This document shows, in pieces, positions 1 through 43,089 of a DNA stretch of 43,089 bases. The position numbers were made by a program, and so were the translations under genes. Source of the stretch: Methanothrix sp. Its GTDB lineage: Archaea; Halobacteriota; Methanosarcinia; Methanotrichales; Methanotrichaceae. The stretch spans positions 1 through 43,089 of the forward strand of contig JBAXWY010000023.1 in NCBI GenBank assembly GCA_037128175.1, read 5' to 3'. Position 1 is the first letter of the stretch. Every line of letters begins with the position of its first letter. The notes beneath the pieces were generated by a model. It saw only the letters and a list, made by a program, of their open reading frames with translations, was not told where the DNA came from and ran no database searches.

Positions 1-45
1 TCATCCCCGGCCTAAAGACCGGGGCGTTCTCTACCCCTACACCCC
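1..45. mobile_element. Probable terminal hairpin of an IS200/IS605-family element or derived MITE (remainder outside the window)
   Basis: Hairpin CCCCGGCC-TAAA-GACCGGGG preceded by TCAT and followed by CGTTCTC resembles the subterminal palindrome of archaeal IS200/IS605 ends; no transposase in the window. Confidence 0.45.
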
Positions 46-57
46 ACGCCTGTAATC

Positions 58-987
58 TTATTTGTTCTGCTTCTCGGCCACCAGATCCTCGAACTCGCCG
101 GTGGCGTCAATGCCCTCCAGCTCGCGCTTCTCGATCAAGGCCGTATCTTCGATGCACTCCAGCTTGGTCTCGCCGTCTACGATTACTACTGACTTGGTCC
201 TGGCCACGGCAGAAAGGCTGCTCATGAGCCGGGCCTTCTTGAGCATGCTCTGAGAAAATTTGCTCACGCTGGTCAGCAACACCAGACCCTCCGTTCGGCT
301 TATGGCATTGAAGGGGGCCTGGGCCGTGGGAACTACCTCAAAGCCGATCTCCAGAAGCCTGAGCAGGATATTATCCGTCACCGGCCCCTTATCCACCACG
401 GCATTTCCAAGAAGGAAGGGGTCCACGGGCTGGATCAGCTCCTGCTCGAAGATCTCTTCCAGCTTGATTGCCACATCCACCGTTGTGTCCATGTCCTCCA
501 CCTCATACTTGCTTATGGTGCGCCGGGAGACGCCTAATTCTGACGCCAATGCACCTAGCGAGATGCCGCGCGCTAGCCTTAGCTCTCTCATCCTGGTGCC
601 GTCGATGCGCACATAAAGCCCTCCGTGCGCCGCATAGACCAAGGGCAGGGCATCATCCAGAAGGCAGTCCGCCAGGGTGTTAAGATTAAGCGTAGGAATG
701 CCATAGCGAAAATAGACCGCACCCCTTTCCAGGTACTGGTCCCGGGTCTTCTCGCCTACCAGTATGGGGCTGGCAAAAAGATGCTTGGCCAGACGGCGCA
801 CCTCTGTGGCCGTCTGCTCATTCAGGCCGTCTATGTTGGAGAGGATCTTTATGAGCAGGAAAAGATCACCCTTTCGGGCAGCAAGATCGAAGCTCCTGGG
901 ACGGAGATAGCAGCGATCCGATGTAGAAAATCCGGCCTGCCTTAGAACCTCCTCCACGCGCTCGGCGAGAAGTTCCTTATCCATCAT
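58..987 (-). CDS. Archaeal HTH (cro/C1-type) transcriptional regulator, COG1395-like
   Basis: N-terminal RPRSFDLAARK/KILSNIDGL block and HTH LRLARGISLGALASELGVSRRTISKYE; divergent from tiaS. Confidence 0.85.
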   Translation of the reverse strand: MMDKELLAERVEEVLRQAGFSTSDRCYLRPRSFDLAARKGDLFLLIKILSNIDGLNEQTATEVRRLAKHLFASPILVGEKTRDQYLERGAVYFRYGIPTLNLNTLADCLLDDALPLVYAAHGGLYVRIDGTRMRELRLARGISLGALASELGVSRRTISKYEVEDMDTTVDVAIKLEEIFEQELIQPVDPFLLGNAVVDKGPVTDNILLRLLEIGFEVVPTAQAPFNAISRTEGLVLLTSVSKFSQSMLKKARLMSSLSAVARTKSVVIVDGETKLECIEDTALIEKRELEGIDATGEFEDLVAEKQNK

Positions 988-1023
988 TATATATCTCAGT
1001 TTGACGGCTATTTAAGGCTGACT

Positions 1024-2271
1024 ATGTTCATTGGAATTGATGATACCGATTCTGAGAGGGGACTATGCACCACATACCTTTCCGCGGTGCTGATGGAGAG
1101 GCTTCGGCCTTTGGGAGAAATAGTAGGCCGGCCAAAACTGATTCGCCTCAATCCCTGCGCCCGATACAAAACACGCGGCAACGCCGCCATAGCCATTGAG
1201 CTGGAAAGCGACCGCCCAGAGGAAGTCAGGGATGCGGCCTTAAAGACCGTGCAGGAACTGTCCGATTTTTCCGGGATGAACACCAATCCGGGCCTGGTGA
1301 TCGCGTCGCGGCGGACATTGCGGATGACGGCCTTCTACCAGCGCGCCGTTACAGAGATCCTGGAGATAAAAGATGCCAAAAAACTGCTGGATGAGGAAGG
1401 AATCTGGTACCGGGGCTTCAAGAAGGGGCGCGGCCTGATCGGAGCCCTGGCGGCCATCGGAGCCGTGCTCCCGGATTTCACCTACGAGCTGATCGCCTAC
1501 CGGGAGCGGGCGCGCTGGGGCACGCTGCGCCACATTGATGAAGAATCCGTCTGGAGAGCGGATGCCCTCACCTATCCACGCACCTGGGATACGGTAGATC
1601 ATCATAATAATAGAATTGTCTTTGCCCCTCACTCAGGAGACCCGGTATTGTTTGGCATAAGAGGCTGTGACCCAACGGCGATCTTGGAGGCATTCCAGAC
1701 CATAAAATCGGAGCCGGTCGAGAGAAGCGTTCTCTACCTGACCAACCAGGGAACAGATGCCCACATCCTGCAAGGCCTTGTGGACGACGTACTTGACTGC
1801 CAGAGCTACCGGCTGCACGGCTTTGTAGCAGAACCGGCGAAGGCTATTGCCGGCGGCCATCTCTTCTTCCCGCTGCAAGATGGCGATGCCCGCATTAACT
1901 GCGCCGCCTTCGAGCCTACCAAGAACTTTCGCACCATCGTCAAGCAGCTTATTTCAGGCGATGAGCTGGAGGTCTACGGCTCGGTGCAAGATGGCACGCT
2001 CAACCTGGAGAAGATCAATATCCTGCATCTGGCTGATAATGTGGAAACTTCTGCGCCCCTCTGTCCGGAGTGCCAAAAAAGAATGGAGTCCGCAGGCAAA
2101 GGCCAGGGCTACCGCTGCCGCCGCTGCAAGACCCATGCCGAAGACAGAGTACGCCTGCAACTCCCCCGTGATCTGGAAAAGGGCTACTACGAGGTGCCTC
2201 CTATCGCCCGCCGCCATCTCTCTAAACCCCTGGTGCGAATGGACCGCGAAAAAGTCAATCTCAGCAAGTAG
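1024..2271 (+). CDS. tiaS: tRNA(Ile2) 2-agmatinylcytidine synthetase
   Basis: IGIDDTDS..GLCTTY, RLNP..KTRGN, GRGLIGALAA, TNQGTD, AAFEPTK, LNLEK, CPEC/CRRC zinc ribbon, RRHLSKPL. Confidence 0.97.
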   Translation: MFIGIDDTDSERGLCTTYLSAVLMERLRPLGEIVGRPKLIRLNPCARYKTRGNAAIAIELESDRPEEVRDAALKTVQELSDFSGMNTNPGLVIASRRTLRMTAFYQRAVTEILEIKDAKKLLDEEGIWYRGFKKGRGLIGALAAIGAVLPDFTYELIAYRERARWGTLRHIDEESVWRADALTYPRTWDTVDHHNNRIVFAPHSGDPVLFGIRGCDPTAILEAFQTIKSEPVERSVLYLTNQGTDAHILQGLVDDVLDCQSYRLHGFVAEPAKAIAGGHLFFPLQDGDARINCAAFEPTKNFRTIVKQLISGDELEVYGSVQDGTLNLEKINILHLADNVETSAPLCPECQKRMESAGKGQGYRCRRCKTHAEDRVRLQLPRDLEKGYYEVPPIARRHLSKPLVRMDREKVNLSK

Positions 2272-2404
2272 AGAGAATAAAGTAACTGCGTAACGAAAGC
2301 ATGCCATAAAAAAGTTAGAAGGAAATCTGATCATAAAAAAATGAACGAGAGATACTGGTGACCGATGCATCCTGTTCTTCTTTAATTTTTCATGCAGAGC
2401 AATT

Positions 2405-3349
2405 CTATTGATCCGGGCATCTAGCGCAAAACTCTCCAAGCCAATGATATTCCGTCTGGTTCACCGGAAGCGGCTTCCAGAAAGTCTCATTCAAGCTCAT
2501 ATTCATCTGGAAGTGGCCGTAATAACGCTGCTCGATCAGACTGTCGTAGTTAATACGGCCTAAGCCTTTTGTAGTCGATAGCTGATTTTGGCTGGCTTGA
2601 GCAAGTTTCACATCGGTTATTCCAGTGGAATATGTGCGCGAATCATATCGTGTGATTCTGCTGGGCAAATAGTTCAACGATGTGATGTAGCTGCTGTTTT
2701 TAAATATTTCGTCATTATCAATGCTCTTATTGACAAGGACGGCCGTTATCGATATATTGAGGTGATGAAGGAATAAGCCGTAAGCCGTCGCCTGTTCGTA
2801 CTGGGAATTATACAAAGAGCTGGTTCCTGCAAAATCCCAATTGTTGCCGCCAAATATCCTGTCGTTTATTTCCGAGCCGTTATAATATATATGCCGCTTG
2901 TTTTTGAGTAGGACGGGCCATTCCTCAGAAAAATTGACTTCGATGATTCCTATGGTCTTATCCCCACTCACTTTCATCCTTTTATTAATATTGCCTTGGG
3001 TACTCGATAATAGATCGGTCTGCTCAGCGGATTTCAAATAGCCTTTTGTGGCACTTGTTCGCTCTTTGAGCATTACATCATTGGCATTCACATTGACATA
3101 GCGCGAATGATATCCAGCCACCGACCTGCCCAGAGGAGTTACATTGAGAGGGCCCACAGCTCCATCGATTTGTTCAGTTAAATGTGCGCTCAGGTTCTGG
3201 CTCTGGCGCACAACACTCCAGGATGAGCTATCGGTGTTCACAAATCCGGACCACGATGCCGCCTGGACGCTAGGTGACAAGAAAATGTGGGCTGCTATAA
3301 AAAGGATGCATACGATAATGAACGCCCGCTCTTTCTCACCCAGTCTCAT
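2405..3349 (-). CDS. Secreted hypothetical protein with many N-glycosylation sequons and a Cys-containing C-terminus
   Basis: Signal peptide ending VQA; sequons NFS, NGS, NIS, NKS, NSS, NMS, NET, NQT; colinear similarity to 14181..15197. Confidence 0.8.
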   Translation of the reverse strand: MRLGEKERAFIIVCILFIAAHIFLSPSVQAASWSGFVNTDSSSWSVVRQSQNLSAHLTEQIDGAVGPLNVTPLGRSVAGYHSRYVNVNANDVMLKERTSATKGYLKSAEQTDLLSSTQGNINKRMKVSGDKTIGIIEVNFSEEWPVLLKNKRHIYYNGSEINDRIFGGNNWDFAGTSSLYNSQYEQATAYGLFLHHLNISITAVLVNKSIDNDEIFKNSSYITSLNYLPSRITRYDSRTYSTGITDVKLAQASQNQLSTTKGLGRINYDSLIEQRYYGHFQMNMSLNETFWKPLPVNQTEYHWLGEFCARCPDQ

Positions 3350-3561
3350 CCTGCTGGATGTTTCTTGTTTGCATATAGAAGTGTTACGGCTGAAGCCCTT
3401 CGATTGCCAGAGACTGCTTAGAATGCTAGAAGTAATTTGATTTGATATATAAAAAAATTTACCGAAATGTAAAATATAGTTTGCCTGAAAACTAAAGAAT
3501 ACTAATATATATATAGTTCGGCACTAAACTATTTATACTAATTGTGCATTTATTATTTACT

Positions 3562-4050
3562 ATGTCCCGCCCAGAAGAGATTCATATTGAACATCATATG
3601 AGCTCAGATTTACTCAATAAACGGATAAAAACTCTTGAGAATGATACAAAGATCTTAAGAAGATTGTATTTCATCAAATTTCGTTATGATGGGAAGACGG
3701 TGTCCGAATCGGCTAAGTTAATCGGAATAACAAAACGTGTAGGATATATTTGGCAAGATAGATGGAATGAAATGGGCTATGAAGGCTTGATTCCCAAATA
3801 TGCAGGTGGCCGACCATCGAAGCTTACAGATGCCCAAAAAGGACAGCTAGTTCAACTTCTTAAGCAGAACGATACTTGGACTACAGAAGAGGTTAGGGAC
3901 CTCATATTTAAAGAATTCAATGTAGAATATACAAATAAACAGATTAGAATAATTTTGAAAAATATCGGTATGAAATGCGCTAAACCATTCCCTCACGACT
4001 ATCGAAGACCCGCAAATGCAGAAGAGATTTTAAAAAAAGTTTATCAATAA
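3562..4050 (+). CDS. IS630 transposase OrfA (HTH region)
   Basis: HTH motifs, GRPSKL, KPFPHDYRRP; ends at slippery run A7G (4032-4039). Confidence 0.9.
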   Translation: MSRPEEIHIEHHMSSDLLNKRIKTLENDTKILRRLYFIKFRYDGKTVSESAKLIGITKRVGYIWQDRWNEMGYEGLIPKYAGGRPSKLTDAQKGQLVQLLKQNDTWTTEEVRDLIFKEFNVEYTNKQIRIILKNIGMKCAKPFPHDYRRPANAEEILKKVYQ

Positions 4051-4592
4051 TTGATAGAGATATGATCATTGGTTTTATGGATGAATCTTCGCCACAAACT
4101 ACGGCAAATACTCAACGTCTTTGGTCTTTTGGCAAACCAACAATCTATAAAAATACAGATAAAATAAAAGCAAATGCATTTGGATGCGATATACTTAATG
4201 GGACCTCAGTCATTGATTTTAAGGAGCATTCAACGAAGGAAGATGTTGGCGAATTTCTAAAAACAATTAGAGAGAAGAACCCACTTAGTAAGATCGCGAT
4301 CCTTTGTGATAATTTTACATCCCATAGGGCACATTACACAATTCAATGTGCAAGAGAGCATGATATAACTTTAATTTTTCTTCCGAAATATTCTCCTGAT
4401 TTGAATCCAATCGAATTCATCAGGAAAAGCATTAAGCGAGTAATATCCAGGAACTTTGTCCATGATATAGATCACATGAGGTCACTGATTCAAGATTCAT
4501 TTCTCGCAAACGCTTCAAAACTAAGCTTTGCAGGATATTGGATCGAGCGTTTTCTTGGAGGGGCAGATTGGTTTAAAAAATTAGGTTCTTGA
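4032..4592 (+). CDS. IS630 transposase OrfB (DDE domain), joined to OrfA by a putative -1 frameshift
   Basis: DDE residues in GFMDES, LCDNF and LPKYSPDLNPIE; the -1 frame is open from the A7 run. Confidence 0.9.
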   Translation, partial: KKSLSIIDRDMIIGFMDESSPQTTANTQRLWSFGKPTIYKNTDKIKANAFGCDILNGTSVIDFKEHSTKEDVGEFLKTIREKNPLSKIAILCDNFTSHRAHYTIQCAREHDITLIFLPKYSPDLNPIEFIRKSIKRVISRNFVHDIDHMRSLIQDSFLANASKLSFAGYWIERFLGGADWFKKLGS

Positions 4593-5227
4593 CTATAATA
4601 TCCATTGAGGATTCCTATTAACCGATAATTTTAATGGAGCCCACATTCCGCACTTTAACTTCCTAAATCGAGTATTTTTACAGCTATCGATTCTTAGAAT
4701 ATAATTATATAATAAAATATTTATTTGTATTAATATTTTTCTGCTTGCCATTGCACCCAAATTGGGCGAAGATATTGTTATCTCTGTCCACAAGATATAA
4801 TCAACTTATTGTCAAATTGGTTAATAAAAAATTCCTATTTAATTAAAATATTTTCATTGAATAACAAAAATCGATAGCTCCAAAAATACTAAATCAGAAA
4901 CCCAAAGTGCGGAATGTGGGATGGAGCACACTATCACGCATCTCGTATTTAGCTCGCCTTTATGGCTAAACCAGGGGTTAATAGGAATCCTCGTGAACCG
5001 TTTTAAATAAAACACATTATCTACGTTTTCATGCTGAATTATCGATGCCAATGTTAACTAGTTGAAAAATCATTACTAGATAAAATATGGCTCAAAGCCA
5101 GAAAAGCTTTTTTATGCATTGGACTGTAGAGACATAAGGTGGAAGAATGCAAACTCAATCCAAATACCAGTATAAATGAAATTGGTCTGACATGAGTCTG
5201 TGGATAACCTAGGAGGATGAATAGAAT

Positions 5228-8200
5228 ATGAATCACATTAAAAATTGGGGCATCCTAGTGATTATAGCTGCCTTGATGTTAATACCGCATGTTCTTGCGG
5301 ATGTACAAGTCGGCTTTGGGACCCCTTATGTATCGGTTGGTAATACGATTAAAAGTCCCGGTATTTATTTTGATGGAGGAGAGATAATAGGCGCCAATGA
5401 TATGCTGGAAAGCTTTGGTGATGTTTCCGCCTCTGGCAGTGGTGAACTTGATCAGTGCTGGGTAGTTCATAGCAATGACGACAAGAACTATGCGGTGTCT
5501 TATGCCTCTCTGGATGACTCGGGAGCCTACTCGTATAGCTACGTTCTGACACCGGGAACAACGTCCGCAAAGGTTACAGGCCATGTAGAGGCAACTGATG
5601 CTGAGGGCATAACCTTTGGCGGCTTCGCCTATAACGGCAAAGCGTTTGCAGCCGTTGCTTTGCATGGCGATTCTGCTGAGAAGATTAAATATGACAATAT
5701 TCTATATGCATCGAGTTCCCAGGTCAGCGCACAACAAACCTTCTCCGCTGATGGCGCGGTAGATTTCAAGATCGGAGCCTATGCCGCGAAGGGAGAGTTT
5801 TTGGATGAATTCGGAGATAGTCTCGAAGATAACGATGTTGTAGGCCTTCCCGATGCACTCTACACAACTGAGAATCCGGATCTGGCTGCAGGCCAGTTTG
5901 CCTATATCACTGGCGGAGACATAACCTCGTACAAGAGCTCTGCGTCAGTTACCAGTACAACTGCCACCGCGTCCCAAACTGCAAAGATCGCAGAGGTCAC
6001 ACCACATGGGGATGCTAAGAAAGAGGACGACCATCCCGAAGAGGCCGAAGCGAATTTCTGGGGATTCTCATGGCAGAGCAACGGAGACGCATCTGCAGCC
6101 GCGAGGACCGCTACGGAAATCGAAGGCGCAGACGATGACTCCCTCACATCTGTGATGTATAACGCCGTAGCCAAGAGCACCAGTACGGGAACAGCTTCTG
6201 CTGTGCAGGATGGCATCAAGGTAAAGGGTGCCGAGGATTTCTATGCATATGCCTTCTCAGAAAGTGGTGAAGGTCTGTATGCATTGGATTACGCAGACCC
6301 ATTTGTCGATTATACCGATGCAGATGTATGGAATCTGTATGCGGACCAAGAAACGGACCTGGATAATTGGGGCGAGGGCGGGATGGAAATAACGTCTTAC
6401 AAGAGCTCCGCATCAGTCAGCGCCAAGACCGCCACGGCATCCCAGACACTCAGCACAAAGGGAACAGTAGAAGATGCTGATTTCATGGGATACGGTGGGA
6501 AGGATATAGATACAAAAGCTGACTCCGAAATTGAGGCTGAGAACAGTCTGTATCTTGATGACGGAAAGGATCTGACTTACACGGCCACGGCTACCGGTAC
6601 TAGTAGTGGCGCTGCAAGCGTGACCCAGGAGCTCACATCGGCCAAAGCTTCTGATTTAGACGCAAATGTCGAGGTGAATAACGAGGTAGATGACTTTTTC
6701 ACCCTAGGTGCAGAACAGTCTGCAGAGGTTGAAGCAGAGGAAGAAGATACGTTCAAGGTGACGAGCTACAAGAGTTCCGCATCAATCAACGCTAAGACCG
6801 CCGCGGCATCCCAATCCCTCAGCTCAACTGGATATGTAGAAGATGCTGATTTCGAGGGATTCAGTGGGAATTTTGCAGAGGATAAAGAATTTGCTGCAGC
6901 AGAAAGCAGTTTGTATATAGATGATGCGAAGACATTGACTTATAAGGCCACGTCCATCGGCACAAGCAATGTTGCTGCAAGCGTGACCCAAGAAGTTACA
7001 TCTGCTACTGCAGAAGATCTATATGCAAATGTCGTAGCGGACAGCAACGGCCTTAGAGCACGCCAGTCTGCCGACGTAGAAGCCGACGATGAATTGTTCC
7101 AAGTGAAGACCTACAAGAGCGCCGCATCTGTTGATGCCAAGACCGCATACGCATCCCAGTCCGCGAACCTGCCTTCCATATCGGATTCCGAGTATGAGGC
7201 TAAATTCTGCGGCTCTGCCGGACAGTTGGATACGTCTTTGGAGAATATAGTTTACGCGCAGACTGCTATCGATGCTTATAATGCCGAGAATGTAGTCTAC
7301 AGCGCAAACTCTGCGAGCGCTCAGACCGTGACGGCAACTGCAAGCCAGACCTTCTCTGCTAGCGAGGTCGATGGGATCATTGCAGACGCCCTGACCTATA
7401 ACGATGAATTCGATATGGCTCCCTCAGGTTCCCCAGAGGAAGACGGGAATTTCCTGGACGAATTCTTCGCTAATGGTCCCTACTTGGCTGCGGTTCAAGT
7501 AGCTTATCTACAAGGAGATGATGTAAAGGTAACATCCTATAAGAGCTCCGCATCAGTTAACACCAAGACCGCATCCGCATCCCAGTCTGCCCAGACAGTT
7601 GGAACTCTGGACGCAGCATTCGTGGGCGGATCTATACAGGAGAGCGGCGAGTACGAATTCTCTGCCGCAGTTACCGGTGCTGTTGTCGAGGAAGGAAAGG
7701 ATGTATCTTATGACGGCAAGGTAACGAGCGCCAGCAGCGTTCAGGCGACCGGAAGCCAGACCCTCACCGCAAAGTCTGCAACAGCCATAGTTCAAGCGGC
7801 AGTAGCAGCTAACCAGAATGGTGGGCGCCTGCAATACGCCGGCTCCATTGATGGCGCTGGAGATGTATATGGACAGCAGATAACCGGCTATGACATAAGT
7901 GGTGGCCCAATCTGGGTTGATTCCGATAACAAAGTCACTTCCTACAGTGGATCCGACCGCGTAAGCACCACGACGACTGCAAGCGGAAAGGTTACAACTA
8001 CTGCAACCAATACGCTGAATGCCCAGGGAGGGTTCCTCGGAAGGGCTATCGCTGCTGGTGAAGGAAATGCAATCACCGGTGGATACGTTCTGGAGCAGCT
8101 ACCTCTGACACTCAATCCATTGTTCGATGAGAACAATCTGGAAACTGCGACCGAGTATATAATCCCTGTAGCGAACCACGATGCCAATGGAGTTGGCGTG

Positions 8201-8572
8201 GTCGGCGAAACGCTCGTCTTTGCACCAATACTGAGCAATGACGTTGTAACTGGCGACCCAATCATAATGGACCGTCAGAGCGATAAACCCAACCAAAACA
8301 GCTTAAGCGGAACGTCCACGGCCACTGTGGTTAACAACATGGGTACGACCACAAGCACATTATCAGGCTCCTGGAAGGCTACAGCGCGAAAGGATACCAC
8401 CTTTCCAAACCCGGGTGACCTCAATTCTATTGAGAGGTTCGCCTACGCTTCGAATTGGGACCACTCAATACCCGCCAGCGGTAGCACTAATACCATTGGT
8501 GGGGCCTTAACCATATCCTACAATGAGAAAGCCAAGGAGACTGACTTTGCTTATCCCACAGCATCTGTATAG
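5228..8572 (+). CDS. Large acidic secreted/cell-surface protein with internal beta-rich repeats
   Basis: Signal peptide ending VLA; repeated YKSSASV-x-x-KTA-x-ASQ motif; Ala/Ser/Thr/Asp-rich. Confidence 0.9.
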   Translation: MNHIKNWGILVIIAALMLIPHVLADVQVGFGTPYVSVGNTIKSPGIYFDGGEIIGANDMLESFGDVSASGSGELDQCWVVHSNDDKNYAVSYASLDDSGAYSYSYVLTPGTTSAKVTGHVEATDAEGITFGGFAYNGKAFAAVALHGDSAEKIKYDNILYASSSQVSAQQTFSADGAVDFKIGAYAAKGEFLDEFGDSLEDNDVVGLPDALYTTENPDLAAGQFAYITGGDITSYKSSASVTSTTATASQTAKIAEVTPHGDAKKEDDHPEEAEANFWGFSWQSNGDASAAARTATEIEGADDDSLTSVMYNAVAKSTSTGTASAVQDGIKVKGAEDFYAYAFSESGEGLYALDYADPFVDYTDADVWNLYADQETDLDNWGEGGMEITSYKSSASVSAKTATASQTLSTKGTVEDADFMGYGGKDIDTKADSEIEAENSLYLDDGKDLTYTATATGTSSGAASVTQELTSAKASDLDANVEVNNEVDDFFTLGAEQSAEVEAEEEDTFKVTSYKSSASINAKTAAASQSLSSTGYVEDADFEGFSGNFAEDKEFAAAESSLYIDDAKTLTYKATSIGTSNVAASVTQEVTSATAEDLYANVVADSNGLRARQSADVEADDELFQVKTYKSAASVDAKTAYASQSANLPSISDSEYEAKFCGSAGQLDTSLENIVYAQTAIDAYNAENVVYSANSASAQTVTATASQTFSASEVDGIIADALTYNDEFDMAPSGSPEEDGNFLDEFFANGPYLAAVQVAYLQGDDVKVTSYKSSASVNTKTASASQSAQTVGTLDAAFVGGSIQESGEYEFSAAVTGAVVEEGKDVSYDGKVTSASSVQATGSQTLTAKSATAIVQAAVAANQNGGRLQYAGSIDGAGDVYGQQITGYDISGGPIWVDSDNKVTSYSGSDRVSTTTTASGKVTTTATNTLNAQGGFLGRAIAAGEGNAITGGYVLEQLPLTLNPLFDENNLETATEYIIPVANHDANGVGVVGETLVFAPILSNDVVTGDPIIMDRQSDKPNQNSLSGTSTATVVNNMGTTTSTLSGSWKATARKDTTFPNPGDLNSIERFAYASNWDHSIPASGSTNTIGGALTISYNEKAKETDFAYPTASV
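5930..7590 (+). repeat. Five intragenic repeat anchors (TACAAGAGCTC-like)
   Basis: Copies at 5930, 6398, 6767, 7112 and 7538; spacings 468, 369, 345 and 426 bp, all in frame. Confidence 0.85.
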
Positions 8573-8596
8573 CTTGGGAAACTGAAAAAAAGCCGG

Positions 8597-8672
8597 AAAG
8601 AGCAGAAAACACTAGGAAAGGAGAGCTGTTTGCTCCCTATTGCAATCTGCTCATTCTTTTCTCTTTTTTTTA
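8597..8672 (+). terminator. Probable terminator (stem plus oligo-T)
   Basis: GAGCAGA...TCTGCTC inverted repeat followed by TTCTTTTCTCTTTTTTTT after the stop codon. Confidence 0.5.
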
Positions 8673-8765
8673 TGTATTTAACTTTATCTTAAGTTCTCGA
8701 AAACTCGGTAGTCTACCTTAATTAAGTTTATATGCATTCGTTGCATGATTAAATAGGGGAAAGCA

Positions 8766-9233
8766 ATGAAGACAGATCGATTAGCTTTAGCAGGTTCATT
8801 TTGTTGGAATAGAGACTGTCCTGGCTATGGCAAAGTAGATCACGGAAACATAGTCCGGTATGGTCGCACCGACAAGGGCACGCAGCGTTTGAAATGCAAG
8901 ATCTGTGGCAGAGTATTCGTGGGGAATAAAGGGACCATATTTTATGGCTTGCATCATAGCCCAAAAGAAATCCTAGAATGCATGGCTATGCTTGCCGAAA
9001 GGAACAGTCTGGCAGCCATCCATCGAGTAAAAGGGATAAAAGAGGAAACCGTTCTGGATTGGCTCCGCAAAGCTGCAAACCATGCTGAGGAGATCGAAAC
9101 GTTATTGCTTGCTAACCAACATCTGACTCGTGTTCAGCTTGATGCCATGTGGACTTATGTAGGTCATAAGGGGGAAAAAGCAACCATTCCGAGGAGCCCA
9201 ATCGAGGCACCTTCTGGCGAGGTACCGCTATAG
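8766..9233 (+). CDS. IS1 transposase N-terminal part (InsA-like zinc finger plus HTH)
   Basis: CWNRDC...[26 protein letters not shown]; slippery GGGGAAAAAG at 9171-9180. Confidence 0.88.
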
Positions 9234-9862
9234 ATATTGATACGAGGCTGAGGGTGGCACGTGCTATAGGAAAGAATGAGGAAGAAGTTGCTGTGGTTAT
9301 GATGTCGCAAATAAGAGATCGCTACAATCCTATTGAACCCCCGGCGATATCAAGCGACGGAAACGATAGCTATCCTGAAGCAATGCTTGAAACCTGGGGA
9401 AAGTTGCCTGAATACACAGGTCGAGGAAGACCTCCAACACACAAACAACCTCAGCCTGGATGGAAATGCCTTCAAGTGATCAAAGATCGTTCTGGCAGCA
9501 GGTTGATTGGAATCACTCACAAAGTAGTCTACGGCGATCCAAGCGAAGTGCCAGATTTTATGGGTCTGAATACCGCCTACGTCGAAAGGACGAATCTAAC
9601 CTCGCGACAAATGAATGGCAGAATGGTTCGAAAAACACTATCATTCTCTAAAGAAGAGGAGATGCTACGAGCATCTTGTGCTCTGGAGGACGTGGTATAT
9701 AACTTATCAAGACCGCTTAAATCATTAAGAGTAAAGGTCAATAATGATCAGCGACGATGGGATCCCAGATCTCCTGCTATGGCAGCTGGCTTAACTGATC
9801 ATATCTGGACAATTGGCGAGATTATGATGATGTTAGCGGTTCCTGAGAGAAACAACGCGTAA
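9176..9862 (+). CDS. IS1 transposase C-terminal DDE part (-1 frame)
   Basis: [42 protein letters not shown]; frame open back to the slippery site. Confidence 0.88.
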
Positions 9863-9894
9863 TGGGGGGACTACCCGAAAACTCCCCCCTAGAA

Positions 9895-10238
9895 TTAATT
9901 TGATGAGAAAAATTTTGGCTTACCGGTAGCAAGGCCGCCGATCTTGTGGTGGTCTACGATCTCCACGATATTTTCCATTGAGAGCTTGTCCACAGCATGA
10001 GCCATCTCATTGTGATCTACCAGGATGACCATCTTGTCGGTGGCATCGGTGAGCTTCTCAGGATATGCAACTTTGAAGTAATCCAGCAGGAACTTTGTCT
10101 CGTCGTTGATGTCTCCGGCGGCGGCAGCGACGACCTCTTTCATTCCCAATGCGTATCTTCAGATTGGCATAAGCCATTGCATATTTTCCATAATCGGTAT
10201 TGGGCCGATTGTACCCAACTACGTATATCTTGTCGGTC
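9895..10238 (-). pseudogene. Partial duplicate of the 5' third of ppaC
   Basis: 9923-10148 identical to 11758-11983; 10149-10238 diverged from 11984-12072 with an indel; truncated. Confidence 0.9.
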
Positions 10239-10316
10239 GATCCATGCCAAAAAAAGCAGCTGAAAAATATATCGAGTTAAGTTGCGGTTATCGTTATCCC
10301 TGCCAGAGGGGAGAAA

Positions 10317-10357
10317 TGTCTGGCTGGCGATGCCGCCCGGGCAGCGCCAGCCAGATA
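10317..10357. terminator. GC-rich hairpin downstream of the 10370..10990 gene
   Basis: TGTCTGGCTGGCGATGCC and GGCAGCGCCAGCCAGATA arms, 16/18 complementary. Confidence 0.45.
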
Positions 10358-10369
10358 TCACGATTTTTC

Positions 10370-10990
10370 CTACTCACCAGCTACTCGGATCAGCCAGTTT
10401 ATCTTCATGGTTTCGTTTGTCTTTCCAGTCAATTCAAAAGTGGCGGGCTTCATCTGGTTACCGATGAAGAAGAAGGAGTTGCTCGTTTCATTGGTTTTCT
10501 CCATCCCTATTCTCATGGATCCGCGATCGTAGAAGATCACATAGAAGTCACCCGTTACTGGTATAGACGGAAGCATTATTGCCCGTGATATAAAGCGGCC
10601 CTCGCTAACGTATGCGAAGTACAGATTCTGCGTATCGGCAAACTTATAAAGCAGATTCAGGTTTTTATCCCTTATCTCTACCAGGAAGTTTTTGTCCGGC
10701 CCAAAGTCCTTTGTGGTGTTGTTGTATGTGGTCAAACCAGTTACTTCTATTCCACTTATCTTCCAACCTGGTTTTGGTGCTGTAAACATGACCGCTTCGC
10801 CAACAAAGAGACCTGTTAGGCTGCCAAAATCCTGGAATGTGGTATATGGCAGCAAGATCATTTCTGAGAGATTTCCGCTGTCCTCCTTGAGGACGGTTAG
10901 CTTGGAAATAGGTGCATTATTTTGAGCCATCACACCATTAATCATTGCTGCGCAAAATAATACTGTCACGAATAATATAATTTTTCTCAA
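10370..10990 (-). CDS. Secreted hypothetical protein
   Basis: TTG start with GGGGGT RBS; signal peptide ending VMA; beta-rich body ending NWLIRVAGE. Confidence 0.8.
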   Translation of the reverse strand: MRKIILFVTVLFCAAMINGVMAQNNAPISKLTVLKEDSGNLSEMILLPYTTFQDFGSLTGLFVGEAVMFTAPKPGWKISGIEVTGLTTYNNTTKDFGPDKNFLVEIRDKNLNLLYKFADTQNLYFAYVSEGRFISRAIMLPSIPVTGDFYVIFYDRGSMRIGMEKTNETSNSFFFIGNQMKPATFELTGKTNETMKINWLIRVAGE

Positions 10991-11138
10991 GTTATACCCC
11001 CGTAAAGATTCTTTTTCGTATGAGCAAACTGCCCAAAATGTACGTTATAGTAACTTTTTTATATAAAACTATAATGAAGGTGGAATGCTGCGTCCTTTCG
11101 GAAGCAGCAGTCCGCATTGTCTTCATCATGCGATCCTT

Positions 11139-12074
11139 TTACTTCTTGAAGGCGCCTTCCAGGGGCGGGACGACCTGCTTCTTGCGAGACAGGCACTTCT
11201 CCTTGTAGATGGAGTTGTTGGCGAGCTTGCCGCCGAAAGCCTTCTCAAATCCTGCGGCTGCCGTGGCATTTCCTACGAAGAGCAGATCGCTGGCTTCTTT
11301 CATGACGTCCGTAAGCATGAGCACGACCATATCCAGCTTCTCAGCCTCTTTCATCTTATTCATCTCATCCAGAATGGCCGCTCTCTTGGGTGCGAGATCA
11401 GCTAGATCCATGACCTCGACCTGACCCACGCCGGACTTGGTGCCGGAGAAGTCGAACTTCTTGAAGTCGCCCATTAAAATGTCCTTGGCGGACTTGGAGG
11501 ACATGTTGCTCTTGGCCTTTAAGAGCTCCATGCCGAACTTCATGGGATCGACGCCCGCGATCTTGGCCAGCTTCTCGACTGCTGCCTTGTCGCGAGGAGT
11601 GCAGGTAGGAGACTTGAAGAGCACAGTATCGGAGAGAATGGCTGACATCATCAGACCGGCCATCTCCTTGCTGATGGCGATATTGTTCTGCTCATAGAGG
11701 TTCGCGATGATGCCGCCCGTCGCGCCCACCGGCTCATTGAGGAAGAATATGGGCTTGCCGGTAGCAAGGCCGCCGATCTTGTGGTGGTCTACGATCTCCA
11801 CGATATTTTCCATTGAGAGCTTGTCCACAGCATGAGCCATCTCATTGTGATCTACCAGGATGACCATCTTGTCGGTGGCATCGGTGAGCTTCTCAGGATA
11901 TGCAACTTTGAAGTAATCCAGCAGGAACTTTGTCTCGTCGTTGATGTCTCCGGCGGCGGCAGCGACGACCTCTTTCATTCCCAGGGCGTTCTTCAGATTG
12001 GCATAAGCTATTGCAGATGTTACAGAATCGGTATCGGGACTCTTGTGTCCAACTACGTAGATCTTGTCGGTCAA
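11139..12074 (-). CDS. ppaC: Manganese-dependent inorganic pyrophosphatase (family II)
   Basis: GHKSPDTDS, LVDHNE, DHH, AILSDT, SRKKQVVP; TTG start at 12074 with GAGGTG RBS. Confidence 0.96.
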   Translation of the reverse strand: MTDKIYVVGHKSPDTDSVTSAIAYANLKNALGMKEVVAAAAGDINDETKFLLDYFKVAYPEKLTDATDKMVILVDHNEMAHAVDKLSMENIVEIVDHHKIGGLATGKPIFFLNEPVGATGGIIANLYEQNNIAISKEMAGLMMSAILSDTVLFKSPTCTPRDKAAVEKLAKIAGVDPMKFGMELLKAKSNMSSKSAKDILMGDFKKFDFSGTKSGVGQVEVMDLADLAPKRAAILDEMNKMKEAEKLDMVVLMLTDVMKEASDLLFVGNATAAAGFEKAFGGKLANNSIYKEKCLSRKKQVVPPLEGAFKK

Positions 12075-12170
12075 GTGTTGCACCTCAGCATTGTTAGTGT
12101 AGAACTTCGACTTAAAGCTTACTAGGCAGCAAGACACACCCGGAAATTGCTGTATCTGGCTTGGGAAAAC

Positions 12171-12178
12171 TTTATAAA
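12171..12178 (-). promoter_or_regulatory. Probable TATA box of ppaC
   Basis: TTTATAAA about 100 nt upstream of the start codon. Confidence 0.5.
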
Positions 12179-12493
12179 TTCCGGCTGCATTCAAGTAATG
12201 TCCCTTTAGAGGGCTGACATGAGCTTAGAATATGTTCTGCTGTGAATGTTGGTGCAAGAAGGGGACTACAGGCCGCGTTGATAGGTCCTTATGGTAGGAT
12301 ACTGACTATCTGTCTACCTATGACCATGAGACAACCCAAATGCGGTACAGACGCCCGCTACGAGGGTTACTGGGCTGACTGCGGATACCCATCGGATGAC
12401 GTACCAGAGTTAGTATCGGGCGACAAAATCTATTTTCCTGCAAACTGATCCCCAGCGATAATTTAATCACTCTTTAGCCCAAAACATACCAGT

Positions 12494-13138
12494 GTGAAGG
12501 GACTGCTCATCACCCTGGAGGGCATCGACGGCTCGGGAAAGGGCACTGCTGCGAAACATATTGCCGCAAGGCTAGCAGAGACGATGCCTGAAAGGAGATT
12601 GGTGCTTACCGCCGAGCCAACGTCCGGACAGGTGGGAAAGATCCTGAGAGCGGAAATGGCAAGAGTGGACGGCGAGACGGAATCCTCTGCCGCAAAGCGT
12701 ATGCAAGAGCTTTTCCTCTTCATGGCGGACCACGCCCACCATCTCACCAAGACCGTACTTCCCGCTCTGGAAACGGGTGCAATTGTTCTGTCCGATAGAT
12801 ATGCCGACTCCACGGCCGCCTACCAGGGCGTGACGCTGAGAGGAATTGTGCCCGATCCGGTGTCATGGATCCAGAGCATTTACAGACCCTGGAATTTGCT
12901 CCCCGACAAAACACTGCTCTTCGTCTTAGACCCAAAAGTCGCGCTGCAAAGAATGCAGTCGCGCAAGGGGCGGCAGAAGTTCGAGAGGCTTGAATTCCTG
13001 CGATTGGTGGATGAGAACTTCCGGCGCATGGCCGCCCTTGAGCCGGAGCGATTTGTGCAGATAGACGCGACGAAGGAAGCAAAAAAGGTGGAGGAAGAGG
13101 CCATAAACGCGATCCTCAATCACATAAACAGTGGCTAA
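12494..13138 (+). CDS. tmk: Thymidylate kinase
   Basis: ITLEGIDGSGKGT P-loop, AEPT, LSDRYADSTAAYQG. Confidence 0.96.
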   Translation: MKGLLITLEGIDGSGKGTAAKHIAARLAETMPERRLVLTAEPTSGQVGKILRAEMARVDGETESSAAKRMQELFLFMADHAHHLTKTVLPALETGAIVLSDRYADSTAAYQGVTLRGIVPDPVSWIQSIYRPWNLLPDKTLLFVLDPKVALQRMQSRKGRQKFERLEFLRLVDENFRRMAALEPERFVQIDATKEAKKVEEEAINAILNHINSG

Positions 13139-13208
13139 CCTCAATTTATGATCGGTTCTTTATGCGCCCTTGGTCCCTCGCGATTTCGAGTTGGTAATGG
13201 ATAATAGA

Positions 13209-13332
13209 GTTCTCTGTGAGTCATCCCTCGCGCTCTGTGTCTGCGGTGGTGGTAGTACCGTCAGCCATTTGGTAATAACCAGATGCTAACGACGACATTT
13301 CCACCACAGAGACACCACAGTTCACAGAGAAC
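13209..13332. repeat. Long imperfect palindrome (REP/MITE-like) between convergent genes
   Basis: Perfect 11-bp outer IR GTTCTCTGTGA/TCACAGAGAAC; inner GTGTCTGCGGTGGTGG/CCACCACAGAGACAC; apical CATTTGGT-AATA-ACCAGATG. Confidence 0.7.
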
Positions 13333-13451
13333 GCACAGAGACGAACAAACAACAGGAAAAACATAATAACTTGAGGTTAGTCACTGATCCAAAATCCAGG
13401 TTAATAGTCGTCTCCGTTCGTCCTACCTCGCGCTCTCCCGACTCTGCGGTT

Positions 13452-14081
13452 TTATCCGCCAAGAGCCAATTCGATCAGCCTTTTAGCCCACTCAAGTTTT
13501 CTTTTTTTGCGCGGCGTGACGCTCTCATCCTCAAAGTCAAAGCCCAGCAGCGTTATAGAGGCCGCTCCAAGCTCTTTGGCCAGAAATACACATCGATCTC
13601 CGTCCGTGAACCCTCCGAAGTTGTAGAGGCCAGGCATTGGACGGCACTGCACCGTTCCTATGATTCTCTTTAACTGCGGCACATATCTATCCAGGGCATC
13701 CAGATTATCTCCGTGGGCATGCACCACCACGATTGAGCCCATCCCATTGGCCTTCAAAATGGCGGGAAAAGGTCCATCCAGGTCGGTGACCACCATATCG
13801 GGCACAATGCCCTGCCTTAAAAGTACGGCTGTGGCCCCATCCGCGGCCAGAAAGACGGCATCTCTTTCTTGCAGCCCCTCCAACTCCGCCTCCAGTGAGG
13901 GGGCATTGCCGCATACTACTACTCTATGCCCGGCCACAATTGTTTCTGCGGCGCGTAGCAGTGGCTCTCGGTCACACAAGAGCTTTGCCAGGAGCATTGC
14001 CGCTTCTTCGTCCCGGCCAGGAGAAAAGCCAAAGTCTTGCAAAATGGATTGGTAAAGAGGCTCCCAGATCGCGAATTGCAT
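13452..14081 (-). CDS. mptE: 6-hydroxymethyl-7,8-dihydropterin pyrophosphokinase (DUF115)
   Basis: WEPLYQSIL.DFGF, AADGAT, VVTDLDG, VHAHGDN, NFGGFTDGDR, KKRKLEWA. Confidence 0.92.
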   Translation of the reverse strand: MQFAIWEPLYQSILQDFGFSPGRDEEAAMLLAKLLCDREPLLRAAETIVAGHRVVVCGNAPSLEAELEGLQERDAVFLAADGATAVLLRQGIVPDMVVTDLDGPFPAILKANGMGSIVVVHAHGDNLDALDRYVPQLKRIIGTVQCRPMPGLYNFGGFTDGDRCVFLAKELGAASITLLGFDFEDESVTPRKKRKLEWAKRLIELALGG

Positions 14082-14180
14082 GCTGAAAATAGGTTCTTCA
14101 TTTAATAAAATTCTTTTCCTCAAGAGGTTTCTAAAATATTAAGTCTGAGAAAAATGAAAAGAGAAAGGAAAATCCTCTCT

Positions 14181-15197
14181 CTACAATGCGGGATAGATTC
14201 TTGGGAACTCAGCTACTGTAGGTGCCTTGAAGCAGGTGCAGTCGAAGATGCCCTTAGCGCCTTTAAGCCCCTGGTCTCCCCGGTAAGGTAATGGTTCGGT
14301 AAGGTAGCCTCCGAAGCAGCAGGGCAGCCAGTCCTCTTTCTTCTGAATCAGGTGGTAGGGCACTTCGAGGGTCATGTTCTTCTCGATGTGATAGGTTCCC
14401 CAGTAATCCTCATCGATCTCGATGGAGGGATTCTTCCAGGCAGACTTCTTCGTTACAAGGCTTGTAAATCCTTCAGTCGTTTCCTTATTTGCGATAGAAA
14501 GGAAGTTCTCATTTGCCTGCAATACACCGATATGGGCCTTGCCATCTGTTACATCCTCTACTAACTTCATCTGAGTATAGCCGACGGTTTCACGCTCCGG
14601 GTCCCAGGTCCAGTTACTCTTATCCTTGGCGACTATTTCGAGTTCCTTATCCAGAGCATGGGCATACTCGACCTCATGGTGCATGCTTGTGCCTGCCAGG
14701 TAATTCTTCACCCAGGTCTTTTCCTTGAGCAGAGAGCTGTAATCCAGCGGGTTTGCTGCATAATAGCCGGTACCGACAGCGATCCTCATGGGCGCATAGA
14801 CCATGGCCACATCCTCTTTGAACTGGATGCAGTCCTGAGCGAAGTCGTTGTAGTCGGATTGGGCATTATGCGTCTTGCGATCCAGGTTCTGGTAGGTCAA
14901 AGTGGCCTCACTGTTCAAGGAGCCAGAGCCATGAGCATAATTCTTGACAGCGACGTTGCCGGCCTTAGCATACAGGTAGGTAACGAAGTAACCATTTCCC
15001 TGCACGCTCTGCTCAAAGTCGAATGTCCTGTTGCTCTCCTCGTATCCATTCGGGTATAAAACCTCTTTTCCAGTCTCAGGGTCATATGTTTGCAAAGCTG
15101 GCCAGCTTAATTGATTTGGGCCTGCTGCCGCCAATGAGCCTCCAGTAAGAGCTACTAAAACCATTGCTACTAATACTGTTAGTATAGCCTTCTTCAG
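14181..15197 (-). CDS. Secreted hypothetical protein with Cys-rich C-terminus
   Basis: Signal peptide KKAILTVLVAM...SLA; WLPCC and CTC near the C-terminus; probable CTG start at 15197 behind GGAGGGA (ORF open to 15227). Confidence 0.85.
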   Translation of the reverse strand: MKKAILTVLVAMVLVALTGGSLAAAGPNQLSWPALQTYDPETGKEVLYPNGYEESNRTFDFEQSVQGNGYFVTYLYAKAGNVAVKNYAHGSGSLNSEATLTYQNLDRKTHNAQSDYNDFAQDCIQFKEDVAMVYAPMRIAVGTGYYAANPLDYSSLLKEKTWVKNYLAGTSMHHEVEYAHALDKELEIVAKDKSNWTWDPERETVGYTQMKLVEDVTDGKAHIGVLQANENFLSIANKETTEGFTSLVTKKSAWKNPSIEIDEDYWGTYHIEKNMTLEVPYHLIQKKEDWLPCCFGGYLTEPLPYRGDQGLKGAKGIFDCTCFKAPTVAEFPRIYPAL

Positions 15198-15533
15198 ATC
15201 AATCCCTCCATCTAAAGCGAATAACACTATTCTTTATGATCCTGCATTCCGTAAGTCAACGCACCTATTTTAATCTGTTGATTGCCTTTTTTATTAAAAG
15301 AGAAACGACTTTTCCCTTTTCGCAATCAGATCACATGCATAACCAAAAGGTTAATACGTAAAGCGTTTATCGATATGTAATAGTATGTTCGCTCCTATCG
15401 ATCTTATGATAAGGTCATCTTTTGGTCAGAACCATTTTGCACGAGAATCATGCTATTTGGGCAAAGAGTCGAATGGGATTAATAATTATATATCAAGATG
15501 AACATAGGTCATAAGATCTGAAAATCGAGCATG

Positions 15534-15644
15534 CAAAAAACCCCACCATGTATAGTACTAAAAGAGAAGACCCATGCCACCCAAGGCATGGGATTCCCGG
15601 GTTTTTTGGTTCCAAATTGGAGCCAAACCCCAGCCGCAGGCTGG
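15534..15644 (+). promoter_or_regulatory. Structured 5' leader with four stem-loops
   Basis: CAAAAAACCC/GGGTTTTTTG enclosing CCCATGCC/GGCATGGG, then GGTTCCA/TGGAGCC and CCAGCC/GGCTGG; TATA-like run at about 15480-15493. Confidence 0.45.
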
Positions 15645-15664
15645 AACAGGAGGACAAACGGGGG

Positions 15665-16525
15665 ATGCTGGCAGAACTGGAAGATAAGAGAGGCAAACTC
15701 AGACAGGAGTCCCTTGCCTTCAAGGATCGAAGAAGCCAATTGAATGCTGAAGCGAGCAAATGGGCCGCCAAGCGCAATGAGCTGAACAAGGCCACCAAAG
15801 AGCTAATAGACAACGCCCAGGAGCTTAAGAAGCTACGGGACGAAAATAACAAGAATGTGGCCGATTCCAAGAAGGATAGGGATGAGTACAATGAGAATAC
15901 CAATCAGCTCTATGCAAGGATTGACGACATCAGGAAGAAGTACAACCTCACCGGCGAGCGTTCCATAAGGGATCTGCGCCGCGAGATCGATCACCTGGAA
16001 TTCAGGCAGCAGACTGAAGTCTTAAGCCCGGATAAAGAGAAACAGCTGGTCGATAAAATTGCCGCCTTGCATGCAGAATTCAAAGGCAGAAAAGAGCAGC
16101 TTGAGAAGAATGAAGAGCTGAGGAAGCTTCTCGATGAAGCGCAAGCCATGAGAGATCAGGCTTCTAACCACCACGATCTGGTTACCAAGTTCGCGGAAAT
16201 GGCCCAGGAATACCACGATCAGATGATAGGCACCTTTAAAGAAGCCGATCAGACTCGTGCCGAAGCCGATGCCGCCCACAAGGAATTCGTGAAGGCCCAG
16301 GAGGCCGCCGATGAGCAGCACAAAGAGTTCATCCGCACCCAGAGAGAGGTTCGCGATTTCGAAAAGGTCATCGTGGGCTTGAAGAAGAAGAACCGGGACA
16401 TAAAGGAAGATCGCGCCAAAGAAGTTGCCAAGCGCGAGGCCGAGGATATCCTTACCCACTTCAGGCAGGGCGAGAAGCTGAACACCGTCGATCTACTAAG
16501 GCTGCAACGTGCCGGCCTGGTTTGA
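15665..16525 (+). CDS. Archaeal coiled-coil protein (COG1340-like)
   Basis: Long heptad pattern, LEFRQQTEVLS..KEKQLV, C-terminal GEKLNTVDLLRLQ; ATG at 15665 after GGAGG. Confidence 0.88.
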   Translation: MLAELEDKRGKLRQESLAFKDRRSQLNAEASKWAAKRNELNKATKELIDNAQELKKLRDENNKNVADSKKDRDEYNENTNQLYARIDDIRKKYNLTGERSIRDLRREIDHLEFRQQTEVLSPDKEKQLVDKIAALHAEFKGRKEQLEKNEELRKLLDEAQAMRDQASNHHDLVTKFAEMAQEYHDQMIGTFKEADQTRAEADAAHKEFVKAQEAADEQHKEFIRTQREVRDFEKVIVGLKKKNRDIKEDRAKEVAKREAEDILTHFRQGEKLNTVDLLRLQRAGLV

Positions 16526-16630
16526 TTCGCGCTAAAATTTGAACTTATGGGCAGAGAACCTGCCCCTCTTAGATTTTATGCATCACATAAGACCGTAAGC
16601 TTTTAAGCTTCCTCTTCTGAATCGGAATTG

Positions 16631-17158
16631 ATGAATGAGATTCGCCTGCTCTTCGGAAAACCGGTTATCAAGGACAAAGGGCTACTCATATCAGCGATTA
16701 AGGATCTACAATCCCGTCATGGCTGCATAGTGCAGGCTCTCGACGCAGATAAAGTCGCAGGTGAGAGACATATTCGCTTTGCCGCAAAGAAGGCGCTGGC
16801 AGCTTTTTCCGAAGCGAGAAACATCGCTAAAGATGCAGGAATGGAGATCATGCGTTACGCCTCCGGAGAGAGGCAGATTGAAAGAGCCCTTTTCATGAGA
16901 GTATCGGATCGTACAGAGAGAATCGCACTTGTCCTCGCCGGCTCCGGCTCCCTGCCGGACGCCTCGGAGCTGTCCCGGATCATTGAGCTGGACGGACAGG
17001 GCAGTTCTTTTTGTGCAAAGGCCGTAAAAGAGGCTTTTAATATCTCTTCCGAGGAGCTACGAGCCGTGGGCGAGGAAAGGATAGAAGATCTGGTCATCGA
17101 AAGAGTGGCCCTGGTGGATACATACCGGCAAACCGTAAAAAATAAGGATGAGTTGTAA
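16631..17158 (+). CDS. cgi121: KEOPS complex subunit Cgi121
   Basis: QALDADKVAGERH, EIMRYASGERQIERA, LVIERVAL. Confidence 0.9.
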   Translation: MNEIRLLFGKPVIKDKGLLISAIKDLQSRHGCIVQALDADKVAGERHIRFAAKKALAAFSEARNIAKDAGMEIMRYASGERQIERALFMRVSDRTERIALVLAGSGSLPDASELSRIIELDGQGSSFCAKAVKEAFNISSEELRAVGEERIEDLVIERVALVDTYRQTVKNKDEL

Positions 17159-17159
17159 A

Positions 17160-17759
17160 ATGAAAGAAGAATTCTACACCGAGAAGCGATGGCTCAACTG
17201 GATGAATAAGGTCAAGGACAGCAACTTCAAGCTTACCGAGGAGGATGATAAGAACTCGGGTGCCGTCTTCATCTACATTATGGATGACGTGGTGCTGGCC
17301 TGCCTAAAGGTAATAGCCCGATGCGAGCACACGGTTATAGCTCCCGAAGCGGCCCTGGAAGAGATCATGGCCATCAGGTCGATTGTCTTTACCGAAAACG
17401 AATCCATGGGAGAAGATGCCGATTTGATGCTCGAATCCCTCAAGACCTCTCTTGCCGCAGTATTCGTCTCCAGCCAGCGCTATATCATAGGAATATTTGA
17501 TCGCGAAACCCCCCTGCAAGAGATGGTGGCAAAGGCAGTTGCTGCCGAGCAAGAAGAGAACCTGGATGAAGCATTCGATCTGCTCAGTCAGGTAGGGGCC
17601 AGAGTGATTGGCGGAGAGAACCTTCCTGAGATTGGCGACATACCTTACTGCATGACGGCAGAGCTTATGGACGGAATTGATGCCATATCGGCAGCCATGC
17701 TTGGCGACGATAGCTACAAAGATGATGATGGGTCTGTGGACACAGGCGGGGCCGACTAG
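17160..17759 (+). CDS. DUF2150-like conserved archaeal protein
   Basis: N-terminal FYTEKRWLNW motif, DDV..ACLK, GARVIGGE. Confidence 0.8.
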   Translation: MKEEFYTEKRWLNWMNKVKDSNFKLTEEDDKNSGAVFIYIMDDVVLACLKVIARCEHTVIAPEAALEEIMAIRSIVFTENESMGEDADLMLESLKTSLAAVFVSSQRYIIGIFDRETPLQEMVAKAVAAEQEENLDEAFDLLSQVGARVIGGENLPEIGDIPYCMTAELMDGIDAISAAMLGDDSYKDDDGSVDTGGAD

Positions 17760-18646
17760 CTGGATCTGGTTATTACCTCGCACCCCTTCTCGAGAACCAC
17801 AACTGTGTGCTCGGCCTGGGAGACCAGGGCCCCTTCTACCTCCCAGAGTACCGGATATCTGTGCACGGCTCCACTGCGCAGGAGCTGCATGAGCGCATAT
17901 TCCGCTCTTTCGCCTTTGAGCCAGCGCCGGGCAAAGGGAAGCGTTTTGTAGCTTTCTGAAATCTCTTTTAAGAGCGTTCGAGCCGCAGGAAGCCGCACCG
18001 GCCGAAAAGCGGAAAAACCGTAGATCTCGTTGATGAGAGCCTCGCTAATCCTGCCCGAGCCGTTGGTAGCAAAGGGCTCAATGGCGATAACATCTCCATC
18101 CTTCAAGACGGTGCCTTTCTCCATAGCCCGGTTGGGCACAGCAGGCTCGTCGTGGGCCAGATATCTGGACAGACCGTGGCCTGTCAAGTTATATACCGGC
18201 TTGTAGCCGTAGCCGGTTATGACGTCTTCAATGGCCTTGCCGATCTGGGCCGTGTCGATACCGGGCCTGATTATCTCTAAAGCCGCCTCCAGAGCGACAT
18301 GGGAGGCCTCGACCAGACTTTCGTGGCCGCCGAGGTCAACTGTGATGGCGGCATCGGCAATATAGCCGTCCACGTGCACACCCACATCCAGCTTGACCAT
18401 ATTCTCGCCAAAACGGGCGGCATCAAGGGGCGAAGGCGTATAATGAGCCGCGTTTCTATCCAGAGATATGTTACAGGGAAAGGCGGGTATTGCGCCCTTT
18501 GATCGAATTGCATCCTCTACGAAATTTGCCACATCCAGCAGTGACGCGCCCAATTCCACACGCGGCCTTGCCTTCGCCAGAACCTCGGCCAGGATTCGCC
18601 CTGCCTTTCTGTAATTCTCTAAAATTTCAGTTTCCATTGATAACAC
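17756..18646 (-). CDS. map: Methionine aminopeptidase type II
   Basis: AFPCNIS..AAHYTP, KLDVGVHVDGYIAD, NLTGH, AIEPFAT, SQAEHTV. Confidence 0.97.
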   Translation of the reverse strand: MLSMETEILENYRKAGRILAEVLAKARPRVELGASLLDVANFVEDAIRSKGAIPAFPCNISLDRNAAHYTPSPLDAARFGENMVKLDVGVHVDGYIADAAITVDLGGHESLVEASHVALEAALEIIRPGIDTAQIGKAIEDVITGYGYKPVYNLTGHGLSRYLAHDEPAVPNRAMEKGTVLKDGDVIAIEPFATNGSGRISEALINEIYGFSAFRPVRLPAARTLLKEISESYKTLPFARRWLKGERAEYALMQLLRSGAVHRYPVLWEVEGALVSQAEHTVVVLEKGCEVITRSS

Positions 18647-19792
18647 CTAAAGCACGAGCTTCCTCTCGAAATGAGTGAGGTTATCAGAGCCGTTTTCCTT
18701 TACCACTACCAGGTCCTCCAGACGCACGCCTCCGATATCGGGGTAGTACAGCCCCGGCTCCACAGTTACCACGTGATTGACCTGCAGCTCCTCTCCGGTC
18801 TCGCTTAGCGAGGGCTTTTCGTGCACATCCAGGCCCACGCCGTGCCCGGTGGAATGGGTAAAACCGCAGCCCTCCCTCTCCGGATATCCCAGATCCAGGA
18901 AGACCGAAGAGACCCGAGAATGGACCTCCTTGCCAGAAACTCCCGCCCGGATGGCCAGAAGACCCTCGTCCTGCGCCAGACGCACCGCCTCGTAGATCTC
19001 TTTTACCTCGGGCGCGGCTTCGCCCTTGAGAACGGTGCGCGTCATATCGGCAAAGTAACGGCTGCTCTTGCTGCGCGGAAAGATATCGATGACAATGGGG
19101 GCATTGGCGGCCAGAGGGCCCGTCCCTCGCGCATGAGGGGCAACGGCCTGTGGGCCGCTGGCAACAATGGTATCCATTGCCTCGCAGCCATCCTCCAGCA
19201 GGGATATCTCAATTGCACCGCGCACCTTTTCCGAGGTAAGAGGCTGACCCTCGCGATAGAGCAATTCTCCTCGCGGCTTTGAGCTTCCGATTAGAAGGGT
19301 CGCCTGGCGCATGGCCCTCTCGCAGGCCCTCTGTGTGCATACGATGGCGTCCAGCTCCTCTTGACTCTTTATCTCCCGGAAGCGCGAGGCGGGGCTCTCC
19401 AGGACAGAGACTTCAAAATCCTGACAAAGAAGCTGGTAAAAACCGGCTGGAAAGCGAAAAGGCAGGCCCAGACGCCTTATGCCGTGACATTGCAAAAACT
19501 CCACCAAAACCCGACAATAGGCCTCTTCCGAATTTTTGCATCTCTTCAGCGTTTCCATAATCCGGTATTGGGAAGTACTCAGACATTCGTTTGCTATGGA
19601 CTCCTTTCCGGCCCGGCATAGCTCCATGGAAGAGACGAGCAGCGTGCCTTTCTCCTGGGCAAGAAAGGCGAATTTGTCGCCGGCCAGGAAGTGAGTGAGG
19701 TAATACATGTCGGCATCACAGATGCTGTCGCCGACAAATAGAAAACCGTCCAGATTATGCCGCTCTAGAAAGATCTGGATGGGAGAAGGCAC
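18647..19792 (-). CDS. Xaa-Pro peptidase (M24B family)
   Basis: IDIFP, YFADMTRT, HSTGHGVGLDVHE, TVEPGLY, GGVRLED. Confidence 0.95.
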   Translation of the reverse strand: MPSPIQIFLERHNLDGFLFVGDSICDADMYYLTHFLAGDKFAFLAQEKGTLLVSSMELCRAGKESIANECLSTSQYRIMETLKRCKNSEEAYCRVLVEFLQCHGIRRLGLPFRFPAGFYQLLCQDFEVSVLESPASRFREIKSQEELDAIVCTQRACERAMRQATLLIGSSKPRGELLYREGQPLTSEKVRGAIEISLLEDGCEAMDTIVASGPQAVAPHARGTGPLAANAPIVIDIFPRSKSSRYFADMTRTVLKGEAAPEVKEIYEAVRLAQDEGLLAIRAGVSGKEVHSRVSSVFLDLGYPEREGCGFTHSTGHGVGLDVHEKPSLSETGEELQVNHVVTVEPGLYYPDIGGVRLEDLVVVKENGSDNLTHFERKLVL

Positions 19793-19798
19793 GAATAA

Positions 19799-20557
19799 CT
19801 ACCTTCGAATGGATTTTGTCAACTCAGAGACAAAAGAGGTAACGTCTTGGCTCTTCTCCACGCCGGTTCCTGTGACAATCAGGTCTGCGCCGGCGGCTAC
19901 CAGCTCTGCCGCCGCCGCGCCGCTGCGAATCCCTCCACCAACTATGAGCAGGACGTCTCCCAGAAGCTTCTTGACCAGGGCCACCATGTTGGCAGGCACG
20001 GGAGAGTCTGCACCTGACCCCGCCTCCAGATACACCATTCTCATGCCCATGAATTTGGCAGACAGGGCATAGGCCGCCGCGAGTTCCGGCTTTCTTCGCG
20101 GTATGAGGCGAGCATCACCCACAAAACCCACTGTGCCGCCCGGCTCAATGATGATATAAGCCATGGGTATGGGCTCCAGACCGTAGCGCAGGATTAAGGG
20201 GGCACCGAGCGCCTGATTTTCTACGATATAAGCCGGGGAGCGGGAGTTTAACAGGCTCATAAAAAAGACTGCATCGGCATTTTCACATAGGCCGGCTACG
20301 CTGCTGGGAAATAGAATTACGGGCAGGTCGGTCTTCTCCCTGATCTCTCGCACCGTCTCATGAAGAAGAATTCCGGCTGCGCCTACAGAGCCGCCTACCA
20401 TGATAGCGTCCGTGCCGCCCAGATCCGCAGCCCGGGCCATTGTGCCGGCCTGCCTCGGGCTCTGGGAATCCGGATCGATCAATGTGAGATGTCCGGCGCC
20501 GCGCTCGGCTACTGCCTGAGCTAGCAGCAGCTCGACTCTGCCCCTCTCAAACATCAT
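19799..20557 (-). CDS. Geranylgeranylglyceryl phosphate synthase
   Basis: HLTLIDPD, IMVGGS, ILFP, FMSLLNS, YLEAGSGA, VGGGIR, IVTGT. Confidence 0.95.
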   Translation of the reverse strand: MMFERGRVELLLAQAVAERGAGHLTLIDPDSQSPRQAGTMARAADLGGTDAIMVGGSVGAAGILLHETVREIREKTDLPVILFPSSVAGLCENADAVFFMSLLNSRSPAYIVENQALGAPLILRYGLEPIPMAYIIIEPGGTVGFVGDARLIPRRKPELAAAYALSAKFMGMRMVYLEAGSGADSPVPANMVALVKKLLGDVLLIVGGGIRSGAAAAELVAAGADLIVTGTGVEKSQDVTSFVSELTKSIRR

Positions 20558-20707
20558 TTAAGCGGTCTTGTTTTCCTTGGACTTCATCCTCAGTCCTTTG
20601 TAACCGCACTTGCGGCAGCGAGTCGCTCTTACGGGATTTCGTGCGTTGCAGCTCATGCATATCTTGAGATTCAAGATTCTCTTTTCTGCTTCTGGAAATC
20701 TAGCCAT
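20558..20707 (-). CDS. rpl40e: 50S ribosomal protein L40e (not in the ORF track)
   Basis: Translation [49 protein letters not shown]. Confidence 0.97.
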
Positions 20708-20742
20708 AATTTTATCGCCCTTTTTCTAATATAAGTAAATAG

Positions 20743-20892
20743 CGCCGGGGTTGGGATTTTCCTGAGAGAGCTATCTCGCCCCCGCCATTTTGAACCCAAG
20801 CGTCCCTGGAAGGGACAACAGGTCTCGAGCCTGCCGCGTATGAACTCCCGCAGCCCTAAAGCCACGAAAATTGTCCGCTCTGCCACCCCGGC
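20743..20892 (-). tRNA. tRNA-Ser(CGA) with two non-canonical introns (D-arm 20840-20870; T-loop 20757-20788)
   Basis: Acceptor GCCGGGG/CCCCGGC, discriminator G; anticodon arm GCAGG-CT-CGA-GA-CCTGT; long variable arm; T arm TTGGG/CCCAA; spliced length 87 nt; CCA not encoded. Confidence 0.92.
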
Positions 20893-20918
20893 CCTTGCAA
20901 TTCTCCGTCTGACCCATG

Positions 20919-20926
20919 CTTTATAT
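20919..20926 (-). promoter_or_regulatory. TATA box of the tRNA-Ser/rpl40e transcript
   Basis: ATATAAAG on the minus strand about 27 nt upstream of tRNA G1. Confidence 0.6.
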
Positions 20927-20974
20927 CTGTTGCTCCTCCCTAGTAGCCAGAAGATCCTAAAAACAGGTGTTGTT

Positions 20975-22216
20975 ATGTCTCTAAGAGATGATGCATTAGC
21001 ATTTCATAAAGATGCCAGGGGCAAGATTGCAGTCCACAGCAAGGTGCCTTGCGCTACCGTGCGTGACCTCTCCTTAGCTTACACTCCGGGAGTGGCCGAA
21101 CCCTGTCGCGAGATCGAAAAGAATCCAAACGACGTTTATGAGTACACTGCCAAAGGCAATATCGTGGCCGTGGTAACGGACGGAACAGCCGTCCTGGGCC
21201 TCGGCGATATTGGTCCCCTGGCTTCCATCCCGGTCATGGAGGGAAAGGCCATTTTGTTCAAGAACTTCGCCGGCATAGATGCCTTTCCCATCGCCATAAA
21301 CTCCAAGGACCCATCAGTCATCGTGGAAACCGTTGCGGCAATAGAGCCGGTCTTTGGCGGAATCAACCTGGAGGACATAAGTGCACCTCGCTGCTTTGAG
21401 GTAGAAGAGCGGCTCAAGAAGATCCTGGATATACCCGTCTTTCACGATGACCAGCACGGCACCGCCGTGGTCGCCCTGGCCGCCCTCATCAATGCCCTCA
21501 AGGTAGTGGGCAAGAGCTTTTCTCACGTGCGCGTGGCCGTGAGCGGGGCGGGCGCGGCGGGCATCGCCGTTACCAAATTTCTCTACAGCTTCGGGGTAAA
21601 GGACGCCATACTCTGCGACAGCCGGGGAGTAATCCACACCGGCCGTACAGACCTCAACCCGGCCAAGCAGGAGATCGCCCGTACGACCAATCCGCGCCAT
21701 GTTACGGGCGGCTTAGCCGATGCCATTGAAGGAGCGGACGTTTTCCTGGGCTTGTCGGTAGCAGGCATTGTAACTCCCGCGATGGTAAAGAGCATGGCCC
21801 CTGATGCCATTGTCTTTGCCATGGCCAACCCCGTGCCCGAGATCATGCCAGACCTGGCCTTGCAAGCTGGCGCGCGAGTGGTGGCCACCGGCCGATCCGA
21901 TTTCCCCAATCAGGTAAACAATGTGCTGGGCTTCCCCGGCATCTTTCGCGGGGCCCTGGATGTGCGGGCCTCCGACATCAATGAGGCCATGAAGGTCGCA
22001 GCTTCAAAAGCCATTGCCCGCCTGGTAGAGAGCGTATCCGAGGAGTGCATTATTCCCTCGCCACTGGACCGGAGGGTAGTTCCCGCCGTCGCCGCAGCCG
22101 TCGCTCGCGCCGCCATAGAAACGGGCGTGGCGCGCGTCCCGATGGATCCAGCCCAGGTAGGAAGGCGGGCAGAGGCACTGGTCAGGGATCTGGAAAGAGA
22201 CGCTTGCCCGCCATAG
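20975..22216 (+). CDS. NAD(P)-dependent malic enzyme
   Basis: LSLAYTPGVAEPC, VTDGTAVLGLGDIG, MEGKA, INLEDI, FHDDQHGTA, GAGAAG, ATGRSDFPNQVNN; ATG at 20975 after AGGTG. Confidence 0.96.
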   Translation: MSLRDDALAFHKDARGKIAVHSKVPCATVRDLSLAYTPGVAEPCREIEKNPNDVYEYTAKGNIVAVVTDGTAVLGLGDIGPLASIPVMEGKAILFKNFAGIDAFPIAINSKDPSVIVETVAAIEPVFGGINLEDISAPRCFEVEERLKKILDIPVFHDDQHGTAVVALAALINALKVVGKSFSHVRVAVSGAGAAGIAVTKFLYSFGVKDAILCDSRGVIHTGRTDLNPAKQEIARTTNPRHVTGGLADAIEGADVFLGLSVAGIVTPAMVKSMAPDAIVFAMANPVPEIMPDLALQAGARVVATGRSDFPNQVNNVLGFPGIFRGALDVRASDINEAMKVAASKAIARLVESVSEECIIPSPLDRRVVPAVAAAVARAAIETGVARVPMDPAQVGRRAEALVRDLERDACPP

Positions 22217-22233
22217 ATCCTTTCAATTTTCTT

Positions 22234-24561
22234 TCATGATTTTTGCGAACAGGGGCAGGTCCTTTTGCCCTGTCCCGTCTCTTCTGCTTTTGCCGCAGAG
22301 GAAGGCTTGGCCTTTGAGCGGCGGGATGCTTCAGAGACGGTCACCGTTTTGGTGGCGGACCAGAGAGATTCAGCGTCATTGCTGTCTTTGGCCATAACCT
22401 TAACCGAATAGGTTCCGGCCAAGCTCCAGGTATGCGGCATGCGCACCGAAGTTCCCGAATTTACCAGGTTGGTTTCCGAGATATTGCCATCACCCCAGTC
22501 GAAGGTATAGAAGATCTGATCCTTATTGGGGTCCGTGGTATAGCCTGTGAAGGAATAGGGCTTGCCCACATAGCCGGATGCAACACCCGTCGGAGTGGAT
22601 GGCTTTTTAGGGGGGCTATTGACGATTATCTTGACCATAAGAGATGTGGACCAGACGGACTGGCCACCTCTAATGTCTGTAGCCTTAGCCCGGACATAGT
22701 ATGTACCAGATCGCTGCCAAGCATGTGACGCGCTGATCTTTGCCGCGGATTTCCCGGGCTCGGTCACCGACGAACTTGTATCTCCCCAGTCAAAGGTAAT
22801 CTGGACATCATCGCCATCCGGATCATTTGCGGAAGCGGTGTAACTGTAAGATTTCTGCAAAATACCGGCCGCAGTACCTAGGGGCTTGACAGGCCTCAAA
22901 GGCAGCCGATTGGCAGAAGCAATGGTGACAAGAAGGGCTTCTGACACGGGGGATGCGGCTCCGTTGTTGTCTGTAGCTTTAGCCGTTACCCGGTAGGTTC
23001 CAGCCGAACTCCAGGTGTGCGAGGCCGCCCCTGCGCCGGTGCTGATCAGCCCGGTCTCCGATGTGGTGCCATCTCCCCAACTGAAAGTGAACTTAACTGG
23101 ATCTTTGTCGGGATCGATCACCGAAGTGGTGTAGCGTAAAGAATCAAGAACGGACCCCTGCACAGGGCCCAAAGGCAGAGAAGGCGTTAGCGGTGCATTG
23201 TTTTCGCTATCGGAGTAGCTCATATCCAGAGTCATCCAGTAGAAGGCATATCCGAGACCGCTGTAGGTGCAATCGTAGTTCATGTCCATGCTAACCCGGA
23301 ATAGACCGGCCGGTCGCCCGGACGTATCGCCCCAGCTGTTGAGCATGATCCAGTAGCGGTTAGCGGGATTTGTATCATCATAGCCCACGCAGAGAACGGC
23401 ATGCCCGCCTCCGTTCTGATAGTTATACGACCTGCCGCAAGCATTGTCCGGCTGCCACAGGGCGTTCTCAGGCTGTGCGCTCCAGAAGCTAAAGAAGTCA
23501 TTCCAGGAACTGCTATCGGGCAAATAGTAGGCAAACCAGATGCCTTTGCCCTGCAGCAAGACGTTCTTGATGTTGGAAATGGCCGCCTCTTTGGTCATTC
23601 CATGAGAGGGAATGGTATTGACGGAGATAGACGCCAGATCATAATGAGGAGATGTGGATATTGAGGAAGCGAGAACTGCCGAACACGAGCCGCAGCCCTT
23701 CCAAGCATCCTGATAATGAGCGTTGCTGTTGGACCAGGGAACCATCATGCCCTTGGCATTATAAAATCCGGACAATCCCGACAGCCAGCCGCCGCAACAG
23801 GCTCCGGAGCTGCCGCAACCGCCGTTGTAGTTGGAATCAAGATACTGTAGGGAGAAGCGATCGGAAACGCCCTTCTGCCTGGCATAATCGAGCTCCATGA
23901 CGCCCGTTCCCGCCCAGGCCCAGCAGTTGCCGCAGCCTCCCTGGTCGCGCTCGGAGGGTACGTAATTAAGCCGGTCCAGCAAGCTGAAGGAAGTGACAGG
24001 CGCGGCGGCCATCTTTGTAGTGATCTCGGGGCTGAAATAGGCCTTGTCGGATGCATTGTACTGCCCGGCCCAAAGATCCGTCTCTTCCTTTGTGGGGCGC
24101 ATGAGCGGATATACCCGAGAAGGAAGAGAGGCACGCTCCTGCGGGGCGAAAAAGCCATAGTCCAGGCCAAAGCCGCTCTTGTCGGAGAGCGTCACTTCAT
24201 AGTAGCCGGCGCCGGGCGCGGTCTGGTTCCAGGGGAAAATGGAATCGGCCCTCAGCTCGTAGCGGCCTGGGTATAAATCGCCAAAAAAGTACTGCCCCGA
24301 TTGGTTCGTAGTGGTGTTGAAAATCTCAGTTCCTTCCAGCATCAGCCGGACGGTAGCATTCGCGAGAGGCCTCTCGCCCGGCGAGAAGAAGCCGTCGCCA
24401 TTCGTATCCAGGAAAGCGGTGCCGTTCAGGGAGAGGCCCGCCGCATCCTGGGCGAGAGCATCAGCGCCTGCTGCTATCAGCAAGGCGGATAATAGGAGGA
24501 ACAACACGGTCAAACATGCGAAATGTTTATGAGATTGTGGAATCATTTTTACACACCACAT
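22234..24561 (-). CDS. Secreted papain-family (C1) cysteine peptidase with an N-terminal SdrD-B-like domain and three PKD domains
   Basis: QGGCGNCWAWA, GGHAV, NSWG triad; DTNGDG..GE.PL domain; three F.WGD..H.W...GTY repeats. Confidence 0.9.
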   Translation of the reverse strand: MWCVKMIPQSHKHFACLTVLFLLLSALLIAAGADALAQDAAGLSLNGTAFLDTNGDGFFSPGERPLANATVRLMLEGTEIFNTTTNQSGQYFFGDLYPGRYELRADSIFPWNQTAPGAGYYEVTLSDKSGFGLDYGFFAPQERASLPSRVYPLMRPTKEETDLWAGQYNASDKAYFSPEITTKMAAAPVTSFSLLDRLNYVPSERDQGGCGNCWAWAGTGVMELDYARQKGVSDRFSLQYLDSNYNGGCGSSGACCGGWLSGLSGFYNAKGMMVPWSNSNAHYQDAWKGCGSCSAVLASSISTSPHYDLASISVNTIPSHGMTKEAAISNIKNVLLQGKGIWFAYYLPDSSSWNDFFSFWSAQPENALWQPDNACGRSYNYQNGGGHAVLCVGYDDTNPANRYWIMLNSWGDTSGRPAGLFRVSMDMNYDCTYSGLGYAFYWMTLDMSYSDSENNAPLTPSLPLGPVQGSVLDSLRYTTSVIDPDKDPVKFTFSWGDGTTSETGLISTGAGAASHTWSSAGTYRVTAKATDNNGAASPVSEALLVTIASANRLPLRPVKPLGTAAGILQKSYSYTASANDPDGDDVQITFDWGDTSSSVTEPGKSAAKISASHAWQRSGTYYVRAKATDIRGGQSVWSTSLMVKIIVNSPPKKPSTPTGVASGYVGKPYSFTGYTTDPNKDQIFYTFDWGDGNISETNLVNSGTSVRMPHTWSLAGTYSVKVMAKDSNDAESLWSATKTVTVSEASRRSKAKPSSAAKAEETGQGKRTCPCSQKS

Positions 24562-24666
24562 ATATTTAGACTGAATTAGAATATAAAGTTTTGCGGGATG
24601 TTACAACCAGCCGGAGATCCGCCAGATATAAGGTCCAGGCACGATAAGAGTGTATAGGTGATTTTC

Positions 24667-24789
24667 GTGAAGAAACAGGCAACGAAAATGGAAAAAGATC
24701 AGGAGCAGATGAGGAAGAGGCTGGAGAATAGCTTGCCCTGGAGCCTGTCGCGATGGTTGGCAAAGATGCTGGGGCGTAAAAGAAAGTGA
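24667..24789 (+). CDS. Putative 40-aa basic small protein
   Basis: AGGTGA RBS then GTG; MKKQATKMEKDQEQMRKRLENSLPWSLSRWLAKMLGRKRK. Confidence 0.4.
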   Translation: MKKQATKMEKDQEQMRKRLENSLPWSLSRWLAKMLGRKRK

Positions 24790-24938
24790 TCACATCCGAT
24801 GTCCGCGCTTCCCCGGACAGCGCCTTTTCCGGCTCGCTCCGCCACACTACCATTTTAGTGACAACGCTAAGAATGATGCCCGCAGCCTAATCATTCGGAG
24901 TGAAAGATATATAACTTATGCAATGTTAGTTACATGTT

Positions 24939-25205
24939 ATGTTCGCAGAATACATAGCGGCAGCGTTGCGGCGGGCAGAATACAAGATTATCGAAAGTGA
25001 TGAACCTGTTTTCGTATCCGTTCCAGGATTAAATGGTGCATGGGCCACAGGTAAAACCATTGAAGAGGCTAGGGCCGAGTTAATCGAGGTTATTGAAGAA
25101 TGGCTGGTCCTCGGTATCAAGCTGAGTCACACGATTCCAGCAATTGAGGGCGCAATGATCAATGTGCCTACGATTAACGAGGAGTCGGTTCTTGTTGTCG
25201 AATAG
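24939..25205 (+). CDS. hicB: HicB-family antitoxin
   Basis: VSVPGLNGAWATGKTIEEARAELIEVIEEW. Confidence 0.9.
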   Translation: MFAEYIAAALRRAEYKIIESDEPVFVSVPGLNGAWATGKTIEEARAELIEVIEEWLVLGIKLSHTIPAIEGAMINVPTINEESVLVVE

Positions 25206-25207
25206 GC

Positions 25208-25333
25208 TTGTTCATGTTCCGAGGAGAGACCAAGCTTCGAATACCCAATCCCCATAAGCAAGATATAGATGCCAACCTGCTGGCACAGATCTTGCAACAA
25301 GCCCAAATCACCCACCAGGAATGGTTGGAATGA
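25208..25333 (+). pseudogene. hicA: HicA toxin, C-terminal half only
   Basis: LFMFRGETKLRIPNPHKQDIDANLLAQILQQAQITHQEWLE; N-terminal helix and catalytic GxH segment absent. Confidence 0.75.
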
Positions 25334-25389
25334 GTATCCCAACATAGGGAAGAATCTGTTATTGTTGACTCTTTTTCTCCATCCCCTGT

Positions 25390-26367
25390 CTAAAAGGTCT
25401 TTAAATTTTCCACTATCACTCTTGTCACATCCGCCGTCCCACAGTCACCGCCCAGATCCGGCGTCTTTGCCCCGCAGGCCAGCGCCTTCTGCACTGCTGC
25501 CTCTATCCGGCATGCCATCTTTGGCTCACCCAGCCATTCCATCATCATGGCCGCGCAACGGATGGCACCCACGGGATTGGCGATGCCTTTTCCTGCAATG
25601 TCCGGAGCGCTGCCGTGGATGGGCTCGAAAAGAGCATGGTCGGTGCCGAGGTTGGCGCTGGCACATAGACCGAGGCTGCCTATCACTCCCGCCGCCTCAT
25701 CGCTCAAGATGTCGCCAAAGAGATTGGTGGTGACCAGCACGTCGAACCTTTGGGGATTCACCACCAGATTGTAGGCGGCAGCATCCACCAGCATGTCATC
25801 GCAGAGCACGCCCCGCCCTGCGGCTACGGCGCGGCAGGTCTCCAGAAAGAGGCAGTCGCTTTTCAGCACATTCGACTTGTGGATGATGGTCAGCTTGCGG
25901 CGGCGCGCCACGAGGTCGCAGGCCTTCTTTGCAATTCTCTCCGAGCCGCGCCGCGTAATAACCCGCATGGTATGCGACTCCTCCACCCCCACTTCCTCCA
26001 GACCCGAGTAAAGCCCCTCCGTATTCTCCCGCACGATGATGAAATCGAGCTCCTGAGATTGAAAGGGCCGGATATTGGCATAAAGGTCCAGCTCCTTTCG
26101 TATTCGGAGAAGCACACTTTTATAATTGAGATCATGCGGCGTGCTGATCGCCCCAAATAGAATGCAGTCGCACTCTTTGAGCGTCTCCAGATCCTCCTCG
26201 CTCATGGCCAGGCCCGTTCTCTTCCAGCGGGCGAGACCTACCTCCACAGGGACCTGTTCAAACTTCGCGCCTGCGGCATCCAGCACCGCCAGGGCGCTCT
26301 CTATTACCTCCGGCCCAATGCCGTCACCGGCAACTACGGCTACTTTCTTAGATCCTGCACCAGACAT
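25390..26367 (-). CDS. aksF: Isocitrate/isopropylmalate-family dehydrogenase, probably homoisocitrate dehydrogenase
   Basis: GDGIGPEV, RENTEGLY, HKSNV, NLFGDILSD, FEPIHGSAPDIAG; assignment over leuB rests on the linked YLRT-type small subunit. Confidence 0.65.
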   Translation of the reverse strand: MSGAGSKKVAVVAGDGIGPEVIESALAVLDAAGAKFEQVPVEVGLARWKRTGLAMSEEDLETLKECDCILFGAISTPHDLNYKSVLLRIRKELDLYANIRPFQSQELDFIIVRENTEGLYSGLEEVGVEESHTMRVITRRGSERIAKKACDLVARRRKLTIIHKSNVLKSDCLFLETCRAVAAGRGVLCDDMLVDAAAYNLVVNPQRFDVLVTTNLFGDILSDEAAGVIGSLGLCASANLGTDHALFEPIHGSAPDIAGKGIANPVGAIRCAAMMMEWLGEPKMACRIEAAVQKALACGAKTPDLGGDCGTADVTRVIVENLKTF

Positions 26368-27167
26368 CGCACTGCCTCCGCTATTTTAGCCGGCCCGTCT
26401 CCCCAATGCACCACCATGCCCAGCTGCCCGTTCTTTTCGGTCAGGCCCTTTTGCTCGGAACGGCAGCAACGGGTGATAAAAGGCCCCTTTGGTTCAAAGA
26501 CCGGCTCCGAACTGTGCAAGGGGCAGATATTGACAAACTCGAAATCTTTGCCGGGATTAGTGGCCAGAAAGATCTCCCGCGAGACGGCGCAGCCCACAAT
26601 CCGGGGGTGCTCGTGCACCACTGGGTCCGTGTCTAAAGAGCGCCCCAGGCCCGAGGCCCGGCAAGGGTAATAAACGCTATCGCAATCAAACCGGCATAGA
26701 TCCAGGATGTGAGGCACAAAACGAACCGTCAGGTCCCCCAGGATGCCGCAAGTCTCCAGGCCGGCGAGAACGTGAACCAGCCAGGGCGGATGGGGAGGCG
26801 AGACGTCCAAAACTTCGATGGTCAAGACCTGGAAACGGTCTGGGTCCTTGACAAAGGTGATGTGCTCATCCAGCCCCCGAAAGACGACCGTATTCGCCTT
26901 TGTGCCCCGGCAGATGCCGTCCGCCAGCTCGATGAGACGGGCCCGGTTCCGAGTGTCCACAATATCAGGATAAAACATGATCTCCTGGCCAGAGGCGATC
27001 GGCTCCAGCCCCACCACCTCCCTCATGAAACCCGAGCCGCGACTCGTGACATGGTAGAGAGCGGGGCCGTCCCGGCTGATGAGATACTCCGTGGCAAAAT
27101 AGATGGATTCACCTCGCCTCTCCCGGTCCTTGATCCCGACTAACTTATACTCATCCGGAAAGATCAT
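26340..27167 (-). CDS. Uncharacterised Cys-rich conserved protein
   Basis: MIFPDEYK start; YPCRASGL, VGC, NICP, TRCCRSE, VVHWG; overlaps the downstream dehydrogenase gene. Confidence 0.85.
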   Translation of the reverse strand: MIFPDEYKLVGIKDRERRGESIYFATEYLISRDGPALYHVTSRGSGFMREVVGLEPIASGQEIMFYPDIVDTRNRARLIELADGICRGTKANTVVFRGLDEHITFVKDPDRFQVLTIEVLDVSPPHPPWLVHVLAGLETCGILGDLTVRFVPHILDLCRFDCDSVYYPCRASGLGRSLDTDPVVHEHPRIVGCAVSREIFLATNPGKDFEFVNICPLHSSEPVFEPKGPFITRCCRSEQKGLTEKNGQLGMVVHWGDGPAKIAEAVRCLVQDLRK

Positions 27168-27171
27168 GCCA

Positions 27172-27645
27172 TCATGCCAATCCTTTCTGCCGCCTTCGGT
27201 GCGCCACCAGGCCCCCGTCTTCAAGTATCTCCATGAGGAAATCAGGCAGCCTGGTGCCCAGATACAACTTATCCCCCACCCGCACAGTTCCTGCCGCCAG
27301 ATCCACCTCTACGTTGTCGCCCCTCTGGCAGGACACATCCGCCTCAATCAGAGCCAGCCCTACATTGATGGCATTTCTGTAGAAGATACGAGCAAAGGAC
27401 CGGGCTACCACCACGGCCACGCCCGCCCCCAACAATGCGCGGGGCGCCTGCTCGCGTGACGAGCCGCAGCCGAAATTTCTGCCCGCCACAATCACATCGC
27501 CCTTCTCTACTTGGGAGGCAAATTGCGGGTCTAAGCCCTCCATGGCATGCTCCGCCCAGAGCCTGGCATCTTTTGTGCGCAGGTACTTGCCAGGGATGAT
27601 CACATCTGTATCCACATCGTCTCCAAAGACCCAAGCCGTTCCCAT
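27172..27645 (-). CDS. hacB: Homoaconitase/isopropylmalate dehydratase small subunit, HacB type
   Basis: [41 protein letters not shown]; YLRT loop is the methanogen HacB signature. Confidence 0.75.
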
Positions 27646-27882
27646 GATCATGATAATTATATTGGCCGTTTCCCTCATAATACTCTTTTGCATCACTTTC
27701 GCCCCGCGCGGCCATCCTTCTTCTTCTCAAGATTATATTCTCCGTTATGAGAGACAATTTATTGGGACATTATTAGCAGATCATTTGTATCTTATACATA
27801 CATTTATTAGTCCATAAAATGATTTACTGTTATCATTTAATCCAGAAAAGTATTTATTCTTACACGCATTAGGTAGCTGATA

Positions 27883-28104
27883 ATGGCAGGAGTTTTCGCA
27901 GAGCTAGGGTGGCCCTTGCACAGGAGGCCGAGAATAGAGCGACAGGTCTTTCCCCGCATCCGGGACAGAAAGGCCCTGGAGCTACAAACAGCCAAAGAGA
28001 TCCTGGAAGAGGTCTTCGGCACTACCTCGGCAGAGGTGGAGGAGATGATCCGGCTGCGCCTGGCAGAGCAAGAGGCGCTTCCAGCAAATCTAAAATATCT
28101 ATAG
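27883..28104 (+). CDS. Small hypothetical protein, copy 1 of a three-member family
   Basis: MAGV...KALELQTAKEILEEVF...EVEEMIR shared with 36781..37002 and 38125..38352. Confidence 0.8.
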   Translation: MAGVFAELGWPLHRRPRIERQVFPRIRDRKALELQTAKEILEEVFGTTSAEVEEMIRLRLAEQEALPANLKYL

Positions 28105-28119
28105 AACCCATATACGATC

Positions 28120-28722
28120 ATGATACTCGGCATATCCGGCAGTCCTCGGAAGATGGCCACTGAGCACGTCCTGGAAATGGCCCTCAAGATGCTGGCTGAG
28201 AAGGGCCTGGAAACGACGCAATTCACGGTGCGAGGAAAGCAGATCAGCCCCTGCAGGCACTGCGACTATTGCCTCAAAAATAAGGAATGCGTAGTCAAAG
28301 ACGATATGTACCAGCTCTACCCCCTCATCCGGGAGGCCAGCGGGTTTGTTATCGCAACGCCCGTCTATAACGGCAGCATGAGTGCTCAGACAAAAATAAT
28401 AATAGATAGAACACGTGCCACACTGGCCGCCGACCCAAAAGCACTGCGGCTGAAGCCCGGCATGGCTATCGCTGTGGGAGGCGATCGTATGGGCGGCCAG
28501 GAGCTGGCCGTGCAGCAGGTACATACTTTTTACATCCTCAACGGCATGATCCCGGTGAGCGGAGGGTTTTTTGGCGCTAACCTGGGAGCGACCTTCTGGT
28601 CTCGCGATACACTGGAAGGAGTAATGTTGGACGAAGAAGGCAACCGAACGCTGCGAAAGACGACAAAGAGGTTCGCGGAGACGGTGGTGCGTCTGGAAAA
28701 TATGAAGATACAGGAAAAATAA
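28120..28722 (+). CDS. Iron-sulfur flavoprotein (Isf/WrbA flavodoxin family)
   Basis: GISGSPR, CxxCxxCx5C motif (CRHCDYCLKNKEC), ATPVY, GGQE. Confidence 0.9.
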   Translation: MILGISGSPRKMATEHVLEMALKMLAEKGLETTQFTVRGKQISPCRHCDYCLKNKECVVKDDMYQLYPLIREASGFVIATPVYNGSMSAQTKIIIDRTRATLAADPKALRLKPGMAIAVGGDRMGGQELAVQQVHTFYILNGMIPVSGGFFGANLGATFWSRDTLEGVMLDEEGNRTLRKTTKRFAETVVRLENMKIQEK

Positions 28723-28749
28723 TTATCCTGAAAAAACTAAGTGATTATT

Positions 28750-29322
28750 ATGGCAAAAGATAGCGCGAAGAGAAAGATCGCCTGGGGGATCACGGGTAGC
28801 GGCGACCGCATCGAGGAGACGGTCGAGGCCATGATAAAATTGCAAAAGCAGTACGATGATGTGGTAGATGTGCGCGTCTTCGTATCCAAGGCAGGCGAAC
28901 AGGTCATCAAGTATTACAAGCTCTTCAACACCTTAGAGAAGCACTTCGACAAGGTATGGGTGGAGATCAACGCCAACTCTCCCTTCCTGGCCGGCCAGTT
29001 GCAGATGAAGCGCTATGAGTTTCTGCTGCTGGCACCCACGACATCAAATACCGTGGCCAAGATTTCTTTGGGCCTGGCAGACTCGCTGCTCTCCAATGCC
29101 GCCATCATGTCCCAGAAGGCATTCGTTCCCACATACATCATGCCCTGCGACTATATGCCGGGAATTATAACCACCATTCTCCCGGACGGCAGCGAGATGC
29201 GGCTTCGCATCCGAAAAGAGGATGCTCAGCATGTCGAGAGTCTGCGCCGGATGGAAGATGTCTTCGTCATCGAGAAGCCCTCTGAGATTGCAGGCGTATT
29301 CGAAAAGTATTTCTCAGCCTGA
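28750..29322 (+). CDS. afpA: Archaeoflavoprotein AfpA
   Basis: IAWGITGSGD, NANSPFLAG, APTTSNTVAKI..GLADSL. Confidence 0.88.
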   Translation: MAKDSAKRKIAWGITGSGDRIEETVEAMIKLQKQYDDVVDVRVFVSKAGEQVIKYYKLFNTLEKHFDKVWVEINANSPFLAGQLQMKRYEFLLLAPTTSNTVAKISLGLADSLLSNAAIMSQKAFVPTYIMPCDYMPGIITTILPDGSEMRLRIRKEDAQHVESLRRMEDVFVIEKPSEIAGVFEKYFSA

Positions 29323-29661
29323 TATGCTTTTGCCATCAATTTTTAGGCAGACGAGATCAGCGCTCTCACCGGCATAAAATCTCTTTACCATCAGCGTCAG
29401 CCTGCCGCAGCTTAATGTCTCATTTATTCCGAGGACCCTCGATAAAGACGGCTCTTTCCCAGCCCGGATCAGCACCCAGACCTTTGCCGCCTGCGAATCT
29501 ATATCCTCTACCTGCAATGTGCAGTTTTCCATGGTATAATTATCATGCATAGAGAGAACGACCTCCTGGGAAAAGGCAGGATAAATCAAGATCATTAGAA
29601 ATAGGATACATGCAGATAATATGGATAATCCGATTGCCCCATTCATGCTGATGTTTATCAT
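29314..29661 (-). CDS. Small secreted protein with an S-layer-domain-like beta segment
   Basis: Signal peptide; TLQVEDIDSQAAKVWV resembles Methanomicrobia S-layer domain strands. Confidence 0.6.
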   Translation of the reverse strand: MINISMNGAIGLSILSACILFLMILIYPAFSQEVVLSMHDNYTMENCTLQVEDIDSQAAKVWVLIRAGKEPSLSRVLGINETLSCGRLTLMVKRFYAGESADLVCLKIDGKSISG

Positions 29662-29766
29662 CTCCCCGGCGGCGTCTTTGCAAGTGGCCAGCCTCGAAAG
29701 GATTTAGTACTTATGAATCTATCGTCTCTTAACACGAGATGTGTAAAAAGTAATACTGGTGTTTCC

Positions 29767-30159
29767 ATGAATGACGTAGGCATACTTATACTCGGGCATG
29801 GTTCCAGCCTGCCTTACAATAAAGAACTGGTGGAATCGCTTGCCCAGATGATCAGCAAAAACCACTCCGGACCGGTCAGGACCGCTTATCTCAATATGAA
29901 CCATCCCAACATCCCGGAGGGTCTGAATAGCTTTGCAGGAACCAATGTATCGAAGATCGTGGCTCTGCCCCTCTTTTTAGCCCACGGGGTTCATACCCGC
30001 CAGGACATTCCCCAGGAGATGGGCATAGATCCGCAAAAGCGCAGAGGCACTCTGATGATAGGGGGCAAAGAGGTAGAGGTCATCTGTGCCGAGCCACTGG
30101 GCGTGGACGAATGCATTGCGACACTGGCCTGCAAGCGAGCGAAAGAGGCTCTAAGGTAG
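29767..30159 (+). CDS. cfbA: Sirohydrochlorin nickelochelatase
   Basis: GHGSSLPYN, PLFLAHGVHTRQDIP, EPLG; first gene of the cfb cluster. Confidence 0.93.
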   Translation: MNDVGILILGHGSSLPYNKELVESLAQMISKNHSGPVRTAYLNMNHPNIPEGLNSFAGTNVSKIVALPLFLAHGVHTRQDIPQEMGIDPQKRRGTLMIGGKEVEVICAEPLGVDECIATLACKRAKEALR

Positions 30160-31370
30160 CCGTACTGGACACCATCCACGGTGGAGCCACAATAGCTCGC
30201 CGGATGGTCGAATCGGGCCTGCGGGCTGAGGCATTCGAGGTATATCACCACACTCCAGATCTGGAAGGTTTCGATTTGGTGGTAGCTCCCGTACACCTTG
30301 CACCCGGCAATCCGACTTTAGCTCTGGCTAAGACGGCCAAGAAAAAGATAATCACCCACCATCAAGCGGTGGGCGAACTGCTGATGAGGGAAAGAGTTGA
30401 TCCGGCCATGGAGGTCTTCGAGGTGACGGGCACGCACAGCAAGACCTCCACGGCCCTCTTGCTGGCCATGATGCTCTCCTGGCAAAAGAAGGTCTTATCC
30501 CACACCACTCGCGGCCTAGAGATCTGGCAAGATGGCAAAGCCCGCATTCTGGAAAAGGGGCTTTCCATCACACCCGGAAATGTGATTCATGCCGCACAAG
30601 TCGCAAAGGCCCACAGAGTAGAGGCCCTGATCTGTGAGATCTCTTTGGGCGGCACGGGCCTGGCCGATTATGGGATCGTGACCAGCCTTTCCGGAGACTA
30701 TTCCATAGCCAATGCCACCAAGTGGGCCAGCACTGCCAAGCTGCAGATGCTTAGCCTTGCCAGGAGCGGCGCCAAGATTCTGGCCAACAGCGACGCCCGG
30801 CTCTCCCCAGATGTTTCTTTTGCCAGAGGTGGAAGGGTTTATGCCAGGCCGGATAGTTTGATCTTTGCAAAAGAAGAGGTGCATCTGGATTTGGGGCAGG
30901 ATCTGGACTTCTTGGGCTACGAGACGGCATTAGCAGGAGCCGCGGCTGCCGCAGAACTGGCCGGCATAGCGAGGAGCATGGTTGCCCAGGCCCTCACCGG
31001 TTTCGACGGCTTTTCCGGGCGCATGAAGATCAAGCGGCTGCCCAATCAGACATTCTTCGACAGTTCCAACTCCGGGCTCAAAGTCCGGGACGTGGCACGA
31101 GCGCTGGACCGGGCCAGTGGCCCCGACCTGTTCGTAGTGGTGGGAGAAGACAAGGAAACCGTATGTGAAGGCATGAACATCCTTGCTCTCTCCGAACTGC
31201 TCCGGCAAAGGAAAAGCGAGATGGCAAAGCTGATAATAGTAGGAGAAAGACTTGTCCCCCTGGCGGAAGAGCTGGGGGCGGCTACCGCCAAAAATTTGCA
31301 GCAAGGGCTGGAAATGGCTCAGAAAGACAAACCGAAAAGGCTGCTTTCCTGTGTAAAATGCTTTAGGTGA
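30111..31370 (+). CDS. cfbE: Coenzyme F430 synthase (Mur-ligase-like)
   Basis: VLDTIHGG, APVHL, ITHH.AV, EVTGTHSKTST, EISLGGTG, DSSNSG, VCEG, CVKCFR; exact start uncertain. Confidence 0.93.
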   Translation: MHCDTGLQASERGSKVAVLDTIHGGATIARRMVESGLRAEAFEVYHHTPDLEGFDLVVAPVHLAPGNPTLALAKTAKKKIITHHQAVGELLMRERVDPAMEVFEVTGTHSKTSTALLLAMMLSWQKKVLSHTTRGLEIWQDGKARILEKGLSITPGNVIHAAQVAKAHRVEALICEISLGGTGLADYGIVTSLSGDYSIANATKWASTAKLQMLSLARSGAKILANSDARLSPDVSFARGGRVYARPDSLIFAKEEVHLDLGQDLDFLGYETALAGAAAAAELAGIARSMVAQALTGFDGFSGRMKIKRLPNQTFFDSSNSGLKVRDVARALDRASGPDLFVVVGEDKETVCEGMNILALSELLRQRKSEMAKLIIVGERLVPLAEELGAATAKNLQQGLEMAQKDKPKRLLSCVKCFR

Positions 31371-31375
31371 TATGA

Positions 31376-32476
31376 ATGACTAGCGATAACTTAACAATAC
31401 TTCATCCCAGACCAAGCTCCATTGTGGCCGCTCTTTACACACTGCGCGATCTAGGTGCCGAGGTGGTTATACTGCACGGCCCAAGCGGATGCTGCTTCAA
31501 GCATGCCCGTCTCTTAGAGGAGGATGGTGTGCGGGTACTTACTACCGCACTGGACGAAGCGGGATTCGTCTTCGGAGGCCAGCAGCCGCTCACTGCTCTC
31601 CTCAAGAAGGCCAATGAATTGTTCCATCCCAAACTTATGGCCATCTCAGGGACCTGTAGCAGCATGATCATCGGTGACGATCTGCACCAGGCCGTACTCA
31701 ATGCCGACCTGGACATACCCGTCCTGGAGGTAGAGGTTCACGCCGGCTACAGAGACAATACCAAGGGCGTGATCATCACATTGGAGGCGGCCAGAGACAA
31801 GGGGATCATAGATGAGACTGAGCTAGTCCGGCAGAAGGGACTGCTCGAGAAAGCCACCCTTGTCGAGAAGCTCTACGGAGCCGCGAGCAGCGAGTACCTG
31901 GCCCCGGAGCGGGGTGATCTCAAATATGAGGCAGCTGCCAGGCTTCTTGAGCTCATCCGGCAAGGCAAGAAGGGCCTGAATATTCTCAATGCCAAGAAGG
32001 AGACGGCCTATATGTTTGCCGACATTACCGCAGCCGTGGCAGAGGTTGCCGGCGATCAGGTGGACACCCTCGCCAACCTGGACGACCAGGTGGGCCTGCC
32101 CAAAGTGAGAAGGGACGCAGCTAATATTGCCCGCGACCTAATGGCGCGCAATGTGTTTTACCAGCTCATCGGCGGACTGGACGAGTACCCGGTGACAGGT
32201 GACGCCGTGAAAAATATGGCTGCCAAAAAGCATTACGACTTTGCCGTGATCTCGGGTGTGCCCCATGCCCTACCGGTATCGGCTTTTGAAGGCATGGAGA
32301 TATTCTCTATCACCAATGGACCGCGCCAGGTCAAACCTCTGCGCGATTTAGGACACCAGCATGTTACTGTTGAGCTGGATTTGCATCCCAAGACCATGGG
32401 CGTGAAAACTCTGGTGGAATCGGAGTTTGGAGCCACATTGCGGGCATTAAATAAGGCCAAAGCTAAAGAGAGCTAA
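31376..32476 (+). CDS. cfbD: Ni-sirohydrochlorin a,c-diamide reductive cyclase, catalytic NifD-like subunit
   Basis: [57 protein letters not shown]. Confidence 0.96.
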
Positions 32477-32498
32477 AAAAGATATTTTTTTGGATTTT

Positions 32499-32789
32499 TT
32501 AGAAAGATTTGGGTAGTTCGGTAAGCAGCGCGTATATGACAAAGCCCAGGGTGCCGATGATGCCTATGCCGGCCATAGAGATCTTGGCGATCATAGTGAA
32601 CTCCTCACGACTGGGCTTTCGGGCCAGCCTTAAAACCCGCATGTACTCATTTACATTCGTGGAAGGCATAGTTACGCCCAGATCCACGTTATCCAGACTC
32701 AGCTTGCTCTTAATATCTCGCTTATTCTTGAGTTCGAGCTTCTGCGCAGCAAAGCCCTTCTTCTCAGTATCGTTAGTTCCCTCGCTCAT
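32499..32789 (-). CDS. secE: Protein translocase SecE/Sec61-gamma
   Basis: EYMRVLRLARKPSREEF followed by one TM helix. Confidence 0.93.
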   Translation of the reverse strand: MSEGTNDTEKKGFAAQKLELKNKRDIKSKLSLDNVDLGVTMPSTNVNEYMRVLRLARKPSREEFTMIAKISMAGIGIIGTLGFVIYALLTELPKSF

Positions 32790-32877
32790 TCCCCAATGGG
32801 AAGGAATTAGAGAATAAAAAACCTTTCGATCGATTTCTTTTGCCGATCGCTTTCAGGGAGATCCTCATATCATTGTT

Positions 32878-33249
32878 GAGCTGTGGTCCCTGGCCCGCGA
32901 GCGGCTGAAATCCCTGGCCAATAGAGCGCACGGGATGCGGTGGTAGTTGCAGCTTGGCAGCGGTGATCCCAAGGCCAGCCTGGCGGCCGCCAAATACATC
33001 CTGCAAGGCACCAGGCTCTTGGGTGATACAGATCTGCTCAAGAAAGGCCCAACGACTCCCGAGGGCGTGATTCTGCAGGATCCACGAAGCGAAGCCCGGC
33101 AGGAGCTGGCAGCCAAAGAGGGACCAGCTATGCCGAGATTTGAGTTTGACCCATTCCGTGCCGAGAGGGAGGAGGAACTTTCGACCAGGGTCGAGGATTT
33201 GGCTAAGAGCAGACTGAAGAAAGCGATGGCGGAAGCGGGGCTTGCATGA
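32878..33249 (+). pseudogene. 5'-truncated, disrupted phage/MGE-type gene
   Basis: ELWSLARERLKSLANRA, then an in-frame stop, then LQLGSGDPKASLAAAKYIL; no intact N-terminus; ATGA overlap with the HNH gene. Confidence 0.5.
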
Positions 33250-33473
33250 CTACAAAACGTGACTACAAAAAGGAATATCGCGAGTACCATGGCAAACCTG
33301 AGCAGATCGCGGCCCGCTCACATCGAGATGCTGCAAGGGCAAAGGTAGGGCTTGATGTTGGCGATAAAAGAGAATGCGACCACAAAAACCCGATTAGCAA
33401 CGGTGGAAGCAATCGAAAAGACAATCTCCGGGCGGTGGCAAGGAGCACAAACCGCAAGAAAGGAGCTAAATGA
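33246..33473 (+). CDS. Small phage-type HNH endonuclease-like protein
   Basis: KRDYKKEY..YHGKPEQ; DHKNPISNGGSN..NLR....NR HNH core. Confidence 0.8.
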   Translation: MTTKRDYKKEYREYHGKPEQIAARSHRDAARAKVGLDVGDKRECDHKNPISNGGSNRKDNLRAVARSTNRKKGAK

Positions 33474-33581
33474 TAGATATTTCGGGACCTATTTCGTTTT
33501 GGAAGGCATTTACATTTTGGCAGGTGGCACCCAAAACTATTTCGCGTGAGCGATGGTTTAGGCACCACGAGGAAGAGATAA

Positions 33582-35483
33582 ATGGAGGGAGACACGTTAG
33601 AACCCAACGAGCGCCAATACTGGCTCTGGGTAACTCGTCCTGATTACTATTTAGAAGATGATGGCAGCGATCGAGAAATCCTTGATCCTACATATTGTAC
33701 GGATTCTGGAGGTTGGTGGACCTGTCATAAAGACACCAAGAAAGGTGACTTAGTATTCTTATGGCGCACTTCACCCAAGAAAGATATTGGCTATTTGATC
33801 CAGGCAGAAAGTGATGCGTATTCGATTGTTGATGATAACGATCATGGATGGGATTATGGTTGTGATTTTGAGGTTCTCTTCAAATTTGATCACCCTGTAC
33901 ATATAAAAGATCTACGTGATAGTCCTTATTTTGAAGAATGGAGCCCTTTAAGCGGCAGTTTCCAAAAAAGCAATTTTAAAATTTCGTCCGAATACTGGAA
34001 TAAACTGAATCAATTAGCTGCAGATAAAAATCCTGGATATAAGGATTTTATCGAACAAATTCAAAAGGAGCCTATAGCAGAAGGCATACGATTAGAAATA
34101 GAACTTGAGGATACATTAGCTAAAAATTTAAAAGTTTTAAAAAAATTTGGGCACGATTTAGAATTATATGTTGATCCAGCGTCAAAACTATCGGGGAGAC
34201 AACTTATTTGCAAAGGCAACGGTGGACGCATCGACTTACTTTGTTGCGATAGGACCCAAAAAAGATATGTTGTAATTGAATTGAAAAACGTACGAGCAGG
34301 TCAAAATACATTCGGACAAATATCCAACTATATGGGATGGGTTCAAAACCGAATTGCAAAAAACCTTCCAGTTATTGGGGTCGTAATTAGCAGAGGTTAT
34401 GATACAAGATTTGAGTCTGCATTAAAAATAACGGATAGAATCAGTTATATAAATGTCGATGATCTAGGATTTGCTATTGCTCCTTCTAAGAAAATACAAG
34501 AATTTATTCAAAGGCAAAAAGACACTTCCCCAGCAGGAATAAGAATCGCAAATTCCAGAGAAGCCAAATCATGGCTCAAGAAAGGAAATGCCTTCTTTGA
34601 TCAAGGAAAATATGAAGATGCCATCCCCTGCTATGACAATGTTATTGAAAAAGATCCCAATAATAAATGGGGATGGATCAATAAAGGATGGGCACTAGCG
34701 GAGCTTAAGAAGCATGGAGAAGCAATCTCGTGCTTAGATCATACCACAGAAATGTACCCAAAATCGGCAGACGTTTGGAGCAGAAAAGGGTTTGCTTTAA
34801 ACAGTTTAAATAAATTTGACGATGCGATAGTTGCTTTTGATAAGGCCATTGAGCTAAAACCTAAGTTTGCAGATGCTTGGAATGGCAAGGGCATTGTTCT
34901 TTGCAATACGGAAAAGTATGATGAAGCTATTCAAGCTTATGATAAAGCAACAATAATAAGACCAAAGTTTGCTCTGGCTTGGAGCAATAAGGGCTTGGCT
35001 TTAGCTAATCGGGGCAAATATGATGAGGCCATCAAGGCTTATGACGAGGCCATCAGATTAGATCCCAATAATGTCATGGCACGAATCAACAAGGGCGGTG
35101 CACTGGGCCAACAAGGCAAACATGACGAAGCCGTTGGAGTAATTGACGAAGCAATAGAGATCGATCCGCAGACTGCCACTCTCTGGTCTTTAAAAGGCTT
35201 GGTTCTTAACGACCAGGACAAGTATGACAAAGCCATCCAGGCCTACAATAAGGCAATCGAGTTAGATCCAGAAGACGCTGATATCTGGAACAACAAAGGC
35301 AATGCTCTCTATGACCAGGAAAAATACGATGAGGCCATACAGGCTTACGACAAGGCCATCGAACTTGATCCTAAACTCGCAGATGCATGGATGAACAAAA
35401 GCGAGGTATTCAAGTCCCTTGGGAAAAACACTGAGGCGGATACTGCCTTTGCCAAGGCCAAGGAGCTGGGGTATAAAGGCTGA
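33582..35483 (+). CDS. EVE domain + NucS-like PD-(D/E)XK nuclease + 9 TPR fusion
   Basis: YWLWVTRP..WWTC..KKGDLVFLW (EVE-like); GRIDLL..VIELK nuclease motif; nine 34-aa TPRs ending AKAKELGYKG. Confidence 0.8.
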   Translation: MEGDTLEPNERQYWLWVTRPDYYLEDDGSDREILDPTYCTDSGGWWTCHKDTKKGDLVFLWRTSPKKDIGYLIQAESDAYSIVDDNDHGWDYGCDFEVLFKFDHPVHIKDLRDSPYFEEWSPLSGSFQKSNFKISSEYWNKLNQLAADKNPGYKDFIEQIQKEPIAEGIRLEIELEDTLAKNLKVLKKFGHDLELYVDPASKLSGRQLICKGNGGRIDLLCCDRTQKRYVVIELKNVRAGQNTFGQISNYMGWVQNRIAKNLPVIGVVISRGYDTRFESALKITDRISYINVDDLGFAIAPSKKIQEFIQRQKDTSPAGIRIANSREAKSWLKKGNAFFDQGKYEDAIPCYDNVIEKDPNNKWGWINKGWALAELKKHGEAISCLDHTTEMYPKSADVWSRKGFALNSLNKFDDAIVAFDKAIELKPKFADAWNGKGIVLCNTEKYDEAIQAYDKATIIRPKFALAWSNKGLALANRGKYDEAIKAYDEAIRLDPNNVMARINKGGALGQQGKHDEAVGVIDEAIEIDPQTATLWSLKGLVLNDQDKYDKAIQAYNKAIELDPEDADIWNNKGNALYDQEKYDEAIQAYDKAIELDPKLADAWMNKSEVFKSLGKNTEADTAFAKAKELGYKG

Positions 35484-35500
35484 TCGCCCCCCAGTGCCTG

Positions 35501-35578
35501 ATAGACGCCCTTGTCTACGAGCTTTATGTGCTGACTGAAGAGGAGATCAGGATTGTGGAAGGAGTTCATGATAGATGA
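35501..35578 (+). pseudogene. Extreme 3' remnant of a Type IIG/IIL restriction-modification gene
   Basis: IDALVYELYVLTEEEIRIVEG matches the typical ID.LVYELYGLTEEEI.IVE terminus. Confidence 0.75.
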
Positions 35579-35711
35579 AGGCCAGGAGGCCGTGAATATT
35601 CGCTTCCATCGCGACCATGTGGCACAGCTCACCCAAAGCATAAGCCAGCTATCATTGAAGCCCGGAGAAGTGGGGATCAAGAAAAAAGGCTGGTGGCAAT
35701 TCTGGAAGTGA
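35568..35711 (+). CDS. 47-aa ORF or gene tail ending KKKGWWQFWK
   Basis: MIDEGQEAVNIRFHRDHVAQLTQSISQLSLKPGEVGIKKKGWWQFWK; GAAGGAG RBS; related decayed tail at 37730-37837. Confidence 0.5.
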   Translation: MIDEGQEAVNIRFHRDHVAQLTQSISQLSLKPGEVGIKKKGWWQFWK

Positions 35712-35715
35712 CAAA

Positions 35716-36546
35716 ATGGATGAAGCGGTCTTAAAGGAAAAACTAGCAGCAGCAAAAAAAGATCTGAACGAATGGGAAAAATTGAACGAGATACTAGGAG
35801 AATCAAAGCCCGGCCAGCCTGATTATCATCCATGGGCCTCTTGCTTACTATATGGGCGAAAATCAAACAAGCTTCAAGAAGGCAGAGTATACTGCAAGAA
35901 TGAGAAATATGGTAAATGTGTCTTCTTCGATAATTGCTGCAACAACGATAATTGCATGCCAAAGTGGCGAGTGCATCACAGACTTGTTCACCCCAATGAA
36001 TATCGGCGATATGTGCTCTGTAATGAATGTAAACGAATTCAAAAGCTTGTAGCCGAATCTATGGCAAATGGCATATCTGACTTGAAAAACGAATTGAATA
36101 AGCCAAATAAAACAAGAGATCTAAATGATATTGCACGAAAGCTCATCGAGATGCCCAAAGATACAAATTCATCTATAGAATCAACGATTGATGCCGATTT
36201 AGATTCAATTTTAGCAGAAGAAGAAAAAGAAGATTTATTTGAAGGAATAAAAGGCCAAAGATTTATTAATTTCTATGAACGCAATAAGAAACTACGCAAA
36301 AAAGCAATTGCGATTCATGGGTTCAAATGTATGGCTTGTGACTTCGATTTTAAGCAAAGATATGGAGCCCGAGGTGAAAATTTTATTGAAGTTCATCATC
36401 TGAAACCGGTTAGCACGCTCGAAAAAGAAACTAATGTTGACCCTAAAACAGAAATGGCCGTTGTATGTTCAAACTGCCATAGAATGATTCATCGAAAAAA
36501 AGACGAGGTACTTTCACTAGATGAGCTAAGGAAAATCATAAGGTAA
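35716..36546 (+). CDS. McrA-like HNH endonuclease with a Cys-rich N-terminal region
   Basis: YERN..LR..AI..HG..CMACDFDF..YG..G..FIEVHH..P...VCSNCHRMIH. Confidence 0.9.
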   Translation: MDEAVLKEKLAAAKKDLNEWEKLNEILGESKPGQPDYHPWASCLLYGRKSNKLQEGRVYCKNEKYGKCVFFDNCCNNDNCMPKWRVHHRLVHPNEYRRYVLCNECKRIQKLVAESMANGISDLKNELNKPNKTRDLNDIARKLIEMPKDTNSSIESTIDADLDSILAEEEKEDLFEGIKGQRFINFYERNKKLRKKAIAIHGFKCMACDFDFKQRYGARGENFIEVHHLKPVSTLEKETNVDPKTEMAVVCSNCHRMIHRKKDEVLSLDELRKIIR

Positions 36547-36610
36547 AAAAAAAACAGTGGCAATTCTGGAAATGATCGACTATAAAAGGCAACACGTGAC
36601 ATGGTTTGAC

Positions 36611-36790
36611 ATGCCCCCACAGTCTCCTCGTGGCCGTATACTTTGGATACTAGACAACCACGGCAGAAATATGGAGCGGAGCAGATTGAGAAGATGCGCA
36701 GGGATGAGACTTGCAGACATGGACCCGATCCAGGTCGCGCTGGCCCAGGGAAGGCAGGATCTCAGGCGATACGGTGAGCTTCACCCTTCC
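36611..36790 (+). pseudogene. Frameshifted small winged-helix-like gene
   Basis: RGRILWILDNHGRNMERSRLRRCAGMRLADMDPIQVALA continues as REGRISGDTVSF in another frame (shift near 36745). Confidence 0.5.
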
Positions 36791-37002
36791 AGCCAGAACT
36801 CCTGCGGCCACAGCCCGTCATTTTCGCCGCAGGCTTCTTGAGAGGAGACTTCGTCAACGCGATTCTGGATCATCTCATCCACCTCAAAGAGCCTGACCAT
36901 GAAGACCTCGGCCAGGATCTCTCTCGCGACTTCCAGCTCCATAGCCTTCTGACTCATTGCCCTCTTTTGTGGCCTGATTAACTGCTCAAGGACTCCTGCC
37001 AT
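36781..37002 (-). CDS. Small hypothetical protein, copy 2
   Basis: MAGVLEQLIRPQKRA...ELEVAREILAEVF...EVDEMIQNR...LWPQEFWLE. Confidence 0.8.
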   Translation of the reverse strand: MAGVLEQLIRPQKRAMSQKAMELEVAREILAEVFMVRLFEVDEMIQNRVDEVSSQEACGENDGLWPQEFWLEG

Positions 37003-37181
37003 AGTATGCCTATCATACGTGTAAGTTTAAGTACTTTCGCAGGAAAACAATATCAATAAACCATTTTTACATAATATAAAGTATAAATAAGATACAAAAG
37101 AGAGAATGATATCGAAACAGGCACCTCATCTATTCTCTCCGAAGTCTCGATTGCCGGAAACATCAAGAAGCTGAAGGATAA
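36960..37181. repeat. Conserved block, directly repeated at about 38310-38498 plus 39834-39865 (second copy split by IS256)
   Basis: Near-identical sequence from CCTCTTTTGTGGCCTGATT to AAGCTGAAGGATAA; diverged inverted homolog at about 27780-27893. Confidence 0.92.
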
Positions 37182-37461
37182 TGGAAGGTCACAGTTTTAT
37201 AGTTTTAATGCCCATATATTGATAGGTGAAATAGACTATGCTGTGGAACCTTGTGAAGAAGATTATAAAAATACACCTTCTCGTGATTGGCTTGATAGCT
37301 CTTCTGTGTTTCGTGAAAAAGAAGCATCACTGCTGCTGCCACAAAGAGAAAGAATAAACAACCATTTTTACCGGCTAGGAATAGGCTTAATCCTCTTCTC
37401 ATGCGTGGCGTTAAGCTTATGTTATCTCTTTACCTATTACCAAAGACGGCAGGAGAGACAA

Positions 37462-37689
37462 ATGGACGATAATAAGTTGATGAATTATATAGAGCGGTTG
37501 CGATTAGAATACGCGCCCATCGGAAAAGAGGCAGACCGCATTGAACTTTTGCAGGCAGTTGATGAGCTTGATAATCTGATCGAGGCAGAATATAAGAAAC
37601 CGGAAAGCGAGAGGCAAGATGGAGTGATAAAGTATTTTACGGTTGGTCTTATGGCACGGTTTGATCAATATTTTGCAGAGGATCGCTAG
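37462..37689 (+). CDS. Small acidic helical hypothetical protein
   Basis: ATG after AGGAGA RBS (MDDNKLMNYIERL...); frame is open further upstream, so the start is uncertain. Confidence 0.55.
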   Translation: MDDNKLMNYIERLRLEYAPIGKEADRIELLQAVDELDNLIEAEYKKPESERQDGVIKYFTVGLMARFDQYFAEDR

Positions 37690-37729
37690 CATTAGAATGA
37701 TAGATATTTGGCGGTTTTTCCGCTATTTT

Positions 37730-37837
37730 CTTTTCTGCGCCAAGCATGGCTGGTCAGCTCTCGGAGAAGATCACCCCGGCACTACCACCAAGCCAGGAAG
37801 AGGCTAAGAAAAAGGCTGGTGGCGGTTCTGGAAATAA
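37730..37837 (+). pseudogene. Decayed gene tail KITPALPPSQEEAKK.GWWRFWK
   Basis: Homologous to the end of 35568..35711; frameshift in the A-run; no start. Confidence 0.6.
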
Positions 37838-37897
37838 CCGCCTATGTATCCAAAACCTTTTTCGTTAAGATCACCCAATATTAAAGCGAGTTAAGGA

Positions 37898-38119
37898 ATG
37901 AGTAAAATGATCTTAATGAGCTTGGTCGTTAGGGCTATATTGGCAATCGTCGGCGGTTGGCTGGTATGGTTACAGTTAGGACAACTAGTCACGATGATAA
38001 ATACGCATAGCATCAACGTCCTTAGTGTGATCTTGCTAGTGGTAGGTATACTCTTGTTATTGTATGCGATCAAACCCAATTTCCTGAGGACTAAACGATG
38101 GTGGCAGATCTGGAAATAG
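37898..38119 (+). CDS. Small two-TM membrane protein ending KRWWQIWK
   Basis: Two hydrophobic helices; stop codon supplied by the fourth repeat. Confidence 0.65.
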   Translation: MSKMILMSLVVRAILAIVGGWLVWLQLGQLVTMINTHSINVLSVILLVVGILLLLYAIKPNFLRTKRWWQIWK

Positions 38120-38124
38120 GCACC

Positions 38125-38352
38125 CTATTCCAGCCAGAACTCTGCAGGCCACAACTCTTCTTCTTTAGAGACTACACCCTTAGAGCTAGCGGCTTCAAAA
38201 CGGTTCCGGATCATCTCATACACCTCTGAGATCCTGACCTTGAAGATCTCTGCTAGGATCTCCTTGGCCGTCTGGAGCTCCAAGGCCTTTGGATTGCAAT
38301 GCACCACGGCCCTCTTTTGTGGCCTGATTAGCTGCTCAAGGACTCCGGCCAT
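38125..38352 (-). CDS. Small hypothetical protein, copy 3
   Basis: MAGVLEQLIRPQKRA...KALELQTAKEILAEIF...EVYEMIRNR...LWPAEFWLE. Confidence 0.8.
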   Translation of the reverse strand: MAGVLEQLIRPQKRAVVHCNPKALELQTAKEILAEIFKVRISEVYEMIRNRFEAASSKGVVSKEEELWPAEFWLE

Positions 38353-38498
38353 AGTATGTCTATTCTAAGTGTAATGTTAAGTACTTTCGCCAGAAAACAA
38401 TATCAATAAACCATTTTTACATAATAGAAAGTATGAATAAGATATAAAAGAGAGAATGATATTGAAGCGGACCCATCATCTATTCTCTCTGAAGTCTC

Positions 38499-39825
38499 GG
38501 TAGCGTGCCATCTTTGCTGTAAATTCGCAGTGGCCCCGTATCCTGATTTAACTCACTCCTCCAAGGATAAATACCTTTTACCAGTTATCCAATCTTCGTT
38601 GATATCCATCATGATGCAAACCGCCACTCTTAGGAGCGATTGATCATTTGAGTACGCACCTGCTACGCGACTTCTTCTTTTCAGCTCTTTGTTGATTCTC
38701 TCCAGGCCGTTAGTAGTTCGGATCCTTCTCCAATGTTGTCTGGGAAATGATTTGTAATTCCAAAGATCGAATCGGAATCTATCAATTGTGGCAGCAGATT
38801 TTTTATGTCCGTTAGCTTGAAGAACAACGGCCAGTTTTTGCATCTTACTCTCATCTTCAAGAGCATCTTTTAGCATGTAAGCTACCTCTTTTTTGTCTTT
38901 CTTCGGGATGTTCTTGAGCACTGCTCTCATGAAATGAACGTTACACATCTGCCAAGATGCTCCTAGAAACGTTTTTTCGACAGCCGCTTGTATTCCTTTA
39001 TGGCCATCAGATATCACTAATTTGACGCCTTTAAGTCCTCTGGCCTTTAGGCAGTCTAAGCAACTTTCCCAACAAGATTCATCTTCACTATCCGCAACCA
39101 TAGCATTCAGAATTTCTCGATAACCATCGTCGTGAATAGCAGTGACCACAAGCAGTGCCTTGTTTATATATCGACCATCTGTTCTGACTTTGAAGTAGCT
39201 TGCATCTAAGAACAGATACGAGATAGGTTCTTCGATCGGCCTGTCCAGAAATTCTTTGACTTGTTTATCCAGCCTCTTCGCGATTCTTGAAACTTCAGAG
39301 GCAGAAATATGATCCAATCCGAATTTTGAGAATACCTTCTCGACTTTTCTCGTTGACACTCCTTCGAGATACGATTCAGCCACGGCGATTCTTACGGATT
39401 CCTCCACGCGAGAATATCTCTCGAATACTTTGGTCTTGAATGAAAACTCCCTGATTTGGGGTTTATCAAGCTCTATTTCCCCAGGGATGGTCTTAAGCAA
39501 TCGCGGTCTCGTTCCATTGCGATGTGCTCTTCTCTTGCCGGTGCGTTCGTAGGGTCTCGCCTGGATTTGCTTTTCAGCCTCAAAGCGCATTACCTCATTT
39601 AGGTAACCTGTCGTTAACTTTATCATCGCCTCTTTTGGATCGACAAGATAATCTTCTGCTAAGTCCGATACATTCATGGCTCTGTCTCCCTCTTGAGTTT
39701 GACGACTTGGGGATACAGGGCTATCATACACCAAGAAGTAATAACTTGCTGTTATCTCGTTCACGGCAAGTCGTTTCTTGATGCTTAATACTGCGGCTAT
39801 TTTACATCAAAACTGGCACGCAACC
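38499..39825 (-). mobile_element. IS256-family insertion sequence, 1327 bp, with 8-bp target site duplication
   Basis: TSD GAAGTCTC at 38491-38498 and 39826-39833; IRs GGTAGCGTGCCATCTTTGCTGTAAA and GGTTGCGTGCCAGTTTTGATGTAAA; empty site visible at 37141. Confidence 0.97.
38553..39677 (-). CDS. IS256 (mutator) transposase
   Basis: RNG.R.R, GVSTRKV, LFLDASY.KVR, ISDGHKG, WQMCNVHF, IRTTNGLERINKELKRR. Confidence 0.96.
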   Translation of the reverse strand: MNVSDLAEDYLVDPKEAMIKLTTGYLNEVMRFEAEKQIQARPYERTGKRRAHRNGTRPRLLKTIPGEIELDKPQIREFSFKTKVFERYSRVEESVRIAVAESYLEGVSTRKVEKVFSKFGLDHISASEVSRIAKRLDKQVKEFLDRPIEEPISYLFLDASYFKVRTDGRYINKALLVVTAIHDDGYREILNAMVADSEDESCWESCLDCLKARGLKGVKLVISDGHKGIQAAVEKTFLGASWQMCNVHFMRAVLKNIPKKDKKEVAYMLKDALEDESKMQKLAVVLQANGHKKSAATIDRFRFDLWNYKSFPRQHWRRIRTTNGLERINKELKRRSRVAGAYSNDQSLLRVAVCIMMDINEDWITGKRYLSLEE

Positions 39826-39981
39826 GAAGTCTCGATTGCCGAAAACATCAATAAGCTGAAGGATAAGGGAGAACTAGAATAGGAGTAGCGATGTTTGCGC
39901 TACAGCTATCACGCACCGCCCAAAAATCCTTAGATAAAAAATAGAAAGATTTATATACGTTTTAATCTATGTTATTGAGAT

Positions 39982-40101
39982 ATGTCAAAATCTTCAGACA
40001 AGATAACGGCGGGAAGAGAAAGTAAGAAGGCCCAAGCAGAGCAAAAAGATGCCGACAAAAAAGTGACGATCAGTAAAGAAACAGCGAGTAAATCCGTATA
40101 G
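39982..40101 (+). CDS. Putative 39-aa Lys/Ser-rich small protein
   Basis: MSKSSDKITAGRESKKAQAEQKDADKKVTISKETASKSV; BRE-TATA GAAAGATTTATATA at 39944-39957 placed for a leaderless mRNA. Confidence 0.5.
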   Translation: MSKSSDKITAGRESKKAQAEQKDADKKVTISKETASKSV

Positions 40102-40266
40102 AATCGTTTCATTTGGCAACGGGTTACCAGGAATATCTACCCAGCTAAAGAAATGATATTCACCCACTATTATAATAGAAACGAAACCGCAAATCTGGCC
40201 AGCAAGCTCTTCGCGAATTAAATGGAAGCCGTTCTAGGCCTCCATCGCGATCCTACTATATTAGCA

Positions 40267-42075
40267 TCACCTTGCTCCTCCGCCACCCCCGCCACCTCCT
40301 CCTCCGCCGCCAAAGCCGCCCCCGCTCCCGCCTGAGCCGCTCGATTGGGGACTGCTGGAGGAGTAGGCATGGCTGAAGTAGATATGCATGCTCTGCACAG
40401 CTACCGCCTCCGGGATGTGAATGTTCAGGTCGGCCATGGCTTCCATAACTTTATCTCCAACCCCAAGGGCCGTTGCATAGACCAGCCATTCCTTCCAGAG
40501 GATCAGGTCCTCGGGCGCGTACTTTTTGATCATAGCAAAGTCCGACAAAAAAACTCGGAAGGCATCCCACTCCAGCTTCTCCTTGTAGTAGTCCTGCTTC
40601 CACCTTCCCCAAAGGGCAGAGGGGGCAAAGGCCATCAAGGAAGCCTGGACCAACAGAATAAGTAGAGCCACAACCAATGGATTGGACAGAATGCTAAATC
40701 CGCCTAAAGCGGCAATAAAGAATATGGCGACATAGAGGATGACGAGCAGATCTCTTGTCCGGAAATGAATCCCGCCAAAGCTGCGCAGGCTTCTTCCCGC
40801 CACAAATTCAGAGGCTGCATCATGATTTGTATACCTGAGGAGACCATCCATCGCCTCGTGCATCTCTTGTAACCGGGATGTTTCGCTGGATTTCTGCAGG
40901 TTTTTTACATTACCTTCAAAGGCTTGAGCATTGAAGACACCATTGGTGGAGTTGCTCTTTAAGAAATTCAGAACCTTCTGCTCGTAGTCGTCCTCGCCTG
41001 ATTCCTCTGGCTGCAATAGCTTTATCCTTGTGCCGGTCACGGAGTCTATCTCTACGACGCCACGTCGATGCAGATCCAGAAGGGTGGCATAAAAACCATC
41101 CTTATCAAAGTCAAAGGCGTCGCCTTTAAAGACCAAATTCACCAGCCACGGCTTTCTTTTAGAGGGAACATAGCTCAACGTTTTGGGAACGGTATAGCGC
41201 TTCTCTCTCCCGAATCGATAGTAGACCGCCAAAAGAGCAAAGGGAAAGAGAAGGATCAATGCCTGAAGGGGCAAGAGCAGGTCATAGTCATATCCCTGAG
41301 CGGAAAGGGTCTTACCTTTTACATCCGTCACCTGTCTTGGGAAACCATCGAGCTGGCGAGAGGCCTCGGACCGAAGAAGCATCTCCAGCTCGATCATCTT
41401 ATCCTTCGGGCTGCTGCCGGTGATGACCCAGGCATCGCCCTCCCGGCGGAAGTCCATCTTGGGATGGGGGAAGAGCGAGACCAGCAGATCATCAGGATCA
41501 TGGATGTAGATGGAGACCTGGCGATAAGGAAGGTGATCATCTGCCAGCCTCAGATTCCAGTGGCAGAATTCCTGGTCGCACTCCAGGAAGGGATGGATGA
41601 GGAAACGATAATCAATGTGGTACTTTCCTGCGGAAAACATCTGCGTCTGCAGGCATCCCGCCTCGTTGATCTCGGCCAGATCTGCAATTCTATCTGTATA
41701 ATTTTTCGCTTGAGCAGAAAGAGGCGTCACATTGCCTGCCCAATTTTTCAGGTAGGGCACGCTGCCCTGGGGCGGCGATATCTTGAGCAAGGACACATAA
41801 GGAGATTTTATACGTTGTTCGGAGAGGGGCATCTTCCAGGAACGGTAGAGCATTTTGTATTTGCCGGAGGCACTTATGTCATAGACGAACTGCTCCGCCA
41901 GAGTCCCGTTCAGATAAATATCGGCCCGGTAGCTGTCCACATAAACATCTCCCAGGGTAACACCTGATGCAAACGATCCCACCATTCCGGGAATGCCTCC
42001 GGTTAAGAAGAGCCCGACGAGACCCACCAGAAAAACCAGGCCGATCCAGGCCGCAGCTTGACGCTCTTCGCCCAT
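40267..42075 (-). CDS. DUF2207-family membrane protein
   Basis: F.ATLLDL..RG, W..F..FLSDF, LWKEWLVYATALGV, Gly-rich GGGFGGGGGG terminus; downstream of lemA. Confidence 0.92.
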   Translation of the reverse strand: MGEERQAAAWIGLVFLVGLVGLFLTGGIPGMVGSFASGVTLGDVYVDSYRADIYLNGTLAEQFVYDISASGKYKMLYRSWKMPLSEQRIKSPYVSLLKISPPQGSVPYLKNWAGNVTPLSAQAKNYTDRIADLAEINEAGCLQTQMFSAGKYHIDYRFLIHPFLECDQEFCHWNLRLADDHLPYRQVSIYIHDPDDLLVSLFPHPKMDFRREGDAWVITGSSPKDKMIELEMLLRSEASRQLDGFPRQVTDVKGKTLSAQGYDYDLLLPLQALILLFPFALLAVYYRFGREKRYTVPKTLSYVPSKRKPWLVNLVFKGDAFDFDKDGFYATLLDLHRRGVVEIDSVTGTRIKLLQPEESGEDDYEQKVLNFLKSNSTNGVFNAQAFEGNVKNLQKSSETSRLQEMHEAMDGLLRYTNHDAASEFVAGRSLRSFGGIHFRTRDLLVILYVAIFFIAALGGFSILSNPLVVALLILLVQASLMAFAPSALWGRWKQDYYKEKLEWDAFRVFLSDFAMIKKYAPEDLILWKEWLVYATALGVGDKVMEAMADLNIHIPEAVAVQSMHIYFSHAYSSSSPQSSGSGGSGGGFGGGGGGGGGGGGAR

Positions 42076-42100
42076 TTTTGCATCACCTCATCTTTATTTT

Positions 42101-42700
42101 TCAGTCCCATTCTGTTTCCGGTCGGCGCGGCTCGATCTCATCGCTACTCAGATAGCCTGCCCGACGTAGCTCGTCCTCCTCGAAGCTGAGGTACTCCTGC
42201 TTGGACAGCCGGGCGAAGGAGGCGATGAAGCTGGAGGGCAGGGTATCGATCATGGTATTCAGCTCCTGAATGATATTGTTGTAAGTGTACCTGTGCCGGG
42301 AGATTTCATCCTCCACCTCGCGAACGGCATTCATAGTATTGATAACGGCATCAGAGGTCTTGAGGGCGGGATAGCTCTCCGCCACAGTCCTGATGTAGGA
42401 GAGCAGGCTCAAGCTGTCACGATTGATCTTGCGGATATCACCCGGATCTGCGCTCGATAGATCGGTCCGCATGCTGGTGATCTTTTCCAACGTCTCCTTT
42501 TCGAAATGGGCATAGCTTTTCACCATGTCCACAAGCTGCTCTACCATATCCAGCCGCTTCTTCATAGCTACACGGATCTGAGATAGGGTGGCATAAGCGC
42601 CGTTTCTCAAACTTTGCAGACGGTTGTATATAGTAACAAAATAGAATACGATTACTATGAATACAGCCAGAAGAACGAGGAGCAGCATGGATAGATCCAT
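42101..42700 (-). CDS. lemA: LemA family protein
   Basis: N-terminal TM, YNRL, KKRLD, Y..FEKETL, AESYPALK, EDEIS..R..YN. Confidence 0.92.
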   Translation of the reverse strand: MDLSMLLLVLLAVFIVIVFYFVTIYNRLQSLRNGAYATLSQIRVAMKKRLDMVEQLVDMVKSYAHFEKETLEKITSMRTDLSSADPGDIRKINRDSLSLLSYIRTVAESYPALKTSDAVINTMNAVREVEDEISRHRYTYNNIIQELNTMIDTLPSSFIASFARLSKQEYLSFEEDELRRAGYLSSDEIEPRRPETEWD

Positions 42701-42723
42701 AAGAGATAATGTAAACTACATCG

Positions 42724-43039
42724 TTAAATATTTAGCTGAATATCGCCTGGCCTTTCCGCCTCCACTTCCAGGCGCATCATCTGCACGTGAGCCTGGCCTT
42801 TCTCATCCAGAGGATACCTCTCCAGATATCTTCCTGCGATCTCTCTTACGAACTCGTCCCGCAAATGGACCGGCAGCCTCTCCGTGTAGGGCAGCCAGGT
42901 ATTCCTGATGATGCCCTCCAGGCCCGCCTGACCCTGATGGATCATGTCCTTGGCAACCAACTCCGCTATTTGGGGCTGCAGGCCCGCCTCCGCCAGCCAG
43001 GGTTCGTAATCTTCCTGCCCGTAGAAGTGATAGGGGGTA
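42724..43039 (-). pseudogene. 3' remnant of a class I SAM methyltransferase (Tam-like)
   Basis: PYHFYGQEDYEPWLAEAGL...IRNTWLPYTERLP...VQMMRLEVEA; in-frame stop just upstream and no SAM-binding N-terminus. Confidence 0.7.
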
Positions 43040-43089
43040 CGTGTTTAGCTCTCGCCTAAATTTTTAAAATTTCCATCAAAATTCATTTA

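Follow-up and report, generated by a model that had tools for sequence, protein, structure and literature searches.

C-terminal tail codons as the direct repeats of a decayed, probably virus-derived gene row in Methanothrix

The direct repeats in a 43,089-nt contig of Methanothrix sp. (JBAXWY010000023.1, analysed over its full length and here called the window) probably belong to tail-bearing genes that stand in a row within a decayed island of viral origin, with no integron-like capture system. Judged by their reading frames, each of the four repeats supplies the final codons of a gene, and these genes have a common C-terminal peptide, ...K-(G/S)-W-W-(Q/R)-(F/I)-W-K-stop. An earlier note had described a cassette-like array; genome comparison does show co-oriented arrays, variable content and empty forms, but the capture mechanism is not borne out, as the motif is coding and the HNH gene in the first unit has lost a tail of its own.

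The 21-nt motif does occur four times in the window, against a mean of 0.07 in shuffled sequence (none of 100 shuffles reached four). TGGTGGCRRWTCTGGAARTRR matches at 35691, 37817 and 38099 without mismatches and at 36555 with two, and the 15-mer GTGGCAATTCTGGAA has the same letters at 35693-35707 and 36557-36571. Unit 1 lies on the forward strand except where stated. At 35498..35578 on the same strand stands a C-terminal-end fragment read from the sequence (LIDALVYELYVLTEEEIRIVEGVHDR-stop), which we take to be the end of a restriction/modification-type gene. The stretch 35496-35562 recurs in at least 12 places in the host genome, and the same peptide end precedes the tail fragment in genomes G057 (VEGVQDR-stop) and G036 (...YELCGLTKEEIRIVEG). 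At 35553..35711 follows a 52-codon ORF ending ...HVAQLTQSISQLSLKPGEVGIKKKGWWQFWK-stop, by homology the 3' remnant of a gene for a tailed ribbon-helix-helix (RHH), coiled-coil protein. Over 60-98% of its length, the ORF aligns at 62-94% identity with the C-terminal ends of 134 proteins (99-256 aa); several of these carry Pfam RHH_1, all 12 of the 12 matched proteins read end in ..KKGWWQFW[KR](R), and no RHH domain remains in the window. Motif copy 1, identified by pattern match (WWQFWK plus TGA, 35691..35711), ends in GGAAGTGA (35703-35711), a near-consensus Shine-Dalgarno site for the ATG at 35716.

That ATG starts a gene for a 276-aa HNH endonuclease (35716..36546), Cys-rich in its N-terminal half and with its HNH domain towards the C-terminus (Pfam HNH, E 2.1e-5, 25 bits against a cut-off of 21.4; PHROG HNH, 1.3e-13), whose C-terminal half is 76% and 56% identical to EVE-HNH fusions in G002 and G033, respectively. 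The tight bracketing described earlier is real: repeat 1 ends 4 nt before the ATG, and the TAA (36544-36546) is followed after 8 nt by repeat 2. Capture of the gene between two sites, however, gives way to loss of its own tail. Where the G002 homologue reads AGG GTA AAA TAA (..IIRVK-stop), the window reads AGG-TAAAAAAAAAACAGTGG, minus one G; the -1 frame continues as ..IIRVKKKQWQFWK-stop, and the detached tail, VKKKQWQFWK-stop (36543..36575), includes motif copy 2. On this comparison the HNH gene was formerly tailed, and the tail was severed by a 1-nt deletion; the HNH-tail sequence is identical in contigs of the independent run X3. The TGA of motif copy 2 overlaps the ATG of a winged-helix-like gene (36571..36841) in ATGA. 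As suspected, this small ORF is a frameshifted copy: intact genes of 68-75 aa occur elsewhere (L097 3201-3428, 75 aa; L061; L010), the C-terminal part resumes in a different frame (ORF 36711-36896), and one X9 contig lacks 1 nt at 36744. Convergent on the array lies MAGV gene copy 1 (73 aa, 36781..37002, minus strand), assigned by protein family, and beyond it a conserved upstream block delimited by paralogue alignment (37003..37190), presumably promoter and leader.

Next on the forward strand is a 156-aa ORF to which no family was assigned (37219..37689); it shares 92% identity with its syntenic counterpart in G095. Unit 2 has a second RHH-coiled-coil 3' remnant, recognised by homology (37746..37837; MAGQLSEKITPALPPSQEEAKKK / GWWRFWK-stop), which is frameshifted in an A5 run and matches ..HLSQLSEKITPALPPSQEEAKAKHWWRFWK of a 164-aa protein; motif copy 3 is 37817-37837. 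The proposal that the first repeat of each pair ends a homologous gene tail thus holds for both remnants, but repeat 3 reads GWWRFWK only through a -1 shift in the A-run, its zero frame being ...AKKKAGGGSGNN. An extra A follows 37808, in this A-run, in contigs from runs X8 and X9. The next forward-strand gene, supported by its ORF and by relatives, encodes a 73-aa protein with two membrane helices (37898..38119) that terminates inside repeat 4, as had been noted, with the intact tail RTKRWWQIWK-stop (motif copy 4). Four more distinct copies, one each in G018 and G029 and two in G057, all stand behind a tail fragment; the Ile variant (ATC) is found in four of the five distinct copies, and the G029 copy has Phe (TTC). 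Since the membrane gene keeps ATC while neighbouring tails have TTC, adjacent tails have not been homogenised, and the presence of the tail-membrane gene pair in at least four genomes, with an Ile variant of its own, argues against recent capture. Five nucleotides from the membrane-gene stop lies that of MAGV gene copy 2 (75 aa, 38125..38352, minus strand). Its conserved upstream block (38353..38499) resumes at 39826-39938, past an IS256-family insertion sequence (38500..39825, minus strand). The transposase gene of this element spans 38553-39764 (Pfam Transposase_mut, E 7.8e-99), and its 9-bp target duplication, GAAGTCTCG, occupies 38491-38499 and 39826-39834. The host genome holds the uninterrupted form in contig C53, and the joint 38490>39826 is present in X3 and X7 contigs. 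Repetition of the MAGV genes with their adjoining block in both units was confirmed (196 nt at 89% identity, 95 nt at 76%).

Across the family the motif is coding sequence. The 73 distinct Methanotrichaceae copies, which are related to one another and come from loci chosen by the motif itself in genomes that are nearly all metagenome bins, read WW[QR][FI]WK, with a stop directly after the motif in 56 (TGA 30, TAA 15, TAG 11). Gln is written CAG in 32 copies and CAA in 21, Arg CGG in 17, Lys AAA in 41 and AAG in 24, and Lys occupies position -2 in 55 of the 73. When the last 22 residues are masked, the 22 intact tailed ORFs (at least 65 aa) fall into 14 clusters, including RHH-coiled-coil, TPR and several 1-3-TM families; a membrane helix is predicted in 14 of the 22. 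By this clustering, the tail terminates at least ten unrelated protein types. Of 105 family genomes, 36 carry the motif, with 79 matches against 1 for the reversed-pattern control; among the 388 genomes searched from other families of the phylum, 10 carry it (controls, 2), and some of these out-of-family matches read ..KKWWQFWK(R)K.. close to protein ends and use TTT codons. Of the 79 family matches, 76 have C as the third base of the Phe/Ile codon, and TTT makes up 69 of the 253 Phe codons before Trp in long ORFs of the host genome, a bias implying either that tail DNA recently co-descended, grafted from gene to gene, or that it is constrained at the DNA level. Intact motifs also occur without an upstream ORF (for example C16 9360, L014, L031 and L026-2139), and in at least eight cases a lesion in the last 45 nt cuts a long ORF from its tail, in both frame directions; such lesions appear commoner than we would expect from random decay.

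The same DNA may also serve in translation initiation. Among 54 immediate-stop tails, 15 precede the start of an ORF of at least 50 aa by no more than 20 nt, and the ending AAG-TGA is found in nine of these 15 as against two of the remaining 39 tails (Fisher p 4e-5, on copies that are not independent). The 16S rRNA of a same-genus genome has the 3' end ..GGATCACCTCCT, and TGG-AAG-TGA, with which such tails end, comes close to the Shine-Dalgarno consensus. Acting as the Shine-Dalgarno site of a close downstream gene, it would account for the tight bracketing and for a cargo start 4 nt past the repeat. The motif, earlier proposed as a recombination or attachment core, is a coding C-terminal peptide and a putative ribosome-binding site, not a non-coding core.

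Several observations nevertheless have the look of an integron-like system that captures or shuffles single genes, with the 18-21-nt tail as core site and a recombinase encoded elsewhere. Tail-bearing genes form co-oriented arrays of two to four copies in many genomes, and gene content does vary between the RHH-coiled-coil 3' end on the left and the convergent MAGV on the right: HNH and wHTH in this window, a 112-aa 2-TM gene in the syntenic position of G095, a 154-aa and a 96-aa gene in G036. Empty alleles, tail<MAGV without cargo, were found in host contig C22 and in one metagenome contig of run X8; compared with C22, the 282-nt membrane-gene unit has a 26-nt motif at both borders. Homology between differing cargo contexts starts at the tail, which together with the empty forms is the pattern that a crossover site would give, and the TTC codon is almost fixed. 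We consider such a system very unlikely, given a coding-like motif that varies synonymously and is followed by any of three stops, an HNH gene that had its own tail and a tail-membrane gene pair conserved across four genomes. The attC site of integrons is an imperfect palindrome of 55-140 nt, and no attC-type inverted repeat or hairpin was found at the motif copies. The suggested linkage to tyrosine recombinases did not emerge: PF00589 is absent from the motif-bearing contigs C11, C16, C20, C22, C23 and C25 and matches in host contigs C5, C6, C7, C28 and C29. That the window lacks a recombinase stands for PF00589 tyrosine recombinases, to which the contig search was confined, but an IS256-family DDE transposase lies inside the interval. 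The joint 35708>36572 is not one of the 15 joints that were listed from four runs, which had 27 further joints, and contigs hide rare forms.

Flanking genes of the row have a home in viruses. The RHH-coiled-coil-tail gene is found at full length in nine IMG/VR contigs, of tailed viruses, beside capsid, terminase and baseplate genes; MAGV is present in four IMG/VR contigs, one of which has the order PemK > RHH-cc-tail > 101-aa ORF < MAGV. The MAGV family comprises 718 proteins, most of them unnamed or 'hypothetical protein', and none of the 718 gave an informative name or a Pfam match; an AF2 model predicts that residues 21-57 form a two-helix hairpin (mean pLDDT 68). About 100 nt by the MAGV ATG are conserved across seven of seven aligned paralogues, and a convergent MAGV lies within 300 nt of 11 of the 73 motif copies, within 24 nt in eight of these 11. 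MAGV and its upstream block (about 0.5 kb) could themselves be a mobile module that inserts beside tails, the tail then being a target and no cassette boundary. The host genome has about ten MAGV copies and 77 of the 105 family genomes have 1-17 each, the stop lies 8-24 nt from the tail stop behind eight different genes, and conservation is higher in the upstream block than in the ORF. We hold this to be quite improbable, however, as most host-genome copies have no tail beside them (C53, C10, C28, C24, C49, C61 and C29), neither terminal repeats nor target duplications were seen in the unit comparison or paralogue alignment, no recognisable transposase or recombinase is encoded, and viral contigs have the same convergent arrangement.

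The position of the motif exactly at the stop in most copies, a next start overlapping or no more than 20 nt after 18 of the 54 tails, the Shine-Dalgarno-like tail end and the orphan tails kept ahead of genes would also suit a cis translational element, a Trp-rich nascent peptide that pauses the ribosome at the stop and controls the coupled downstream gene, its value within the finished protein being secondary. Yet tails are found on long ordinary proteins (TPR, 279 aa; others of 247 and 211 aa) and, in viral contigs, on ankyrin and MerR-type proteins, no ORF starts within 120 nt of 19 of the 54 tails, and 1-6 residues follow the motif outside the family, all of which makes this account very unlikely. 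Programmed frameshifting or slippage in the A/G-rich linker, giving tailed and untailed protein, is the least credible: a long ORF lies 1 nt out from its tail in HNH, L026-2646, L021, L063, L035 and L032/L055, one family was disconnected independently in G017 and a viral contig, and A-run length varies at 37808, but the shifts required are both +1 and -1 at differing, mostly non-slippery sequences, and in-frame stop codons are included (C11). The disconnections look like decay.

Comparison with known systems places the tail-bearing row among several without equating it to any. Integrons in archaeal genomes are the subject of one report (bioRxiv 10.1101/2022.02.06.479319 / PMC9668308). The row shares with integron gene cassettes (IntI, attI, attC) co-oriented, close-packed small genes, a common short end element and strain-variable content; unlike there, the element is a non-palindromic coding stretch of 18-21 nt with its stop, no integrase gene is nearby, and one 'cassette' (HNH) simply lost its own tail. 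In temperate phages and satellites, P2/P4 hotspots place accessory and defence genes between conserved core genes. The likeness is a variable slot between conserved flanking genes known also from viral contigs, the cargo counting a nuclease and neighbours of toxin-antitoxin type; here, however, the slot is chromosomal, decayed and duplicated, the left flank is a gene's last 25-50 codons, and several cargo genes carry the flank's C-terminal peptide. Polymorphic toxin loci (CdiA-CT/Rhs) hold arrays of orphan modules in which a conserved junction motif precedes a variable module. Fragments with only the junction motif in tandem with complete genes, and homology for module exchange, recur here, but the conserved piece is the extreme C-terminus and the variable part the entire upstream protein, and the window revealed no toxin/immunity pair. 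PGF-CTERM/archaeosortase and PEP-CTERM/exosortase are lineage-specific C-terminal sorting tags, likewise single short signatures that mark many unrelated proteins within a lineage and that only genome comparison reveals, whereas here the stop directly follows the motif, without hydrophobic helix or basic cluster, and no cognate processing enzyme turned up in passing.

We favour a locus that would be a decayed, twice-copied piece of an accessory-gene region also found in Methanothrix tailed viruses. That region would be an operon-like row of small genes, the RHH + coiled-coil + tail gene first and a convergent MAGV, bringing its own conserved promoter block, at the end. Unit 1 would retain the first gene's last 40-50 codons, then the tail-severed HNH gene and the frameshifted winged-helix gene; unit 2 would retain the A-run-frameshifted 3' remnant and the intact tailed membrane gene, with IS256 in the MAGV upstream block. 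Content differences may stem from homologous recombination, deletion and decay among the 20-60-nt tail copies and the MAGV copies. Tail DNA would have a dual role, as peptide code and as Shine-Dalgarno site of the closely following gene. As for the peptide, the peripheral proteins MinD and FtsA have C-terminal amphipathic-helix membrane-targeting sequences, and the tail resembles these as a short basic, aromatic extreme-C-terminal peptide on unrelated proteins, soluble DNA-binding ones included; it differs in being only about 6-10 residues long, far richer in Trp and also present on membrane-helix proteins, and lipid docking is putative. We infer that the Trp/Lys-rich tail may anchor the protein that carries it, either at the cytoplasmic membrane face or on a shared partner, membrane docking itself being a tentative assignment that could well prove wrong.

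The sequence TGGTGGCRRWTCTGGAARTRR occurs four times in direct orientation in the window, without mismatch at 35691, 37817 and 38099 (copies 1, 3 and 4) and with two mismatches at 36555 (copy 2). Shuffled sequences held 0.07 matches on average, and four were reached in 0 of 100 shuffles; the fourfold motif described in the earlier note is thereby borne out. The layout it gave is correct as well: the HNH gene of unit 1 (35716–36546) has its ATG 4 nt past copy 1 and its stop 8 nt ahead of copy 2, the 73-aa membrane ORF of unit 2 (37898–38119) terminates inside copy 4, and the small convergent minus-strand gene denoted MAGV (36781–37002 and 38125–38352) is repeated together with its adjoining block, at 89% identity over 196 nt and 76% over 95 nt. 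Two features had been overlooked. Copy 3 is one base out of frame with its upstream ORF, in an A-run, and unit 2 is interrupted by an IS256-family element (38500–39825; 38491–39834 with the 9-bp target duplication GAAGTCTCG). The element has the traits of its family, a mutator-type DDE transposase (Transposase_mut, E 7.8e-99) and a target duplication within the usual 8–9 bp, and because it splits unit 2, the sequence at 37139–37185 recurs at 39824–39870. An IS-free joint from 38490 to 39826 is present in contigs of the public sequencing runs X3 and X7, which a paralogue on contig C53 of the same genome may account for. Unit 1 thus reads as a remnant of a ribbon-helix-helix (RHH) plus coiled-coil gene, the HNH gene with its tail lost, a broken winged-helix gene and convergent MAGV; unit 2 as a 156-aa ORF, a frameshifted RHH-coiled-coil remnant, the tailed membrane gene, convergent MAGV and the IS256 element. 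This anatomy is real and reproducible. Rfam at its gathering threshold and ARAGORN gave no matches anywhere in the window, and NCBIfam, Pfam and PHROGs gave none for MAGV, the 73-aa membrane protein, the 156-aa ORF or a two-TM family labelled 'INGI'.

Upstream of unit 1, a 633-aa protein (33582–35483) combines an EVE-like N-terminus, common to the EVE-HNH fusions of two other Methanotrichaceae genomes (G002 and G033), with a YhcG-type PD-(D/E)xK nuclease region (28.5 bits, under the Pfam cut-off of 32.5) and at least nine TPR repeats; a TPR relative in G002 bears the WWQFWK tail. Another multi-copy 3' gene end, of RM type (..LVYELYxLTEEEIRIVEG), lies at 35496–35562 and recurs in at least 12 further places in the genome (C2, C3, C13, C15, C16, C30, C55, C86), the C13 copy after an EVE...HNH open frame.

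Outside the window, the same genome carries motif copies on C11 (two), C16, C20, C22 and C25 (two). Across the family, TGGTGGCRNWTYTGGAAR was found in 36 of 105 genomes with 79 matches in total, compared with a single match for the reversed pattern; in other families of the phylum the motif was present in 10 of 388 genomes, against 2 for the control. The codons were analysed in 73 distinct copies from fetched family loci, a biased sample because the loci were picked by motif. A stop codon directly follows the sixth codon in 56 of the 73 (TGA 30, TAA 15, TAG 11), the third position holds 32 CAG, 21 CAA and 17 CGG codons and the sixth 41 AAA and 24 AAG, and a Lys stands two residues ahead of the motif in 55. 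Judged by these codons, the motif is coding sequence, a C-terminal WW[QR][FI]WK tail. Twenty-two intact ORFs of at least 65 aa terminate in it, forming 14 clusters once the last 22 residues are masked, with three of the singletons having the look of spurious ORFs. Among the clusters are RHH plus coiled-coil proteins, a two-TM family, several single-pass proteins, a two-helix membrane protein of 67–79 aa and a 279-aa TPR protein similar in its body to the TPR protein of the window; a membrane helix is predicted in 14 of the 22 ORFs. Near protein ends in two other families of the phylum, the forms ..KVKKWWQFWKRKATIS and ..SYKKWWQFWKK, each before a stop, often use TTT for Phe. Within the family, C is the last base of the Phe/Ile codon in 76 of 79 matches, whereas TTT is common outside it and encodes 69 of the 253 Phe residues preceding Trp in long ORFs of the window's genome; this near fixation suggests common descent of the tail DNA in the family. 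Chance is the likely source of a match in G058 (WWHIWK, away from an ORF end) and of the majority of internal matches in the other families. Literature searches by peptide string and by Methanothrix with tryptophan-rich C-terminal returned no description of the tail, which, as far as these searches show, appears undescribed.

The first repeats of the two pairs had been taken for the ends of a homologous gene tail. The 52-codon ORF at 35553–35711 has 134 matches, each to the C-terminal part of a protein 99–256 aa long. All 12 relatives read have an N-terminal RHH region (Pfam RHH_1, E 1.2e-5 on a full-length relative), continue in a coiled coil whose length varies and end ..FLRGHVAQLTQSISQLSLKPGEEEIKKKGWWQFW[KR]. 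The second remnant, at 37746–37837, is of a sister type (..SQLSEKITPALPPSQEEAKxK.WWRFWK). Neither copy in the window is a whole gene. Both keep just the C-terminal 25–50 codons, Pfam gave no match and no RHH domain on the 52-aa ORF, and copy 3 is frameshifted; since the matches are C-terminal only, these are gene ends without the gene, fragments and not family members. By a family-alignment search with one genome per species, such orphan ends are common: 10 of 31 loci encode the full protein and 21 of 31 the C-terminal part only. Among ESM Atlas look-alikes of the RHH-coiled-coil protein, as leads only, are an unnamed cluster that has viral proteins among its members, and also NikA-like/DUF536 RHH proteins. 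Full or partial genes of this type also occur in Paludibacter, Treponemataceae, Bacteroidales and Eubacteriales bins (L222, L224–L227, L236); mis-binning of viral or archaeal contigs may account for this, as may a wider host range.

The HNH gene has an HNH domain above the Pfam threshold (PF01844, 25 bits against a cut-off of 21.4; PHROG HNH families down to 1.3e-13), and its C-terminal half is 76% identical to the G002 EVE-HNH fusion, which ends AGG GTA AAA TAA (..IIRVK, stop). The window gene ends AGG TAA, behind which stand nine further A and CAGTGGCAATTCTGGAAATGA; it has one G fewer than G002, and the -1 frame gives ..IIRVKKKQWQFWK and a stop. The lost G and the tail in the -1 frame thus identify copy 2 as the HNH gene's own, slightly degenerate tail, which in this comparison is joined to the HNH body exactly at the stop position of the untailed relative and was severed later by a single-base deletion. 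The earlier view of the HNH gene as cargo captured between two repeats therefore fails. Contigs of run X3 are identical to the window over 36215–37011, and so the lesion is not an error of a single assembly. Behind the HNH gene, the ATG of the frameshifted winged-helix gene overlaps the TGA of the tail. Because the HNH junction shows such a joining, the tail appears to have passed from gene to gene.

Comparable lesions, strikingly, are concentrated beside the tail. In at least eight cases, a long ORF (110–311 codons) is parted from an intact tail by a lesion within its last 45 nt. One family was parted independently in G017 and in a viral contig. A -1 shift would be needed in six ORFs (HNH, L026-2646, L035, L061 and the pair L032/L055) and a +1 shift in three (L021, L063, L012), and an ORF on C11 has two in-frame stops ahead of its tail. 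Since the direction of the shift varies, decay at an A/G-rich, stop-prone linker is favoured over programmed recoding. The C11 ORF (19028–19960, minus strand; 310 codons) opens with a tail remnant (MPNESLQSQEEARTKNWWQFWK) that has lost its stop, and two in-frame stops part its end from a degenerate tail, WWQYWKRF and stop; with L018 and L036, this state is seen in three genomes of the genus.

The close spacing of repeat and start codon traces to the tail end. Among 54 immediate-stop tails with enough downstream sequence, 15 have an ORF start (at least 50 aa) within 20 nt, and the ending AAG-TGA is found in 9 of these 15 compared with 2 of the 39 others (Fisher p 4e-5, which overstates the case because tail copies are related). 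TGG-AAG-TGA(TC) reads GGAAGTGA(TC). The 16S rRNA 3' end, taken from a same-genus genome because the window's genome lacks an assembled 16S rRNA, is ..GGATCACCTCCT, which makes AGGAGGTGATCC the consensus Shine-Dalgarno sequence. Where a gene follows tails ending AAA-TAA or CGG-TAA, a separate GGAGG-like site is present. The AAG-TGA bias and the separate site elsewhere tie synonymous choice at the tail end to the next gene. By this sequence match, the last tail codons double as the ribosome-binding site of the next gene, in the window at 35703–35711 for the HNH ATG, and the supposed cargo therefore starts right behind the repeat.

Full-length RHH-coiled-coil-tail genes were found in nine IMG/VR viral contigs, three of which (L085, L086, L089) were scanned for ORFs. 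L089 encodes a terminase large subunit and baseplate J, and L085 has a capsid protein gene and, with it directly upstream of the tailed gene, a GNAT gene; in L086, as in G017, a PemK toxin gene is directly upstream. By locus, the gene lies directly downstream of a PemK/MazF-type toxin gene at two (L086 5560–6495; L067 3310–4436) and of a GNAT acetyltransferase gene at one (L085 4077–5277). These neighbours suggest that it may be an unusual antitoxin or regulator. MAGV occurs in four IMG/VR contigs, and one viral contig (L086/L094) has PemK, RHH-coiled-coil-tail gene, a 101-aa ORF and convergent MAGV in this order, which by gene content is the architecture of the window units. In a phage accessory-gene hotspot, these two flanking genes would enclose different genes from one viral genome to the next; eight other viral contigs carry the RHH-coiled-coil gene without MAGV in the stretch read, three carry MAGV without the RHH-coiled-coil gene, and chromosomal copies have four different contents between the two. 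The MAGV family (718 proteins, no Pfam domain, no informative name) is present in 77 of 105 family genomes with 1–17 copies per genome, and its AF2 model is a two-helix hairpin of modest confidence (mean pLDDT 68). About 100 nt upstream of its start are kept in all seven aligned paralogues of the window's genome (37003–37100 and 38353–38450; also C22, C53, C10, C28 and C23 near 27780–27883) and are better conserved than the ORF. Rfam gave no match for this block; candidate roles are those of a regulatory RNA or of a promoter followed by a long leader.

Empty and alternative alleles, whose absence across strains the earlier note had named as an outcome against its reading, were both found. At the syntenic place where the HNH unit of the window stands, G095 carries a fragment of a TPR gene, an orphan tail, a two-TM tailed gene of 112 aa, MAGV (86% identical to that of the window) and the 156-aa ORF (92%). 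In G036, a fragment of RM type and a tail remnant are followed by two tailed genes, of 154 and 96 aa, and by MAGV. In the empty form, seen in C22 and in a contig of run X8, a tail remnant directly abuts MAGV. The locus is best explained as a set of virus-derived accessory-region genes that share a C-terminal tail, the last codons of which provide a ribosome-binding site for the gene behind. The differences in content need no more than ordinary homologous recombination between numerous 20–60-nt repeats, with decay after it. That the tails are preferred crossover points, in a broad form, strikes us as unlikely. In favour of recombination at tails, convergent MAGV lies within 300 nt of 11 of the 73 copies, at 24 nt or less in eight, behind different genes, and similarity between these contexts begins at the tail. 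A dedicated machine has left no sign: breakpoints also fall outside tails, for example inside MAGV at 36854, and adjacent tails are not homogenised, the membrane gene retaining ATC in four of five distinct copies. Equally doubtful is that the tail-coding 3' segment is a portable module, grafted by recombination onto unrelated genes of a viral slot and serving at once as docking peptide, ribosome-binding site and exchange homology.

The integron-like capture system of the earlier note appears very unlikely. Like an integron, the locus has co-oriented rows of strain-variable gene content, and all motif copies lie on one strand in 11 of the 12 clusters inspected (exception G003:C141). An integron, however, has an integrase beside the array and an attC hairpin in each cassette, and neither was found here. 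A PF00589 search of the whole genome gave six matches (C5, C6, C7, C28, C29), none on C23, the contig of the window, or on other motif-bearing contigs, where with 98 contigs linkage can be read within contigs only, and of 18 inverted pairs in 33000–43089 none flanks a motif copy at cassette scale. The proposed link to tyrosine recombinases is thus not seen on the motif-bearing contigs of this genome; one lies 1.4 kb upstream of the G017 array and another near the G002 HNH gene. The remark that the window holds no recombinase stands for PF00589; a DDE transposase, that of the IS256-family element, does lie in unit 2. With the motif coding and the HNH gene having had its own tail, the locus is, from its sequence features, not a member of the integron family. 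Public runs were compared as Logan contigs, in which rare excision products are not visible; the joints 35705>37782 (X3, X7) and 37835>40133 (X9), considered as excision products, have sides of 26–27 letters and were taken as paralogous tail copies.

As a peptide, the tail resembles known membrane-targeting ends. Trp-rich peptides can act as interface-seeking membrane anchors, and MinD and FtsA carry membrane-targeting helices; the tail, a short basic and aromatic end with three Trp, one Phe/Ile and the preceding Lys, is like both in its Trp, Phe/Ile and flanking Lys/Arg. PGF-CTERM and PEP-CTERM signals consist of a motif, a hydrophobic helix and a basic tail, whereas the WWQFWK tail mostly runs directly into a stop. 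In the 73-aa protein it begins 10 residues past the second helix, behind RTKR, and so would lie at the cytoplasmic face. By analogy, the tail could be a membrane docking peptide, by which the DNA-binding proteins of RHH and MerR type would be held at the membrane; docking to a common protein partner would be as simple a reading. The exact DNA motif is present in at least 120 IMG/VR stretches, and among the 80 loci read (L098–L177) a stop follows directly in 14, compared with about 4 expected at 3/64. Viral proteins ending in (K/R)(K/R)WWQFWK (for example L131, L140, L159, L108, L125, L145) include an ankyrin-repeat protein, a 172-aa MerR-HTH plus coiled-coil protein and small ORFs of 75–84 aa; a viral transglycosylase ends ..WWQFWKHW. 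In at least 12 further loci (among them L114, L118, L121, L139, L173), ..(R/K)(R/K)WWQFWKP.. lies inside proteins that match no Pfam family.

For sequence-only reading, the locus is a caution: genes can be flanked by direct repeats that are in fact common coding ends and at once ribosome-binding sites, close mimics of attachment sites. Methanothrix is among the main acetate-consuming methane producers, and to our knowledge almost nothing is known of its viruses and mobile islands. That proteins of this mobilome as different as DNA-binding, membrane, TPR and nuclease proteins share one tail suggests that they have a destination or a partner in common. If the tails are gene-exchange points, they would offer a simple recombinase-free route to variable gene arrays. 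If the tail is a portable module, the array would be an integrase-free functional analogue of an integron, with genes added, lost and swapped at tails, and the (K/R)(K/R)WWQFWK end would mark a widespread, undescribed viral protein tag.
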